A DNA stretch of 63,630 bases, counting the filler, from Folioceros fuciformis (taxonomy: Eukaryota): assembly GCA_049999805.1 (NCBI GenBank). It is 6 parts of 6 records of this genome, joined end to end, with 100 filler letters (N's around TTAATTAATTAA, not from the genome) between each part and the next. Parts side by side here need not be neighbours in the genome. Positions count along the whole stretch, not along the records: positions 12,421 to 21,423 come from JBNGIO010001019.1; 5 more parts are not named here. The stretch is one strand, 5' to 3'. Of this stretch, positions 1-63,630 are shown piece by piece. How positions within the stretch are numbered: the first letter of the stretch is position 1; the number at the start of each line of letters is the position of its first letter. Below the pieces are notes generated by a model. It was not told the origin of the DNA and did no database searches. It worked only from the letters and a program-made list of their open reading frames with translations. A program made the position numbers and the translations under genes.

Positions 1-727
1 GGTATAGCACTCCTTCACCAAGCCTTCATGAACATAAGACCAGTGTCTGCCATATATCCAGTCAAGCTGAGTATTGTTGGAGGTCCGCGCCATAGTTGAT
101 AGAAGAAAACCCCAAGAATGTTGGTTGCCCTCCTTTACGCAAGGTTATACCCCTACCTCCGTAGACAACTGCTCCCAGCTTCTGTGCAGCTGATTTCACG
201 TCCCTTGCACGTTTCTCCCTATGGCTCTCACCACAGCAAAGCCCTTTCTCTCTCTTTGAGTCCGCTTGGTCACAACTAGTAGGTCCTCGGCGTAGGTGTC
301 TTGTCGCACAACTACTTCCTTATTCCTCGCTATGTAGGTGGATGTAGTTCCCTACGTGGAGGTGAGCACCCTTCGTTGATGGGACACCTTAGGTAGGGAC
401 CCCTTTAAATACCCTCTTGTTGTAGGTATACTTCTTTACGTAGTAACTGCCCTTAATAGATACCCTACATAGGTGTCCCCTTTTCTGTAGGTAGCTTGCC
501 CTTCACAACTATATTTCTTATTTGGGTACTACCTCCCACAAAGATATCCTCCCTACGTGGGCATACCTCCCTATAGGTAGCCATCCCAAAGAAGGTAACT
601 TCTTTATAATACTACCCCTTATTATCGCCACTCATCTAACCTCCCAAACCAAGACCAAACAAAACTGAAAATGTTATTAGCCACTCCCTACCTACTGCGG
701 GTATTTGCCAAAAACCCGCATTCCACA
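1..727. mobile_element. End of a second (probably LTR) element inserted into the copia 3' LTR
   Basis: Homology between the two copia LTRs stops at ~728. The sequence to the left is non-coding, rich in TAG/CTA, ends in ...TTCCACA, and has a hairpin at 696-720 (tgcgggtattt/aaaaacccgca). The other end lies outside the window. Confidence 0.45.
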
Positions 728-909
728 ACCACACAAATGAATTCCCAATCTTGTTGATACAGATAGTCTGTGCCTACATATATAGGCTTAGACATAGCCT
801 GATATCTCGTGAGTGATGGACTCTATCTCGATCCTATTATTCACTTATATAGATCAAGAATACTGTGTACAAACATGGATGTGTTGCACTAATCTTATGA
901 ATTCTAACA
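728..909 (-). repeat. 3' LTR of the copia element (truncated)
   Basis: Near-identical to 5470-5696 apart from the repeat copy number, and ends TTCTAACA at 909. It is followed by ctcccact, i.e. polypurine tract AGTGGGAG on the minus strand. Confidence 0.9.
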
Positions 910-3900
910 CTCCCACTCAACACATCAATAGGAAGACTCACTCCCTTAGTCCTAGCATCTTGCTAAACCTCATGTGTTTCTCTAAAGTTAAAACTTTGGT
1001 TAGAATATCAGTGGGCATGTCCTCTGTGGGACAATAAGCTAATTCCACCTCTTTAGATTGGATTTTCTCCCTGGCGAAGTGATGCTTCACTTCAATGTGT
1101 TTTGTCCTTGCATGAAAAACAGCATTCTTGGCTAAGTGAATGCAGCCCTGATTGTCATTAAAGATGGGTGTTGCATCTTTCTGCTTGAATCCCATTTCGT
1201 TGAACAATCTACGTAGCCATATTGCTTCCATTGTCGCTGCTGACATTGCCATATACTTTGCTTCTGTTGAGGATAGTGCCGCAATAGGCTAACGCCTACT
1301 ACTCCATGAAATGGCTCCCCCAAAAAACATAAAGACATATCCTGTGGTGGACTTGCGGCTATCAACATCTCCAGCCCAATCTAAATCACAAAATCCAACA
1401 ACCTGGGCTTCCAGTTTTTGCTTCCTTTGGTAGGTTAGCTTCCAATGCTTTGTACCTTGCAAGTACCTGAGTATTCTCTTTACTGCTTGATAATGCTTTT
1501 GTTGAGGATTGACTAAAAACTGACTCACAACTCCCACTGCTTCTACAATGTCGGGCCTAGTGCTTGTTGCTAAATAAGTGAGACAGCCAACAGCACGCTA
1601 GTAGAGATTCTTATCAACCGGTTCCTTTGCATTGTCTATTGTCGAGTCCACTTCCTGTGATAACTTCTCATTAAGGATCATTGGTGTCTTTATTGGTTTA
1701 CAATCTTGCATCCCAAATCGCTCCAGTATAGTCTTGATATATGTTTGTTGACTTAAAGAGATTACCTTGTTGATCCTATCTCTTTCCACCTGTATTCCCA
1801 AGAAATAATGGAGTTCGCCAAGATCTCGTATATCAAATCTTTCACTGAGGCTTCTCTATGCTGAGTTCATAATTGCTTATCATTGCTAGCGATGATTAAG
1901 TCATCCACATACACGGCAATGATGACGATGGATCCTCCCACTCGCTTCACGTAAATGTTCCAATCAATGTTGGGTTTCTTGAAACCTCTGGTCTGGAAAT
2001 GATCATCAATCTTACGATACCATACTAGGGCAGATTGTTTAAGACCACAGATTGCTTCTAACAACTTACATACTTCACCCTTGCGTCCAGGTATCTCATA
2101 TCCTTCACGTTGCTCCATGTAGATTTCTTCCTCTAGATCTCCATTCAGGAAAGTAGTTTGAACATCCATATAATGTAACTCCATATTCAAAGCAACTGCA
2201 ATAGCAAGAAGAGCTCGGATAGATGCTATCTTAGCGACGGGAGAAAAAGTATCGGTATAGTCCACACTTGGAACTTGTGTATACCCTTTCCCTACCAATC
2301 TTGCCTTGTCGCTCTATGCTATCATCAGCCTTTCGCTTAATCTTGAAAGTCCATTTGGACCCTATGTGTTTCCTTCCAGGAGGTAAAGGAGTAATTTTCC
2401 ACATTTTGTTTTTGATGAGTGAGTGATACTCACTGTCCATAGCTTCTTTCCATTCCTTCGCCTTCGGGCCTGCAAAGGCTTCTTGCAAGCTTCGTGATTC
2501 GCCCGCATCCACAAAACATGCCTCCTCATATGTGCATCCATTGATTGATTCTAGAAACTTATGTGAGGGCTTTTGTGATCTAGTTGATCTACGTACCACT
2601 GGTTGTGTCTCTACAATGGTATGATCCCCATCTTCGCCTTCAACTGTGACGGGTCTCAAAACTTCATCTGCGTCTTCAACCGCAGTGACATTAGGAGTGT
2701 CTCTCTCTCCCCCCTCTATGTCTCAAGGTTGAGAAGGTGGGACAAGCATCGGACTAGGGCGCTAAAGGTTGCTCCTAGCTGGAGAATCCACAATGCAGTC
2801 ATCTGCACACCTGTAGGGATCCTGTGAGATAAATGTGGGAGGAACAGAGGAAGCTCCCACTCCTGTTTGAGGTGCAATAGCCTCATGAAATACGACGTCC
2901 CTGCTGAAGATAATCTTTTTTGCGGTAAGATCATATAGCCGATAACCCTTAACTTCATTGGAATATCCAAGCATGATACACTTAATGCCGTTTGGATCCC
3001 ATTTGGTTCGGTTTTGCTTCAGAACATGAGCATATACCACAGAACCAAAAATCCTAAAATGACTGACATCGGGTTTTACGCCAGACCATGCTTCTTCCGG
3101 AGTCTTGCCATGTAAGGCTTTAGTGGGGACTCGGTTTAATACATGAGTTGCTGTTAGAACAGCCTCGCCCCAAAAATGCACCTCCAACCCACTTTGATGG
3201 AGCATGCATTTTGCCGCCTCCACCAAGCTCCTTAGCTTGCGCTTTGCCACACCATTCTGCTGAGGGGTGTGAGGAACTACACTCTCATTTTCTACTAACG
3301 CTTTCCACATTTTAAAGATGTTGAACACATCGGATTTTTCCTTCAAGAGATATGTCCAACTCTGCCTTGTGAAGTCATCCACGAAGGCTAAAATATAACG
3401 TGCGCCTCCCTGTGTAGGATTTTTCATTGGACCGCATACATCAGTGTGTACAAGCTCCAACGCCGCTGATGCGCGACGTGCTCCAATCTTTGGAAATTTG
3501 GATCTATGAAGCTTGCCCATTATGCATCCTTCGCATACTTGTGGTTCACCAATCTCCTTCAAATCCAAGCCTTTGACCATGTGTTGGTTCTTCATCAACT
3601 TAATGTTGTCAACCCCAGTGTGTCCTAAACGTTGATGCCATAAATCAATTGACCCTGCATTCTGAGGTGATCCTCACACGACTGTGCAAGCTATTTGATC
3701 TCCTACAGAAGCACGCAACTTGTAAAGATTGCCATCTCGAACACCTCGAGCAATCACCTTAACATGTGGTGATTCTGGTTGCTCAAGTTGGATGCGACAA
3801 CCTTTAGAATTGAACGCAATCTCGTTACCGGGGTCAGTAATTCTTGCTACTGACAGAAGATTTTGCGCAAGACCGGGCACATGATGCACATTACGGATGA

Positions 3901-5413
3901 TACTTTTGTGCACTTTTTCGGGTAGGTGAACTTTCATGATACCTTTACCTTTAATCTCGTATAACATATTGTTGCCGAGTGCCACCTTGTGTCATGCCGG
4001 CAATTCGTCATAGCCAGAGATCTAGGGCCGATGGTAGGTGAAGTGTTGGGAAGCTCCAGAATCGAGGTATAAGGTCTCGTCCTTGTTGGATGAAAGCTCA
4101 TGTACCTTCCCTACAGTTGAACCGATGAAAATATGGTCTTCTTGATCACTTACTTGATTGGCTTGCGACTCTTTTCCCTTTTGCAAGTCGGCTAACCTAA
4201 TCCTGCAATCCTTTGCGTAATGATTAGGCTTTTTGCAATAGTGTCATGTGCCCCATGTCTTCTTCTTTGCGTCTTTTTCCTTCGATTTTCTTCCAGACTT
4301 ATTGATGCCTTCCACTTGGTTTGAAGTCTTTCCTTGTGGCTTCTTGGCCACTAATGCGGATTCCGCACCTGACTTCCCCTTCTCTTGCCTCTTTGTATCC
4401 TCATGGATAAGCTTGCTTACAAGAATCTCAAAATTTAAACTATCGATCCTTGATTCCAATGCCACGATAAAGTTGTTGAATGACTCCGGGAGACTAGCAA
4501 GAAGAGTCATCACCAAGTCATCTTCTGTGACAGAGCTCCAATTGCTGCTAGTTCTTGTGACAAATTCTTTACCTTGTCCACATGCTCCATGACATTGTCA
4601 GTCTTAGTCATTTGAAGGGTGAAAAACCTACGCCTCAAAAACAAGCGATTCACAAGACCCTTGTTCTCATAAAGTGCCTCCAACTTTTGCTAGGCCTTCC
4701 TAGCACAAGTACATGAGGTCACGTGCATCAACTGGGCATCTTCCAAATTAAAGCAAATAGTTGCAAAAGCTTTAGTATCGTTGTCCGCCCACTTGGCTTG
4801 TCTCTCGGGCTCGGAAGGGCGTGGCTCAGTGCCAGACATCAGTCCCCAAAGGTCTTTTTGTGCCAAAAGCATCTTCATCTTGAACTTCCATAGTGCGAAG
4901 TTCTGGCCTCTAAAGTTTTCGACCACACGCATCTCTACGTGTTGTACCTTCATGTCTTCACAATTGCACTCAAGCTCCCACGAGCTCAAAGCAAGGAGCT
5001 ATGTGAAAGGATCGCTAGAGGAGCATGGTGAAGGAGAGGAGAAAGAGAAGTCACACTCTCACATTGAGTCTCACAATACAAGGGAGCTCAAGGGAGTATT
5101 TATACCCTCTAGAAGAGCTCCCTAGGAAGCTTCATAAGAAGCCCACACGAAGCTGCACAAGAAGCTTCCTATGTATTAGCTTAAGCTAAACTAAACTAAT
5201 GATACTTAACTAGACACTAATCTTAGACTAAACACATTAGTCTAAGCACATTGGGCTTTAATAACCCTACACTATGCACTTGCACACAAACTCTCACAAG
5301 CTCAAGGCTAAGAGTTATACTTCTTGCACACGAGTTCTGACAAGCATAGAGCTAAGAACTATGCATGAAGACTTGGTCCTGCATGGCTCATCTCACATGA
5401 TACTAGAACCTCT

Positions 5414-5427
5414 GAGCTTTGATACCA
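5414..5427 (-). promoter_or_regulatory. Primer binding site, initiator tRNA-Met type
   Basis: The minus strand reads TGGTATCAAAGCTC immediately inside the 5' LTR (consensus TGGTATCAGAGC). Confidence 0.9.
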
Positions 5428-5696
5428 TGTTAGACAATAGTTAATCCCAGGTTCAATGCTTAGACCAATACCACACAGATCAATTCCGTATCTTATTGAT
5501 ACAGATATTATGTGCCTACATATATAGGCTTAGACATAGCCTGATATCTCATGAGTGATGGCCTGATATCTCGTGAGTGATGGCCTGATATCTCGTGAGT
5601 AATGGACTCTATCTCGATCCTATTATTCACTTATATAGATCAAGGATACTGCGTACAAACATGAATGTGTTGCACTAATCTTATGGATTTCTAACA
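5428..5696 (-). repeat. 5' LTR of the copia element (269 bp)
   Basis: TGTTAG...CTAACA terminal inverted repeat, TATA-like element at ~5519-5526, and three tandem copies of a 22-bp unit at 5539-5604. Confidence 0.92.
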
Positions 5697-5912
5697 ATAT
5701 AACTATTAAACTCAGAATCTGATGCGCACGGATGTTGGATCGACGAGCTATAGACGTTACAGCCAGTCTCCTGACCTGTGGTCTCGGTGGGGTAGAGAGT
5801 AGTCGAACCGTACTTTCTTCTTGTTTAGGAGACATGCAATCCTTGCTTGCCGTGACCCTGTCGGCCCGGTGGAAGAGGCGGACAAGCAGTTCGCACGGAC
5901 GCAGTGTTGAAA

Positions 5913-8486
5913 ATGAGTGAACCATATCCATGGCCAGGGCAACCAGGACCAGGACCAAGATCAAGCAGACGGCCACGACTGCCGAAGGCATCGGAAGACC
6001 AAACACCAGCACAACCAGGAGAAGCTAAAATAGGATCCGCACAAAAGCCACCTAGACCACCACAAGCATCCCGAGGGAAAAATATCGGACGACCATCTGA
6101 ACAAGCGACGAAAGGAAAAGGACGAGGAGGAACAAAACCAGCAACAAAGAAAGAGCAAGCGCTGGCAGACCCCGAGCCCGATAAGGATCAACACCGGCGT
6201 TTCGCACTAGCCTTGGACAGTGGTATCAAGGAGGAAATCGCATGGGCTTTGAATGAACTCAACCGCGACACTTTTGAAAGCGTCGGCTCGAACTCGCCTT
6301 TCGTCGCCTCAGCTGAGCTTCTTGGAGCGCTTCTAGCACTCGTACGTCCCAACATGGTCGCATAGCTGGTCTGCACAAATTGCATTTCACAGCTTGGCAC
6401 TGGTGTTTAGGATGTAAGTTGGCGTGCACTTGGCTCGGGTGTGAATTTGAAGTGTAGTCAATCTGATGACATGCATACTGGCTGTCTGGTGATTGAAGAT
6501 CCAGGCGGGGCGTGAGAAGGCAGTTAACGCGGCGGAATTGGCTCAACAGTTGCTTCTAGGTGACCCGCAGTGGCACAGTTACAGTGACCGGGGGACGCCT
6601 AGGCCGGAATATGAATGCAATACGTGAGATCGATCACATTTGAATTGGATCGGACTGACTTCGTCCTTTCATTATTGCGCATGCTGCAATTCGGAGGAGA
6701 GTGTGCCTCAGGACTTACAATGTGGAATGACCATGAGCAGGTCTGCAACGGTACTGCAATACGGGTCGCCTCAGAATTGGATGGCGAACTCCGAATTTTG
6801 GTGGATTGAAGAGTGCGGGGTATTCAACTTGGATGAGGCCAGCCGGTTATTTCAGAACACGGCAACAGCAGCTGCGTCTAACGTCATCCGAAATTTGGCC
6901 TGCATACCGATCAATGAAAAGATGATGGCTACGGACAAAAGATGTGTGTATACTATGATTGAATGCGTGCAGGATTTGGACAGAGGTGAATTCCTTGAAA
7001 ACCTAGCTGTTCAGTTCACCTTCTGCGTGCACAGGCCACTGCCCAGGGTATTTAGATTCACTTTTTGCTGAAGTACGATGTGCTGTTGGCATGACTGGCA
7101 GGGGACGAGGAGCTGGTGACGAACTGTTTGGAGGTTCTGACGATATTGGCACCTTCTCTACGTGTGGACATTTTCAAGGAGCGACCGATGAAGTAAGTAG
7201 TAACTCTTCACACGAACTGGCAGTTTTTGCTGCAACTCTGTTCATCTCTCATTCTTCAAATTGTGCAGGAGTTTTGACCCAGCACTGTTTGTGAGGCTGT
7301 CATTGTAGATTTGTGCTGGCAAAGGCATTTCGGGTTTGCCTTGAGTTAGTGTGCATAGGAGTCGCCACTGGCAGTACACACTCCTGGAGTGTGTACTGGC
7401 CAATCTCATTGGTGCATGATGACCGATGCGAGGAGGTACTAACCAATGTACCTTTCATGTCAAGATCAGGCCCAGAAAAGCACTTGGAACCATCGTCGAC
7501 GTACTGGAGTGCCCGGTTGAAGAGTGGCAAATGTATAGTGCGTACCTCCTTGCATGTTTTGCAATGCACCCCGACTGTGACTATGATCGGTATCTTCTCC
7601 GACTCCTTCCTCGGGTGCGCATTTCTGTACGTCCAAGGTTCTGTTACATGTAATGGGACTCACTGGCCAAGAACGTTGGCATAGACTTACGTTGTGCGCT
7701 TTGATTGCAGGTGTACAGACGTCTGATTGAATTGGCAGCTGTTCCAAAAGCACAGGTTCAGGAGGCAGCAGTTTTTGCTCTGGCCAAGATCTCAGAGCTC
7801 GAGGATCTGAAAGCGTGTAAGTTGCGGCTTCTCGAACAGCGTAGGTACGAAAACAGTGGTCGAAGTTTCCTCTGTGAGCTCCGAGCTATCAGAATGTGAT
7901 TCTGCCAGCTGTGAATAGGAAAGCTTTCCTAATCACTGTAGGCAGAATCACACTGGATCTACTGCGTGTCCTGACTCCCGTCCATGAACGGATTGGTGCA
8001 GGGCAATAGCCACACTTTTGAGAATTGTTCAAGCGCCTCATTCCTCGGCCGAAATGGTGGAAACAGCTGCCAAGACACTGCTACGCTTGGTGGCCGGAGA
8101 GCCTAAAGGCATAGCAGCCATGCAAAATTTCGAGAATACCTGTGTTGAAATTGCATTCTCAAATCATGTTCAATCGGACACCTTTGCACGAATTCTGGCA
8201 GAGCTGACACCCAAAGAGGCAGCTCCCGAACCGGATGATCCCCCAAACATATGGGGTCTCGATACCATTGACGCATTTTCCAAGGATGCACAAGCTCCGA
8301 ATCCGGGTGAGTCACACACATGGGGGACAGGTGAGAGAACTCCTAGGTTGACACAATCTCATGATGTCCGGGCACCAAACGTTTCAACTGGGAGATTACA
8401 GAAAATGATATGATGTGTGGGGCACTGCAGGTGACAACGGCGAAGACACGGACAGTTCCTCCACCAGCTTCAGCAGCGGCTCATAA
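5913..8486 (+). CDS. LFR: LFR-like armadillo-repeat SWI/SNF subunit (divergent), 8 exons
   Basis: The spliced model contains RRFALALDSGIKEEIAWALNEL, WWIEECGVFNLDE, AAASNVIRNL, DEELVTNCLE, VYRRLIEL, FENTCVEIAF, SDTFARILAELT and IWGL, colinear with plant LFR. GT-AG introns keep the frame. The last exon 8431-8486 is inferred (unspliced stop at 8413). Confidence 0.85.
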
Positions 8487-8811
8487 TCCCCAGGACCTTC
8501 ATGCGGGCCAAGAAAAAGCGTCGAAGAACGTCAAAACCCTGAAGACTTGTAGGACACTTCGCCTAGGTTTCAAAGATTGGTACATTGGTGGGTGTGGATC
8601 GGGCTGAGCGGGAGGCGCACAACCCAACTCAAAGACTGGGGGAGCTGAGGTAATATCCCAAATTCGAATGAGTACAAAATCACGCGTGGGGCAAAGCAAG
8701 GGATCATAGGAGAGTGAAGCAAACCGCTGTTTTAAAACACTTGCCTGGTTTTTATTTTAAATTTTATTTTAATCTATGCATTCCTAGTCCGGCCACCCGA
8801 ATGGGTCTTGG

Positions 8812-9180
8812 TTAGAGACTAGGCAAAGACACTTAGACAAGACTATCCATAGAAAGCCTATGGGGCACTAGGCAAGAGGATCTATGGAAAGGGTCTCAAT
8901 TATAGACTAGGCAAAGAGCTCTAAGCAAGAGGATCCATATAAAGGGTCTCTATTATAGACTAGGTAAAGAGCACTAGGTTTCTTCACCTAGGTAAGAGGA
9001 TCCATAGAAATCATCTTTGTTAAAGACTAGGCAAAGAGCACTAGGTTTCTTTGCCTAGGTACGAGGATCCATAGAAAGTGTCTTTGTTATAGACTAGGCA
9101 AAGAGCACTAGCTTTCTTCACCTACATAAGAGGATCCATAGAAAATGTCTCAGCTATAGACTAGCAAAGGGCACAAAGAG
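8812..9180. repeat. Degenerate tandem repeat, ~67-bp unit (TAGACTAGGCAAAGAGCACTAGGTTTCTTCACCTAGGTAAGAGGATCCATAGAAA...)
   Basis: Units begin at ~8815, 8902, 8955, 9023, 9090 and 9157. Confidence 0.85.
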
Positions 9181-12100
9181 AATCCATTGGGCTCTGCCCT
9201 CTTTGCTATGGCCTCTCTTAAACACTCATATCCTTGGGCTGGGGTTAAGTGTCTTTCATGGCATAAGAGATAACACGACATAGGATTAAGTGGGCAAACA
9301 CCCATGATAAGTGTGGGACAATAAGGCAAGAGCATCGGATACTGACATGATAGAACGCCAGCTAAGGAAAGCCATATGAAATGAATTGGCAGGAAAGTAG
9401 ATTTGCAGGGATTTTGGTGGGCGGAATTAAAGGAGGCACCTACTAGATAAAAAGGCAAGCACGGTGAACTTCTAAATGGATTGCTTGATGTTCATTGAGG
9501 GCAGTGGCCAAACAAGATCCTTGATATTGTAAGAACCCAGTGCGGATTCATGACGAAGAGGATTTGTGTGAAGATAGTTTCTCATAAGGTAGATTGTCTA
9601 ACGTACTCTAGTTAAGTCTTGGGTGTGGTCACATGGGGAGTGGTTAGCACCCTCATTTGCTAGCGAGGGGTAGCCATGACATCTATGTTGCTGGATAGCG
9701 CGATAGGTCAAACCAACCTTCAATTTCTTTTCCTAGGAATTCTCTATTTGGGACGTAGGCTAAGGTAGGGTTTAGTTATCTTTGGCATCACACCCCCTCT
9801 TCATCATTTGAGAAGAGACAGTGCTTAGATTTCAGATTTTGGAGTTTCATTGGATCAAGGGTTTGTTTATGTGGTCTTAAAAGACTTGGCTCACATCTCA
9901 CATTAGGAACTTACACAAAACGAGGATCCTTAGGCAGCGTTTGGCATTATGTCTTCCTACTTGGCGCAAAGGCTAGGTTATCAGAAGGTTGGGAGGAGGA
10001 CCAAGTGCCCCCAAAGTTCAATCGTGCATTTTTTGTCTCTCTTCACGGCGGACAACAAATAGGATAGTCCTTTAGAGTCATCACACAATGTGGTCTATTG
10101 GAAGGGAAAGGACGAGAGGAGGGGGGTGGCCAGCTACGGGGAATTAGGACCCATCACGGTGTTGTCTCGTTCCACACGAGCAAGGAGGTGGTGTATGGAA
10201 GAGGAGCGCCCTAAGGGATGCTAGTCCACAACTAACTCCCTGAGCCGATCTTGGCTCCAACTTACTAAGAACTCGGAGCTCACCATGAGGCTAGACCTTT
10301 TTAGGTGGCCAAAGCGGCTGGAAAGCCATTAAGCTGATTTTCGATCATTGTTTGACTATTGTATTGCAGATGTTTACCAATGGCTAATGTGATCACAAAG
10401 GAGGCTTAAGCGCCAACCAATGGTTCCCATATTGGGGCTTTCACCATGCCAGCATCGAGCTGCTATTAGGCTCTTGTGCATTGCGGTGCGGTCGGTGTAC
10501 CTCCAAAGGTCAAACTGCTAATTTAGTGTTTCTTCCAAGCGTGTTTACCAACAACAAACAAGTGGGATGGGTTGTTGGTCTTCGATGGGGAGGAATTTTG
10601 CTGGATGTGCAATGTTGGGGCTTCTACCGAAAGCCAACATCTGTTTTTTTTTCATTGTCAATATGCACAGGTCATCTGGGAGGTAGGCAAGTGACTCCAA
10701 TCCCTGTTCCCTAACATCAACGTTATGATCTTGGATAAGATTGCCCTCTTTGTTCTCGATAGCTTCTAAGGAAAACCACTATTCCAACAACAATGGTGGG
10801 AGTTGGTGTGGAGCTCATGTCTCTTAGGACTTTGGCTTAATTGGATGGCATTGGTGAATAGGGGTAAAGTGCCAATATCTGTTAAATCCTTGTTGTGGAG
10901 GATCAAGAAACTCATCTTAATTGCAGCTGAAGGTGTGAGGACGGCTACATCACGTAAGTTCACAAGCAAAGGGTGGCAAAAGGTTAGCATCCTTGATTCT
11001 AGTGAGAGAGGAGGTTTGGACCCATTGGTGCTCATGGAGTGGGTAGGTTCTCCCAATCCATTTTGCTCACCGCGGCGACTAGGCTACCACATGCCCTTTC
11101 AATAGTACACAATTTAAGGAGAACAAGGTAGGGAGAGCCACCGAGGACAGCGCTCTCTCCTCGTCCTATCCCCGTGCCCTTGTTCTCTCCACATCCTTTA
11201 TAATCTAAATTTTCTTCCATGAAAAAAAAAAGGGTAGATTATCTTACCACGATGATTGCTTCTTCTTTAGCTTTCTTATCAAGTCTAAAGAATTTTGACC
11301 GTTGAGATATGTAGGCTTTTAGGAGCATCATAGGCCCATGCACTATGATGCTAGAGCTTCTAATGTGTCGTTGAAGATTTGGCTTGGAAACATGCAACGT
11401 TGGTAGCCCTCTTTGGAAGCATTGACCTTTTAAGAATAAAGACCTCAGCCCTTATTGCTTTCTTAGGTAGCTTGGGCCGTGTCTACTCTAATATTGGCTT
11501 CTTAGTGTTTAATCCAAAGCTACCCATCCTTGTAGGCCTTCACCTCAGGGGTTGAGGAGAGGGCATTCCTTTTGCAAGTTTCCCTTCAATAAGTTAGGGA
11601 TTCCTTCCACTTAAATGTCCAGGAGACTATGCCTTCTTTCTCCTCGTCCCTTGTAGAAGGGGTACATGGTTATTACGTCTCTCTTGGGAAAGCAATACAT
11701 GCAAATGTGGAGGGCTCTCTCATAAATTCATTCATCCCCAAGTACTCTTGTGCTTGCATTTGTTCATGTTTAGGGAAAGGAGTAAGATCTAGCGTACTAG
11801 CTTAACCTTGGATTTATATGGTCTAAATTGCACCGAAATATTTTATTGCCATAATGAGATTTTGTCTAAGCTTGCCTTATCCTTTAGCTTTTCAAAGTTA
11901 GAAGGCTAAGCTTTCTTGGGAGATTTAAAGCTAAGTTTTCCAAGAAGAACTACAAATTTCTAATTTCTATTCATCAGATGAAGGGATTGTATAACTATTC
12001 TTGATCTACAGCTCGCTCCAAGTAAAGAAGAAAAAATACTATACTGAATAATATAAGATTCAAATATGAGGAAAATATCAATTATAAGAAAATTGCTTTA

Positions 12101-12320
12101 AAGAAGATATCAAACATTTATTTGAAGAACTCAAAGGATAAAAGAAAGCATGAGGGAAAGAATTGAAAAACTCAAACTTGGAGAATCAATACCTCTAAGG
12201 CGAGGTTCTGAATGTCATAAAGGTTCCAAAAATAAAAAGAAAAATAACATACAAATGGAAGACACAATTGTAAAGAAGAATTTCAATAGCATGAAAATTG
12301 AAACCAATGGAAAACTATAC
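9181..12320 (-). mobile_element. Highly decayed retrotransposon remnant (possibly Ty3/gypsy pol)
   Basis: No long ORF, TAG/CTA-rich composition, and only faint integrase-like fragments around 10500-11050. It adjoins the tandem repeat. The superfamily call is weak. Confidence 0.35.
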
Positions 12321-12420
12321 NNNNNNNNNNNNNNNNNNNNNNNNNNNNNNNNNNNNNNNNNNNNTTAATTAATTAANNNNNNNNNNNNNNNNNNNNNNNN
12401 NNNNNNNNNNNNNNNNNNNN
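12321..12420. other. Artificial contig spacer
   Basis: 44 N + TTAATTAATTAA (stops in all six frames) + 44 N. Confidence 0.99.
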
Positions 12421-14941
12421 GTGCAGCCTATAGCAGCCCAGCTGGGGTTCTAGAAGCAGGGACAGCGAGCGACACGCGTCCACACTGCCCTCCAACCTCT
12501 CTCTCACTCTCCAGTCTCCACCCACATGAGCTGGGTCCGACACATATGTGTACATGGTCCAGTCCCTGGTCTTTAACCACCACCCTCTCCCGGCCCCGCC
12601 GGGAGGCTTCCTGTGCCTCACGCATCAAAGGCTGACGGAACTGGATAAAAAGATTTTAAAAAGGTAAGGACCCCGGCCCCATTCTGCCCGGGCCCAGCTC
12701 ATGACACCTGACTTGAGATAGCAAGTCTTGTCTCATCACTCTCTTCTCAATCCCTCTCAATCTCCATCTCCCTCTCCTCAGCTTCGCCTTTGGAAGCTCA
12801 TGGAAGCAGTGCATGGGCTGGCCCCGTCCCGGTGTACGGACACCCCAACACTCCACAACGACACAGCAACAGCGCAGAGCCAGAGACAGGGAGACAAAAA
12901 GATTAAGAAGGTGATGAGATCGTGTGGGAAACGATTCCGTGTGCCAAGTTAAACTTAACCGCAGTTTAAGTCCGTGTCCGTGTGTGTGTTTCTAGTAGCA
13001 CCTTCTGTGGCCTCGCAAGGCCCATGATCTCATCTCGTGGAACATGGAGGGATGCCATGCCCGGGGCCGTGTCGTGGCGTCAACCGAGAGATCGGCAGTG
13101 ACGGACTGCGCGACTGTTGTCGCCAGTTTCTTGGGCGCTACCGCTACAGCTACAGCTACCCTAACGGTGTGGCCGTTTGGCGGAGTGTGGCGGTGACCAT
13201 CCTTTGACCCGTCCTTGCCCTCCCTCACCTTCACCCTGGCACTGGTCCTTTGCCATCGCCCGGCGTGACAGCCCACCAGCCTTGCAGGCCACCCGCATTT
13301 CCTTCGCCTGCCTTGTATCACCACTGTTGCTGCTGCTTGCCTGTCTGTGGGTCTGGGTCTGGTGGGTCTGGGACCTGGGTCTGGGTAGCAGTCGCAGTCG
13401 CAGTGGTGGTCGCATGGAAGGAAGCAGGAAGCTACCGTCGCGTTGCCGCGCCCTTTCCCCGTCCGCCCACTGGTTTCTCCGCTCCGCACGGCCGCTGCGT
13501 CCACCACTCTGTTGCACGTTTTTAGTGCACACTTCAAATTTCTCTACCACCGCACGCCCACTCCAGTACCGAGGACACACATTCCCAGTCCAGTGCAACT
13601 CCGCATTTTCAACTGCACATTGTCGCAGCCCCGGCCGCGACCCCCGGTCAAGTACGGGACAGAACTGGTCCCTTCGATGCCCGCGCTTCAGGGCGGGGGG
13701 GAGGCGAGCGAGAGCAAGCAGCTCCGAGGCTTCGGATCGGCCTCCTCGGTAACAAGAACTAAGTAACAACTTGTTACGGGAACAAACCAACCTTGAGTGG
13801 AGCAAGGCACGGGCGGCACGGGAATGGGAATCCAATCCGGAAGTGGAACGATTGCAACGTTTACCAAAAGGGAGCTATGCTTAGTGTGTGTGTGGTAGGT
13901 ACTGTGTCAACCCACATGCACATGCACATGTGCTCTCTTCTGTCCAGATGGATTTATATGTGTCGTACGCATCGAGCACGCATCATGCAGCAGCAGCAGC
14001 TGCTGCCGAATCTGCAGCTCGAGGTGCAGAAAATGGCATGTGCAGCCATGGTACTTGTGTGCTCGTACAGATGTATGAATGTCTGAGCCAGCCGCCGGGA
14101 CTCGTCTTTGGTTGTCCTCAAGGGAAGGAGACGAGACGGGGAAAAAATATTCGAAGGGATGACAGGAAGATGAGGCTCCATAAAGCTGCGTGCTTAGAGG
14201 CCACACAGAATCGCTCGAGGTTGCGCACCGCTCACGTCACATGCCACCAGGAAACTGCGACTTGAGAGCCTCACCTCCTTCCTCCAGCCTTGCCCTCCAC
14301 GCAACTCCTGTACGATCCCACCTTCTACAAGCTTCCAATATATTACTGCACTTACGCGCATGGACAGGATCTGGGCCTCACTTCACTCACGGTCCACAGG
14401 CGACAAGCAAAGTGCAAAGTGCCACAGCAACTGCAACTGCAACCGCCTTGCATTGCCTTGCCTTAACGGCCCTGCCCTGCCCTGCCCAGTTCCACCTCAA
14501 ACAGCACGGCGACGCTACCAACAACCGGCGTGACGCCTCGGGTACTGAAGGCCAAGCAGGGAGCACGTCCAGCCTGCCCAACACCCACACCGCACGTTCG
14601 TGCCAACCACACACAAGAAAAACAGCAAGAAGAGCGAGTCTGTTTCAACTCCACCTGGAACGGATTTTTCGTTCCACGGACTTGCTACACACATGCTACG
14701 CAACTCGTACCATAGCTGCCGCTGCTACCACGTTTCCACCCCCTCCCTCTAGGCACCCCATCTGGGTGCGCATCCCGAGAACACTGGAGCAGCAATATTC
14801 CGCCACGCTCAGGCCCCTGCCCCTGCCCCTGCCTTGACCACAAGAAGCCGCCGTGGGTGACGTCCCTGATATGTGAGAGTCAGCACGCCGCTTGTACAAC
14901 TCCAATAGATTTTGCCCTTCATGCAGGTCAGGTACACCTCT

Positions 14942-14994
14942 TCAGTCTCCACCCCGTGGACTGGCCCCATGGTATCTGCGCTCTCGCTCCTGTC

Positions 14995-15038
<44 letters not shown>

Positions 15039-18000
15039 ATAAACTGCTCCGCATCCAAACAACAGACGGCTCAGATGCACTGACCACGGAAAAACAGTGA
15101 CAAGTATGCACCTCCACCAGCCCATTCCGGTCGCTGTCAAACATGCGGAACAACAGATCCAGCTCCTTCTGCGCACCAATACACGTTTAAACCATCACTC
15201 ACAACCGCATCTCCTCACCTATCCCACTGCCCGCACCCGCACCCACACATAACAACATGTCTTACTTTGCGCATGAACCGGGAAGCTGGATGATCACGAA
15301 TTATGCGACGGAACTCCTCCGGGGACACCGGTTTACCAGCAACTGAAGACCACCCAGCCCACCACCCAGATCAAGATACCGAAATACACACATTGCCATA
15401 ATGTATGTATGCCATACGCACCACGCACGACACACACACCTCCACGAGCTATAGATTGGAAGATCTCATCGATGTCGTCCAGGTTCTTGAGCAGGTCACG
15501 CAAAGCTGACAGTTCCTGAACCCGATGCATGCTTCACTGTCAATCCAGATTGTACCCACTACCCCAAAAACTCTGCTCATCACCCTACCTGTTTGCGCTT
15601 CATGTCGGCAAACTTGGGCAAAACACGGTAGACGAAAACCAGGCCCGAGCAAACTGTCAGGGATGCAGTCGCAGCCATTCCCAACACCGCGTAGAAAACA
15701 TCAGGATGTGCTTCCAACCCACTGACCGCAACCACAATATTAGATACCTTCGCGACGCATATCAACACAGGCAAAGGCTGCCACTTTCATACTCGCACAC
15801 ACCATTACCTTATCAGATTCATGCCGAAGAAGTTGGCGGGAACTGTTGCACTGCACACATCACTCCTTCAAATGCCAAATTCCTGAAACAACATGCATGC
15901 ATACCAGTCCAACCAAACTACTGTGCTTCCAACAAACCAGCATGCACAATTGCCAATAAAGGAATCGCCACATACACAGCTAGCGACACAGTTGCAATGC
16001 TGATGAACAAATTCATCCTCATGATGCGGTTGCGGGTTGCATCCAATCCCAGCTCCCAAACCTGCCATCAAACAAGTTATCCACACGCCACAGACGGCCA
16101 TGCCCCTCCACAACCCGTTGTATGCAGTGCTGTTAAAGAGCTGTCACAAAAACTCTTGCGCTACATACCTCTACAGCGGCATCCATATCCTTCTTCAGCT
16201 CTTCCAGAACACCCCCGGCATCATCAATCTGTCGTCAGAACGGACTTCACTAACGCATGGACAAAGCCCGGGAGACTGTTTCCCCCTCCCCCCAATCCTA
16301 CCCATCCAAACACCGTCACTTTGGTTATTTACCTCTCGCAAGTAGGTGATGAACATATCCGCGGCTGCCTGTCGTATCTTTCTCTCGTGGCCCTCGCGCT
16401 GCTCCTCTGAACTCGCCAAGTAGGCCATCTCTGCAACATTTTGCACCCACGTCTTTTTGGTACACGTTTCTCAACACAACTGGCTATGCTTTCACAATCA
16501 CGTTCCTCGTGCACTTCCAGCCATCCAGGATAAGCTGAGTTGAGAATGATACCTGGCGCTGAAACGGAACACAGGGCCTCCAGAATATCATCACTACTTA
16601 GGACCTGGTACAAATGACACCCAGAGTACCGCAGGGTGTCAGGGTGACCAAGATACAAATGTTCAAGCACGAAAACAGCTAACTCTTCTTCATGAACTAG
16701 ATACCACAAGTCTCAACCACTAGGTTGACCTGGTCCATGGCATCGTGGATGTCTCGCACATCATGCTCCACCTCCGTAATTGCACGCTTCAGTGGAAGCA
16801 ACCTCTGCAGCCTGCCAGCAGCTCGGGGAAACCCATCATGGAGTAACAGAAATTCCGGCCTTCACAAAGAATGTTGGTCTACCTTCCTGACTTAAGGGTT
16901 TGCAGGCATGCAGTCCATGGATTTCACATTACCCGCCCATGTTGACATCATTCGTGAGCTCCTCCAGCATTTTCTCCCCGACAACCTTCAGCCTTTCAAC
17001 ATACGAGAAATCAACATAAAAGAAAAAGGACACAGATGAGTGGTGGTGTCACGCAGCCCTCCAGACTTACCTTTCAACCTTTTGGTGGAAGTATTTGCTG
17101 GTCTCTTCCAGTAGGCATTCAATGATCCTGAGGTGGAACGGCATTGGCTCCAAGGGTGCAGGAGGCATAACGTTGGCCTGCTCTGCAATCACTGAAGCAA
17201 AGGCTTGTTTTGCCCTGCATAGATATCCCACCAACTGTATTTACAACAAGAACTGGGCAATTAAATATTCCAGGTCCTTAAAACATTTGATGTCCATGAC
17301 CATCCACCACCTCAAGCAGTTGATCGCACCTTTCCAGTGTTTCAGGATTGCGTAGCTGTGTCTCGAGGTCTGCACCGTCCGACAAAATGGGATTCAATCC
17401 TCGAAACTTTGAGGTACTGCTAGCACGAACATTTTGGGTCACCTTTTCCACTAAAATCCCCTCAAGACTTGCAATCTATGGTACTGTCTAGCCTCGAGAT
17501 CACAGTTGATGCCACCACATGAGTTGCTCAGTATCTAAAGAAGATGACATCCAAAGGAAGAGAGAAATACACAACCCTGCAACAAGCTACCAACCACACC
17601 GAATTTATGTCAAGAAGTACCGGGGTCGAGATGCATCGAACAACAAGGCATGGTCCCGACTGACTAGAGCCCTGACGTTCTCCAGCCTCATAATCACCTG
17701 GGTTTCACCGCACAACCATCAGTGCAGGAGCGGTAACATCACAAACAACAAACCTCTGCAGCAGACCATCAAACAGGTCACCTTGAAGTTCTGCACAGCA
17801 ATGGTAGCACGCTTTGGGATGAACGAACTGCTGACCAGCAAATCCAAGTCTCGGGGATGAATGCCCTGCATAAGGCGTGGGTCAGCTATGCGGAAAGATA
17901 AGGAAAAAACAAAAGCAGCCCTCTATCATCGTATGCTATCGACTACCAGATCTACAGAGCTGACAAGGCGTGGATTGCAACTGCCGTTGCTGTCGATGTC

Positions 18001-18471
18001 TATCACAGAATATTGGGTGCCCACGTCCAAAACAGTGTGCTCGAAGTCGTTGAGCTTTTTCTTGCGTTCCCCGTCTTGTTCGGCATCCTTTTCCCCACCT
18101 GACCTATCGCTGCTCATCCAGCATCTTGGGATGGACACAGGCGTTTGTCCATGCGCCCTCTCCGCAAATCGCAAGACATAGTGCTCTGTTCCGAAAACGT
18201 GTCGTTCAGCTCGTGGGAAAGCTGGAGCTGCATTCTTCAGTGGAGTGTAATCATCTGAGACACAACTCGAAGTCTGACTAGGCCATGACGACGCCCTGTC
18301 GTGCACCCAGCGATCCTGAGTGAAACATGTAAGCCATCGCAACGATGAGCCAGGTTGGCGTCTTCTACCAACGGAGAAGACTTCCTCGGGCACGAGATTG
18401 CACCATGACAGGAGCTTCAAAGCATGCAAACTTCTGCCACAACGAGCTTTCTCACGCAACACCGATCTCAT
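14942..18471 (-). CDS. MRS2: MRS2/CorA-family Mg2+ channel with N-terminal organellar presequence and C-terminal EF-hand pair, 15 exons
   Basis: Phase-consistent GT-AG exons give GIHPRDLDLL, VIMRLENVRALV, MPFHLRIIECLLEE, LQRLLPLKRAI, LDATRNRIMRMNL, TM1, ANFFGMNL (GMN signature, ~15816-15824), TM2 (VFYAVLGMAATASLTVCSGLVFVY), then IFQSIARGVAGKPVSPEEF and LFRMFDSDRNGLVE|RQE. Confidence 0.92.
14998..15036 (-). repeat. Poly(T) tract at the 3' splice site of the last MRS2 intron
   Basis: A run of ~39 A on the plus strand sits directly next to the minus-strand acceptor AG. Confidence 0.85.
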
Positions 18472-18699
18472 CGTCGAGGAAAGTGTCTGCCGGAAACTCG
18501 TGCCTCATGACAAGATTGCCCCCAGGAGCAACACATCCGAGAACATGCGGATTTCGCACGCCGGCCCGAAACGAACTCCAACTGCCTGGAGCATCCCGTC
18601 GAAGCGATACGACCTGGACGGAAGATCCACCCGTCCCGGCGAACTCTTCTCCAAAGGTCTTGCTAATTGAGGACGGACTGGCGGACCAATGGATGGTTG

Positions 18700-21286
18700 C
18701 TACCTGCTGGTCCGTGCGTAATCCCAGGGAGCCAGCTAATGGATGATGGAACGGCCGGCAGACACTGAACTCCCGCGGGCTCGCGCAGTTGGGTGGTGGG
18801 CAAGACAAGGCATCATGGAGGACTGGAAAGTGGACGAAGACGACCAAACGGACACAGTCGTACCACAGGAATCGCTGCACCCCGCTTTCATGAGCCCACT
18901 GAAAGGGCCTGAACAGGAACATGTAAAAGGTGGCAACATTTAGCACCATGAAAGCTGCTCCCATGAGGAAGTACGCCAAGCCTCCCCACCTCTTCCCTGC
19001 ATGGGTGTGCAGGAAAGCTATGTAGAACGGGACAGTAAAGTATCTGAATTCTACCAGAGGGGCAGGAATCAGGGCCGCTGCCACTCCTACAACGAAGACC
19101 AGAACCCACAGTCTGCTCTTCGTCTTGCCTGCAGCACAAGAGAAAACTTGAGGAACAGCACCGCAGGAAAAGCTCGTTTCAACTGATTCGATTTGCGCCT
19201 GCTTACCAAGGTGATAGATGATGGCGCTCCACGACAACACGTAGGCGGGAATCAGCAGATACTTGACACTCCAGTGTGCGCCAAACAATTTCTTCCATAT
19301 GTAAAAGGTGTAGTGACGATTGTCAGCCAACAGATATGGATGCGCATGGCTGCAGACAAAAAGTGACGCCCAATATTATTAACTAGAGTAACTGAGCCCT
19401 ACCTATCTGCCTGCCCCAATCGCAAAGAAGTGATGCAGGAGGATGATCAATGGTTACGTAAAGAAGTGCACCCAACACAAGGCTGCAACACATGCCGAAG
19501 TACAACAAAAAAAGGACTTGCTGCTCCACTTATGTTTCAGTCCTCCCGGAGAGAGAATGTACACAGGAGCAAGAACCATTGCAGTCATCAAGCCAAAATA
19601 CAGGAGCTGTGGGAAGTGCGGTGATACTTTGTGAGCTTCTTTTGCACCTGCAAAATGACATAAAGATAGATTACTTTGTCGCAAGCGTAAAGCAAGACCC
19701 CGTAGGTGTCTCAGGTGCCAATAGTACAGACAGCCCCCGCCAGGATACTTACCAACAACAATGCCCCCATTGTAGAAGACATATATAACGAAGAATGCTA
19801 CCACGGTCACCAGTGGAAAAAAGTTCAGAAAGACTTCGTTCCTCTTCAGCCATGCCAGCCGTGCCATGGACCATGCCTCCAAAACTAACTCTGCAAGAAA
19901 ATGAGCGTTACAATGGACCTGCAAAGATCCGGTTTCTGAGTTGCCCAATACGAGTCCTACACACCTTCAACGTCTTTGGCCAAACTCTTTTCAGAAATTG
20001 CGTGCCCTGCAAACTGGCCTTGTGAGAGCACTGAATCTTTTGACTCAAGTCCTCCTCCGCTTCTTCTTCTCGATCTGGCAGAGGCTACGGGGACATTCAA
20101 CACGCCAGGCAAGGGGTCGATTCCTGGAACCACCTTGCCTTCTTCCTTTGCATTTGGTGCGATATGAAGCATGTCTAGCAACCCCGAGCAAGTTGCAAAT
20201 ACTACCCAGACTACATTTGTTTGTCTAAATAGGATGGCGATGGCTCCAAACTGCACAAGCCACTGGACTCGTTAGTCACTGCAAAGCATAGGAGACATCG
20301 CACCGCAGCATTGCATCTGCACAAGTCATGCCACTATTCTCTACTCTAGCACAGAACTAACCTCCACGGAAAGCATGGTGCAGGGAATGACAGCTCCAGA
20401 CCACCCACCAGCGCGCTGACCCAAAACGATCTTCGAAGAGAAGCCAAGTACATGGCCATAACAGCGGTAGTCGAGCCAACATCAGTGTAGTACAGGAACA
20501 TGAAGAACCAATGGAGAGGATATAACGCCATCACCGCCGCCTTTGCAGACGCTTTCCAGCTACTTATTCCAGGTTCGATCTGCTTAGCAATCTTCTGGAA
20601 GAGAATACAACAAACCAAACCTAGAAATACATTCACTGAGCGAAGCATAACTGAAGAACACAGTGCCGGCAAATTGACAGCCATATCAGTCCACCAAGCC
20701 AGAGGCCGAGCAGTTGCTGCCAATCCCAAAGAGAAAATGTACCTAACACAAGGCACTCCCATCAACAAGCAATCCTGGAGACTGCGAGCAGCAGAATTAC
20801 AAAAAATAATCAGATAACTTCACGAGTGGTAGAAGGGAATACAAGCCAGGGAAGGTGGTGATCATCGGATCCCAGCTCCAGATTTCCCCCCTGCAATATT
20901 GCTGAGCCTGCGGGATATGAAAAATTTCGTCCTGTGAACAACCAACCATGTGTCAGAGTGCTGATCCTTAAACCACCGACTATTTGTCTGTCCGAGTTCA
21001 GATCCCTGTACCACCAACCAAGTGTAAGAGAACTGATCCTAAAACCACTACGAAAGCTCCCCCAAGCTGCAAAGCTCACATATCTAACGGCTTACAAGCA
21101 AAATTCAAAGACGGCATCGAAATCGTTCCTCAAGCCTGTGTCACGAACCATGTAGGGGTCTGGAACGACAAGGTTGACAAGAACGGCGGGTACCAAACAA
21201 AGAACGACGATAGACCCGAGGATTAACGAGAAAGCTGCAATCCATGACGGACACCGTTCACCAATCCTCCACGCATCCCTGATCAT
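18700..21286 (-). CDS. ALG10: Dol-P-Glc alpha-1,2-glucosyltransferase (DIE2/ALG10)
   Basis: Exons encode [20 protein letters not shown]...[68 protein letters not shown] and QRFLW. The final Trp codon is split by an intron (TG|G TAG at 18703-18700). The start codon is uncertain (alternative ATG at 21343). Confidence 0.93.
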
Positions 21287-21423
21287 TTTCACCGGATCGG
21301 AAGCTGGTGCTCGCTCCTGCACAGTCTGGTTCTCGCGCTGCATTTCACATTGCGGCTGGACCCACTCCAAAGATCCCTCGAGCGAGCAGGGGATGCTAAC
21401 GGCAGAACTACACAGAACACAGC

Positions 21424-21523
21424 NNNNNNNNNNNNNNNNNNNNNNNNNNNNNNNNNNNNNNNNNNNNTTAATTAATTAANNNNNNNNNNNNNNNNNNNNN
21501 NNNNNNNNNNNNNNNNNNNNNNN
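21424..21523. other. Artificial contig spacer
   Basis: 44 N + TTAATTAATTAA + 44 N. Confidence 0.99.
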
Positions 21524-24500
21524 ACTCTCAACCCTCAAGCCTCTACTCCAACACTTCTCCAGCACTTCAAATCTTTGCTCCAGCACTTCAACTCGTCAAC
21601 CCTTCGCCTCCACGTCTCACTCCTGGATTTTGGAACACAGCAGCCCCTCACTTGCAATCGTTGAGGCCGGGATGTGCAAAACAGCCCCTCACTTGCAATC
21701 GTTGAGGCCGGGATGTGCAAAACTAGGCTGGATAGCCCCCTCGGCTCACAGCCCTGCAATCCATCGCCTTGGAAACCCCTTAGGGACGTCAAGGTACCCC
21801 AACCACCCAACCAGCCTGCAAGAAAGGTTAGGCCCTGCGGATCTGGCCACCCAGATCTCAGCAATTTTTGGAGCCGCCACGTTTCCCTAGTGGCATGGGG
21901 AATCAAGGCCGAGGTGCATCTGCACACTGGATTAATCCCTCTAACCCAGCAGCCTGCACACAAGGTCAAGGGCACTCTTCACCAAAAAAAGCCTCCCCCT
22001 CAATGACAGGCCTGGCCTCTGATACTCCTTGGTCAAGAACCCCTGTCCCTGCCTAACCAGGTCAGCGCGCCTCAGACAGAACCCTCCACTCGTCAAAACC
22101 CTAAACCTAACTCTGACCTAATCTTAACCCTAACTCTGACCTAACCTACCCCCGACTTGCGGCCCTAGTTGCTCCTATCAAAATTAATCAACCTCTCCAA
22201 TCTACCTCTCTCGACACTCCCTTCCCGGATCATCCCTTTCCCTCATATCACCCTCAACCCTTCAGAATCTCCATCTTCTTCCGATACTTCCACTCCCCAC
22301 CCTGCTGGTCAAGCAGACCGAGAAGGTCTGCCCCTATAGCTGAACTGCTAGACACAACTCATCAGCCTCGTGTCCCTGCTCTCTAATGTGTGCATGCAGC
22401 TGCTTCCCTTCCTTACTACTGCAGCTTCTACGCTTGTAGCGGCCTCCACACTTGCAGAACTTAGCTTCCATCCCCTTGCTCCGCAACCTATGGAGAGATG
22501 CACCAGGTCCAGCAAAGCCAAGTGGTGTTCGTGTTTCTCCTGTCCCAAGTCCCTGTACTCGAGAGGCCCTTCCGACAGCTCCGATTCGTCTTTCAACACC
22601 TCATGTGAACCATGCTTTCATCGGTCAACCCCTTCCCTATACACGGGTGCGCTCCCGAGGAGGGCATAGAACTCCCCATCCAGGGCCATCTCCCTATGGC
22701 TTGCGTCCCAGCCTTCCAACCATCTGTTTGCCTGACCGTCCAGCTTGCCTTCCTGCTGGGCTGCGCAGCCTGCCTTGGCGTTCCGGGCAGGCATCCACAC
22801 CCGCTAGCCCGCCTTCCGGATCCAGCCCCTACAACCAAATCAGCCCGCCTACTTGGGATCCCGTAGCCAGGCCGCTGCCTGCTTCCGAATTCGGCCCAAG
22901 CCGCCCGGATCTGCGCCGCTCACTGGCCTAGATCCGGTGCCACCGCTGGGCTGCTGAGAGCCCGCCGCCGATTGCCCCCGACTCACGCCCGATAGCCTTA
23001 TTGGATCCACCTACCGGCCAGGCCGCATGTCGCTGTTCGTGCTGTTGGGCCGCCTGCAGCTGGTAGGCCGGTCTGGGCTGCCTACCTGCGCTGGACCAGG
23101 CTGCCTGCCTCCAGCCATCCCCCAGCCAACTAGCCAAGCAAGCGGCCGCTGCTGGTCCGGTTGTCCACCAGGCTGCTTGCCAGGCCGCCGGCAAGCCGGC
23201 CTGCACCTCAGCAGCCGCCACGGACAGCTCCAACCGCGCAGATCCAGCAGCCAGCCAGGATTCGGCGCCACACCGAATCCACGTCGGCCAGGATTCAGCA
23301 CTGCCTCTGGCCTGCCTGCCTAGCCTGCTTGTTGGTTGCTTGGTAGGTAGGATCCGCCTGCCAGGCCACCTTCGGCCGGCCTGCCATCCCGGCCGGATTC
23401 GCCCCCTGCAGCCTAGCTGCTGACCCCAATTCAGCTAGCCCGCCGACTGGCCATGGTCCAGCCAGTCGGCCTGGCTGCTTGGACCCGCAGGTCCGCCTGC
23501 TTGCTTCAGCCCCTGCCACCACCAACGGTCCGCCATGATCCACTCCAGTCTCACCTAACCAGCTCTGGCAAGTCGACCAGCAGGCCGCTACATGCCTGGA
23601 CTCCACCACCGTCTGCTACAACCTGGAGCGTCCTATCTTCGACCTTGGCAGCCGCCCGTCTAGACTACCCTGCTACCTGCCATGATCCCACTTTGGCCTG
23701 CCACCATCCGGTCGCTACCCACCTGGCCTGGCTCCGACTGCCGCTAGGCCGCCTGCCGGCCTCCCTATGCGGCCCCGGTGGCTTGCCTCCAGCCTTCCGG
23801 ATCTTTCGGCCAAACCGGCTAGCCTAGCAGCCAGGCAGCTTGCCCAAAGGCCACCTGTGCCCCGCCTGTTAGATGCCTGGCCAGATCCGGCCAACCAACC
23901 TTCCCAGTCCAGCCTGCTGAACACCATCTAGGCCAGACTTAGATTCGCTGCCAACCAGCCACCCTGCCTACCTTCTGGATCTGGCCAGCTAGCCAGCCGA
24001 TTGGAGTCGACTGGCAAGCCTGCCTCGCTTGGTTGCCTGGCCGCGGCCCAGCCCGCCTGTTGTGGGTCTGCTGCTGCAGCTAGCTAGCGTTGCCTGGTGA
24101 TCCGGCAAGGCACCGTCCTTGCTCCGCCCCAGATTCAGCTCCAGCCTCTCGGCCTGGATCTGGCCAACCCTTCCGAATCCGGCCCCAGCCGTCTGGAGCC
24201 CCACCTCCCATGCAACCAGCCTTTAGCACTAGCCAGACCGCCTGCACAGAGGCCACACGCCGGCCTCCTACCTTGATCCAGACTCGCACGCCAGCCAACA
24301 ACCCTGTCCACCCGGCACTCCGATCGCCCCGGCTGCTCGCTTGCAGCGGCTTCCTGCTTGCCCGGCCTGGTTGCCTGGCTCAAGTCCCCCCGGCCAGCTT
24401 CTGCAAACCAAGCAGTCTACCTGCTAGATCCAGCCCAGCCCCCCCTAATCTGCTCTGGTCCACCTGCTGAATGCCTGTGCCTGCCCGGAGCTGCCATCGC

Positions 24501-25865
24501 CAGCCAACCTACTGGTTGGCTAGATCCGGCGGCGGAAGCCAGGCGGATCTGGCAGGCCCCCCTTGCTAGCCTGCCTACTTGCTCGATTCCCCTGGCTATC
24601 ACCTACTTGCCCAGGCCGACTGGCCAGAGACCGCTAGCTGGTCTTCGGCCTTCAGATCCAGCCATCAGTCCTTCCCCGGCCTTGCTGCTGCTGGGCTGGG
24701 CTGGCTGCCTCATCGGATCTGCCCACCGCTAGTCCACCCGCAGCCGCATCCAGCCGGTCAGCCCAGCCAGTCGCATAGCCGGGCCTCCATTGGCCCAGCC
24801 TGGAGGGTGGCCCAGCCACCCTCCAGGCCGGCCTGCCCTCCTGGATCTGGCCGACCACCTGCCATGACCGTCCCATCCAAGCAACCAGCTTGCTGGCCCG
24901 CCTGCCTTCGTCTTGGTCTGCCCCTGTGGATCGGTCCAGCTCCTGGATCGCCTGACCCCGGCTGCCTACCCACTTTCCCCCACCCGGCTGCTGCTGGCCC
25001 GGCCACCTAGCCGCCAACAAGCCGAGCTAGCTGTCCCCCCCACAGCAGTTGCTGATCCAGCTCCCACTGTCTTGTTGTTGCCTGGTTAGGTCTGGCGCTT
25101 GCAGCGGCTACTTGCCTGCCTGCAGCCGGACAGGGCTGCCAACCGCCGTCTCGGGCTGGCTGCTTCCTGCCCAGCCAGCCCCTATCTAGCCCATCCTCGA
25201 CCAGCCAGCCCGTCTACTGGCTGGCTAGATTCGGCTGCCTTGCCTGGAGCCGCCCTACGGTCACCCGGCCTGTTGAATCTTGCGTGGGCTTGGAGCCAAC
25301 AATTCGTCCTCCCGTCAGGATCCATCCCAGCAGCAGGCCAGCCCGCCTATCGGCCAGGATCCTCAGCCCCGGCCACCTAGCCGAAGGCCAGGACAGGCCT
25401 AGGCACCCTCTATGCCCAACCGCCTTCCGCACGCTCCCAAGGCCCCAACTCACCCTCACACGCCCGACTTAGGGTTCCACACACGCCGGCGTCCCTTTCC
25501 ACAGGCACACCCTACCCCCTACTTTACATTTTCCACGGCCACGGGTTAGCTAGACGATTGTTGTCTTTCTAAACTGCACCACCACTATCTTTTAATCATC
25601 CTGTTTAATCTAGCCTTATCTAACATAGTTTCCTAATTACCTCTCCAAGGAATTCTATCAAAACTAAAAAAACAAAAACAAATACCACCCATTTTCTAAG
25701 AGGCCTATCTACCATGTGGTCTCCACATAACTCAAGAGGTTTACTTTTGTGTTTACCTCTTGCTCCATGTGGTGACTTCGTTTGTTTCCCATACTGTGAA
25801 CCTCCAAAGTTTGGGGTAGTAGTTTGTTTTGGTTGAAAAAGGGTTAATAGTGGTATGGTTTGGTT
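21524..25865 (-). mobile_element. Probable LTR-retroelement fragment (leader, PBS-like site, long GC-rich repetitive terminal region)
   Basis: PBS-like GAGTATCAGAGGC on the minus strand at ~22015-22027; 41-bp tandem duplication at 21641-21722; degenerate (A)CCCTAA motifs at 22096-22150; 2.6 kb of simple GC-rich motifs. No recognisable pol domain, so the call is tentative. Confidence 0.4.
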
Positions 25866-25965
25866 NNNNNNNNNNNNNNNNNNNNNNNNNNNNNNNNNNN
25901 NNNNNNNNNTTAATTAATTAANNNNNNNNNNNNNNNNNNNNNNNNNNNNNNNNNNNNNNNNNNNN
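25866..25965. other. Artificial contig spacer
   Basis: 44 N + TTAATTAATTAA + 44 N. Confidence 0.99.
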
Positions 25966-26008
25966 GGGTTGCGCCCTTCGAGATTTGCGTGAGCGGAATT
26001 GCGGCAGT

Positions 26009-26323
26009 ATGGGAGCGGCGATGCAAAGAGTGGCGCTGATCTTGCTTTTCGCGCACCTGTTGGTGTGCGGGAGCGCGCTTGAGAGCCGGAGGTTGCTGAG
26101 GCGAGGATGTCCCTGCGGGGACGTGTATGTGGTGAAGGACGGAGAGACGCTGCAGAGCATCAGCGAGAAGTGCAACGATCCGTTTCTGCTCGTGGACAAT
26201 CCGCAGATAGAGGAGGCGGATGACCTGTCTGCAGGCGTCGTGCTCAAAGTGCAATGCTCGCAGAAAGGCATCAGCTTGTGCGACTTCGCAGGCCTGCTGC
26301 CGGCCAAGCTCTGCCAAAGCTGA
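26009..26323 (+). CDS. Small secreted single-LysM-domain protein (LysMe-like)
   Basis: Hydrophobic signal peptide (MQRVALILLFAHLLVCGSA) and LysM domain CGDVYVVKDGETLQSISEKCNDPFLLVDNPQIEEADDLSAGVVLKVQC. Intronless. ATG at 26009 or 26021. Confidence 0.9.
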   Translation: MGAAMQRVALILLFAHLLVCGSALESRRLLRRGCPCGDVYVVKDGETLQSISEKCNDPFLLVDNPQIEEADDLSAGVVLKVQCSQKGISLCDFAGLLPAKLCQS

Positions 26324-29180
26324 AGTGCTTCATCAGTAATAACATTGGATGGAGAGGCGCCGTCGAGGTTTTGTTGAATTAGGCGTCAGGAACGTGGATG
26401 TACCGAGCTCGCTGATCGGCCTGTCTGTGCGGTAGGAAATAATTGCTCGTAGGTAGCAGGTCAAGCTCCTCTTGCAAATCTGCACAGGTGTCCTCAGGAA
26501 GTTGGGAATTTTCCGATTTGCTTGCCACCAGTTTTCAGCACTTGCAGGCGCTTGACAGTGTACACCGGGCCCGGGATGTCCCCGATCGGAGGCTGATTCG
26601 ACTGAGGCTGACATAGATAATCGCAGAGTGACATCCCTGTGATGTTCCTGCTGCAAGTGAGGCCGACACGGATTCCGTGCCTTCGGTGCCTCCTCTTATG
26701 TTAGGTTATCCAGTACCAGACTGAACACAAGACACGTAGAGGACGCTGTACATAGAACAGGCTTGTCTACAGGATCACATTCCATGTAGAGCTTGTACAG
26801 TGGTGAGTATATTTATTGAGCCCGGCATGTCCTTCATGCCTGTGGCCCCTCTGCAACAGTAGTGGAATTTTTTGAAGCTTTGCAATTTGTTTCAAACATT
26901 TCTCTTTCCATAGATTCCTCAACATTAGGCATCACAGGGTGCCTGCCCTTAACTAACTCTGCTTCGAATTTCGCTTCCGGCTGTAGCAGCTTCGAATCCT
27001 GCAGCAGCCGGCTCTTAGGGATTCAGTCCTTACTCACAAAGACGCCCAAAAAGGTCATATTGATTCCCCTCTGCAATGGTCTATGGAGCTCGCGAGTCGG
27101 TCATCACCGCGTTCTGTACGTAGGTAGGTACATGTATGTGGTAGGTCTGCGAGTCAATGTGCCAGCGTCAACTAGAAGTGCCGACTGCTTGACATGGTGT
27201 GGGCCAGACAGCTTTGTCTGTAAGTGCAACCGTCGCCCACGACCCCTTTGAAGCCCTGTTCGCACTGACGAGGACCTCTATCCGTCAAAGACCAGCGTAT
27301 GACCCTAAAAGCGGGTGACGATCAATGCTTTTATCTTGGGTCAATTTTTTAAAATTTCATTGTATCTTCTTTAAGACCGGTATTAAAGAAAAAAAAAACC
27401 CGAGATGTAGCTTGGGTGCCGGGGATTGTTCCCCTCTCCTCCATACATGAACCCCAAGTACAAATGTAGCATTGGTGCCCAAGATGGCTCCCTCTTCTTT
27501 CTTCATAACCCTAAGGGCCAAGTCCCTTTCCTCCATACCTTAGATGGATGTGCCAAGCATAGATGTAGATCAGGCGCCAAGGATTGTTCCCTCTCCTCCA
27601 TATATTAACAAATATATATCTTAGTCTAAATGAACATATATTTATAAGAACTCTAGGATTGAATTTGTCATGAAAGAAACATCTTGGAGACATCGCATTT
27701 GTTGAAATGCCAAGGAGATGGTCTTCACATTTGCAGAAATGCTTAGGAGATGGGCTTTGCATTTGCGGAAATGCCTGGGATTGGGCTCGGACCAAGCCTT
27801 TCTTTTTTGTGTTGCAAGCACACCTCCAACAAGCTCTTACACAAGTGCACGAAAGGGGTACTCCCCTGCTATTCCATCAAATTTAAACCAGCACAAGCCT
27901 ATATAGCCAATGTCTCCAATGTCTCCAAGCCTGTATAGCCAATGCCTCCATCATCTTTCCAGCCTTGCACAGCATCTCAACTTGCTGTGCATGATCCGCA
28001 CATCGAGGTTGGACTCTGTTACCAACCAACGGACAAAATATGTCTACAGAGTAGAGGAGGTGAGGAGCATAAAATTCTGTACACAAACAAAAAATAAAAA
28101 CGAAGACCTTACAGACAACAACCACAAACCACCTAGAAGGAAGAGAATGAACAACAGCAACTGAGCTTGTAGCATTGCAAGAAAGCATTCACGAAGTGAA
28201 TAGTTCTTATGAGAAGCTAGCAACAGCCCTATTTGGAACCATTCACAATACAAACCTTTGCAAGCAATTCAAGACATGCCATGCCTTCTCGATTTGCCCC
28301 ATTTCGTCTGTTGCTCTTACACTACTAACTACTATGCATTAGGAAGATGAGAACCAATGTATGTTTCGCCTTGCCCTACAATTTCATCACTGCCTGCCCG
28401 CACAGAATATCGATGCTCGGTCCGATGCCTGAATCATGGAAGCCCACATCAAGGCGTCCATCCATGGTAGCTCATAGCTTGCTTGCGAATAAGCAAGCAC
28501 CAGCACTGCATCCTCCAATAGCCCACGTCAAGTGTGCAGTTGGATGAGGGGGTGTGTTCCAAATCTTGTATTCTGAAGACTACAACAATCAAGCCTTCCT
28601 CTTGTATGCAACCTATGGCACAACACATAGCATCAGACTATTGACGGAAATTTCCATCCTCATTGAATGCTGAACCAAGAGGTCCAAGGTCGCATTCCTC
28701 TCTTTGGCTTACTACAAGTTTTAACTAGGGTTGAGATGCCTTCACACTTGGGTAGCCCCCTAGGTTCCAGACAATGACATCCAATTCGTCTCATAGATCA
28801 AGCTAGATAGGAGATGACAGCTACGAATACGTGAGAAGGCTTATATCAATAACAACAACCCGACACCAACTTACTAAAGTGAAGAAGGGAGTGGCCAACC
28901 TATTTCACACCGACCCCATCTCTAGTTAGCCCGTCATCACTGCGAGGAGGAGCAGCACAACGCCAAACATTTGCTCTCAGCTGTAGTAAGTAGTAATGGA
29001 TTGGAAAGTGTTGAATAATGAGTTTTTGTGGTAAAAATATATATGTATATTAATTTAAGGGTTGGTCACCCCATATACATACAAATTTAGTTATAAATAT
29101 ATGTAAGTGCATGCTGAGTTTAGGTGATCTTAGGGATTTCAAAGGTTCAGATGGTAAAAGGCAAGATCTCATAATACATG

Positions 29181-29289
29181 AAACCCCTTCTCGCCTAAAC
29201 CTTTGAGCTTAACACGAAGAGGATGAAGTTAAATAAACCCCCTTTTCGCCTAAACCTCTGAGCTTAACACGAAGAGGATACAGTTAAAT
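29181..29289. repeat. Two-copy tandem duplication (~54 bp) in AT-rich, probably TE-derived DNA
   Basis: aaacccc..tcgcctaaacct.tgagcttaacacgaagaggat..agttaaata occurs at 29181 and 29235. Confidence 0.85.
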
Positions 29290-29843
29290 AATTCATTATA
29301 GTAGAACAAATAGCAAACGAAGACTTACTAGTAAAGTTATAACAATTTACTTGATTAGAGATAACAAAGCTATAAGTCCAAGCACAAAGCAGATCAAGGC
29401 TTTCATTCGAACAAAGCATTGCATGGAGAATCGTATAGAAACCTTATAGACCAGGGAGAATCTTATAAACAACCTTAAACATCACTTAACTCTTATTAAT
29501 ACTTCATGGCTTACTATTTCATACATGATTTTTCTTACTCCTTTGGTGTTTTAAAAGAGCTCAACAACTCAACAACCTTTAGTGTTTTAAAAGACACATT
29601 GAAGCTGAGTTGAAATGTCACAAAGTTTCAACCACATATTTTTGCTTATTAAAGCACAATGCTACACTTTGAAAATCATTTTTTCTCTTGAAAAGTTCAA
29701 ATACAATAATTTTACACCATTTTGTAGAGCTCAAGAAGATTTAAAACCAAAACTAGATAATTTCTCTCATTAATAATATCTAAATAATATTATTATATAA
29801 ATATATTAATGTAAAATAAAGATAAATAAAATATAATAACATA

Positions 29844-29943
29844 NNNNNNNNNNNNNNNNNNNNNNNNNNNNNNNNNNNNNNNNNNNNTTAATTAATTAAN
29901 NNNNNNNNNNNNNNNNNNNNNNNNNNNNNNNNNNNNNNNNNNN
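29844..29943. other. Artificial contig spacer
   Basis: 44 N + TTAATTAATTAA + 44 N. Confidence 0.99.
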
Positions 29944-30416
29944 CAGTCCTGCAGTCTCGGTGGGAGCTCTGCAGTCAAGCCTGTCAGACAGTCCGATCTG
30001 TAGACCCTTGTCACGCGAGTTGCCAGTTCCAGGCCTCATTAAATGCAGGCCTGCGGTCAGTCACGCCACCAACGGACACAGAAGTCTGCCTTCAACCCAG
30101 TCGCCTTGAATTTGTAACGCGTTTGCACGACTCGTTCTTCCAGTTAAAAAAACCGAGATACAGCATACACATACATATAACTGTATATTCCAAATAACCC
30201 CGTTAAAAAATTTAAAACAAGCAGCGCTGCACGACTAAGTTCAGCCCACCTTCACTCATGAGTGGATAACGCCTTCGGGAACAGTACCCAGGCTTTTGAA
30301 TTTGTTCCACTTCCTATCATCCTTCATTTATTATTATCATTATAAGGTTCAATTATTTAAAAATATTTATTCAAATATGAACGGAAGTTAAACTTGAGAA
30401 TTTTAAATTTAAATAT

Positions 30417-30890
30417 AGATGACCATGAAATCATCTTGGGCCAACCTTGGTCCATTCTAAATTTGGATGATCATGAAATCATCTTGGGCTTAGACGCCCA
30501 AGATTGGATTAGATACTTAGAGGCCTAGATTGGATTGGATTGATTTGGGGTTAGAGGCCAAGATTGGATTGGATGCTTAGAGGCCTAGATTGGATTGGAT
30601 TGATCTTGGGGTTAGAGGCCAAGATTGGATTGGATGCTTAGAGGCCTAAGATTGGACTGGATTGGATTGGATGATAATGAAATCATCTTGGGCTTAGAAT
30701 GGATAAAGAGGCTAAGAAGGTATGCGGGTCATGGTGGATTGATCCAAGAGGCAGAAAGTCCAAGGTCCTTTCTTCCTCCATACACAAAGAAAAGAAAAGG
30801 TACTTTCTTCCTCCATACAGAGAGAAGAAACTTTTCTTCTTGGATACACAAAGCCAAGAACTTTTCCTCGTCCATACACAAAGAAGAAGC
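30417..30890. repeat. Compound repeat island (GATGA.CATGAAATCATCTTGGGC-like x3; ~61-bp GGATT-rich units; TTCCTCCATACAC-like units)
   Basis: Direct repeats at 30417, 30466 and 30670; units at 30490-30670; purine-rich repeats at 30770-30885. Probably a non-autonomous TE. Confidence 0.7.
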
Positions 30891-31561
30891 ACAAAGTGAG
30901 GGAGAGGAGAGGAAGAGATAAGAATCCCATCCAGTCGGGGCCAAGGGGCAAGAATGGCTGTGGACCTTAAGATATGGAACTGATCCCTTTGGTTGTGTAG
31001 ATGTTGGAGACGTGGTGATAAAAAATCAAGAATCTACGACTTTGATGAATTCTACAACATTTCATGCTCGTCCGCAGGTTCTGTACGTCCAAATGAGGGA
31101 AGGTCCACGGTTAGAATTCCATGTTCTCGGGTTCAACACGGTGGGCAGCTGTCAGCGCCTGCGGCCCTGTGGGTCAGTGATGAATGTAGCTATGTACATA
31201 TAAATCGTGGCCCCATCCACGTTCGACTATTTGCCGCCTTGCCTGTGCTGTGCGTCAGCAAGCCTGCTCCTGCCCCTCCGCCAGCGCTTTCTTGTCCAAC
31301 GCGAATGTCCCCGGATTGGAGGCTTGTGCTGGCGCAGTCGGCTGCATTGCGCGCATTTGCTTCTACATGTTTGGCTCGGTGCGCGTGCGCGCTGGCTCGC
31401 GGCGGGATTTGGATCGGGTTGGTGACTTAGAAGCTGGAGCGGAGGGAGGAAAGATTTTGGTGCGCAGGGCAGGAGTGCTGTGGAGTTTGGTATGTATGGT
31501 TTGAGTTGGAATTTGTGAGCTGTATGTATCGTGCGAAGGACGATTTGAGGCGGCGAGGAAG

Positions 31562-32434
31562 ATGTTGCAAGAATGCGTAGACAATTGTATGAAAATCTGC
31601 ACTTGCGCGGGGCGGCAGGACGCGGACAGCCCGGTTGTGGTGCTGAGGAAAGATGGCCAGGTGTTGGAGTTTCCTAGAAGGATCCGGTGCTCCGAGGTGC
31701 TGGCGCAAAATCCGCACTGCAGAATTTGTCATGCTAGTTCCTTGTTGATGAAGCAGAAGGGGCGGATACTGTCGACTGCGGCCATGTTGGAGCCGGGGGA
31801 GATCTACTTTCTTGTGCCGCAGCCTGGGACGTCTGCAGCCGCCAAGGGGGCCATGGCAAAGGCACCGGATTCCTCTATGCATTTCATGATCCCTAAAGAG
31901 TATTTGGAGAAGATTGCGGGAGATCTGTCTGCTAATTCTGCCAACGGTGCCAGATCTGGTGCTGGCAGGAGGAGGGTGAAGAAGACTGCCGCTAAGGTTC
32001 AGGGGCTGAGGAGGGCCAGGTCGAAAAGCAACTTCGTCTCTTCCTTCGATTCGTCTATGCAGTTTGTCGTCCCCAAGGACATTTTGACTAAATCTGGAGA
32101 AGAGGCTGCTAGCGCTGTTCTTGCTTCCGGTTCAGGACCGGCTGCGGTTCCGACGGGCAGACCTGTGCTGACCAGAAGTGTTTCCGTGGGGAAGGCTAGG
32201 CCTCACATCAGGTTGAAGAGGAACAGGCGCGTCTGGGTGCCGCCTTTGGACACCATCGTTGAAGCGTCAAGCTCTGGCCGATCATCTGTGACCTCCAGGG
32301 GACGCAGCAGATCTTCGGGAAGGTCCTTTGAAGCCTCGTCTTCTCGGGATGCTCACGGGCATGGTTCATCGTTCAGCTCGGTGGACGAGAGTTCAGGAGA
32401 AGGCGAGAAAGCAGCCCTTGACTCACAATCTTGA
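31562..32434 (+). CDS. PADRE/DUF4228 family protein
   Basis: DGQVLEFPRRIRCSEVL, LEPGEIYFLVP and the C-terminal WVPPLDTIVE motif. Single exon, 290 aa. Confidence 0.88.
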   Translation: MLQECVDNCMKICTCAGRQDADSPVVVLRKDGQVLEFPRRIRCSEVLAQNPHCRICHASSLLMKQKGRILSTAAMLEPGEIYFLVPQPGTSAAAKGAMAKAPDSSMHFMIPKEYLEKIAGDLSANSANGARSGAGRRRVKKTAAKVQGLRRARSKSNFVSSFDSSMQFVVPKDILTKSGEEAASAVLASGSGPAAVPTGRPVLTRSVSVGKARPHIRLKRNRRVWVPPLDTIVEASSSGRSSVTSRGRSRSSGRSFEASSSRDAHGHGSSFSSVDESSGEGEKAALDSQS

Positions 32435-33127
32435 TGCTGCTGCTGCCAAAAGGAGATGCTGTGGAAAGAGAGTTGGTTGTTTTGCTTGTTAGTGATCATT
32501 CTGAGTGAAGACGGTCTCATCTCAGTCTGAGGTTGTTGTGCTGGAAGCGGTCGCTTGCCCGGTCGAATTTGCAAGCGGGAGCCTGCTTGTATCTCTTGAC
32601 CTTGCGGCAGCAAGCTTGTCTGGACTTTGAGCTTCCTTTCGACTCTCGTGATGGCCAAATGTTGGCAAGTGGGCAATTGGTTGAAGGAGAGCCGTCGTAA
32701 ACATGTAGGAACTGTACAGTAGCTTGTGTTCTCGTCCTTGTACATTAGTATACGTCTTTAGCTGGAACTACTTTCGGCGAAGGTCAGTTTCTGTCAGCAC
32801 TAGTACTCTCCATTGTGCACCGTGTCTTGGTGTGTTGGAATCATCGGAAAGGTCGGCTTCAGCATTTCAGATTAAAGTTTTTTGGCGCTTGATGATAGTC
32901 CTTTCCAGAAAATGTTACAGAATCTTGGTTTCACGAGTAGGTGCAAAGCTGCTCATGTTTACCCAGAATGTGATGTCAGGGTCTGTTGCACTTCGGAATC
33001 AGGGACAGCACGGTTTACCATGCAGGGGCTTCCATTATGCCGTATGTACAATCAGTGAAAGCAGAAGCTTCTCCGGCTGCCCATCTGGTTACACGCGACT
33101 TGTTCTTCTCTTTTAAACTCGTCTACA

Positions 33128-34022
33128 CTAGCTGCTGCTCTCCATGGCACTCATACGCTTTGTTATGAGATCCACAGCAGCATTAGCTGAAGTGAAAGCT
33201 CCATGGAAGCTTTCCTTGAATGAGAATGTCTCTAGATTGCTAACCATTTCCATGAGTATGTCCCCAATATCAAGCTGCTTTTCCAACAAGCAGTAGTAGA
33301 ACACGGACGCGCAGCGCCGACTGATTTCAGCATTTGCAGGTTCAGGGCAGTACTCGTCATCAAGCCACTGGTGCAAGGCTTTCTTCAGCCACTCGGATTC
33401 CTGCAAGGACCCACATATCAATGACGCAGGTATTGTGCTGCGCTGCCCCGCCTCATCAATTTATCCATCGAGCTCTCTCTCTGCTGCTACCATGCAAAAT
33501 CTTGTCACCTATCCACCAAGAGACCACCCTAGTTCCAGTTGCCTCGCTCAGGCTGCAGATTTAGGACTCAAATGTACATTCACCCAGTGACACAAATCTG
33601 GATGAGGCCTGACCCTAAGCTCGCAAGAACTGTAGCGAGAACAAGCCGAGTCCAAATCTTGGAGCTCAGGAGAAAAGCTGAACACCAAGCTGCGGAAGGA
33701 CGACTCCAGGAAAGTATGAATCGTGTTTGCAGCATACCTTCTCTGCCTCAGCTGGAACGGTCCACGCCTCAGGTACTTGTAGGGATGGTAGCTCGTCAGC
33801 CTCGAATTCCTCCTCCTGTCCTGATGCCACACAGCAGGTGGGCCTTCCTTGAGCTTTCCTTCCACAAGGGTGGATGGAGCGGGGTACTAATTTCTGACTG
33901 CGATGATCTGAAGTCTTCCACGCAATCCGCAAACAGGAGAGTCCTGGGGAAACCGCACCTCGCGTCCTGAGAATTGAGCAGGTGAAGTTAACCAAGTCTC
34001 CACCCTGAGCAGCCAGGGCCAT
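33128..34022 (-). CDS. Conserved plastid-targeted protein of unknown function, 2 exons (34022-33738, 33400-33128)
   Basis: Transit-peptide-like N-terminus, then VPEAWTVPAEAEK|ESEWLKKALHQWLDDEYCPEP...SFKESFHGAFTSANAAVDL, a motif recalled from plant and cyanobacterial hypothetical proteins. Phase-0 GT-AG intron. Confidence 0.8.
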
Positions 34023-34439
34023 AGCACCGCTAAGACCTACAGACCTCAGCAGGGCGAGGGATCCAAGTGGGCAGCGTCGGGCAGTCCGATGCGTCACCTG
34101 GCGTGCGATTATTCTCCCGCAGGAACAGAAGGATGAGGGTACACGACACTATCTTGGGCAGGTGAAGAAGACAACGCCTTCGGGCTGAGATTCACCAGGA
34201 TAAGATTGTACAACGGACAGATGCTGTAGGCAAGAAAAGCGGCTTGTGAAGGACAGATGTTCAAAGGTGACGCAGCGCTACATCAGCAAGCATCAGTTCA
34301 AGGCTGGCAGATTAAACAGATATTTTGCAGCATCGTTTCTTAGGTGCCCAGAAGTTGAGATCTACCCAGTTACCACTTTAGAACGAGTCAGCCTGATTAC
34401 AACCTTGCTGGCGTAACCAGCAGGCTTAAGGCTCACACC

Positions 34440-35919
34440 TCACGTGAATCGGGCCCTATCGTGCGGGGCCGAGTAATCGAAGGGAAACCCAAGAGGAATT
34501 ATGCCATGAGGGTTGATCGTGGGGTGACTGCCGAAGTAGTGCCTCTTGATGTGATCCATATGCACAGTGTCAGCGACGCCATTGGTTTGGTAGATATCTT
34601 TCGTGTAGTTGATCAAATTGGGATACTCCCTGATGAAATGCTTGTTGCACTTGAAATGCGTAACGTAGACCTGCAAGACAGCAATTGAGTCCTCTTGTTC
34701 AATCTCATGTTTCAAACCACCCGCTTTGCTATGCCGTGGTTCAGGAAGAAGGAAGAGAACGAACCTCATCAAACCGGATCAGGGTAACAAACAAACGGAT
34801 GTCTGCCTCTGTCAAGGTATTGCCTACCAGGTACCTCTGTGTCCCCAAAATACTTTCGACTCTCTCCAGTGCATTGAACACATCATGGAAAGCCTGGACG
34901 CAGAGTAAAGCAAAACAAAATCAGTCCGAAACCGCGAGCAGGCAAACCTCCCAAGCAGATTCGGGAAAGGACAGGATGAACACCAACCTCTTCGTAAGGC
35001 TTCTGCTTAGTTGCAAAGCCTGCCCGGTACACACCATTGTTGATGGACGGGTAGACCCACTCATTCACCTCGTCAATCTGCTTCCTCAGTGGCTCCGGAT
35101 ACAGATCCAGTGCTGGGTTCTTGGCTATCTGGTTGAACTCGGAATTGAACATGCGCACGATCTCAGAGCTCTCGTTGTTGACGATGGTGTGCTTCTCCTT
35201 GTCCCACAGGACCTGAGCACGAAGGCATGATGGACATCGAGACGCATCAGCTACAAGCAACTGCAATTCTGGGACAAAACATATGTCGCTCCCTCCACAC
35301 TCACGGGAACAGTGTATCTGCCATTGTAGCTGCGATCGGCTCTGTCATACAGATCCCGAATGCTTTTGGACCCGAAAAGGGGATCCCTATGGGCTTCTGG
35401 TTCCTCGGCTCCAGGATGTGGGAAAACCCACCCGAAGTGCTCGTCATTCTCCTTCGTCCTTTCCCATTTCGCATTTGTGGCCTGCGCAGAGACCATTCAG
35501 TACCATCACCGCTGTCAAAGTGAGGTCCAGCAGCTTACAGTCAGCCCGATGGCGTGCTCCAAACCCTTTAGCTTGATGGCAGCGTAGCACCGCGACGCCC
35601 AGGGGCAGGCATACGAGATGTAGAGATGGTACCGGCCAGCTACAGGGGGGAATTCAGCTCCCTCCTTGCTGGAGATCCAGTTGCGGAAAACAGAGGCCGG
35701 CCGCTTGAACTCCCCATCCTGAAGATCCGACAGTGTGGTTTTCCCTGGAGCCATCTGGGCGGCGGACACGACCCACACACTCCGGCTCTTGCCGCAGCTC
35801 CTCACTGCAAATCCAGAAAGGCCGACTCCAACAAAGCTCTGTAGCCCAGTTCTTAGTCCGACCAACCCAGCTCTGTCCACTCTAAGAAGAGCAGCAGACG
35901 GTGCTGCCAGATTAGACAT
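34440..35919 (-). CDS. GHR: Glutathionyl-hydroquinone reductase (Xi/omega-like GST, YqjG/ECM4 family) with transit peptide
   Basis: [15 protein letters not shown] active site, [32 protein letters not shown] and [15 protein letters not shown] across GT-AG exons. Confidence 0.95.
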
Positions 35920-36268
35920 CCAAGCCGGTATGTACGCCACCACCCTCAACCCCCCTGCTTTTTGTTGGGCACATGCAAAGGTTCCGAATGAGTCGTGGCA
36001 GCTGCTGATTAAATACAAGTGCCATCGGCCGCAGTGAGGCACCACAGGACAAAATGACACTGACAGTGGGGGCCTGGGCCTGTTTTGGAGTGTCTCCTGG
36101 AGGAAGGTGCCGTGGCACCTTCGCCTGGATAATGTTGCTCTTTTCTCAAAAACTGCATGCTGCTGCTCTTTATCCTGTTCATTGCGTTGGGATTGCCCGA
36201 CACTGTGCCGTCGGTTGGCCTGCTCGAGCGAGCGTGATTATGGTTGACTCGATTCGTGTTCCCCACTG

Positions 36269-36277
36269 AAACCCTAA
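36269..36277 (+). promoter_or_regulatory. Telo-box (AAACCCTAA) in the divergent GHR/FAM192A promoter
   Basis: Exact motif match, with a site II-like TGGGCC at ~36075. Function inferred only. Confidence 0.45.
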
Positions 36278-36443
36278 CCTCTTCGTGGACTTGGCAGAAT
36301 GGTAGTTCTCGGATGGGAGATGCCAGACATGCTAGAAACGGAGGATGGTGGGGTGGAAGATTCGGGAGAAATGTGACCTGCTCAGATAGGAGTTGTGCTG
36401 TGAGCAGCATGTGAGCGAGCGGAGTGCAACGGACCGTGTGCCA

Positions 36444-37598
36444 ATGTCGAATCCTTTGCGGCTTATGAATTTTGTGCCTGAGGTATGGGGTGGACGTTGG
36501 AATTGCAGCTGTTGTGAATTGCCATTGTCCTGAGGGTTTAGGGATTATGCTTTGCAGGCGGGCGAAGAGATCGTTTCGAGGCAACCTGTGATCCCCGACA
36601 GGCCTCTGTTTGAGGTGCGGTGGTGCAGTCTGGTCTGGTTGCGAAGTTTCGTCAGTGTTGCTGCTATATGTGATCAGATGCAATTGAGTGGCTTTGTTGA
36701 ATTCATTTGCAGATTCTGAAGGAAAACAAAGACAAGAAGGATGCGGAATTCAATGAACGCTTCAAGCATCGTGCGCACATTGTTGCATGCTTGTCGTTTC
36801 CAGGAATTTAGGTCGCCCTGGTGGATGCATGACGTTGGGTTTGGTGTGCGTAGGGCCACCTAAGGCACTTGACGAAGATGAGACGGAATTTCTGGAGCTT
36901 GTTCGGACGGTGAGCTTTGTGGAAGCTTTGTAGCCGTCCGTGACCAGGATAGTGGGCGCTGATTTTTCTGATTGTCGTCTTTGTCGTGTGCTTCACCTGC
37001 TACGATTGCAAGGGCGGCGCGTATACGACTGACTCTCGCCTATCTTGGCTGCAGCACAAACAGGAGCAAGAGAGACTGATTGCAACTGAAGAGGCTCGTG
37101 AGCTGGAGGAATTTCATGTCTGTCAGCAAGCTGTTCCCCTTGTTTCAGTCATCGCAATAGACTGTTGTTTGTTCAACATCTCTTTGAGCTTCAAGTATAT
37201 TTTTTGTCGTTCCTATGGATGCAGGCAGCTATTGCAAGCAGGGCGGCTATCTCTGAAGAGCAAAAAGTCACTGCTGTCAAACATGAGGTTCGTCATCGGT
37301 TTGAGCCACGCTATCTGTTGGTGCCCAGTCGCGGGATAGGTAGAACTAACCCAGGGAAGGGTGCTGTTGACAGAACGAGAGACCAGCCTTGAACAAGGTT
37401 CCATGTCGTCCGAAGACACCTGCAGCTTTCATAAGAATTGTTCCTCAAGCCAAGAAGGCAAAATTGGATGTAGGTCCGAAAGACGTACAGTCCACCTCCG
37501 CAAGCTTAGCTGCGGATGATACTAAAACTGATGAGAAACCAGGGAGCGCTGCATTGGGACTTGTGTCCTACAGCGATGAAAGTGACGATGAGGACTGA
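36444..37598 (+). CDS. FAM192A/NIP30 (PSME3-interacting protein) homologue, 7 exons
   Basis: LRLMNFVPE, DRPLFE|ILKENKDKKDAEFNERFKH|RPPKALDEDETEFL, and C-terminal LGLVSYSDESDDED. Confidence 0.9.
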
Positions 37599-37763
37599 AC
37601 AGTGAGAAGTATTTACTTCATTGCGTCCGTCTATAGCAATTGTTGTACACGGTTTGCTTCACTGGAGTATGTAGTCCTCATTTGCGCCGCCCAATGACAC
37701 AGGATCGCCGCCGAGAGCAGGCATTCATAAAAAAGGCCCTCCACCTAGAAGACCACAAATTGG

Positions 37764-39599
37764 TCACAAGCGGGTGCAGGTCATGTCGAAATCATCGGGA
37801 GCTATCCGCATTATCCAAGAGCTGAGAGTCCTTTTTGCCTCCGTGCTATTCATGGATGATAGTTCATACATGCTGCACAGGTTCAAGACGAGTGACTCCG
37901 TCAATGCTGTCAACGGACTCCTCTGTAGCACATCTTCCAGGACTTGAGTTGCCCCGACCAGGTCCCTCGAGTACATCTGACACAAGGCCTTGTTGTTGGC
38001 AGCAACCTCATCGCAAGGATCCTGCCTCAAAACTGCTTCGAACTTCTTGCTTGCTGCAGGGTACTGCTTAAGCGCGAAGAGTAACAGTCCCCGGTTTTTG
38101 CCTATCAGATTTGCAATTGCTCCTGGGGAATTGCCCTCCTTGCCAGCCAGAGATTCCACTGCGGCGAACGTTAACTTGGCTCCATCTAGATCACCCACCT
38201 GCAGCTGCACGTAACCATACTTGGACAGCAGCACAAGATCATTCGGCCTGCTCTTCAGCAGCTGCTCCAGCCAACTGAAGGCCACCATGAAGTCCTTGTC
38301 ACCCAAATGATGGCTCACAGCAGTGTGCAACACCATCTCTTGCCGTCGTCTCCACTTTTCCAGCATCAACTGATACCCTGCGGGTGAGTGGTCAATTGCA
38401 GCATCTGGGCTAAAAGAGTTGCTCCTCACCTGCTCCTCCTCATCCTCCCAGCCTGAATGAGAACTCAGCCCTGCCTGTTGCGAGGACTCTGTTGGCAAAT
38501 CCACGTCAGGAGCAGAACCCACTTCCCTGCCGTCGTTCGCCTGCTTCAGAACCTCCTCTAGATGCTCTAACTTCTTGTTGCAGTGTGACAGCAGTTCATA
38601 CAGACGGTCAGATGCCTTCGCTGTCTCGCCCAACCAGCGGGGAAGAATGGCGTACAGCCATCTCAAGCCAAATGGAACCATGGACCCAAACTTGCCAGGA
38701 TATAGAGATGGGTTCTCCTCATACCGGAACTTGGGGTCGTCAAGGTCCCCCAGCGCAAGAAGCTCATCAGCAGCAGCTCCATAGTTTCGCAACTTCATCA
38801 GGGCCAAGACATAGTAGCTCGTGTAAGAAAGCTGCTGGTCGAGGGAGCTGACAATGTCTCGCTTTCTGGTCTCCTTCACCTTCTCCACTATAGCCCGCCA
38901 AGAACCTTGCCTTGCCAGCTTCTGAAGGCTGCCAAGGTCGGAGGAAACGTCCTGCACTGAGATTCTCCTGAATGGAAATGAGGAGCTCCTTCTGTCCTGG
39001 AAATGGACTGCTGGCGGGTCTGGGACGATGTCCCTCGAGAAGCTCGGAGCCCTGGTGCCCATTCGAGAGGGGTAAGTGCCGGAAGATGCAGATGCAGCTG
39101 GAGAAGGTGGACCCAGGGACCCTGATGATCTCCTGCTGTAACTGGAGTGCCTAGACATGGGTTGAGGGGAAAGACTTTGGTCCTCGCCTTGATCTGCGCT
39201 GTCATTCCCCATGAGAGGATGCGAGATGACCTCATTTCCTCCCGATTCCCGCACCGTAGAATACTGAGGAGCTGGAATTCCAGAGAAAGCTTGAGGGAAG
39301 ATAGAGGAAAGGGAGGCCGAGCGTGGCATGGGGGAGGACGGAGATGGGGACAGGTACTTGCTGGGTCCCGATTCAGGAACCGAGGCATGACCCTGTGTTG
39401 ACCCAGAAGCAGAAGGGAAGAAGGAGGAGTTCCGCTGGAACGCGGAGAAGGATGGAACAGGAGGCGGCTTTGCGGCAGAGTGTGATCCTGTTTCTGTATT
39501 CCGAGTAGCAGACTCTGATCCAGCTCCATCGGCCACACTGATGACCGAATCGTCGGATAAGCTGGGTGATTCATCCTGCTGGCGTTTGCTGTCGTCCAT
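37764..39599 (-). CDS. TRAPPC12: Trafficking protein particle complex subunit 12 (TPR protein)
   Basis: Single-exon 611-aa ORF: disordered Ser/Pro N-terminus, GSMVPFGLR, TPRs, NNKALCQMY and NLCSMYEL. Confidence 0.92.
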   Translation of the reverse strand: MDDSKRQQDESPSLSDDSVISVADGAGSESATRNTETGSHSAAKPPPVPSFSAFQRNSSFFPSASGSTQGHASVPESGPSKYLSPSPSSPMPRSASLSSIFPQAFSGIPAPQYSTVRESGGNEVISHPLMGNDSADQGEDQSLSPQPMSRHSSYSRRSSGSLGPPSPAASASSGTYPSRMGTRAPSFSRDIVPDPPAVHFQDRRSSSFPFRRISVQDVSSDLGSLQKLARQGSWRAIVEKVKETRKRDIVSSLDQQLSYTSYYVLALMKLRNYGAAADELLALGDLDDPKFRYEENPSLYPGKFGSMVPFGLRWLYAILPRWLGETAKASDRLYELLSHCNKKLEHLEEVLKQANDGREVGSAPDVDLPTESSQQAGLSSHSGWEDEEEQVRSNSFSPDAAIDHSPAGYQLMLEKWRRRQEMVLHTAVSHHLGDKDFMVAFSWLEQLLKSRPNDLVLLSKYGYVQLQVGDLDGAKLTFAAVESLAGKEGNSPGAIANLIGKNRGLLLFALKQYPAASKKFEAVLRQDPCDEVAANNKALCQMYSRDLVGATQVLEDVLQRSPLTALTESLVLNLCSMYELSSMNSTEAKRTLSSWIMRIAPDDFDMTCTRL

Positions 39600-40412
39600 G
39601 CCTTCCAGTCTTCACTAACAATCAGGCTATGTTACGCTGGTCTGACCCAAAAACTGTCAATCCACGCCTGTTGCCTCCCGCAGAGGTGGAAATGAACGTC
39701 GCCACAGAAGCAATGCTGACAAGAACGATATCAACTACAGAGCAGGGGACCCGGCAGAGCGGGATGCAGTTCAAGGATACCTGCACCTAGTGTAGATTAG
39801 GAAAAAAGGGTTGCGAGCGGGAGAAGGTGCATGAAAAGCAGAAACAACCTGAAGGATCCACAGCTTCGCATTGAATAGGGTAGATGGGATTCCAATTACG
39901 ATGCGACTTTCAGCCGTCACGATTCCAGTCGGGAAGTGTAGCCCACCTGGCATGCACGGCAACCATGTGCACGGCTCCTGGTCTGGGGCGCCCTAAAGAA
40001 TGCCGTCTGTGGAACTGACCTTCACAACTGGAAACTATAATGGAACGCTTCCTCGTCAACCTATGCTGCTATGGTGTCGAGCCAGTCCATGCCATGTTAC
40101 TAGGGTGCAATGGCATAAGTGTTCCCAGCCTCCAGAAAATGACAGGAATGTGTGGGTCGTAGCAACACCTCTGATCACTTCAGGCAGCTATATCCGTGTT
40201 GCAGCAAGCTATGTCTCCCTTGCGTTTGAGCCTCGTGTTGCAAGGCATCAACACCAGGCTCAAATGCAACGGAGATATAGCTTCAGCGATGGAGTCAAGA
40301 GCCAGGTGCACGGAAGGTAGGGAGCTCCGCCTTTGTCTGTGGGTTCACTTGTGGCTTGGCGTCTAAGGAGTTTGTCGTTGATCTCTGATTGATAGGTGGT
40401 GCCTCTTTGCAG

Positions 40413-42348
40413 GATGGATAGAGAGGAACCCAAGATTCGTCAGTTGCTGAAACGTTTGTGCCAGGAGGGACGTTTGGATGAGGCTTTACGTGTCCTTCGC
40501 CTTATGGAGCAGGAGGGTTTTGTTGCTTGCAAGGAGACATACCTTTCTCTGTTTCAGGGATGCATCAAAATGAGGGCCCTTGCGGAGGCAAGGCTTGTGC
40601 ATGCCCACATTATCCAGAAGGGGCATGAAAGTGACCTCTTTTTGGGCAATTCAGTCGTCAACATGTTTGTGAGATGTGGAAGCTTCTCAGATGCTATGCA
40701 GGCTTTTAGCAGGTTACCTCGACGGAATGCTTTCTCGTGGACGGCAATCATTTCATGGTACAGTAACGCAGGCCGAGGTCGTGAAGCCTTGCTATGCTAC
40801 CAGCAAATGCAGGAAGAAGGAATCGCACCAAGCAAGTACACCTTTCTCAGCATTCTAAGAGCCTGTGGCAGCCTAGAGGATCTGGGTGAGGGAACACGGA
40901 TTCACAATGACATCCTCAAAAGTTGTTGTGAGGCAGATGTTTTTCTTGGAACTGCTTTAGTGGACATGTATGCAAAGTGTGGAAGCGTGGTGGATGCACG
41001 TCAGGTATTCGACTCGTTGGAACAGCCGGACGTTGTGGCTTGGACGGCAATGGTTGCAGGTTATGCCCAGCATGGCCAAGGTGAGAAAGCGTTGCAATTG
41101 TTTGCCCACATGGAGAGACATGGTGTGAAACCAAATGATCGGACCTTTGTCAGTGTGCTCCAAGCGTGTGGCAGCCTTGCTCTCCTGGAAGAGGAAAAGC
41201 TGGTCAACGGAGAGCTGCTGAAGATGGATGCTTTGCATAAAGTCAGGGTGATTCATGCTCAACTCGTCAACAGCCATTTTGAACACGATGTATATGTTTC
41301 GAACACTCTAATAGACTCGTACGTGAAATGCGGGAGCATGGCAAATGCGAGGCATGTGTTTGACAGTGCACCCCACCGCACTGTTGTCTCGTGGACTGCC
41401 CTGATTGCAGGATATGCTCAGCAAGAACAAGGGCAGAAGGCTTTGCAACTCTGGGCAGTAATGCAAGAGGCTGGGGTGGAAGCAGATGAGGCTGCATTCC
41501 TGTGCTTGCTCAGAGCTTGCAGTCAAGTGGGCGCCTTGGAATATTGTTCCGGAATTCACCGCAGTCTTCGTCAAAGTGGAGCTACGCTAACACTGGCTGT
41601 GTCCAACAGTCTTATTCACACATACGGCAGATGTGGGGCCATGGCACAAGCCCAGGAAGTGTTCGACAGCTTGTCTCATCCCAACATGGTGTCATGGACT
41701 GCTCTCATTGCAGGCTACGCCTGGCAAGGGCACTACCACACAAGTTTGCAACGCTTTGAGGAAATGAAACAGGCGGGCATCCAGCCAGGCGAAGTCACGT
41801 TTCTCTCATTGCTCACAGCTTGTTGCCATACTGGCCTTGTGGATAAAGGCCTTGAGCTCTTCGTGTCCATGTGCAAAAACTACAGCCTGACTCCAACCGT
41901 CCGACACCATGCTATCCTGGTTGACCTCCTAGCCCGGTCAGGACTGTTGAACCTGGCAGAAAAGTTCCTACTTTCAATGACAGTGCAGCCTGACCTTGCA
42001 ATGTGGTTGTCTCTGCTCTGTGCCTGCCGCAACTACAAGCAAGTGGAGATCGGCATCCGTGCCTTCCAGCATGCTGTGACCCTTGAACCAGCCCAGAGCT
42101 CTGGTTACGTGCTGATGAAGGACATTTATGCCGATGCTCAGATGTGGGACGACGTCAGGCTGATAGAGGACATGAGGACACAAGCAGGTGCATGGAAGCA
42201 GCCCGGGCAGAGCTGGATCGAGCACGAGAACAAGGTGCACGTGTTTGTAGTGGGAGACACATCCCACCTCCAAGTTCTGCAGATCCACGCAAAGCTGAAA
42301 GAAATAAGAGTCCTTCTCCAGGGACACAAGGAAGATGGAGTCCAGTAA
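40413..42348 (+). CDS. PLS-class pentatricopeptide repeat protein, E/E+ subclass (organellar RNA-editing factor), no DYW domain
   Basis: Repeating P-L-S motifs (SWTAII/AWTAMV, TFLSILRAC, ALVDMYAKCG), VDLLARSG, PG box KQPGQSWIE, and a stop before any HSE/CxxC deaminase motif. First ATG at 40413. Confidence 0.95.
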
Positions 42349-42763
42349 GGACGAACTTTCCATCATGGATTTAAAACATTAAGATACGCGAAATTCACTC
42401 ATATCTGTCGCCCATAAATGAATAATTTATCATTGTAAAGGATAAGTGAGCGAGGAAGAACCCCTTGGGATCATCCCCCGGGTTCGTCGTTTCTGTATCA
42501 CTGCGTGCCTACCTGCCTTGTCAGGAGTGGGTCCTGTAAAGTGTTTTGTTTTCTATTTTTATTAGGTGAGTATAATTGAATAAAAATATTTAATGGATAC
42601 CAGTTTTTAATATAGATATTAGTTTCATTTTGAATTAGGTCTGTTTGTTTGTCTGCGGTGAAGTGTTTCCCGAAGTAGACTTTTCGAGCGTAAGCGGAGG
42701 CTGGTGTACACTTGGGGGCAGAAAATGCGTTGTGAAGGAATTGTGCCTACACATCAAAATGCA

Positions 42764-44114
42764 ATGTTCTTGACAAGGTGTGGAATTCTTTCCCCGATCC
42801 CACTCCACGCGAGGCTCCTGGTGTGCGTGGAGCTGCTGAACCTGAGGCTCTCGCAGGAGCGAGTATGACCGAAGAGTTAACACCTTCTGCCCGGAAGGAC
42901 GGCTCTTTCAAGTGGAGTACGCCATTGAGGCTGTCAGGGTAGAATGCGCCAGTTTGCAGCTCGCAGATTGATTGGTCGATCATCCGTTATACTTTCCTTC
43001 CACATTTGCAGCTCGGATCCACAGCGGTGGGGCCGAGGACCAAGGATGGAGTTGTTCTCGCTGTGGAAAAGAGGATTACCTCTCCTGGTGAGCTTCAGAC
43101 GCAGGACCCCGAACGAGGGAGGAGAGTTTGGAGTACTCTGACCTAATCTGTGCGTTTAGGAACCGTCCAGTGTGAAGATGATCATGGAGGTGGATGAGAA
43201 TATCGGGTGTGCTGTGAGTGGACTCACTGCGGACGCCCGCACCCTGGTAGAGCATGCTCGGGTTGAAACACAGGCGAGTTCAGGATGCCCGGGTTTGCTG
43301 CTGAGATTTGGCCATGGCGCTGATTCCGGTCTCGTGATCGTGGTGTCGTGCATGTACAACCATAGGTTCTCGTACAATGAGCCTATGAGCGTCCAGTCCA
43401 GGAAGCAAGCGATGTGTGATCCGGTGTTGCGGTTTGGGGACGGCGACGAAGACTCTATGGTGTCAGCGTGCCTTGGCGTTGTGGTGGCCTTTGCAGAGGC
43501 TTGCCTTGACACACCCCCTCGTGTTTGCAGTTCAGACCCTTTGAAGTGTCCCTGTTGATGGCTGGCTGCGATGATATTGGACTTTGCTTGTGAGTGCCCT
43601 GCCATTTGAAAGATACGTGTAGCATCAAACTCCAGGTGATGCTACTGCCTGGCATCACACAGCAGGTGACTCCCTCGAGCTTGGAACAGGTACCACACAG
43701 ATCCATCAGGCACGTTCTGGCAGTGACACGCCACAGCTTCAGGCTGTGGTTCTGAAGGAGCTGATACCTCGCTACAGGAGCGCTACAAGAAGGTGAGATC
43801 CTGCATGGCCATCGTCCATTTGAGCAGAAACATATCGCCCTCGACCCAACTAAGCTTCTTCTGAACAGGATATGACCTTCGAGGACGCCGAAACGCTGGC
43901 CCTTCTCCACATTAAAGCAAGTCACGGAGGAAAAGGTAGGAGGGTGCCGGATCTGAAATGCCCTTGGCTTCTCCATCCGTACTTCCCTCGTCTCTTTTTA
44001 AGCTTTTCGTTGTACGCAGATCACGCGCTCAATCGTAGACATGGCGAATGTGGCACCTAGTACCACGTGTACTCGCCTGCTGAAGTGGAGGCCGTGACCA
44101 CTCGATTGTCATAA
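42764..44114 (+). pseudogene. PAE: 20S proteasome alpha-5 subunit, unprocessed pseudogene
   Basis: [62 protein letters not shown] and YHTDPSGTFWQ*. In-frame TGA at ~43724, a short deletion before the ~43087 donor, a lost acceptor at ~43357, and substitutions at invariant residues. Confidence 0.85.
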
Positions 44115-44571
44115 ACCGATGTCCAAGAGATCAGCTGTAAGATTCCCATCGGCGCAGGCCATGAAACAGTTTTGAAATTTCTCGTCAGGAGACCATGTGC
44201 TGCGCCAGGGAAATTGTCTCTGTCCCTCTTTACAGGGTGCCCAGGGTCTTCAAATGTGCGTGGTCGGGGCAAGGTCGTCCGAGAAGCCCTGTTGAGCATG
44301 TACAGTCGACTCGAATCCTCAGTAATGTGTAGAACACGCAAGTAGACATGTATCCGCGAGTGCATCGGGAAAATCTAAGAATTAGTGAATGCGCTGTTCA
44401 CAAAATTTTTGAGTCCATATTTAAATTACTGTACTACTGACTCGTCAGGCAGCCATAATGACCGCCCGTGTTGACCTTGGGCTTAGGGCGAAGTCCAATG
44501 GACGGTGAGTGTTTAGCGTGCTTTCCTAAGCAGCTAATCGCCTTCAGGCGATTTCCGTAGATTGGAGGTTG

Positions 44572-47500
44572 ATGGAGCTGGATGGGAGCTCGCCGTATGC
44601 CATGGAAGACACTGGCCGTGAATTTCTCGCTCGCGCTCCAGGGTATATGGACGCCGAGGGAGATGGCGGGGGTGGAGGAGCAGCTCGAGCGGGCGGAGGA
44701 GACGTGGCGCAGCCTGTGGAGGGACGTGGGCGGGATGCCAGAGGAGGCGGGAGTCCAGGGGCTTCTGTGGCAGAAGCCCCGAGCTTGGGTCAGGCTGCAG
44801 CCGCGTGGAAAAACGTTGCATTCGGAGAGGCTGCCCCAGATGGTGCTCCAATGTGGGTTAAGGTGTAATCGAGTCGTCTTCTCGTTGTGGATGTTTTGAT
44901 TTTGCTTGCTGCACACGGGGCTTGAGAGTGTTATCTGTGAATCTCATTAGGTAGATGAACTGCATGCGCTGGTTGAGGGCCTGATCACACGATATGTGAG
45001 CAGAACTGTGCTAAAGCTGCTTCGTACGAGTGTTGCTTGAGGCTTGTGTGATTTTCCCGACCTGCACCTCCTGCCCATCTATAAGATGGCAGGCAGTCAA
45101 GGAATGGATCCGGTAATCACGGGATCCCTCCCCGAGGACCCATCCTGGCAGTGATGGGAAGTCACGGTGTTCCATGTCCGGAGTCCCTGACATTCTGGGC
45201 GGGTGATTGGCAGTGGAGGGGGAAGTATCAAGCTGGAATCAAGTGCAGTAGCAATGACTGCAAGAAAGCCACGCTCAAGGCTGCACCCACGCACCGAGCT
45301 AAGACCTACATCGTGGTGTATATTCCCAGCAGCGGGACCTGGCTGTGGGTGTCTGCCCTGAATGTCGTTCCCATCGATCAAGACCCGTTGCCCTTGTTAG
45401 CCGGTACACATGATAGTGGGCGGATGTTTGTGAGGGACACAAATATTCCCAGGTACCACGTCATGTTCTTGTTGGAGCATGAAATCCTTGACATCAGTGA
45501 CAAGCTCCCCCTTCAGGTAAGGTCTGAGCTCAGCCTGCTGTCTATCCATGTACTGTGCGCCTGGTTTTCAGTGGAGCTCGATTGTTACATGTGTTATCTC
45601 ATTGCTTTTCTGGACCTGCTCCCTGAAGCTCTATTGCTGGTGATTCCAGGCTGTGCAGGTGTCTGCACGTAATGTCAGGGTTTGGCAAGCCTTTGCGGTG
45701 GAAGCTGGGAAATCAACTACTTACTCGGAAGTTGGCTCGTTGCTGCCAAAGCTGCATGCTGTATACCATCTAACATTGTGTTGTTTGAATTGCTGTACCG
45801 ATTGTCTGTCTATAGGCGTATGTTTGAACTGTATCGATTTGCTGCAGAAGATTTTGCCAAGCTTTATCAGCCCATCTTGGATGAAAGATCGGTACTCGGG
45901 CTGGAAAGTAGAGTGTGAAAGCTGTGTGAGTGCAACGTCTGTAGAGGATCTGACGCAGGTGGGATACCTGACTCACCTCCATGGGCTTCTTTTTCTTCAA
46001 TATTATATCTATGTCCATTGGGAGTTTTCTGCTGATGTTGTAGCATAATCTTCTCTTGACGTGTCTGGACAATGTGTGAAATCTAATGTTATCTCAGTGA
46101 GAAAATGTTCCTACGTCTTCCAGTGATTCTGACACGTATGTGGTTTGGGATACTGGCAGGAATTAATTGATAAAGTCATCTGGGACAAGGTCCACAAACT
46201 CTGGAACACGTCTGACCAGACAGCTCTAACAAGTAGCGAGTGGCAAAACTGGAAGGCAGGGACTTTAAAGGAGCTACGTAATCTGTCTCGTGCTGTAGAT
46301 GTGATTTTGGAACACCTGTCACCAAGCTTGCCTGGAACACCAAGTGTGCCTTCTAAGCCAAAAGCAAGTCTTGGCCTTCAGCATGAAGGTGGGAGCTCCT
46401 CAGGAGGGTTAGCGAAGGAGGTAGGTGACCTTGCTGGAGCTCAGCCATCACTGCTGGACCGTCAAAGTATGGCTGATGCTTCTGCAAGCACTGTTGGAGG
46501 GTTCTCATTTCCCAAGTCTGTCAACGAGTCAGCAGAGCAGATCTGCATTGGTATAACCAAACACGGAGTAAGGTGCACCCACAAGACCAAGGGAGGAGCC
46601 CTTTATTGTGGTAAACATGTCCATCCTGGTGTTACCTCTGAATCTCTTGACACAGTTACCCAGGAAGATCGTGGCCAACACAGGACACTTTTGGCAGGAG
46701 CTCAGCTGAGACAGATGGTGGAGCAAGCATCTAGTCTGCCTGAAGAATGTGCAAAGTCTTCTGAGCTTGTTAAGACAGGTGGTACTTGTAGAGGCTGGTC
46801 TAAGAGGACGAATGCTCAGTGTGCACGCAGAGCAGGAAAATATTCTCTTTACTGTGAGAAGCATGTTCGAACTGCCAATGATCGGGACTCTGATGTTTTG
46901 AGCAACAAAATGAATAACAGCGGGTTTGCGGATAATGGAGCTAGTGGCTTAGCCTACCAAGAGAGGAAGGACTATGATAGGGCCAGAGACTTGCTCAATA
47001 ACTATTTAGCACAGAATCTAGGGGAATTGGCTCAAGATGGTCCAACTTTTTGCACAAAGGCGCAAAAGAACTGTCAAGTGGAAGGGGAAGGCCTTGATCG
47101 GATTTTGCAGGAAGCTTCCAAGGATCTCCCGATGGCTCTGAAATTGTCGAAGGTGGCTGCTTTGGAGCAGAACAGGCTCAGAAAAGAAACAGAGGGTTGG
47201 GCAGGGGAAACACGGTATGCAATCACTGACTTGAATGAGTTTGACCGTGGTGAGGATGCTTTCACGGCTGGGGCGGCTCCTCCAACTGGCAACAGTGACC
47301 ATGATCCAAAAGCCGTTGTACCTAGTGAGCCTAAATTTTCTGTCTCTGAAGACACATTAGGTGAGCCTTGTGTCGTTGTCACAGCCCAAAAGGCCATGCT
47401 GCATTGTGCCTTGTGTGAGAGGGAGTTCAACCAGAATGCAGAGCTCAGTAAGCACTGGTTTCTGCAACATGAGGAGGAAGCTTCCCGTTTCCTTAAGTGC

Positions 47501-50001
47501 CTCTCCTGCAGGAACTGTCAATTTGAAACATTTAGCTTGCCAGTGATCCAAAGTCACGGGCAGGAGCAGCATCGAGATCTGCCTTTTGAAAATCTATGCT
47601 GGTGGATCTGTGTCTCATGTGATAGCTCGTTTGCTAATTGGGAGGCATTGTGGCATCATGTCAGCCTGTTGCATGCCGATCAGCTGATGCATCGTGCCCA
47701 GGCCATTGGTGGTGCCTTGTGGAAGCCACGGCAGTGTGTGTTGGGCGTGCATCAGGCAATTGGTTGGAAGTGCGAAACACCCTGTATAGAGATGTCCACT
47801 GGCCTGTTCACAGAATATGGGGCTTCTGTGGATTCTTCTAATGCTAATGGTGGCTTGGAGGTGCTTGGCACTGTATCTGATACTCAAGTGCCTTCATCAC
47901 ATAACCTACCAACAGTGCATCGGGGAAGAAGTAGGGGTAGACCTAGGGGGAGGGTAAGGGGTGGGGATAGACCTAGAGGCCAGAGCAGGGGCACAGTTAG
48001 ATCATCAGACTTCGTGGATGGTGAACAGGAAGACATTATTGTAAAGAGAACGAAGTTAAATCCAAGTCCACAGGGCTGTGTGATGGCTAATGAAAAAGAT
48101 ATTGGACTTGTTAAAACAGATCAAAATCCGTTGGGTGCCATTGCAGACATGGCACCTGTACCACAACACAGGGTTGAGCAAGGTGCTGCAGAGGAGGAAA
48201 CAGCATTGCTAGATCGTCGTGAAGGTGTTGAAGTGTCAAGGGACTTCAAACCTTCGACGTGGGATATGGAAATGGATGGGCAGCGAGTTGTAAATGGGAC
48301 CAGTTTGGGTGGGGGTGTAGGACATTTTCTTTGGGAACAGGAGCTTAGATTATCAGGGATAATAGCTGATTTTCGCTTTCCATCAAGGAACGCTCATGAA
48401 CTCCAGCTATGTGAGGACTTGAGCCATGGGCTAGAGCCTTTGCAGGTGCCTTGTGTTGTTGACCGCGATGTGTTGGACATATTCTTTGATGGCCCCATTT
48501 CCCATGATGAGAAGCAGCGCAAGATATTAGAGCTTACTTCATGGAAGAACTTTGTCTATGTCAACAAACGATCTCTTGATCCATCGTTGGGCATTGATAC
48601 AAAGGTAGAGTATCCAGTAGTGACATGATGGTATTTCCACAAGGAAACGTATTATGTCCTTCAACTTGTGGATGAAGCTCCTGCTTAGAGCAGTTTTTTT
48701 GATACGCCAGTTGTTGGTGTGCAGAATTTTCAGGTGGGATGTTCTTGTCCAATGGAGAAATGTGTGCCTGAGCACTGTGACCATGTCAAAATCTTCGACA
48801 ATGACAATTGTGCTGCTTGTGACCTTCATGGACGTCCGATGCATGGCAGGTTCCCATACGATGCAGATGGTCGGATAATCCTCCAGGTAGCGGGAATGTG
48901 GTTTCACACAACTCAGCCTCTTTCCTGTCTGACTTGCATCTCAGCGAGTATTGTTCCTCACGATGACAGTCTGTATGGGATGCGAGCGCAGGAGGGTTTC
49001 TTGGTGTACGAATGTAATTCAAGCTGTCACTGCTTGGAAGATTGCCAAAACAGAATCTTGCAAAAAGGAGTTCAAGTGAAGCTTCAAGTTTACAAAACGA
49101 GACATAAGGTACTGTTTCTTAGTTTTGTGTCCAAGCACTTAGAACCTGGGCGTTTTTCCATGGCACGTTTGCAGCACACAGTCAGGGCTGTCTCATCTCG
49201 AGACTCTGCTGTAGGGCTGGGCTGTTAGGGCTGCTGAATCAATTCCTCTAGGAACTTTCGTGTGTGAGTACGTTGGGGAGGTGCTAAGTGACAAGGAGGC
49301 AAACAAGAGAGGAGAAAGGTATGCTGCTGCCTTTTCAGAATGTCCCATCGTCGGGCTGAGTGATTTATGCCCTCCAAGGGCAGCAGGGCATGGGATTTTT
49401 TGCCTATGGGCATGACTGTCGCTTCTGGGCGATCTTAGATGGATTGTACGATGAATCGACCAAGCTGGATTGCACTGGCATTCTGTGCAGGTACGACCAA
49501 TTGGGCTGCAGCTACTTGTATGATATTGACGTCCACCTTGATACTTCCGAGAGGGCGAGCAACAGAGTACGCCCTTATGTAATAGATGCAACGCACAACG
49601 GAAATGTTTCGCGCTTTATAAATCACAGGTAAAGCTTTTCCCTCGAGGTGTCTGTTCTGGTAATCGAAAATGAATTGCAGTCATTGACAGATTTCTTGGT
49701 GCAGTTGCTCTCCGAACCTTGTAAATTATCAGGTTCTTGTTGAGAGCATGGATTGCCAGCTTGCCCACATAGGCCTTTATGCCAGTCGCGATGTAAGTGA
49801 ACTGACTGGGCCCTAATCGTAAGCCTACATCATTGTGTGCTTGAAAATCACTCCAATGATCCCTGCTGAAAGCCATCTTTAATGCTTGTGCAGATCGCTG
49901 TCGGGGAAGAGCTAGCGTATGACTATAGATACAAACTGCTACCCGGAAAGGGGTGTCCATGTCAGTGTGGATCTGCCAACTGTCGCGGAAGGCTGTATTA
50001 G
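44572..50001 (+). CDS. SUVR5: SUVR5-like histone H3K9 methyltransferase (zinc fingers, pre-SET, SET, post-SET)
   Basis: [14 protein letters not shown], two CCCH-type motifs, C2H2 fingers, [56 protein letters not shown] and [13 protein letters not shown]. Confidence 0.95.
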
Positions 50002-50928
50002 GAGGAACGGAGTTGCACAATATCACCAATTTTTGACAGAACTGCTTGTCTCTTGTTGACTGGTCTGCCTGGAAGGGCAAGCGAAGGGTTCTGCATCTTC
50101 AAGGACTTCGGCATCGTTGTTGTGAAACCTGGTCCTGTTAGTTGTAAATGGTATTACGTGGTTAGGCGGTGGCGTTCTAGTAAGTGGACCCGTGCCTGCC
50201 ATGAAAGGTCGTCACGATCTGATGGAAGTCATGAGAGGAAAGGGAAAACGAGGATTCTGATGCTAGCATCGCCTACTTCTCTAATAGGGGCGTCAGTCAG
50301 TACTCTTCCTGTGGACGGACCTCTTTCCCCAAGATTATAAGTCACTTATCAACACTAATTATTATACCAGTTGAAGGGAGAGTTTCAGTGTTCATTGAAA
50401 GCCGTGTTTCCAAGGACTGTACGCAAGTCTTACAGGAGGGTATAAAGTGTTCTCTCTCAAACTGCTTCCCGCCTCTGTTGTCTTGGGGTAACGTGTTCGC
50501 CATCTGGCTGCCAGCTGTTCGATCGATGCGCTCCAGCAGATCCTACCATGACGACGAGGACTTGTTTCTGCGGCTTCGCGGCTCGACCAAACAACAGTCC
50601 TGAAGCTGAGACACAGGAAGTGACGGAATCACCGCAGTGAATCCTGGCTCGCATATTCAAAGCTTCCCAAGAATGTGAGAAGCGTTGTAAGCAAGTTGCC
50701 AGCGTGGGACATGGTATTCGTTGGACAGTTCACAGCTCTCACTTCATGTACATGTGCCACTACCGGTGGATCTGGACATCTGGAGAACGTCAAGCTGTCA
50801 ACGGTGGTGGCGCCTGCTGCGAACTTGCAATTGAACATGGCGGTGGCGCTCACCTGTGCTGAAGCTTCAAACCAGGTACACGCGTAATCTTGCGACGTTG
50901 GCATGCTATCCAGGATGCGTGGTCCACG

Positions 50929-50935
50929 TATATAA
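50929..50935 (+). promoter_or_regulatory. TATA box of the secreted-protein gene
   Basis: TATATAA ~130 nt upstream of ATG 51063, abutting an ACGT core. Confidence 0.5.
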
Positions 50936-51062
50936 GGTGATCCTGGCCTCCGTTCATCAGCATCCTTGCCTGTTGCACTGGGAACTGTGTTTTCGTGTAG
51001 GTTGCATTGAAGTTCAAGGGTGAACTTGGAAGCTGGAACCGATCGGTTGTCACCTATCTACC

Positions 51063-51621
51063 ATGGAATTCTCGGGCAAAGCTATGGCACGATTGGCGCT
51101 AGTAGTCGCTGTGAGTGCTGTTTGATACTGGTCTTTCAATGCCAAGGTTTTTACTGGAGCTTGATTCTTTTGGATGGTGGCTGAACTGTTGCTGCATTAT
51201 TCGTATACAATTATGTGTTGCAGATCCTGGTGATTGCTGCAACGGGCTCTCTAGGCGTGGAGGTGAGTAGTCTAGACTGTTCAGGTCGAAAGTGTTGTGA
51301 TTTTGGAGGCCATTGTAACGGGTTGATGCTCATTTTGAGAAATCGCGGGAGTGCCTGAAATTGAGCAGGGCTGGTCAAGTGGTCCCCGGAAGTTGCTGGC
51401 TACCAATGACGAGTGGTACAACCGTGATAAGCAGAGGGTGCGCGACGCCGCCTCTTCCAAGCCACAGGACGTGGAAGATGATGACGATGACAAAGACATG
51501 CTCGGCCACAGCTGGCATGCGACGTCAAGGTTTGTGACGCTGCAGACGGCAGAACATTTTAAGAAACACGGTGAGGAGAAAAAGAAGGGGGGAGACGAGC
51601 ACAAGAAGGGGGACGACGAGC
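51063..51621 (+). CDS. Secreted protein precursor of unknown family, 3' truncated by the contig end
   Basis: Exons 51063-51110, 51224-51262 and 51369 onward join in phase 0 to give MEFSGKAMARLALVVAILVIAATGSLGVE-GWSSGPRKLLA..., an acidic run, and starting KKG(G/D)DE repeats. Confidence 0.7.
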
Positions 51622-51721
51622 NNNNNNNNNNNNNNNNNNNNNNNNNNNNNNNNNNNNNNNNNNNNTTAATTAATTAANNNNNNNNNNNNNNNNNNNNNNN
51701 NNNNNNNNNNNNNNNNNNNNN
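51622..51721. other. Artificial contig spacer
   Basis: 44 N + TTAATTAATTAA + 44 N. Confidence 0.99.
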
Positions 51722-54504
51722 TGCCCGTGGCCGTGGCGTACCTGGGAGGCCCTGGAGACACGCATTTTCCGCCATCGCCGGTTCCGCCTGCCGACGCCAA
51801 GCCACCGCAGCTCCCCGCCGCGGACCTTGCTATTCCGCTGCACTCGCCCTCGCCGCTCTCCGACCTCCGCTTCCTCACGTCTTCGTCCGCACCTCACCAA
51901 CAGCAGCAGCAGCAGGCGCGGGGGTTTTTCTCTGAGAAGGCAGGTGACCACGGGCTTTTGTTGGCGCTTGCAACATCACAAACGCCACACATCGGCTTGA
52001 GAAAGCATCACGTTATGACTTGTCACTCTTACCCACTTTGCCTCCCTTCACGTTCCTTCTTCCCCACACACCTTCTTTCTCACACCTCTTTTCTTTTCCT
52101 TCCCGTCTGTGCTTGGCATCCAGGATTTCGTGTGTGGAGAAGCGCCTGTTTCGGTTATACCAAGCTTCATCGACTTTGTAAATAATTCATGCACACCATT
52201 TCACGCCACCGGTAACACCGATTGTTGTTTCTAGCCTTTTGCCAATGCTTTTGAGTCCTTTGAGACTCTGCTTACGATCGTGATCTCGTGGTGTCTGTCT
52301 TCTGCCAGCGGAGGCCAGGAGGCTTTTGCTAGGAGTAGGCTTTCAGCAGTTGAGTGAATGCGAAGAGTGGCAATTGCAACCAGGAGGGCGCTACTTCTTC
52401 ACTCGCAACATGTCGTCGATATATGCATTTGCAGTGGGCCGAAAGTCAGTGTTCTCCCGCTTCCTTTCCATACTCAGTGCCCTGCACTTGTAGTTAGTTG
52501 ATCCCATTTCTTTTGGTACGGCTTCTGTTTAGAGTGTAACGCAATGCGCCCTCTTTCCTACTGCTGCTGCAGATTTAAACCAGGGAGCGGATTCCATGTT
52601 TTGGCCGCGCACGTGGACAGTCCGTGCTTGAAAGTGAAACCTGTATCAGCATCGGCCAAAGGCAGGTTTTTGCATGTGCGGGTCCAGACGTATGGAACGG
52701 GCTTATGGCACACATGGTTTGATCGGGATTTGAGTATTGCTGGGCGGGTTCTCATTCGAAGAAAAGATGGTGAACTTGCTCACGAAATGGTTCGGGTCAG
52801 GCGTCCTATTCTGCGCATCCCCACACTCGCTGCCTACTCAGATAGGTTTGTTGTTCACTCCTCTCGATTTGTCATGAGATTAGCAGCCTGCCGTGCCCTT
52901 GCGTTCAGTCTTAGAATATGCTGGAATGACCTGAAATCGGCAGGGAGAGAGGGTCTCCTGGTGCTACAGCAAATGTAAGTAAAAGGAGTGATGTCTTGGA
53001 AGGTCTGGAGCACTGGACAAGATCGAACTGGATTCACAGCTCGCCCCTGTTCTAGCGATGCAAATAGAGTCCGAGCTCACTGTATCATGCGAGTCGGAGT
53101 CATCCATACAAGCTGATAATGACAGTGGTCCCAATTATACTACACATGAGGCTCACCATCCAGTTCTGCTCCAGGTGAGCTCTACTATGGCTTACTTCTG
53201 CGCACAGGCATCTTCCGGATGACTTGGTTTCGAACTCATGTGCATCTCGATGACAGGTCTTGGCAGACGAGCTGAAATGCGAGGTGAGCGAAATTGCAGA
53301 TTTTGAGCTGAGTGTATATGACACACAACCAAGTTGTGTTGGAGGTGCACGTGATGAATTTGTGTTTTCGGGCAGGCTTGATAACTTAGCCTCCTCCTTT
53401 TGTGCACTTTGGGCTCTGCTGGACACTTGTGCAGACCCTGTTTCATTAGTAGAGGAAAACTCAGTTCGCATGGTCGCCCTCTTTGACAGTGGGGAGGTAA
53501 TATGATGATCATTGTGCTTCACTCCTGGTCTGATACAGTTGTTTGAATGCTATCGCACTTGTGGTTGATCAGGTGCTGGAAAGGTTGCAACCTAATCTTT
53601 GGATTGCGCAATTTGGATTGTACTCAAATCATCCGCGTTTGTGCAGGTTGGGTCTGACGCTGTCCAAAGCCCAGGACCTCAAACAATGTTTCAGGCCATG
53701 AATCGCATAGCAAGATGGCTTGCACGCAGCTCAAGTGGGGAAGGAATTGTTGAACGGTCAATTAGGCGTTCATTTATTGGTGAGTATTATGATAAATAAT
53801 ATCCTGTTGTCAGCTAAGGCCCATGTATACAAGGGAAATGCAAGAGGAAGCGGTAACTGTGTTAACGTCCTTTATCTGCCTGTCCTCTTGATTAACAGTA
53901 TCTGCGGACATGGCACATGCCTGGCATCCAAGGTACACGACGAACAGTGAAGAGCATCATCATCCAAAACTGCACGAAGGGTTGGTGATCAAGCACGATG
54001 TCAATCAAAGTCATGCTACGGATGCCATCACTTCGTTTCTGTTCAAGGAGCTGGCCAAGCGCAGCTGCATCCCCACGCAGGTCTGGAAGACTGGCAATGC
54101 CTAATTCGTTAGCTGAAGGTGCCGAAGTTGTCCTCCAGAAGCCCAAAGCTGACGATGATATGGGGTTGCATGATTGGTGGTTACAGAGTTTTCCAGTCAT
54201 GAGTGATGTGGGCTGCTGCTCGACGGTGGATTCAATCTTGGCTTCAGGATATGGGATCCGGATTGTGGATTGCGGGCTGCCGCAGCTGTCCATGCACAGG
54301 TAAGAGATGTCGGGACACCCTTGTTGGGTACTGTGGATTTCAGCGTAGGCCACACACAATCAGAGCTGATAGCCTTGTGCTGTGGGCTGTGTCAGTGTGC
54401 GGGAAATGTGTGCATCTGAAGATATAGAGACGGCGGTTCGTCACTTCAAGGCCTTCTTCTCAGACTTCTCTGCGTTGAAGGATCAACTGCAAGTCGACAT
54501 TTAG
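51722..54504 (+). CDS. M18 aspartyl aminopeptidase paralogue A, catalytically degenerate; 5' end missing
   Basis: Open spliced frame: [61 protein letters not shown]...QVDI*. Intron positions match paralogue B. The frame of the first exon is ambiguous (GT donor at 51944 or GC donor at 51940). Confidence 0.9.
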
Positions 54505-54715
54505 GATTATGTTTAGCTCTCTTCGTTTGCGATCATGGCCGAACAGAGCCAGAGATGAAAAATTGCCCGGCGCAGGGCGAAAACGTTGTATGTTCCGTCC
54601 AACTCGGCCCTAATATTTGGAGGCAAATGCAGCATATGTCATATCTATTTCCTTCCACTTGTTACGGCTCTCGGATTGAGTCGCTGCGGCGCCGAGGTTC
54701 CCGAGCGAGCCCAGG

Positions 54716-56119
54716 ATGGGTCGGATTAAGCCACAGGCGTTGCTGCTGCAGAGCAAGCGCAAGAAGGGGCCCTCCCGGCGCAGCTTCGCTAGCCTAGTAG
54801 GATGCTGCGCAGCAATTGTGTTGCTGATGGGATCGGTCCTGCTTTTCTACAAGCAAGGTGTAATGAGGTCGGTGGGTTGTTCCCTCCCCCGTCTACCGAT
54901 TCCGACTCTCCCTGCCTCGGATGCATGGCATCAGATGAGCTAAGACCATTTGTGGTTGTACAGGAAACGAGATACATCCTCCGCCACGGATCCCTTACTG
55001 CGGGTAATGCATACCCGCCAGCTGAAGTGCTCGTGTCAGTGACGTTCCACGTTCATTTGCCTGCCCTGACTCTCTGGCATCCTGCTGGCCGCCAGCTCGG
55101 TTTTTCACAATCGGAACGTGACATGTTCAGGATTCAAGCGCTGACGCCAGTGGAGTGCTGCCTCGATATGCGGTACTGAGTTCCAGCCCTTTCTTCCTGC
55201 TCCTGCTCCGTTCACATGTGGGCCGCTCGACCTCGTGTTTACGTCTGGTGCTAATTGCCCAGCTGCCGTGTGATTCCCCTCAGATTTTCAACACTAGCAA
55301 AGGACTGATTACAGTCGAGCTCTTTGGCCAACAAGTTCCTCGGACTGTGGGAAATTTTGTGAAGCTTAGGTATGTCTCTGCGAGGGTGGATTCGTCGTTG
55401 TGGTTTCCATCTGCCGGCAGGGAGCTGCCTGGCCTCTAGCAGATGATGTGCCTGGTGGGTTTGCCATGTTCCCCTGCTTAACGTATGGACCGGGCCATCT
55501 TTTCAGTCAAGAAGGCTACTACAATGGGCTCACGTTTCATAGAGTAATCAAGGACTTCATGATACAAGGTGGAGATCCTCACGGAGATGGAACAGGTGGA
55601 CAGTCAAGCTACGGACACCCTTTTGGCGACGAGTTTCATAGCGAGTAAGTGGCTTCGCACTCCGTCCGTCTGAGTCTGAAGAGCTTCCCTGCCGGCATAG
55701 TCCTCTCGCACACACTTCTGGCAGCGGCAGCCGCCAGGGAGTGTCTTGAGGTATTCTGAACCCTACTGAAATGTATGTTGCAGTTTGAAACATGAAGCCT
55801 TCACCCTTTCCATGGCAAACGCTGGGCCTGATACGAATGGCTCCCAGTTCTTCATCACCACCACAAGACCGCAGCATCATCTGGACAACAAACACAGTGT
55901 TTTCGGTCGGGTTATCGGAGGTCAAGACGTGGTCCGGGTTCGTGTGTTGCTATGCGATTCGCACTTTTTCGCACTCGTGTTGTGTAGTTGCTGTACATAA
56001 ACCTCGAGGTGTGTCGTTCCCTTCAGGAGATCGAAAAGGTGAAGACAGACAAAAGCGAGCACCCTGTGGAGCCAGTATTTATTCATGATGTCAAGCCCGT
56101 TGACGAGCCTGGATTATGA
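54716..56119 (+). CDS. CYP21-4: Membrane-anchored cyclophilin (PPIase), CYP21-4 type, 7 exons
   Basis: N-terminus [21 protein letters not shown] plus a TM helix; [44 protein letters not shown] and [12 protein letters not shown]. Confidence 0.92.
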
Positions 56120-57013
56120 AGCCTCTTTCATCTCGAGTGTGCGACCTGATTCCTGCTCGGATGGACCCGTTGGCAAGTCTTCAGCTGCATGGACGTTTCA
56201 CTGAATTAGGGTAGGCAGGAGGGGACTTGGCTACGGATTATGTAGTTGATTAGACAACTAGGTTCCGCTCTTGACGCATCGAGCCACTGGCTACACATTT
56301 CGGGCAGGTGGCTGGACACTGTTCTGTACAAATCGTAACATTGAATTTTGCCGTCATGTCGTTTTAGCATACGCAGGTAAAGAATGACGCACTACCATTT
56401 AGCCCTCCACATACATGAATTTCACGATCCATTGCAGGTTGTGCCATTGGATCCTACTTCATCTACCTTCACCGTTAGCAACAAACAAAGCTACAACTAC
56501 AGCAGCCCTTGCTCTAAAAGTAAACTCTCACGTACACACAGCACAAATAGAGTATTTTGAACCAATCGTCGCCGTCTCTATAAGAGCATTCCCTAGTATT
56601 CCTAGCATCTTCCCTACTTACATATATGTCTTGACGGCATACCCGCGGGTGCAGAAACGCAATGGCAATCTTGGTACCGCGGAGATGAGACGACCATCTA
56701 CAAACTACTAAACTCCGAACCCACCCGGTCAACTGCAGGAGGACTAAGGATTTGCAAAACATAGGGCACGTCGAAGTTTTCATGCTTACGTGCAACATGC
56801 TAGCCACAATGATAACCTCCCACAAGCCCGCTTCTAAATCCACATTCCTACTTTGTCAGCCCATGGACAGCGTTAACACGATGTCCACGAGTCCCGAAGC
56901 ACCGCGTGAATCCGATGTGCCCAATGTGCCCAGAACTTGCGCCACAATAGGATAAGAAAACAAAGCAACTGCTATACTATCCCCCTAGAGTCAACCAACT
57001 GTGAATCCGTTCC

Positions 57014-58975
57014 TCACATGGTTTCTTGAGATCGTCTTACAATTCGACTCACTTTCCGCTTGAACTCCTCCTTTGTCTCTCTCCACTCCTTCTGAGGTCG
57101 ATGACAACAGCATGGGTGAGATTACATCGATGACCATTACCAAGATAACAGCCCTGAACGTTCAATCTCACTCCCAGCACTTGTAGGAAGTTACACGGAT
57201 AACTTTCACATTCTGCCCACTTACAGCAGCATCAATGTTCGCAGGCGATTCATCATTTGGGCTGGAAAGCATGGAAATGATACTGAGCAGTATAGTCTCT
57301 ACCTGCACAACCACCAGGTTGCTTTCACGGTCAAAATGCAGCAGCAAATAGTGGTAAGGGCATTCAAATATCACAAGTCCCCAGTGTAGCTGATTCCATA
57401 CCGTGTGGACTGGTGACCATCTTTCACTGGCAAGCTCATACCCGTTTGGGTCGTCTCCCGGGGCATGAAGGATAGAGATGCAAACTCGTCCGTCGGGGTA
57501 AACTGGAACACAGATTTAAAGAAACAAGAACAACAAAGTCAGCATGCGTAAAACAGTCTCATGCATTGGATGCAGCATCTCAAACAGGACCAGGATGATG
57601 CCCAAGGGCTGTCACCACAAGACTATTCCATCATGGACTAGTAGGTTCAAACTTCCATACACAGAAAATCTAAGGAGAGTCTCCGAGTTCCTCACAAAAC
57701 TACGACCTGGTACCTGAGCGTTCACAGCGCTCTGTTAGTTCACATGAAACAGTCAAATGCAAAACTAACCGACAATGCAGACCAGATGCACAAATGATGG
57801 GAGCAGACCATTAGCTGCTGTTACTATGGGAAGCGACATAGCTCCAAAGAGCGGGCAACTTACCATTAGGGTGCCACATATCTGAGGTGAATCTCACTGA
57901 CGGTGGACTGTTTGGGTAATTTGAAGGAAAACTCATGATCGCATTGAAATACCCGCCCTCACTGCAACAAGGGTACCAAAAAAATCCTGAGATGAGAATC
58001 TACAACCACCAAAGCACGGCGGAGTCAAAGAGACTTGCATTGGAGCAAGAAACCGCTTCCAATTCCTCTGACGGTTGCTACGTTACTAAAACTGCCTTAC
58101 TCTGGTCGATGATAGTTTGAGACATCTTTCACAACTTAGAACAACTATCTTGAAGAGGTTAACCCCCAAGCGTACGGTACAAGGAGAAGGACGTAGCCAC
58201 TTACTACAGTGTGTCTGGGGGCCCAATGATGGTAACATTCCACTCAAAAACATTTGAGTCGTCCACAAGCCCAGCCGAGAAACCATCCACCGGATTCCTC
58301 GAAAGATCTGCAACCATCCCAGGTAAACTCAACTAAGTAAGACTCCAGACTGAACACACCAACACTAGATCCACAGCAGTTTCCTGGAGCTCATCTCTCG
58401 GAGGATATAGGCTGAGTTGCAAAGCTAACAAAGCTTATGAATTCCTATGCACACAACACGCAGCCACATTGCATTTGCCTACATTCTAGAACCTTCCACC
58501 CCAGCAACCCTAGACAATAGGACTCAGAACACCCGGCTTGGTGTTGTGTCCCCAAGCAACAACAGATAATGCGGAACAACAAGTAAAGCCCTGCCAAACT
58601 GGTCAAGTGCCCGGGTAGAGCAAGCAGGGGTGTGACAAGAGCAGACCACCAGGAGATCACCTGAATAAAGCGCCAGTACTTAACCAATTACTAAAGAAGG
58701 GCAGCATGACCCCAAGAGAAAATGCTCCGCTACACAGGCGGGGCGATAGAGAGCACGGCCAGGATCATGTAAGCAGGCGTGTGCTGAGAGATGGAACAGG
58801 AGTTACAACTAAAACCATTCGTAGTGCGGACGATGCAGCGAATTGTGGGTTAGCCAACAAGAGACCAGCAGGCAGGCACAGGGGCAGGCAGCAGGCAGTG
58901 GATTAGAAGAAGCGAAAAGGATGTTTTACCTTTCAACTGTTTGCGCAAGAGAAGGCTGGCTTGGCTTTCCGACAT
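57014..58975 (-). CDS. UBC7: Ubiquitin-conjugating enzyme E2, UBC7/UBE2G class, 6 exons
   Basis: [61 protein letters not shown] and [12 protein letters not shown]. Confidence 0.95.
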
Positions 58976-59563
58976 ACTGCTTCCGCTTGGAGTGTGTGAA
59001 GGCTTGCCGACGCGACTCGGTTGGATGAGCACTTGTGCTGCGGGAGCACAGGCTGGCGGTGATCGAGCTGCGATGCAGACGCCCAAGAATTGCAAGCGCA
59101 GCGTACAAGGATCAGGGTAGGATCCAGGCACGCCACCGCCTCATGAAATCCTGGTAATACAACCAACGATAGATCATGAAGCGGCGAGGCAGGTTCGTAG
59201 ACGGCGATGTGCACACCAAGTGCCCAGAAGAGTGACGGGCAGGGGCAATGGAGATCCAAGCCCCCAGGGTTGCCTCTCTTCTATCTTCTATTACTTCCAT
59301 TCTCGATGTACATATGTGCGAGATGCACCGAGATACATCCACATGACTTACCTTAATTGCCATCATCAACTCCTGCTTGCTGCTGCCCTAAACTTTACAC
59401 CGGCATTTTCCATTGTGTCACCCGTTGGCTTTGGCGGTACCTGGCTACAGCTACTGCCTATGTATGTGCACACAAATTTTAAAAAACGTGAAACGGCGGT
59501 GGGAGACGTACTCGCGTACTCGTGTGGAATCGTCTGTCGTTGCTGTTGCCTCAGCTCGGCGCC

Positions 59564-60568
59564 ATGCCGCAGCGCCACTCGAAGAACAACAACGATCTCG
59601 CCTTCTTCACCTACGACGAGCGGAAGAAGCTAGGGTATGGCACGCAGCGGGAGCGGCTCGGCAGGGATTCGATCAAGCCCTTCGACGCCTGCTGCATTTG
59701 TTTGAAGCCCTTCGTCGAGCCGCTGTGCTGCCTCAAAGGACATGTCTTCTGCAAAGAGTGCATCTTTCAGTACCTGCTGGCTCAGAAGAAGGACATCAAA
59801 AGGTATTCTGTTCGGCATGCTGACGGCGTGAGAGTTGTGGATTGATGGTTGTGCGGATCTTGATCTGTTTGTGCTGCACGACGCTTCAGGAAGCTGGCTC
59901 TGTTCACAGCGCAGCAGAAGGAAGAGCAAGAGCGGGAGGAGGAGAGGAAGCAGGCGGAGCGGGAGCGGGAATTAGATGCTTTCGACCGTCAGAACAGCAG
60001 TGCGGTGCCACATCATGATAGGAGTAGTGTGTCTAACAAGATGAATGGCTTCCACGGAGCGAACAGTGTGAAGGTGACCTCGTACGAAGAGGAAGCGCTG
60101 AGAACCATGAAGGCCTTCTGGTTGCCCTCCGCCACACCGGAAGCGCCGGCGAAGGCTCAGGCTCCTCCCTCTGATACTGTCTGCCCCGAGGGTAAAGAGA
60201 AGATCAAGCTCAAGGAGTTGTTCCCACTTAGGTTTTCGATGCCTCCGGCCCGCGGGTCTCCGGAGCAGGATGATTCAGGCAGATTCTGGTGTCCGTCTTG
60301 TTCCCTCACCTTCACCAACACGTCCACGCTGGTGGCGCTTTCGACCTGCGGACATGTGTATTGCAAGAAGTGTACAGATCAATTTGTGGCCGTGGACAAG
60401 CGGTGCATGGTGTGCAACCAGGTTTGCAAAGCGAGGAACCTGGTGGAATTGGAGAAGGGTGGAACAGGGTTTGCAGGCCACGGAGATGACCTGGAGGCTA
60501 AGACCTTCAAGCACGTAGGCAGCGGAACTGGCATGGGGCTGGCACGGCCTACAACTCGGCTGCTCTGA
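59564..60568 (+). CDS. NOSIP: NOSIP/CSU1 RING-type E3 ligase, 2 exons
   Basis: MPQRHSKNNNDLAFFTYDERKKLGYGTQRERLGRDS, an N-terminal RING-like domain, AFWLPSATP, a C-terminal RING and GGTGFAGHG. Intron at ~59803-59889. Confidence 0.95.
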
Positions 60569-60992
60569 CATCCACCTATTGTTCACAACCTGTATACATC
60601 CCGTAGGGTTATGTTACGGTAATAGGAGACGCAGGAAGAGAAATTGTATGACGCGTGATTGGCACTGCGTAATATGCACATATAGCGCGTGATTTGGGGA
60701 CTTGCCCTCGCAGGCATTCGCGATGGCGTGTTCGTATACGCGACGGCAACCGAAAGGGGCAGAGAAAGAGGTCAAGTGGATGTGATTCGGGAGATGGAAT
60801 CTGAGTGCAGCACCGCAGATCCCGCGTCACCGTGTGTCAGGCGACTTTCGTTTGCCCAAGTGAATTTCCTTTTCCGCGAGTCTTTCGCTGGAGGAGCGAT
60901 GAGAACATGCTTGGTGGATGGCGCCCGACTGCCGTTTCCAGTTTCAGCCTTGAGAAGGGCGAGCGCATTTTGAAGTTTACGACGGTCTTGGG

Positions 60993-63545
60993 ATGGCCCG
61001 CTGGTTTCAGCGCTCCAGCTGCGCCTCGTTGCAGAGCAATGTCTTGTCCTCCGCCGGCGTGTTGGATAATCTGGCATCGTGTGGCGGGTGTGACCTGGCC
61101 GTCTTTGGGTGCCGACTCCGCAATGAATCCTCCTATTCGGGCCTGGGCCTGGGCCTTCGCCTTCATCGTGCATCTTCCCCCGTTCCCGCTTTGAGGAAGG
61201 ATGTGAAGGTTTGGGCATCTGCCAGCGATCAGTATCCCTGTGCCTGCAGGGGGTTGCAGGGATCCAACTTGTTGCAATCGAATCTTGCCTCGAGCTGCTT
61301 TGTCGACCGACTCATTGTAGCGCCCCAGGCCGCCTCCGGAGCCGCCACCACATCCTCTGATTTGTCTTTGGATGAGGTAAGACCGCTCTCGGTCAGTTAC
61401 CGTGCGTGGGGAAGATTTCGCTGTCGCTTGATGAATCTGATCTGGTGGGGTTTCCGGCCGTCCAGGGTGTTGGAGGTGTTGGCAAGAACGTGGTTGGTGA
61501 CTTGGTGAACTTCCTGAATGCATCCTGGACACCCTTCCACGCCACAGGTGGGTATCTGACTTCAGCCTGCTCTCTGTTTTCTGCCTGCGGTGTGCCCGGC
61601 TCAACCCAAACTGCCGTGATGTTTGGACTCGTTGCTTTGGCTGCAGCGGAGGCAAAGCGGTTGCTCCAGGAAGCTGGGTTTGTGCAGTTGCACGAGGCAG
61701 ATGAATGGCAAGTCCAACCTGGTGGCCGATATTTTTTCACCCGGAACATGTCGTCCATATTTGCGTTCGCCGTTGGTGAAAAGTAGGTGTCGTGTCTTGT
61801 CCATGGGTTTGGAAAGATATCGACTTGTTTTGTCTGTTTAGCGGTGTTGAGTTTTGTCCAGGTATTGCGGCTCTGGGAATCTTGATTTTGCTCTTTGAAT
61901 TGCCTGGAACAGGTACGAATCTGGAAACGCATTTCATGTGATAGCAGCACATACGGACAGCCCTTGTCCCAAGTTGAAACCTGTGTCTGCTGCCTCCAAG
62001 GCTGGCTTCCTGAATGTCGGTGTTCAAACATACGGAGGTGGTTTGTGGCATACTTGGTTCGACAGGGACCTTAGTGTGGCAGGGCGGGTTATCCTGAGGA
62101 GGGCAGGGAAGCGTGTGGAGCAGGAGCTAGTGAAGGTGGAAAGGCCTATTCTTAGGATACCGACTCTTGCAATTCATTTGGACAGGTAGTTGCTACGTTT
62201 TAAAGGTGAAGTGGTGGTGGCACGTTGGAAAGGATGAGTGTGAGTTGGGCGTGGGTTAGTAACAGGGACAGCGTTTGTGGTGACATGGAAGATTTCAGGT
62301 CAATCAATACTGATGGATTCAAGCCAAACCTGGAAAGTCATCTGGCGCCGGTGCTGGCCACGCAAATAAGATCAGAACTGTCCGGTGGGCATGATGAAGG
62401 GAACGGTGCAGCATTCAGCGTGAACAAGTCTCACCACTCGCTCCTGTTGCAGGTACCGATGTGCTGACGGGGCGGTGAGACGAGCAAGCAAGGTTGCACT
62501 TAGAGCTCTGCAAAGAAGGAATGGAGCAAGAGTTATAACGGCCGGCGGTTTGTGAATGCAGGTGTTGGCAGAGGAGTTGAAGTGTGGCGTAGAAGAGATC
62601 GCGGACTTGGAGCTGAACGTGTGTGACACACAGGCGGGTTGCATCGGCGGGGCGAGGAAAGAGTTCATCTTCAGTGGAAGGCTGGACAATCTGGCATCCT
62701 CCTTCTGTGCTCTACGCGCTTTGATAGACACGTGCAAGTACGACACAGCTTTATCGGAGGAGACGTGCATTCGAGCTGTGGCTCTATTCGACAACGAGGA
62801 GGTGGGGGATGGCTGGCTGCAAACGCGGGGTCCAGCTAGGCCGGGACGCGCAAGGGAGGAGTGGTGTGGAGTGGAGTGAAGTAGAGGAAGCATCAGAAGT
62901 TTTTGGAAGGGTGTGACGCGCGTGCATGTATGTATGTGCAGGTGGGATCTGAGTCTGCTCAAGGGGCTGGGTCGCCGACCATGTTTCAGGCAATGAAACG
63001 GATTAGCCGACTGCTGAGCCGCGGCGTGGACAGGGAGGGCATTGTGGAGCGGACGATCCGGAAGTCTTTCTTAGGTGAGAAGGAGAAGAGTGGTGGGTTG
63101 ATTGGGTGGATTTTGGATGTGGATTTGTGGATTGGTATGCATGATGTGGGGTTGGTGCGCAGTGTCGGCCGACATGGCTCATGCTGTGCATCCCAATTAT
63201 TGCGAGAGGCATGAGGAGCATCACCAGCCGAAGTTGCACGAGGGGCTTGTGATAAAGCACAACGCCAACCAGCGGTACGCCACAACGGCGGTGACGGCGT
63301 TCCTGTTCAAGGAGGTGGCTAGGGCTTGCGGCATCCCGACGCAGGTGAGCACAGAGAGGTAGAGACGGCTCCGAGAGCTGGCTGGCCTTGGTGGGTGATG
63401 AACGCTGACCGGGTTGTGGACCGGATGTGCAGAACTTCGTAGTGCGCAACGACATGGGGTGCGGGTCGACTATCGGGCCCATCTTGGCGGCCGGCATGGG
63501 CATCCGCACGGTGGACTGTGGCATGCCGCAGCTGTCGATGCACAG
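60993..63545 (+). CDS. DNPEP: M18 aspartyl aminopeptidase paralogue B, canonical, with transit peptide; last exon beyond the window
   Basis: [60 protein letters not shown] and LSMH are all canonical. The start and first exon(s) are uncertain. Confidence 0.93.
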
Positions 63546-63630
63546 GTAGGCAAGCTGGCGGCCTCTTTGCTTTCTTTGCTTTACTTCTTTCCCTTCGCTC
63601 CTTCGGGGGCTTTCCCTTCGCTCCTTGGGG

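Follow-up and report, generated by a model that had tools for sequence, protein, structure and literature searches.

The closest described systems are the mitochondrial MRS2 channels of the CorA superfamily, for which structures of human MRS2 (8ip3, 8tul, 8ts1), Chaetomium thermophilum Mrs2 (CtMrs2; 8q8p, 8q8q) and the N-terminal domain of yeast Mrs2 (3rkg) have been solved. The protein described here belongs to the same superfamily and fold, sharing with these structures an N-terminal alpha/beta domain, a long stalk helix, TM1, the GMN motif and TM2. The two-TM topology of CorA and MRS2 is established, with the C-terminus on the same side of the membrane as the N-terminal domain. In the green lineage, the plant MRS2/MGT proteins (Arabidopsis MGT1-10) are likewise GMN-bearing, two-TM Mg2+ transport proteins. 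No EF-hand follows TM2 in the solved mitochondrial MRS2 structures. By description, Arabidopsis MGT1-10 end soon after TM2, and the available text of the paper describing them mentions no EF-hand (PMC13022745). CorA of Thermotoga maritima, a GMN channel too, is a pentamer that has both termini on the side towards which the ion flows and is gated by Mg2+ via its N-terminal domain; it is prokaryotic, has a short basic C-terminus without an EF-hand, and shows far lower sequence similarity.

A transporter with a fused EF-hand module as its Ca2+ input is also found among aspartate/glutamate carriers (citrin, 4p5w), ATP-Mg/Pi carriers and LETM1. The transport domains of all these carriers and of LETM1, however, are unrelated to MRS2. 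The EF-hands of the carriers are N-terminal and face the intermembrane space, whereas the module of the EF-tailed MRS2 proteins has one canonical loop, is C-terminal and has a predicted position on the matrix side. S100 proteins likewise combine a non-canonical first hand with a canonical second hand, but they are small soluble dimers whose first loop binds Ca2+ via backbone atoms, while the first loop of EF-tailed MRS2 is shorter than 12 residues. The regulation of mitochondrial Mg2+ entry and its cross-talk with Ca2+ signalling are actively debated. The accessible parts of two papers report that human MRS2 is Ca2+-regulated (PMC10462007) and that Mg2+ tunes the Ca2+ uniporter (PMC10371168).

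We analyzed a window of 63,630 nucleotides (the whole stretch of DNA examined) from Folioceros fuciformis. As read from its sequence, one locus in this window encodes an MRS2-type (CorA superfamily) GMN channel with a C-terminal EF-hand pair on one mRNA. This combination had been claimed in an earlier note on the same DNA, and it is upheld by a spliced contig and by a match to a tail profile, both described below. The open reading frame runs on the minus strand through multiple exons, from the ATG at 18471 to the TGA at 14944-14942, and an in-frame stop lies upstream of the ATG at 18507-18505. While this frame had been recognized before, the count of 15 exons given for it was not reproduced: our model has 17 exons, all GT-AG, or 16 if the 40-nt exon 4 is skipped (Table 1), and the open frame of the 17-exon model encodes 596-598 amino acids. 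As the earlier note had stated, four coding exons follow GMN and TM2 and give a non-canonical EF-hand 1 and then a 12-residue loop. No conserved ORF was found below 14942, and the three frames below 15112 contained no alternative last exon with a normal exit helix.

Table 1. Exons and 3' untranslated region of the gene, in positions along the window
Feature	Position	Strand	Evidence and remarks
Exon 1	17947..18471	-	ATG 18471; ~143 lineage-specific residues, then ~30 that start the conserved MRS2 N-terminal domain; joint 17864>17946
Exon 2, N-terminal domain	17782..17865	-	Joints 17864>17946, 17693>17778; GT-AG, frame; aligned to relatives
Exon 3, N-terminal domain	17621..17697	-	Joints 17693>17778, 17369>17621; GT-AG, frame
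Exon 4	17330..17419	-	In-frame start 17419 or 17416; contig form 17369-17330 (40 nt) frame-breaking; joints 17369>17621, 17213>17329
Exon 5, N-terminal domain helix	17071..17214	-	Joints 17213>17329, 16991>17070; GT-AG, frame; aligned to relatives
Exon 6	16933..16992	-	Joint 16991>17070; donor by GT-AG and frame only
Exon 7	16730..16811	-	GT-AG, frame, alignment to relatives; no joint among the 15 of 22 listed
Exon 8	16553..16604	-	GT-AG, frame, alignment
Exon 9	16333..16430	-	GT-AG, frame, alignment
Exon 10, stalk helix	16169..16228	-	GT-AG, frame, alignment
Exon 11, end of stalk helix and TM1	15976..16061	-	PDB match to human MRS2; hydropathy peak, model residues 442-460
Exon 12, end of TM1 and GMN motif	15809..15850	-	Sequence; GMN at model residue 462
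Exon 13, TM2 and basic stretch after TM2	15589..15721	-	Hydropathy peak 479-497; joint 15514>15588 to tail
Exon 14, continuation of TM2 helix and entering helix of non-canonical EF-hand 1	15440..15515	-	Joints 15514>15588, 15342>15440; aligned to relatives' tails
Exon 15, short EF-hand 1 loop, exit helix, linker	15266..15342	-	Joints 15342>15440, 15168>15266; aligned to relatives' tails
Exon 16, EF-hand 2 entering helix and loop positions 1-9	15112..15168	-	Joint 15168>15266; sub-threshold Pfam EF-hand_8
Exon 17, loop positions 10-12, short charged exit helix, stop TGA 14944-14942	14942..14989 (start maybe 14995)	-	Contig record 1, GT-AG, frame
3' untranslated region	14323..14941	-	Contig record 1 continues unbroken to 14323

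Contigs from one public run (X1), the RNA nature of which is a guess, were treated as spliced because they skip GT..AG introns. At least 8 of the 16 model introns appear in these contigs as CT..AC joints, among the 15 of 22 joints listed; with the other 7 joints and 29 contig pieces outside that set, GT-AG, frame and homology are the basis for the junctions of exons 6 to 13. Joints 15514>15588, 15342>15440 and 15168>15266 occur together in contig record 1 (1076 nt). In this contig the exon that encodes TM2 is spliced to the three tail exons after it, and the sequence continues through the stop into the 3' untranslated region. For the last intron, the joint is masked at a poly-T repeat (14987-15046), and contig record 1 covers 14323-14986. 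We favor the acceptor 14990|14989 because a 58-letter block at 15168 fits it better than 14996|14995; the former, which is probably the one used, gives a loop ending in E-R-E, and the latter R-Q-E. One contig spans the upstream ALG10-like gene and exon 1, so contigs here can cover two genes.

The predicted protein consists of the MRS2 N-terminal domain, the stalk helix, TM1, GMN, TM2 and a tail of ~85 residues. Two Kyte-Doolittle peaks, the only ones above 1.5, flank the GMN motif, the three residues of which are invariant in alignment A2. In a local search among 150 fetched proteins, the spliced model matched P0074 over residues 144-584 (481 bits, E 5e-146) and P0106 with 329 bits. P0074 is the nearest relative (50% identity, 234/464 columns); it matches the Pfam MRS2-like family (PF22099) with 84.5 bits against a cut-off of 27, the Pfam CorA family (PF01544) with 25.1 bits, under the cut-off of 27, and the sequence of human MRS2 with 65.5 bits (E 3e-17). 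A 29-residue piece of exon 11 retrieved only three PDB matches, all of them human MRS2 (residues 326-350, E 2.1). Pfam searches with eight separate, unspliced exon ORF pieces yielded no MRS2 or CorA match, only chance-level rows and a weak EF-hand_8 match. No homologue supports the first 143 residues, the homology to P0074 beginning at model residue 144, and it is possible that this part of exon 1 comprises a presequence and an extension. Word-index homologue searches with exon 1, the TM2 exon and a piece of the metagenomic homologue L001 (see below) gave no matches, and in the ESM Atlas the TM2 exon matched unnamed clusters only. Designed ankyrin repeats retrieved from the PDB with exon 5 were read as chance.

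The first EF-hand of the window's protein is a non-canonical helix-loop-helix. The loop of the second takes D-S-D-R-N-G-L-V-E from exon 16 and its last three residues, including the position-12 Glu, from exon 17. The loop previously proposed, D-S-D-R-N-G-L-V-E-R-Q-E, is thus retained in its first nine residues and in a Glu 12 that appears only after splicing and with either last acceptor (14989 or 14995), while its ending is probably E-R-E. With D1, D3, N5, G6, V8, E9 and E12, the side-chain ligand positions 1, 3, 5, 9 and 12 are all canonical, and the loop fits the 12-residue portion of the EF-hand pattern of PROSITE (PS00018). Position 13 is Arg, not a hydrophobic residue, and is followed by only 12 residues that are charged or rich in Gly and Pro (the median in the other proteins is 18). 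Taken without the other exons, the exon 16 ORF piece scored 13.2 bits against Pfam EF-hand_8 (E 0.076, under the cut-off of 28), and the EF-hand match of P0074 reached 13.9 bits. A profile built from 59 tails, with the window's protein excluded, matched model residues 513-585 with 47.2 bits (E 3.3e-15 among 152 sequences), and the tail is identical to that of P0074 in 36/73 columns and to that of P0106 in 31/75. Because the exit helix of the second EF-hand is short and charged, the odds of strong Ca2+ binding are lower in this protein; with its ligand positions intact, the predicted sensor may be weaker here than in most relatives.

The same architecture was found well beyond this genome. A pattern scan of metagenomes gave 17 loci, including the homologue L001, which has the same layout in one intronless ORF and passes Pfam EF-hand_5, EF-hand_6 and EF-hand_1; the other 16 were rejected, since L011 combines the C-terminus of a CorA with a dockerin and the remaining loci are chance matches or out of frame. 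In an all-against-library search using L001, 61 of the best 150 cluster representatives aligned over TM1-GMN-TM2 and the tail. All 38 long tailed relatives match PF22099, and 25 of them match Pfam EF-hand_7 at E<=0.001. Pfam cut-offs were passed by P0106 for EF-hand_7 (36.7 bits vs 30) and by P0048 for EF-hand_6 (25.2 vs 25). The EF-hand clan of Pfam was represented by PF13499, PF13833, PF00036, PF13405 and PF13202. Named sources of tailed proteins include Spirogloea, Gefionella, Plasmodiophora, Chromosphaera and a pelagophyte, and the contiguous MRS2 and tail layout is present in the transcript-derived proteins P0116 and P0119 (Trinity) and P0100 (MMETSP). Judged by these sequences, EF-hand-tailed MRS2 is a large, old and widespread eukaryotic subfamily already in public sequence collections, and the window gene is a member of it rather than a unique fusion. 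Reviews build on animal, fungal and land-plant forms, but the eukaryotic MRS2 family extends beyond these. The earlier note had left open whether algal examples were already described: such proteins are present in public sequences, including those of a streptophyte alga, but a full-text literature search found no paper on the MRS2 and EF-hand tail architecture or characterizing the subfamily, which is apparently unstudied.

As had been claimed, ordinary MRS2 proteins stop shortly after TM2: of the 139 representatives with GMN, 51 reach no further than 75 residues past this motif and have no tail match. Tail-less representatives are nearer to CtMrs2 (P0047, 131 bits; P0086, 153.5 bits) than P0074 is (54 bits). 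In a tree built without the tail, the window model groups with P0074 (100/95), then with P0106 (99/94) and with P0116 (100/99), and the 23 tail-less rows are separated from the tailed proteins by a branch with support 85/94.3, which carries no star. The architecture search and phylogeny suggested earlier place the window model among tailed proteins. Being unrooted, the tree is compatible with either gain or loss of the tail. A tentative and rather doubtful extension is that the EF-hand tail is ancestral in eukaryotic MRS2: an early-eukaryote paralogue, or the original form, would have coupled matrix Ca2+ directly to Mg2+ entry and been lost in the line that led to those channels of animals and fungi that have been studied. 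The reported Ca2+ regulation of human MRS2 would then be a remnant or a replacement of an older hard-wired switch surviving in algae and many protists.

Structure models were those of two relatives, P0048 and P0074 (AlphaFold2), and not of the window's protein. Both models, that of P0048 having a pLDDT of 84.9, show helix-strand-helix twice after the long TM2 helix (P0048: H105-118, E123-125, H126-135, H144-154, E161-163, H164-167; P0074: H484-495, E502-504, H505-514, H523-533, E540-542, H543-554). In both of these close relatives, the modelled TM2 extends without a break as a single long helix into an EF-hand pair, the first hand non-canonical and the second with a 12-residue loop. In a Foldseek search with the P0048 model, the 41 rows listed, to rank 49, were all EF-hand proteins or calmodulin/S100 complexes, all at E>0.001; S100A4, S100A9 and others were among the top rows (prob 0.91-0.97, E 0.08-0.18). 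When P0048 model residues 88-171 were compared by VIA-align, an EF1-EF2 domain scored Z 6.6 and the EF-hand domain of citrin Z 6.3 (residues 88-169, rmsd 3.1 Å, 79 residues). Foldseek with the P0074 model retrieved the channel fold, with human MRS2 at E 1.9e-14 (TM 0.69 on target), CtMrs2 at 2.2e-13 and yeast 3rkg at 2.7e-10. The P0048 model also aligned to CtMrs2 (Z 8.9, rmsd 2.1 Å, 74 residues), and T. maritima CorA structures matched both P0074 (E 4.7e-5) and P0048 (Z 7.7).

The explanation we favor, with some confidence, is that the EF-tailed MRS2 channel has a putative matrix-side Ca2+ input on Mg2+ entry. Like other MRS2/CorA channels, it would be a pentamer, and the inner membrane of mitochondria is its most likely place. 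Given the established two-TM topology, the tail and the N-terminal domain share one side of the membrane, in agreement with the earlier placement of the C-terminus; this would be the matrix side, with the tail adjoining the regulatory N-terminal domain. If EF-hand 2 bound a divalent cation (Ca2+, competing with Mg2+), the packing of the pair against the stalk and the N-terminal domain would change, and this altered packing would shift the balance between open and closed states, resulting in a built-in Ca2+ input on Mg2+ entry. Control of gating by either Ca2+ or Mg2+ is a putative function. A crude count found a basic, acid-poor N-terminus in 18 of 29 full-start relatives, and a stromal location is unlikely as the ancestral state because non-photosynthetic lineages carry the subfamily. 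Few EF-hand proteins are known on the matrix side of mitochondria, which counts against a matrix-side input. An entire MRS2 branch that carries an EF-hand of its own, conserved, would offer a natural experiment for the Mg2+/Ca2+ link, with a putative sensor open to deletion, to mutation at two defined loop residues and to transplantation. The presence of the subfamily in tractable or sequenced organisms makes the idea directly testable. The significance of this genome alone is more modest, as it holds one subfamily member with a somewhat eroded second EF-hand.

The conservation of the tail also bears on an alternative that we consider unlikely, in which the tail in this lineage is a structural or docking module that keeps the EF-hand fold without Ca2+ switching and serves stalk packing, pentamer assembly or partner binding. 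Among 60 tails, EF-hand 1 is non-canonical in all 60, and 25 fail the 12-residue part of the PROSITE EF-hand pattern. At loop 2 position 6, P0074 and P0048 carry Arg or Asp in place of Gly. Together with the Arg at position 13 and the truncated, charged exit helix of the window's protein, and with the sub-threshold Pfam EF-hand matches of its exon piece and of P0074, these features would suit such a module. Set against it are the canonical ligand positions of the window's loop, the full PROSITE pattern, which P0074 and P0048 pass by eye, and the first Asp of loop 2, which is invariant in the 38 long relatives and forms one of only 6 invariant columns of their alignment, along with the G and N of GMN. 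Over the 60 tails, position 1 is Asp in 57, positions 3 and 5 are each D/N/S in 58, position 6 is Gly in 47 and position 8 is I/L/V in all, and 44 have a hydrophobic position 13 (L, F, I, Y, M or V).

EF-hands can hold Mg2+ at millimolar levels, and Asp at loop position 12 favors smaller ions. It is conceivable, although we think it quite improbable, that the EF-hand is mainly a feedback sensor of matrix-side free Mg2+, adding to or replacing those N-terminal Mg2+ sites by which CorA and MRS2 are closed. According to the available text of two papers, Mg2+ bound on the N-terminal side gates CorA and MRS2 (PMC9909464, PMC13022745), and position 12 is Asp in 8 of the 60 tails. Position 12 is acidic in 46 of the 60, however, and in 38, including the window's protein, the residue is Glu, a bidentate ligand of the Ca2+ type.

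The junction between exons 3 and 4 raises the question of whether a full-length protein is made here. Joint 17369>17621, the only one for this junction among the 15 of 22 joints listed, shifts the frame and leads to a stop at codon 238, and two stretches (15821-16005 and 16783-16961) are covered by intron-retaining contigs. The copy in this genome could accordingly be mostly unproductive, its main transcript having a premature stop after exon 3 and the full-length EF-tailed protein being rare or absent. We regard this as very unlikely: all other exons are open and conserved to the stop, and the frame is restored if exon 4 is skipped or if its acceptor lies further upstream by 47 or 50 nt, at 17416 or 17419. 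The long form of exon 4 scores higher against the three nearest relatives (P0074, P0106 and P0116) and lower against P0119. Moreover, the joints listed are 15 of 22, and contigs drop minor variants.

Finally, the reading that the tail exons belong to another gene, or that the fusion is an artefact of assembly or annotation, is close to refuted: short exons carry a general risk of this kind, and one contig does bridge the ALG10-like gene and exon 1, but TM2 is joined in frame to the tail exons within a single contig, the layout is contiguous in P0116, P0119 and P0100 from other organisms, and the intronless L001 has it in one ORF.

The magnesium-channel gene in the window is a split eukaryotic gene on the minus strand (18471-14942). 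From GT-AG sites, the reading frame and joints seen in spliced contigs, we modeled 17 exons, every one with a GT donor and an AG acceptor, rather than the 15 counted in the earlier note. The open frame runs from the ATG at 18471 to the TGA at 14944-14942 and encodes 596-598 residues. The GMN motif, at model residue 462, lies between hydropathy peaks at residues 442-460 and 479-497, and hydropathy exceeds 1.5 nowhere else. As had been claimed, the frame goes on past GMN and the second transmembrane helix (TM2) into four more exons, which encode a tail with a pair of EF-hands.

Exons encoding the tail beyond TM2 in the window's gene model
Feature	Position	Strand	Basis
Tail exon 1	15515-15440	minus	open frame
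Tail exon 2	15342-15266	minus	open frame
Tail exon 3	15168-15112	minus	open frame
Tail exon 4	14989 or 14995 to 14942	minus	open frame

Roughly half the words sampled from the locus occur in the public sequencing run X1, which we guess to be RNA. Its 11 contigs include nine with at least 99% identity to the window, and among the 15 of 22 joints listed, at least 8 of the 16 model introns are skipped exactly, each bounded by CT..AC on the plus strand. The joints 15514>15588, 15342>15440 and 15168>15266 (low>high on the plus strand) all occur in one 1076-nt contig that continues unbroken to 14323. A single spliced molecule thus carries the TM2 exon and the tail exons together with the stop codon and ~620 nt of 3' UTR, and this transcript does not end after TM2, an outcome that the earlier note had named as decisive against the fusion. 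The last-intron joint is absent from the contig joints because 14987-15046 was masked owing to poly-T; a 39-nt homopolymer (14998-15036, poly-T on the coding strand) sits in this intron right before the acceptor. Since a 58-letter contig block adjoining 15168 points to a next exon beginning with G, the acceptor 14990|14989 appears to fit better than 14996|14995. The loop then ends in E-R-E rather than in the R-Q-E first proposed, and the position-12 Glu is present with either acceptor.

Of the 15 joints listed (out of 22), the only one between exons 3 and 4, 17369>17621, makes exon 4 just 40 nt long, which breaks the reading frame and leads to a stop at codon 238. The frame is kept by an exon 4 acceptor at 17419 or 17416, or by skipping exon 4. 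The long form scored better against the three nearest relatives and worse against the distant P0119, and we took it as the presumed productive form. Contigs over 15821-16005 and 16783-16961 keep introns at depths of 29.6 and 13.2, against 37-48 in spliced contigs, which points to intron retention, pre-mRNA or a share of DNA in X1.

Alignment scores (bits) of two exon 4 forms against representatives of the library search
Representative	Long exon 4	Exon 4 skipped
P0074	484.0 / 482.7	474.2
P0106	324.6	319.0
P0116	186.1	183.7
P0119 (distant)	123	134

Both the start codon and a possible presequence are provisional, since residues 1 to ~143 yielded no homologue (neither in the exon 1 search nor among relatives, which align from residue 144) and one contig runs unbroken from the exons of an ALG10-like gene via 19127-17946 into MRS2 exon 1. 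This upstream gene (18455-21300, minus strand) we take to be ALG10/DIE2-like from its motifs. Its ORF in the bridging contig stops at 18455, 17 nt within the MRS2 ORF, and the contig could stem from read-through, from UTRs that overlap or from a merge in the assembly. Elsewhere in the window, five pairs of 44-N blocks with 12 bases between them (e.g., 12321-12420 and 21424-21523) look more like sequence that was masked or withheld than like assembly gaps.

Single-exon queries in Pfam, PDB, word-index homologue and ESM Atlas searches returned no relatives, except for exon 11: its PDB search gave three matches in all, each to human MRS2 at the corresponding site (E 2.1). We therefore scanned metagenome DNA for codons of F-G-M-N followed by an EF-hand loop 103-113 codons downstream. 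One of the 17 resulting loci, L001, was a true homologue: a single 162-codon ORF comprises TM1, GMN, TM2 and the tail, the tail exceeds the cut-offs of EF-hand_5, EF-hand_6 and EF-hand_1, and the stretch upstream of the ORF matches Pfam MRS2-like (E 3e-17). In L001, a conserved stretch shortly before TM1 is interrupted by an in-frame TAG at 423-425, between the otherwise continuous ORFs 3-422 and 426-911, which might reflect a genetic code that reads TAG as sense, a pseudogene or a sequencing error. The ORF itself stops at a TAG, with a TAA one codon on.

Searching the L001 ORF against 1.84 billion cluster representatives recovered 377 proteins at E<=0.001. The domain-architecture search called for in the earlier note thereby uncovered a subfamily: among the best 150 of the 377, the transmembrane part and the tail both aligned in 61 proteins, the transmembrane part only in 77, the tail only in 7, and 5 were partial. 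A tail profile matched after GMN in 68 of 139 GMN-containing proteins, a partly circular count because the profile was made from 59 of those same tails; another 51 stop within 75 residues and give no match. All 38 tailed proteins of at least 280 residues matched Pfam MRS2-like at E<=0.001, with matches to CorA in 27, EF-hand_7 in 25 and EF-hand_8 in 20. Organism names, obtained by exact-sequence look-up of 30 representatives, place tailed members in the streptophyte alga Spirogloea muscicola, the malawimonad Gefionella okellyi, Plasmodiophora brassicae (named merely “Magnesium transporter” in UniProt), Chromosphaera perkinsii, a pelagophyte and an MMETSP transcript. A further tailed MRS2 (P0163, in the P0018 cluster) is catalogued under the copepod Oithona nana. 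MRS2 is missing from most non-vertebrate animals according to a 2025 phylogenetic review (PMC13022745), and this record may reflect either a genuine animal gene or contaminating protist sequence in the assembly.

Across 60 aligned tails, the second EF-hand loop is clearly constrained: position 1 is D in 57, positions 3 and 5 are each D/N/S in 58, position 6 is G in 47, position 8 is I/L/V in all 60, and position 12 is E/D in 46. The position-1 Asp is also among the six invariant columns of a 38-row alignment. No tail of the 60 carries two canonical loops, the first hand being non-canonical in all. AlphaFold2 models of two tailed representatives, P0048 (190 aa, 62-row alignment, pLDDT 84.9) and P0074 (565 aa, 38 rows, pLDDT 74.1, mostly >80 over residues 120-555), agree that TM2 extends as a single helix of almost 50 residues, after which come two helix-short strand-helix units. 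Foldseek with the P0048 model gave no match at E<=0.001; the 41 matches listed to rank 49 were all EF-hand proteins (calmodulin, S100, centrin, NCS-1 and recoverin) or complexes that contain calmodulin or S100, with probabilities of 0.66-0.99. By VIA-align, with Z values that are middling for helical models, the P0048 transmembrane hairpin resembles Mrs2 of Chaetomium thermophilum (CtMrs2; Z 8.9, rmsd 2.1 A, 74 residues) and human MRS2 (Z 7.3, rmsd 1.7 A, 83 residues), and residues 88-171 resemble an EF1-EF2 domain (Z 6.6) and the citrin EF-hand domain (Z 6.3).

The window's protein belongs with these tailed members. In a local search of the 150 proteins, its model matched P0074 with 481 bits (E 5e-146, residues 144-584), the Spirogloea protein P0106 with 329 and P0116 with 183; it is 50% identical to P0074 across 464 columns and 37% identical to P0106 across 512. 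In the tail, 36 of 73 columns are identical to P0074, and the 59-tail profile, built without the window's protein, matches its residues 513-585 (47 bits, E 3e-15 among 152 sequences). An unrooted tree of the MRS2 part with tails removed (63 rows, 346 columns, IQ-TREE in careful mode, sample biased to the query) joined it first to P0074 (100/95), next to P0106 (99/94) and then to P0116 (100/99). One branch (85/94.3) sets 23 tail-less rows on one side against the 40 others, a suggestive but not firm split. With six tail-bearing rows relabelled, the tail label changes five times on the tree, and once without P0039, P0104, P0131 and P0137, which end <=45 residues past the end of their TM2-part alignment and are possibly truncated models. 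This fits either a single origin or a single loss of the tail. Judged by alignment scores to CtMrs2, tail-less members (P0047, 131 bits; P0086, 153.5 bits) are closer to characterised channels than tailed P0074 (54 bits).

The window's second loop is canonical at positions 1, 3, 5, 6, 8, 9 and 12 and passes the 12-residue part of the PROSITE EF-hand pattern. Position 13 is Arg, followed by only 12 residues, mostly charged or Gly/Pro, where the median elsewhere is 18. The exon-16 piece reaches 13.2 bits on EF-hand_8, and P0074 is likewise sub-threshold for the Pfam EF-hand (13.9 bits), with P0106 and P0048 above cut-off. Given Arg 13, the short charged exit stretch and these sub-threshold scores, the putative ion sensor may be weakened in this gene's lineage.

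The N- and C-termini of CorA and MRS2 are both located where the ion arrives, the side on which the N-terminal domain binds regulatory Mg2+ (PMC13022745). The tail would therefore sit beside the N-terminal domain. A cation bound at the second EF-hand could reposition the EF pair on the long TM2 extension, and the repositioned pair, acting against the stalk or a neighbouring N-terminal domain, could bias gating; we propose such cation-driven control. The EF-hands had been proposed to face matrix or stroma. We favour the former, with the channel probably in the mitochondrial inner membrane, because non-photosynthetic lineages have members and because, by a crude count, the N-terminus is basic and poor in acidic residues in 18 of 29 members with a full start.

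Our full-text search of openly accessible literature found no description of an EF-hand in any MRS2 or CorA protein, and the 2025 review PMC13022745 nowhere uses the term EF-hand. The sequences are already public, some with automatic EF-hand labels (a JGI entry bears the automatic name “EF-hand domain pair”), and earlier notice of the architecture is conceivable. In another scanned locus, L011 (1839-2282, minus strand), one ORF runs from a CorA-type C-terminus of ~45 residues (PF01544, E 7e-5) into a dockerin type I module (24.5 bits, cut-off 22.9), and is a second, unrelated route to a Ca2+-binding repeat behind CorA TM2.

What the first reader, a model, noticed from the sequence alone, without database searches (positions are those of the whole stretch)
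51722..54504. Intact but apparently catalytically dead M18 aminopeptidase near its canonical sister: candidate pseudo-enzyme pair
Seen: paralogue A has no stops or frameshifts in the M18 region, shares intron positions with paralogue B (60993 onward) and keeps the five metal ligands (H in AHVDSP, D in RLDNL, the second E, D in SADMAH, H in SMHS). Functional positions are changed: FDNEE to FDSGE (GGG at 53491-53493 versus GAG at 62796-62798), LAIHLDR to [15 protein letters not shown] to DVNQSHAT, CGSTIGP to CCSTVDS, QGAGS to QSPGP. Known: in human DNPEP the first Glu of the EE pair (E301) is the general base, H170 in the LAIHL loop completes the neighbouring subunit's site, and the enzyme is a dodecameric cage. 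Inference: the frame is maintained while active-site residues are lost, suggesting a structural or regulatory subunit (hetero-dodecamer, cargo scaffold), by analogy with the inactive Drosophila sperm leucyl aminopeptidases.
Basis: partly seen in the sequence, partly recalled or inferred. Interest (0 to 1): 0.75.

Follow-up and report, generated by a model that had tools for sequence, protein, structure and literature searches.

The report
Ancient dead peptidase with zinc finger
Mosses, clubmosses and this plant keep an old copy of a protein-trimming enzyme that has lost its cutting residue; in its complete relatives it carries an undescribed zinc-finger-like domain, which suggests the enzyme was recycled into a binding or scaffold protein, possibly in the nucleus.

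Summary
Gene A is an intact, spliced M18 aminopeptidase copy. It keeps the five metal ligands and has lost the general base (Glu301 to Gly). It is not a local oddity: it belongs to a clade (support 100/100) shared with Physcomitrium, Ceratodon, Sphagnum, Selaginella and Diphasiastrum, under purifying selection. All 11 aligned members lack Glu301, keep the ligands and gain a Cys at pocket residue Gly414. Full-length orthologues begin with a 140-residue, ten-cysteine basic domain without a Pfam match, 86-92% identical across mosses and lycophytes, followed by a basic NLS-like patch. For A itself this domain is inferred (homologous linker, shared GC-AG intron, about 950 upstream transcript letters), not read. 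Park et al. 2017 listed the clade as 'DAP2b' from truncated models; the passages I read mention neither feature. Best reading: a nuclear pseudo-peptidase with a zinc-finger binding module (about 0.5). A mixed cage with neighbour B, which looks organelle-targeted, is unlikely. Inactivity, location and fold of the new domain are untested.

The parts
51722..51939 (+). Gene A, visible end of the 5' exon: Pro/Gln-rich linker that in orthologues joins the Cys-rich domain to the M18 domain; cut by the contig start
   Evidence: Aligns to residues 173-245 of P0122, the only match in the genome, and to the linkers of P0008 and P0006; transcript contigs run 949 (X3) and 918 (X16) letters further 5'
51940..52123 (+). 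Phase-0 GC-AG intron, shared with orthologues
   Evidence: 184-letter joint in X3, X16, X19; GC donor after the same codon in L008, L013, L017, L021
52124..54504 (+). Gene A M18 domain, nine exons (52124-52211, 52309-52444, 52573-52845, 53003-53174, 53257-53496, 53647-53779, 53899-54080, 54187-54299, 54396-54504 with stop)
   Evidence: Open spliced frame; joints; 68-72% identity to four DAP2b orthologues, 64% to B
53491..53493 (+). Gly codon in place of the general base Glu301
   Evidence: lost in 11 of 11 clade rows, kept in 19 of 19 canonical rows
52835..52837 (+). Tyr codon in place of loop residue His170
   Evidence: His kept in only 2 of 11 clade rows, the two lycophytes
54211..54225 (+). 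GCCST motif: Cys gained at the position of pocket residue Gly414
   Evidence: Cys in 11 of 11 clade rows, Gly in 19 of 19 canonical rows; G414 is a catalytic-pocket residue (PMC5638241 Table S1)
53284..53434 (+). Alternative 151-nt intron inside an exon; shifts the frame and removes Asp264
   Evidence: Joint in X3, X16, X19; stop within a few codons
60993..63545 (+). Gene B: canonical DAP2a-type M18 aminopeptidase with a transit-peptide-like first exon; last exon lies beyond the contig end
   Evidence: Open frame with all catalytic residues; N-terminus; contig ends at 63630
51622..51721 (.). Assembly linker (N44, TTAATTAATTAA, N44) at which the 5' part of gene A is missing

Best explanation
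Gene A is the local member of an ancient seed-free-plant protein family (DAP2b). It arose when the organellar aspartyl aminopeptidase DAP2 was duplicated before bryophytes and vascular plants split. The copy swapped its transit-peptide exon for a basic, ten-cysteine zinc-finger-like domain plus an NLS-like patch and lost peptide hydrolysis. Proposed working: the protein enters the nucleus; the zinc finger binds DNA or chromatin; the M18 part still folds around its two metals (the gained pocket Cys may close the site) and serves as an oligomerising or peptide-binding platform, as the inactive aminopeptidase fold of Spt16 does. SHOWN: intact spliced gene, orthology, purifying selection, loss of Glu301 with ligands kept, gained Cys, fusion in orthologues. 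INFERRED: that A itself carries the domain (about 0.9), inactivity (about 0.85), zinc binding, exon swap, nuclear location and chromatin binding (about 0.55), oligomer.
For: Tree: 9-row clade 100/100, with the lycophyte pair and the moss group as separate branches. Ligands 11 of 11, Glu301 0 of 11, Cys at Gly414 11 of 11, multimer His352 10 of 11. 15 of 15 stored proteins that show both the Cys-rich domain and the FDxxE motif lack the Glu (these include isoforms and alleles). The domain is 86-92% identical between moss and lycophyte rows against 63-84% for the M18 part; dN 0.02-0.07 with dS 0.54 or saturated; pI 9.2-9.6; basic patches in 6 of 6 proteins checked. The fusion is seen in genomic loci L008, L011, L013-L015, L017, L021 and in the intron-free L018. 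The nearest Atlas clusters are zf-4CXXC_R1 (0.86, 50% of members), PHD, ADD and VAL1 fingers (a lead only). A and B both have a phase-0 intron just before the M18 domain. Roles of E301 and H170: PMC3472314. Spt16 precedent: PMC4741192.
Against: The domain was not found in this assembly by two protein queries or a pattern; its presence in A rests on the linker, the intron and the unread upstream transcript. No Pfam or PDB sequence match. Profile comparison with the genome's own two zf-4CXXC_R1 proteins scored 17.1, below the 95th percentile of shuffles, 17.3. The Atlas score is under 0.9, and the distant homologue P0187 gave no usable Atlas hit. CDCA7's methyl-CpG contact residues are not evident. 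The NLS is a regular-expression match only. Keeping all five ligands plus an invariant new Cys could mean a different chemistry and not a dead site. The E301 role is a structural proposal in the paper read, not a mutant result. Shorter isoforms without the domain are annotated in Physcomitrium (P0004, P0141).
Confidence: 0.5

Rival explanations
1. Cytosolic adaptor: the Cys-rich domain binds proteins (cargo N-termini or a ubiquitin enzyme) and the inactive M18 cage is a cargo scaffold for vacuolar or autophagic transport or for degradation.
For: Zinc fingers also bind peptides. PDB 7DDE is a construct of fission-yeast aspartyl aminopeptidase with a ZZ-finger protein (title; that this is the receptor Nbr1 is recalled). 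Arabidopsis DAP1 is cytosolic or vacuolar (PMC5638241 abstract).
Against: No Pfam ZZ or RING hit at E up to 10; the domain is strongly basic with NLS-like patches; the Atlas neighbours shown are chromatin-type fingers.
Confidence: 0.16
2. Not dead but changed: the two-metal site with the invariant new Cys at Gly414 does different chemistry or senses metal or redox state, with the Cys as nucleophile or extra ligand.
For: Five ligands and the Cys are invariant in 11 of 11 rows, and Lys or Arg is kept at 374 in 11 of 11. The base position holds only Gly, Ala, Ser or Pro. The inactive Drosophila S-LAPs, by contrast, lost their ligands.
Against: His170, His349, Tyr381 and the swapped loop vary freely, unlike a conserved substrate site. 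H170F abolishes activity of human DNPEP. Ligands may be kept for folding.
Confidence: 0.15
3. One reading: A is an inactive subunit of a mixed dodecamer with B (or with the cytosolic DAP1-type copy C) and tunes or scaffolds the active enzyme.
For: 64% identity to B; 149 of 211 near-invariant canonical columns kept; His352 (multimer association) kept in 10 of 11. Short isoforms without the N-terminal domain are annotated. A lies 6.5 kb from B here.
Against: B has a transit-peptide-like start and the A-type does not. The genes are on different chromosomes by locus tag in Diphasiastrum and on scaffolds of different length in Selaginella. The domain-swapped loop is among the most diverged parts. 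The model does not explain why the added domain is the most conserved part.
Confidence: 0.12
4. Young or decaying pseudogene.
For: The 5' end is missing from the assembly; a frameshifting splice form is common.
Against: Orthologues in mosses and lycophytes; 23 synonymous against 4 non-synonymous changes; open frame; conserved introns.
Confidence: 0.02

Closest known systems
Plant DAP2 and 'DAP2b' of Park et al. 2017 (PMC5638241)
   Same: The same clade: SmDAP2b is SELMODRAFT_86972, which is P0133, a member of the cluster of P0008. The paper notes a DAP2 expansion in moss and clubmoss.
   Different: It used 486-519 aa models without the N-terminal domain. In the sections, passages and tables read it notes neither the loss of Glu301 nor a zinc finger ('zinc finger' 0 occurrences in the main text).
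Human DNPEP, M18 aspartyl aminopeptidase (PDB 4DYO, PMC3472314)
   Same: Whole-domain homology (E 9e-122 for P0008); HDEDH ligands; Lys374; His352.
   Different: Glu301, His170 (except lycophytes), Tyr381 and Gly414 changed; extra N-terminal domain of about 250 residues with linker.
zf-4CXXC_R1 domain (CDCA7; plant DDR and JMJ types; PMC10538959, PMC11343034)
   Same: Order of cysteine groups CxxC, Cx4C, CxxC, CxxC, then further Cys; best Atlas lead.
   Different: 10 and not 11 Cys; spacers 42/15/29/8 against 10/7/19/3; no Pfam hit; profile score at shuffle level; ICF residues not evident.
Spt16 N-terminal domain (PMC4741192) and TAF2
   Same: An aminopeptidase fold without activity used in a nuclear complex; human Spt16-NTD binds H3/H4. 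TAF2 is from the search listing and recall.
   Different: Different peptidase folds (pita-bread for Spt16); pan-eukaryotic; no fused zinc finger.
Drosophila sperm leucyl aminopeptidases (PMC3078892)
   Same: Peptidase paralogues without catalytic residues, under purifying selection.
   Different: M17 family; metal ligands lost in cluster I; bulk structural role; no added domain described in the passages read.

Membership tests
M18 aminopeptidase (sequence family) | Peptidase_M18 domain over full length | tested here: met
   Pfam PF02127 1-432/432 on orthologues P0006, P0008, P0003; A is 68-72% identical to orthologues
M18 aminopeptidase (sequence family) | HDEDH metal ligands | tested here: met
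   11 of 11
Active M18 aspartyl aminopeptidase | General base Glu301 | tested here: not met
   Gly in A; 0 of 11 clade rows
Active M18 aspartyl aminopeptidase | Swapped-loop His170 | tested here: not met
   Tyr in A; His in 2 of 11
Active M18 aspartyl aminopeptidase | Acidic-P1 determinant Lys374 | tested here: met
   Lys in A; Lys in 8 and Arg in 3 of 11
Active M18 aspartyl aminopeptidase | Pocket residues Tyr381 and Gly414 | tested here: not met
   His and Cys in A
Active M18 aspartyl aminopeptidase | Dodecamer and measured hydrolysis | not testable with these tools
   Needs protein; His352 is kept in A
DAP2b clade of seed-free plants | Groups with SmDAP2b and moss copies | tested here: met
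   100/100 clade (bootstrap not fully settled); shared GC-AG intron
DAP2b clade of seed-free plants | N-terminal Cys-rich domain present in gene A itself | tested here: inconclusive
   Not found in the assembly; linker homology and 918-949 upstream transcript letters, 483 needed
zf-4CXXC_R1 | Pfam PF10497 match | tested here: not met
   No hit at E up to 10 for P0006, P0008, P0122, P0187, P0188
zf-4CXXC_R1 | Eleven Cys as CXXCX10CX4CX7CXXCX19CXXCX3CXCXXC | tested here: not met
   Ten Cys with spacing 2-42-4-15-2-29-2-8-2 against the pattern in PMC10538959; group order alike
zf-4CXXC_R1 | ICF residues R274, G294, R304 (class I, CDCA7) | tested here: not met
   By eye on the cysteine register: Thr after the first CxxC, Arg in place of Gly in FCxxC; the register is assumed
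zf-4CXXC_R1 | Same fold | tested here: inconclusive
   Models at pLDDT 45-46; fold searches on them are uninformative

The most novel reading that the evidence does not exclude
Early land plants turned a self-assembling peptidase cage into a multivalent chromatin scaffold. A DAP2b oligomer (up to 12 subunits) displays a new class of zinc finger that reads DNA or nucleosomes, while the two-metal site, closed by the gained cysteine, works as a peptide clamp or a metal or redox switch. The system was kept in mosses, lycophytes and this lineage and lost on the way to seed plants.
Probability: 0.25. Interest if true: 0.9.

Novelty: new variant of a known kind. Interest (0 to 1): 0.72.

Why it matters
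It names an overlooked, very conserved protein family of seed-free plants that databases label 'probable aspartyl aminopeptidase'. It has a protein domain with no Pfam entry that is more conserved than the enzyme part, and it would be an M18 pseudo-enzyme, of which my literature searches found no description. It is directly testable in Physcomitrium (three loci, one apparently decaying). If nuclear, it adds a candidate chromatin factor that seed plants seem to lack.

Tried and rejected
(1) Looking for the Cys-rich domain in this assembly: queries from P0008, a pattern, P0122 (linker only) and P0187 did not find it, nor did a profile on the window and five fetched stretches. This is read as an assembly gap, not as absence. 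(2) The reading frame left of the gap (about 51065-51621) was considered as A's 5' end and rejected: it is on another contig and has no similarity to the orthologues' N-termini. (3) Acceptors at 52944-52989 for the exon after LAAYSD were tried; 53003 gives the frame seen in reads. A GT donor at 51944 is out of phase; the GC donor at 51940 fits. (4) Two AlphaFold2 models of the domain were of low confidence (44.6 and 45.8); VIA-align best Z 3.6 and Foldseek best E 2.2 mean nothing on such models. (5) Sequence searches of the PDB with the domain: nothing. (6) Profile comparison with zf-4CXXC_R1: chance level, on a template of one or two sequences. (7) Complex prediction of the domain with the M18 part: no answer. 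(8) No listed sequencing run is on record as RNA; the RNA nature of X3, X16 and X19 is a guess borne out by their intron-skipping joints. (9) Earlier scan findings: none in three look-ups. (10) A fit with flagellated sperm was considered and left open: no hit from Marchantia or ferns appeared, though both have such sperm.

Full report
WHAT IS IN THE WINDOW. The window is made of contigs joined by N44-TTAATTAATTAA-N44 linkers. Position 51722 is the first base of contig C1024 and 63630 its last. The assembly is 87 Mb. A search with one exon of A found three M18 loci: A, B and a third on C4585. The third has FDHEE and groups with DAP1-type proteins. The organism is a seed-free land plant. A falls outside the lycophyte pair and outside the moss group and its introns are 82-184 nt, so a hornwort is my inference; no call named it.

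GENE MODEL. Ten exon pieces from 51724 to 54504 give 553 codons and one stop. Laying four runs showed all 9 introns as joints in X3, which has the same organism label, and in the relatives X16 and X19, and none in DNA run X1. The runs are contigs and their RNA nature is the tool's guess, so levels and tissues cannot be read. The first intron is GC-AG. Seven introns inside B's model match A's by place and phase.

ORTHOLOGUES. A search with the FDSGE exon gave 123 hits, 120 listed. Apart from one Artemisia record at 64% identity, the top nine were at 76-83%: named ones from Physcomitrium, Diphasiastrum, Selaginella moellendorffii and Sphagnum, plus three unnamed. All nine lack the first Glu. I aligned 11 clade rows (A, three Physcomitrium, Ceratodon, two Sphagnum, Selaginella, Diphasiastrum, two unnamed) and 19 canonical rows of my choosing. 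H94, D264, E302, D346 and H440 are kept in 11 of 11. E301 is kept in 0 of 11 (10 Gly, 1 Pro) against 19 of 19. Gly414 is Cys in 11 of 11. H170 is kept in 2 of 11, Y381 in 0 of 11, H352 in 10 of 11. Of 211 near-invariant canonical columns 149 are kept and 26 lost, and the losses cluster in the swapped loop and the substrate pocket. Of 143 stored proteins with the FDxxE motif 46 lack the Glu (redundant set); Ala and, in locus L008, Ser also occur. A 25-row tree gives the clade 100/100; deeper forks are weak and the bootstrap had not fully settled.

SELECTION. One search listed 40 of 125 difference rows. Of these 27 fall in the M18 exons, 23 synonymous and 4 non-synonymous against X16, on 332 and 1111 sites, a ratio near 0.05. 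Ten fall in the linker (5 and 5) and 3 in an intron. Against three moss-type genomic loci the FDxxE exon gives dN 0.13-0.18 and dS 1.3-1.8; the second exon tested was saturated in 2 of 3.

Full-length orthologues are 720-760 aa and start with a domain of about 140 residues with ten cysteines spaced 2-42-4-15-2-29-2-8-2, then a basic patch and a loose linker. The domain has no Pfam match. It is 86-92% identical among five moss and lycophyte proteins whose M18 parts are 63-84% identical, and its pI is 9.2-9.6. Searches with it gave 3 proteins of similar length, 10 shorter ones, 8 among 1.84 billion representatives and 16 metagenome loci. In 8 of those 16 loci M18 exons follow the domain; the other 8 end within about 2 kb of it. 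No named hit came from seed plants, ferns or Marchantia; this is 'not found with these queries'. Two unnamed distant homologues, P0187 and P0188 (36-38%), keep most of the cysteine groups and show no M18 part in the frame as called.

DOES A CARRY IT? Not shown directly. Three searches of the assembly missed it. In favour: the first 220 bases of the contig match the linker of P0122, a protein that has the domain and linker in one frame, and this is its only match in the genome. The GC donor after the FFSEK-type codon is shared with four orthologous loci. Transcript contigs extend 949 and 918 letters upstream of 51722, the X16 one in a single piece with A's M18 exons, while 483 are needed. The DNA run breaks 48 letters upstream. 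I put this at about 0.9.

WHAT THE DOMAIN IS. The ESM Atlas ranks zf-4CXXC_R1 clusters first (0.86) and then PHD, VAL1 and ADD fingers; scores under 0.9 are leads only. The order of cysteine groups resembles CDCA7's pattern (PMC10538959, passages). Against membership: ten cysteines, other spacers, no Pfam hit, a profile score at shuffle level, and no Arg-Gln after the first CxxC, which CDCA7 uses on methyl-CpG (PMC11343034, passages). Predicted models were too poor to search with. It is best called an unclassified, probably zinc-binding domain that may work like a chromatin finger.

MECHANISM. In human DNPEP Glu301 is proposed to activate the water and His170 of the partner completes the site; H170F is inactive (PMC3472314, parts 1-3 of 4). 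Gly414 lines the pocket and His352 is needed for the multimer (PMC5638241 Table S1). A has lost the first three and kept the last and all ligands, so a folded, metal-holding, non-hydrolysing domain is the likeliest state. B begins with a 128-residue exon poor in acidic residues, in keeping with DAP2 being plastid-targeted (PMC5638241). A and B both have a phase-0 intron just before the M18 domain, which suggests that the copy exchanged the targeting exon for the zinc-finger exon; this is inference. A basic finger plus NLS-like patches points to the nucleus, where the inactive aminopeptidase fold of Spt16 binds histones (PMC4741192, passages). I give this reading 0.5, a cytosolic adaptor 0.16, altered chemistry through the new Cys 0.15, a mixed cage 0.12 and a pseudogene 0.02.

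WHAT IS KNOWN. Park et al. 2017 (PMC5638241; read: part 1 of 9, sections 16 and 17, keyword passages, Table S1, part 1 of 2 of Table S3) list SmDAP2b, PpDAP2b1 and PpDAP2b2 as ordinary DAP2 paralogues from 486-519 aa models. SmDAP2b is in the cluster of P0008. Six literature searches found no paper that describes the loss of the base or the fused domain. The library lacks most subscription papers, bioRxiv supplements were closed, and figures and the second supplement of the Park paper were not seen. S-LAPs: PMC3078892, passages; PMC6388916, listing only. TAF2 and Nbr1 details are recalled.

VERDICT. A real, ancient, conserved pseudo-enzyme candidate with an unannotated fused domain. It is a new variant of a known kind (recycled aminopeptidase folds), interest 0.72. 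The function is inferred and untested.

Noticed in passing
window 53284-53434: A 151-nt intron inside the FDSGE exon is spliced out in contigs of three runs (X3, X16, X19). It shifts the frame and gives a stop a few codons later; a conserved NMD switch or a truncated form is possible.
   Followed up: partly
window 52944-52980: An alternative acceptor at 52944 is used in X16 and X19, not seen in X3; a donor-like GTAAGT at 52975 suggests a 31-nt mini-exon. Read straight through it shifts the frame.
   Followed up: partly
window 52012: An alternative donor in X3 adds 24 residues in frame to the linker.
   Followed up: yes
window 12321-12420, 21424-21523, 25866-25965, 29844-29943, 51622-51721: Five N blocks of the same layout, 44 N, 12 letters, 44 N; the one read has TTAATTAATTAA. 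They are assembly joins, so adjacency across them is not assured.
   Followed up: yes
window 51065-51621: A separate gene with a hydrophobic, signal-peptide-like start and Lys/Gly/Asp/Glu repeats runs into the gap; not identified.
   Followed up: no
window 54716-60568: Three genes lie between A and B: a cyclophilin (PF00160), a ubiquitin-conjugating-enzyme-like gene on the minus strand (by eye) and an Rtf2/RING protein. An X3 contig runs from A's last exons on into the cyclophilin region.
   Followed up: partly
window 49000-49990: End of a SET-domain-like gene (motif recognised by eye and from recall).
   Followed up: no
L003 (G000:C4585): Third M18 gene, DAP1-type, with the canonical FDHEE motif.
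   Followed up: partly
P0187, P0188: Unnamed distant homologues of the Cys-rich domain, followed by basic and acidic tails and no M18 part in the called frame; they may show where the domain came from.
   Followed up: partly
P0195, P0123: A third Physcomitrium copy looks decayed: deletions, AHTGSP, FDSPE, and one Cys of the domain changed to Tyr in P0123.
   Followed up: no
L008:645-6044: An unnamed metagenome lineage has the fusion with FDSSE and a deletion in the His170 loop; it groups with the mosses in the tree.
   Followed up: partly
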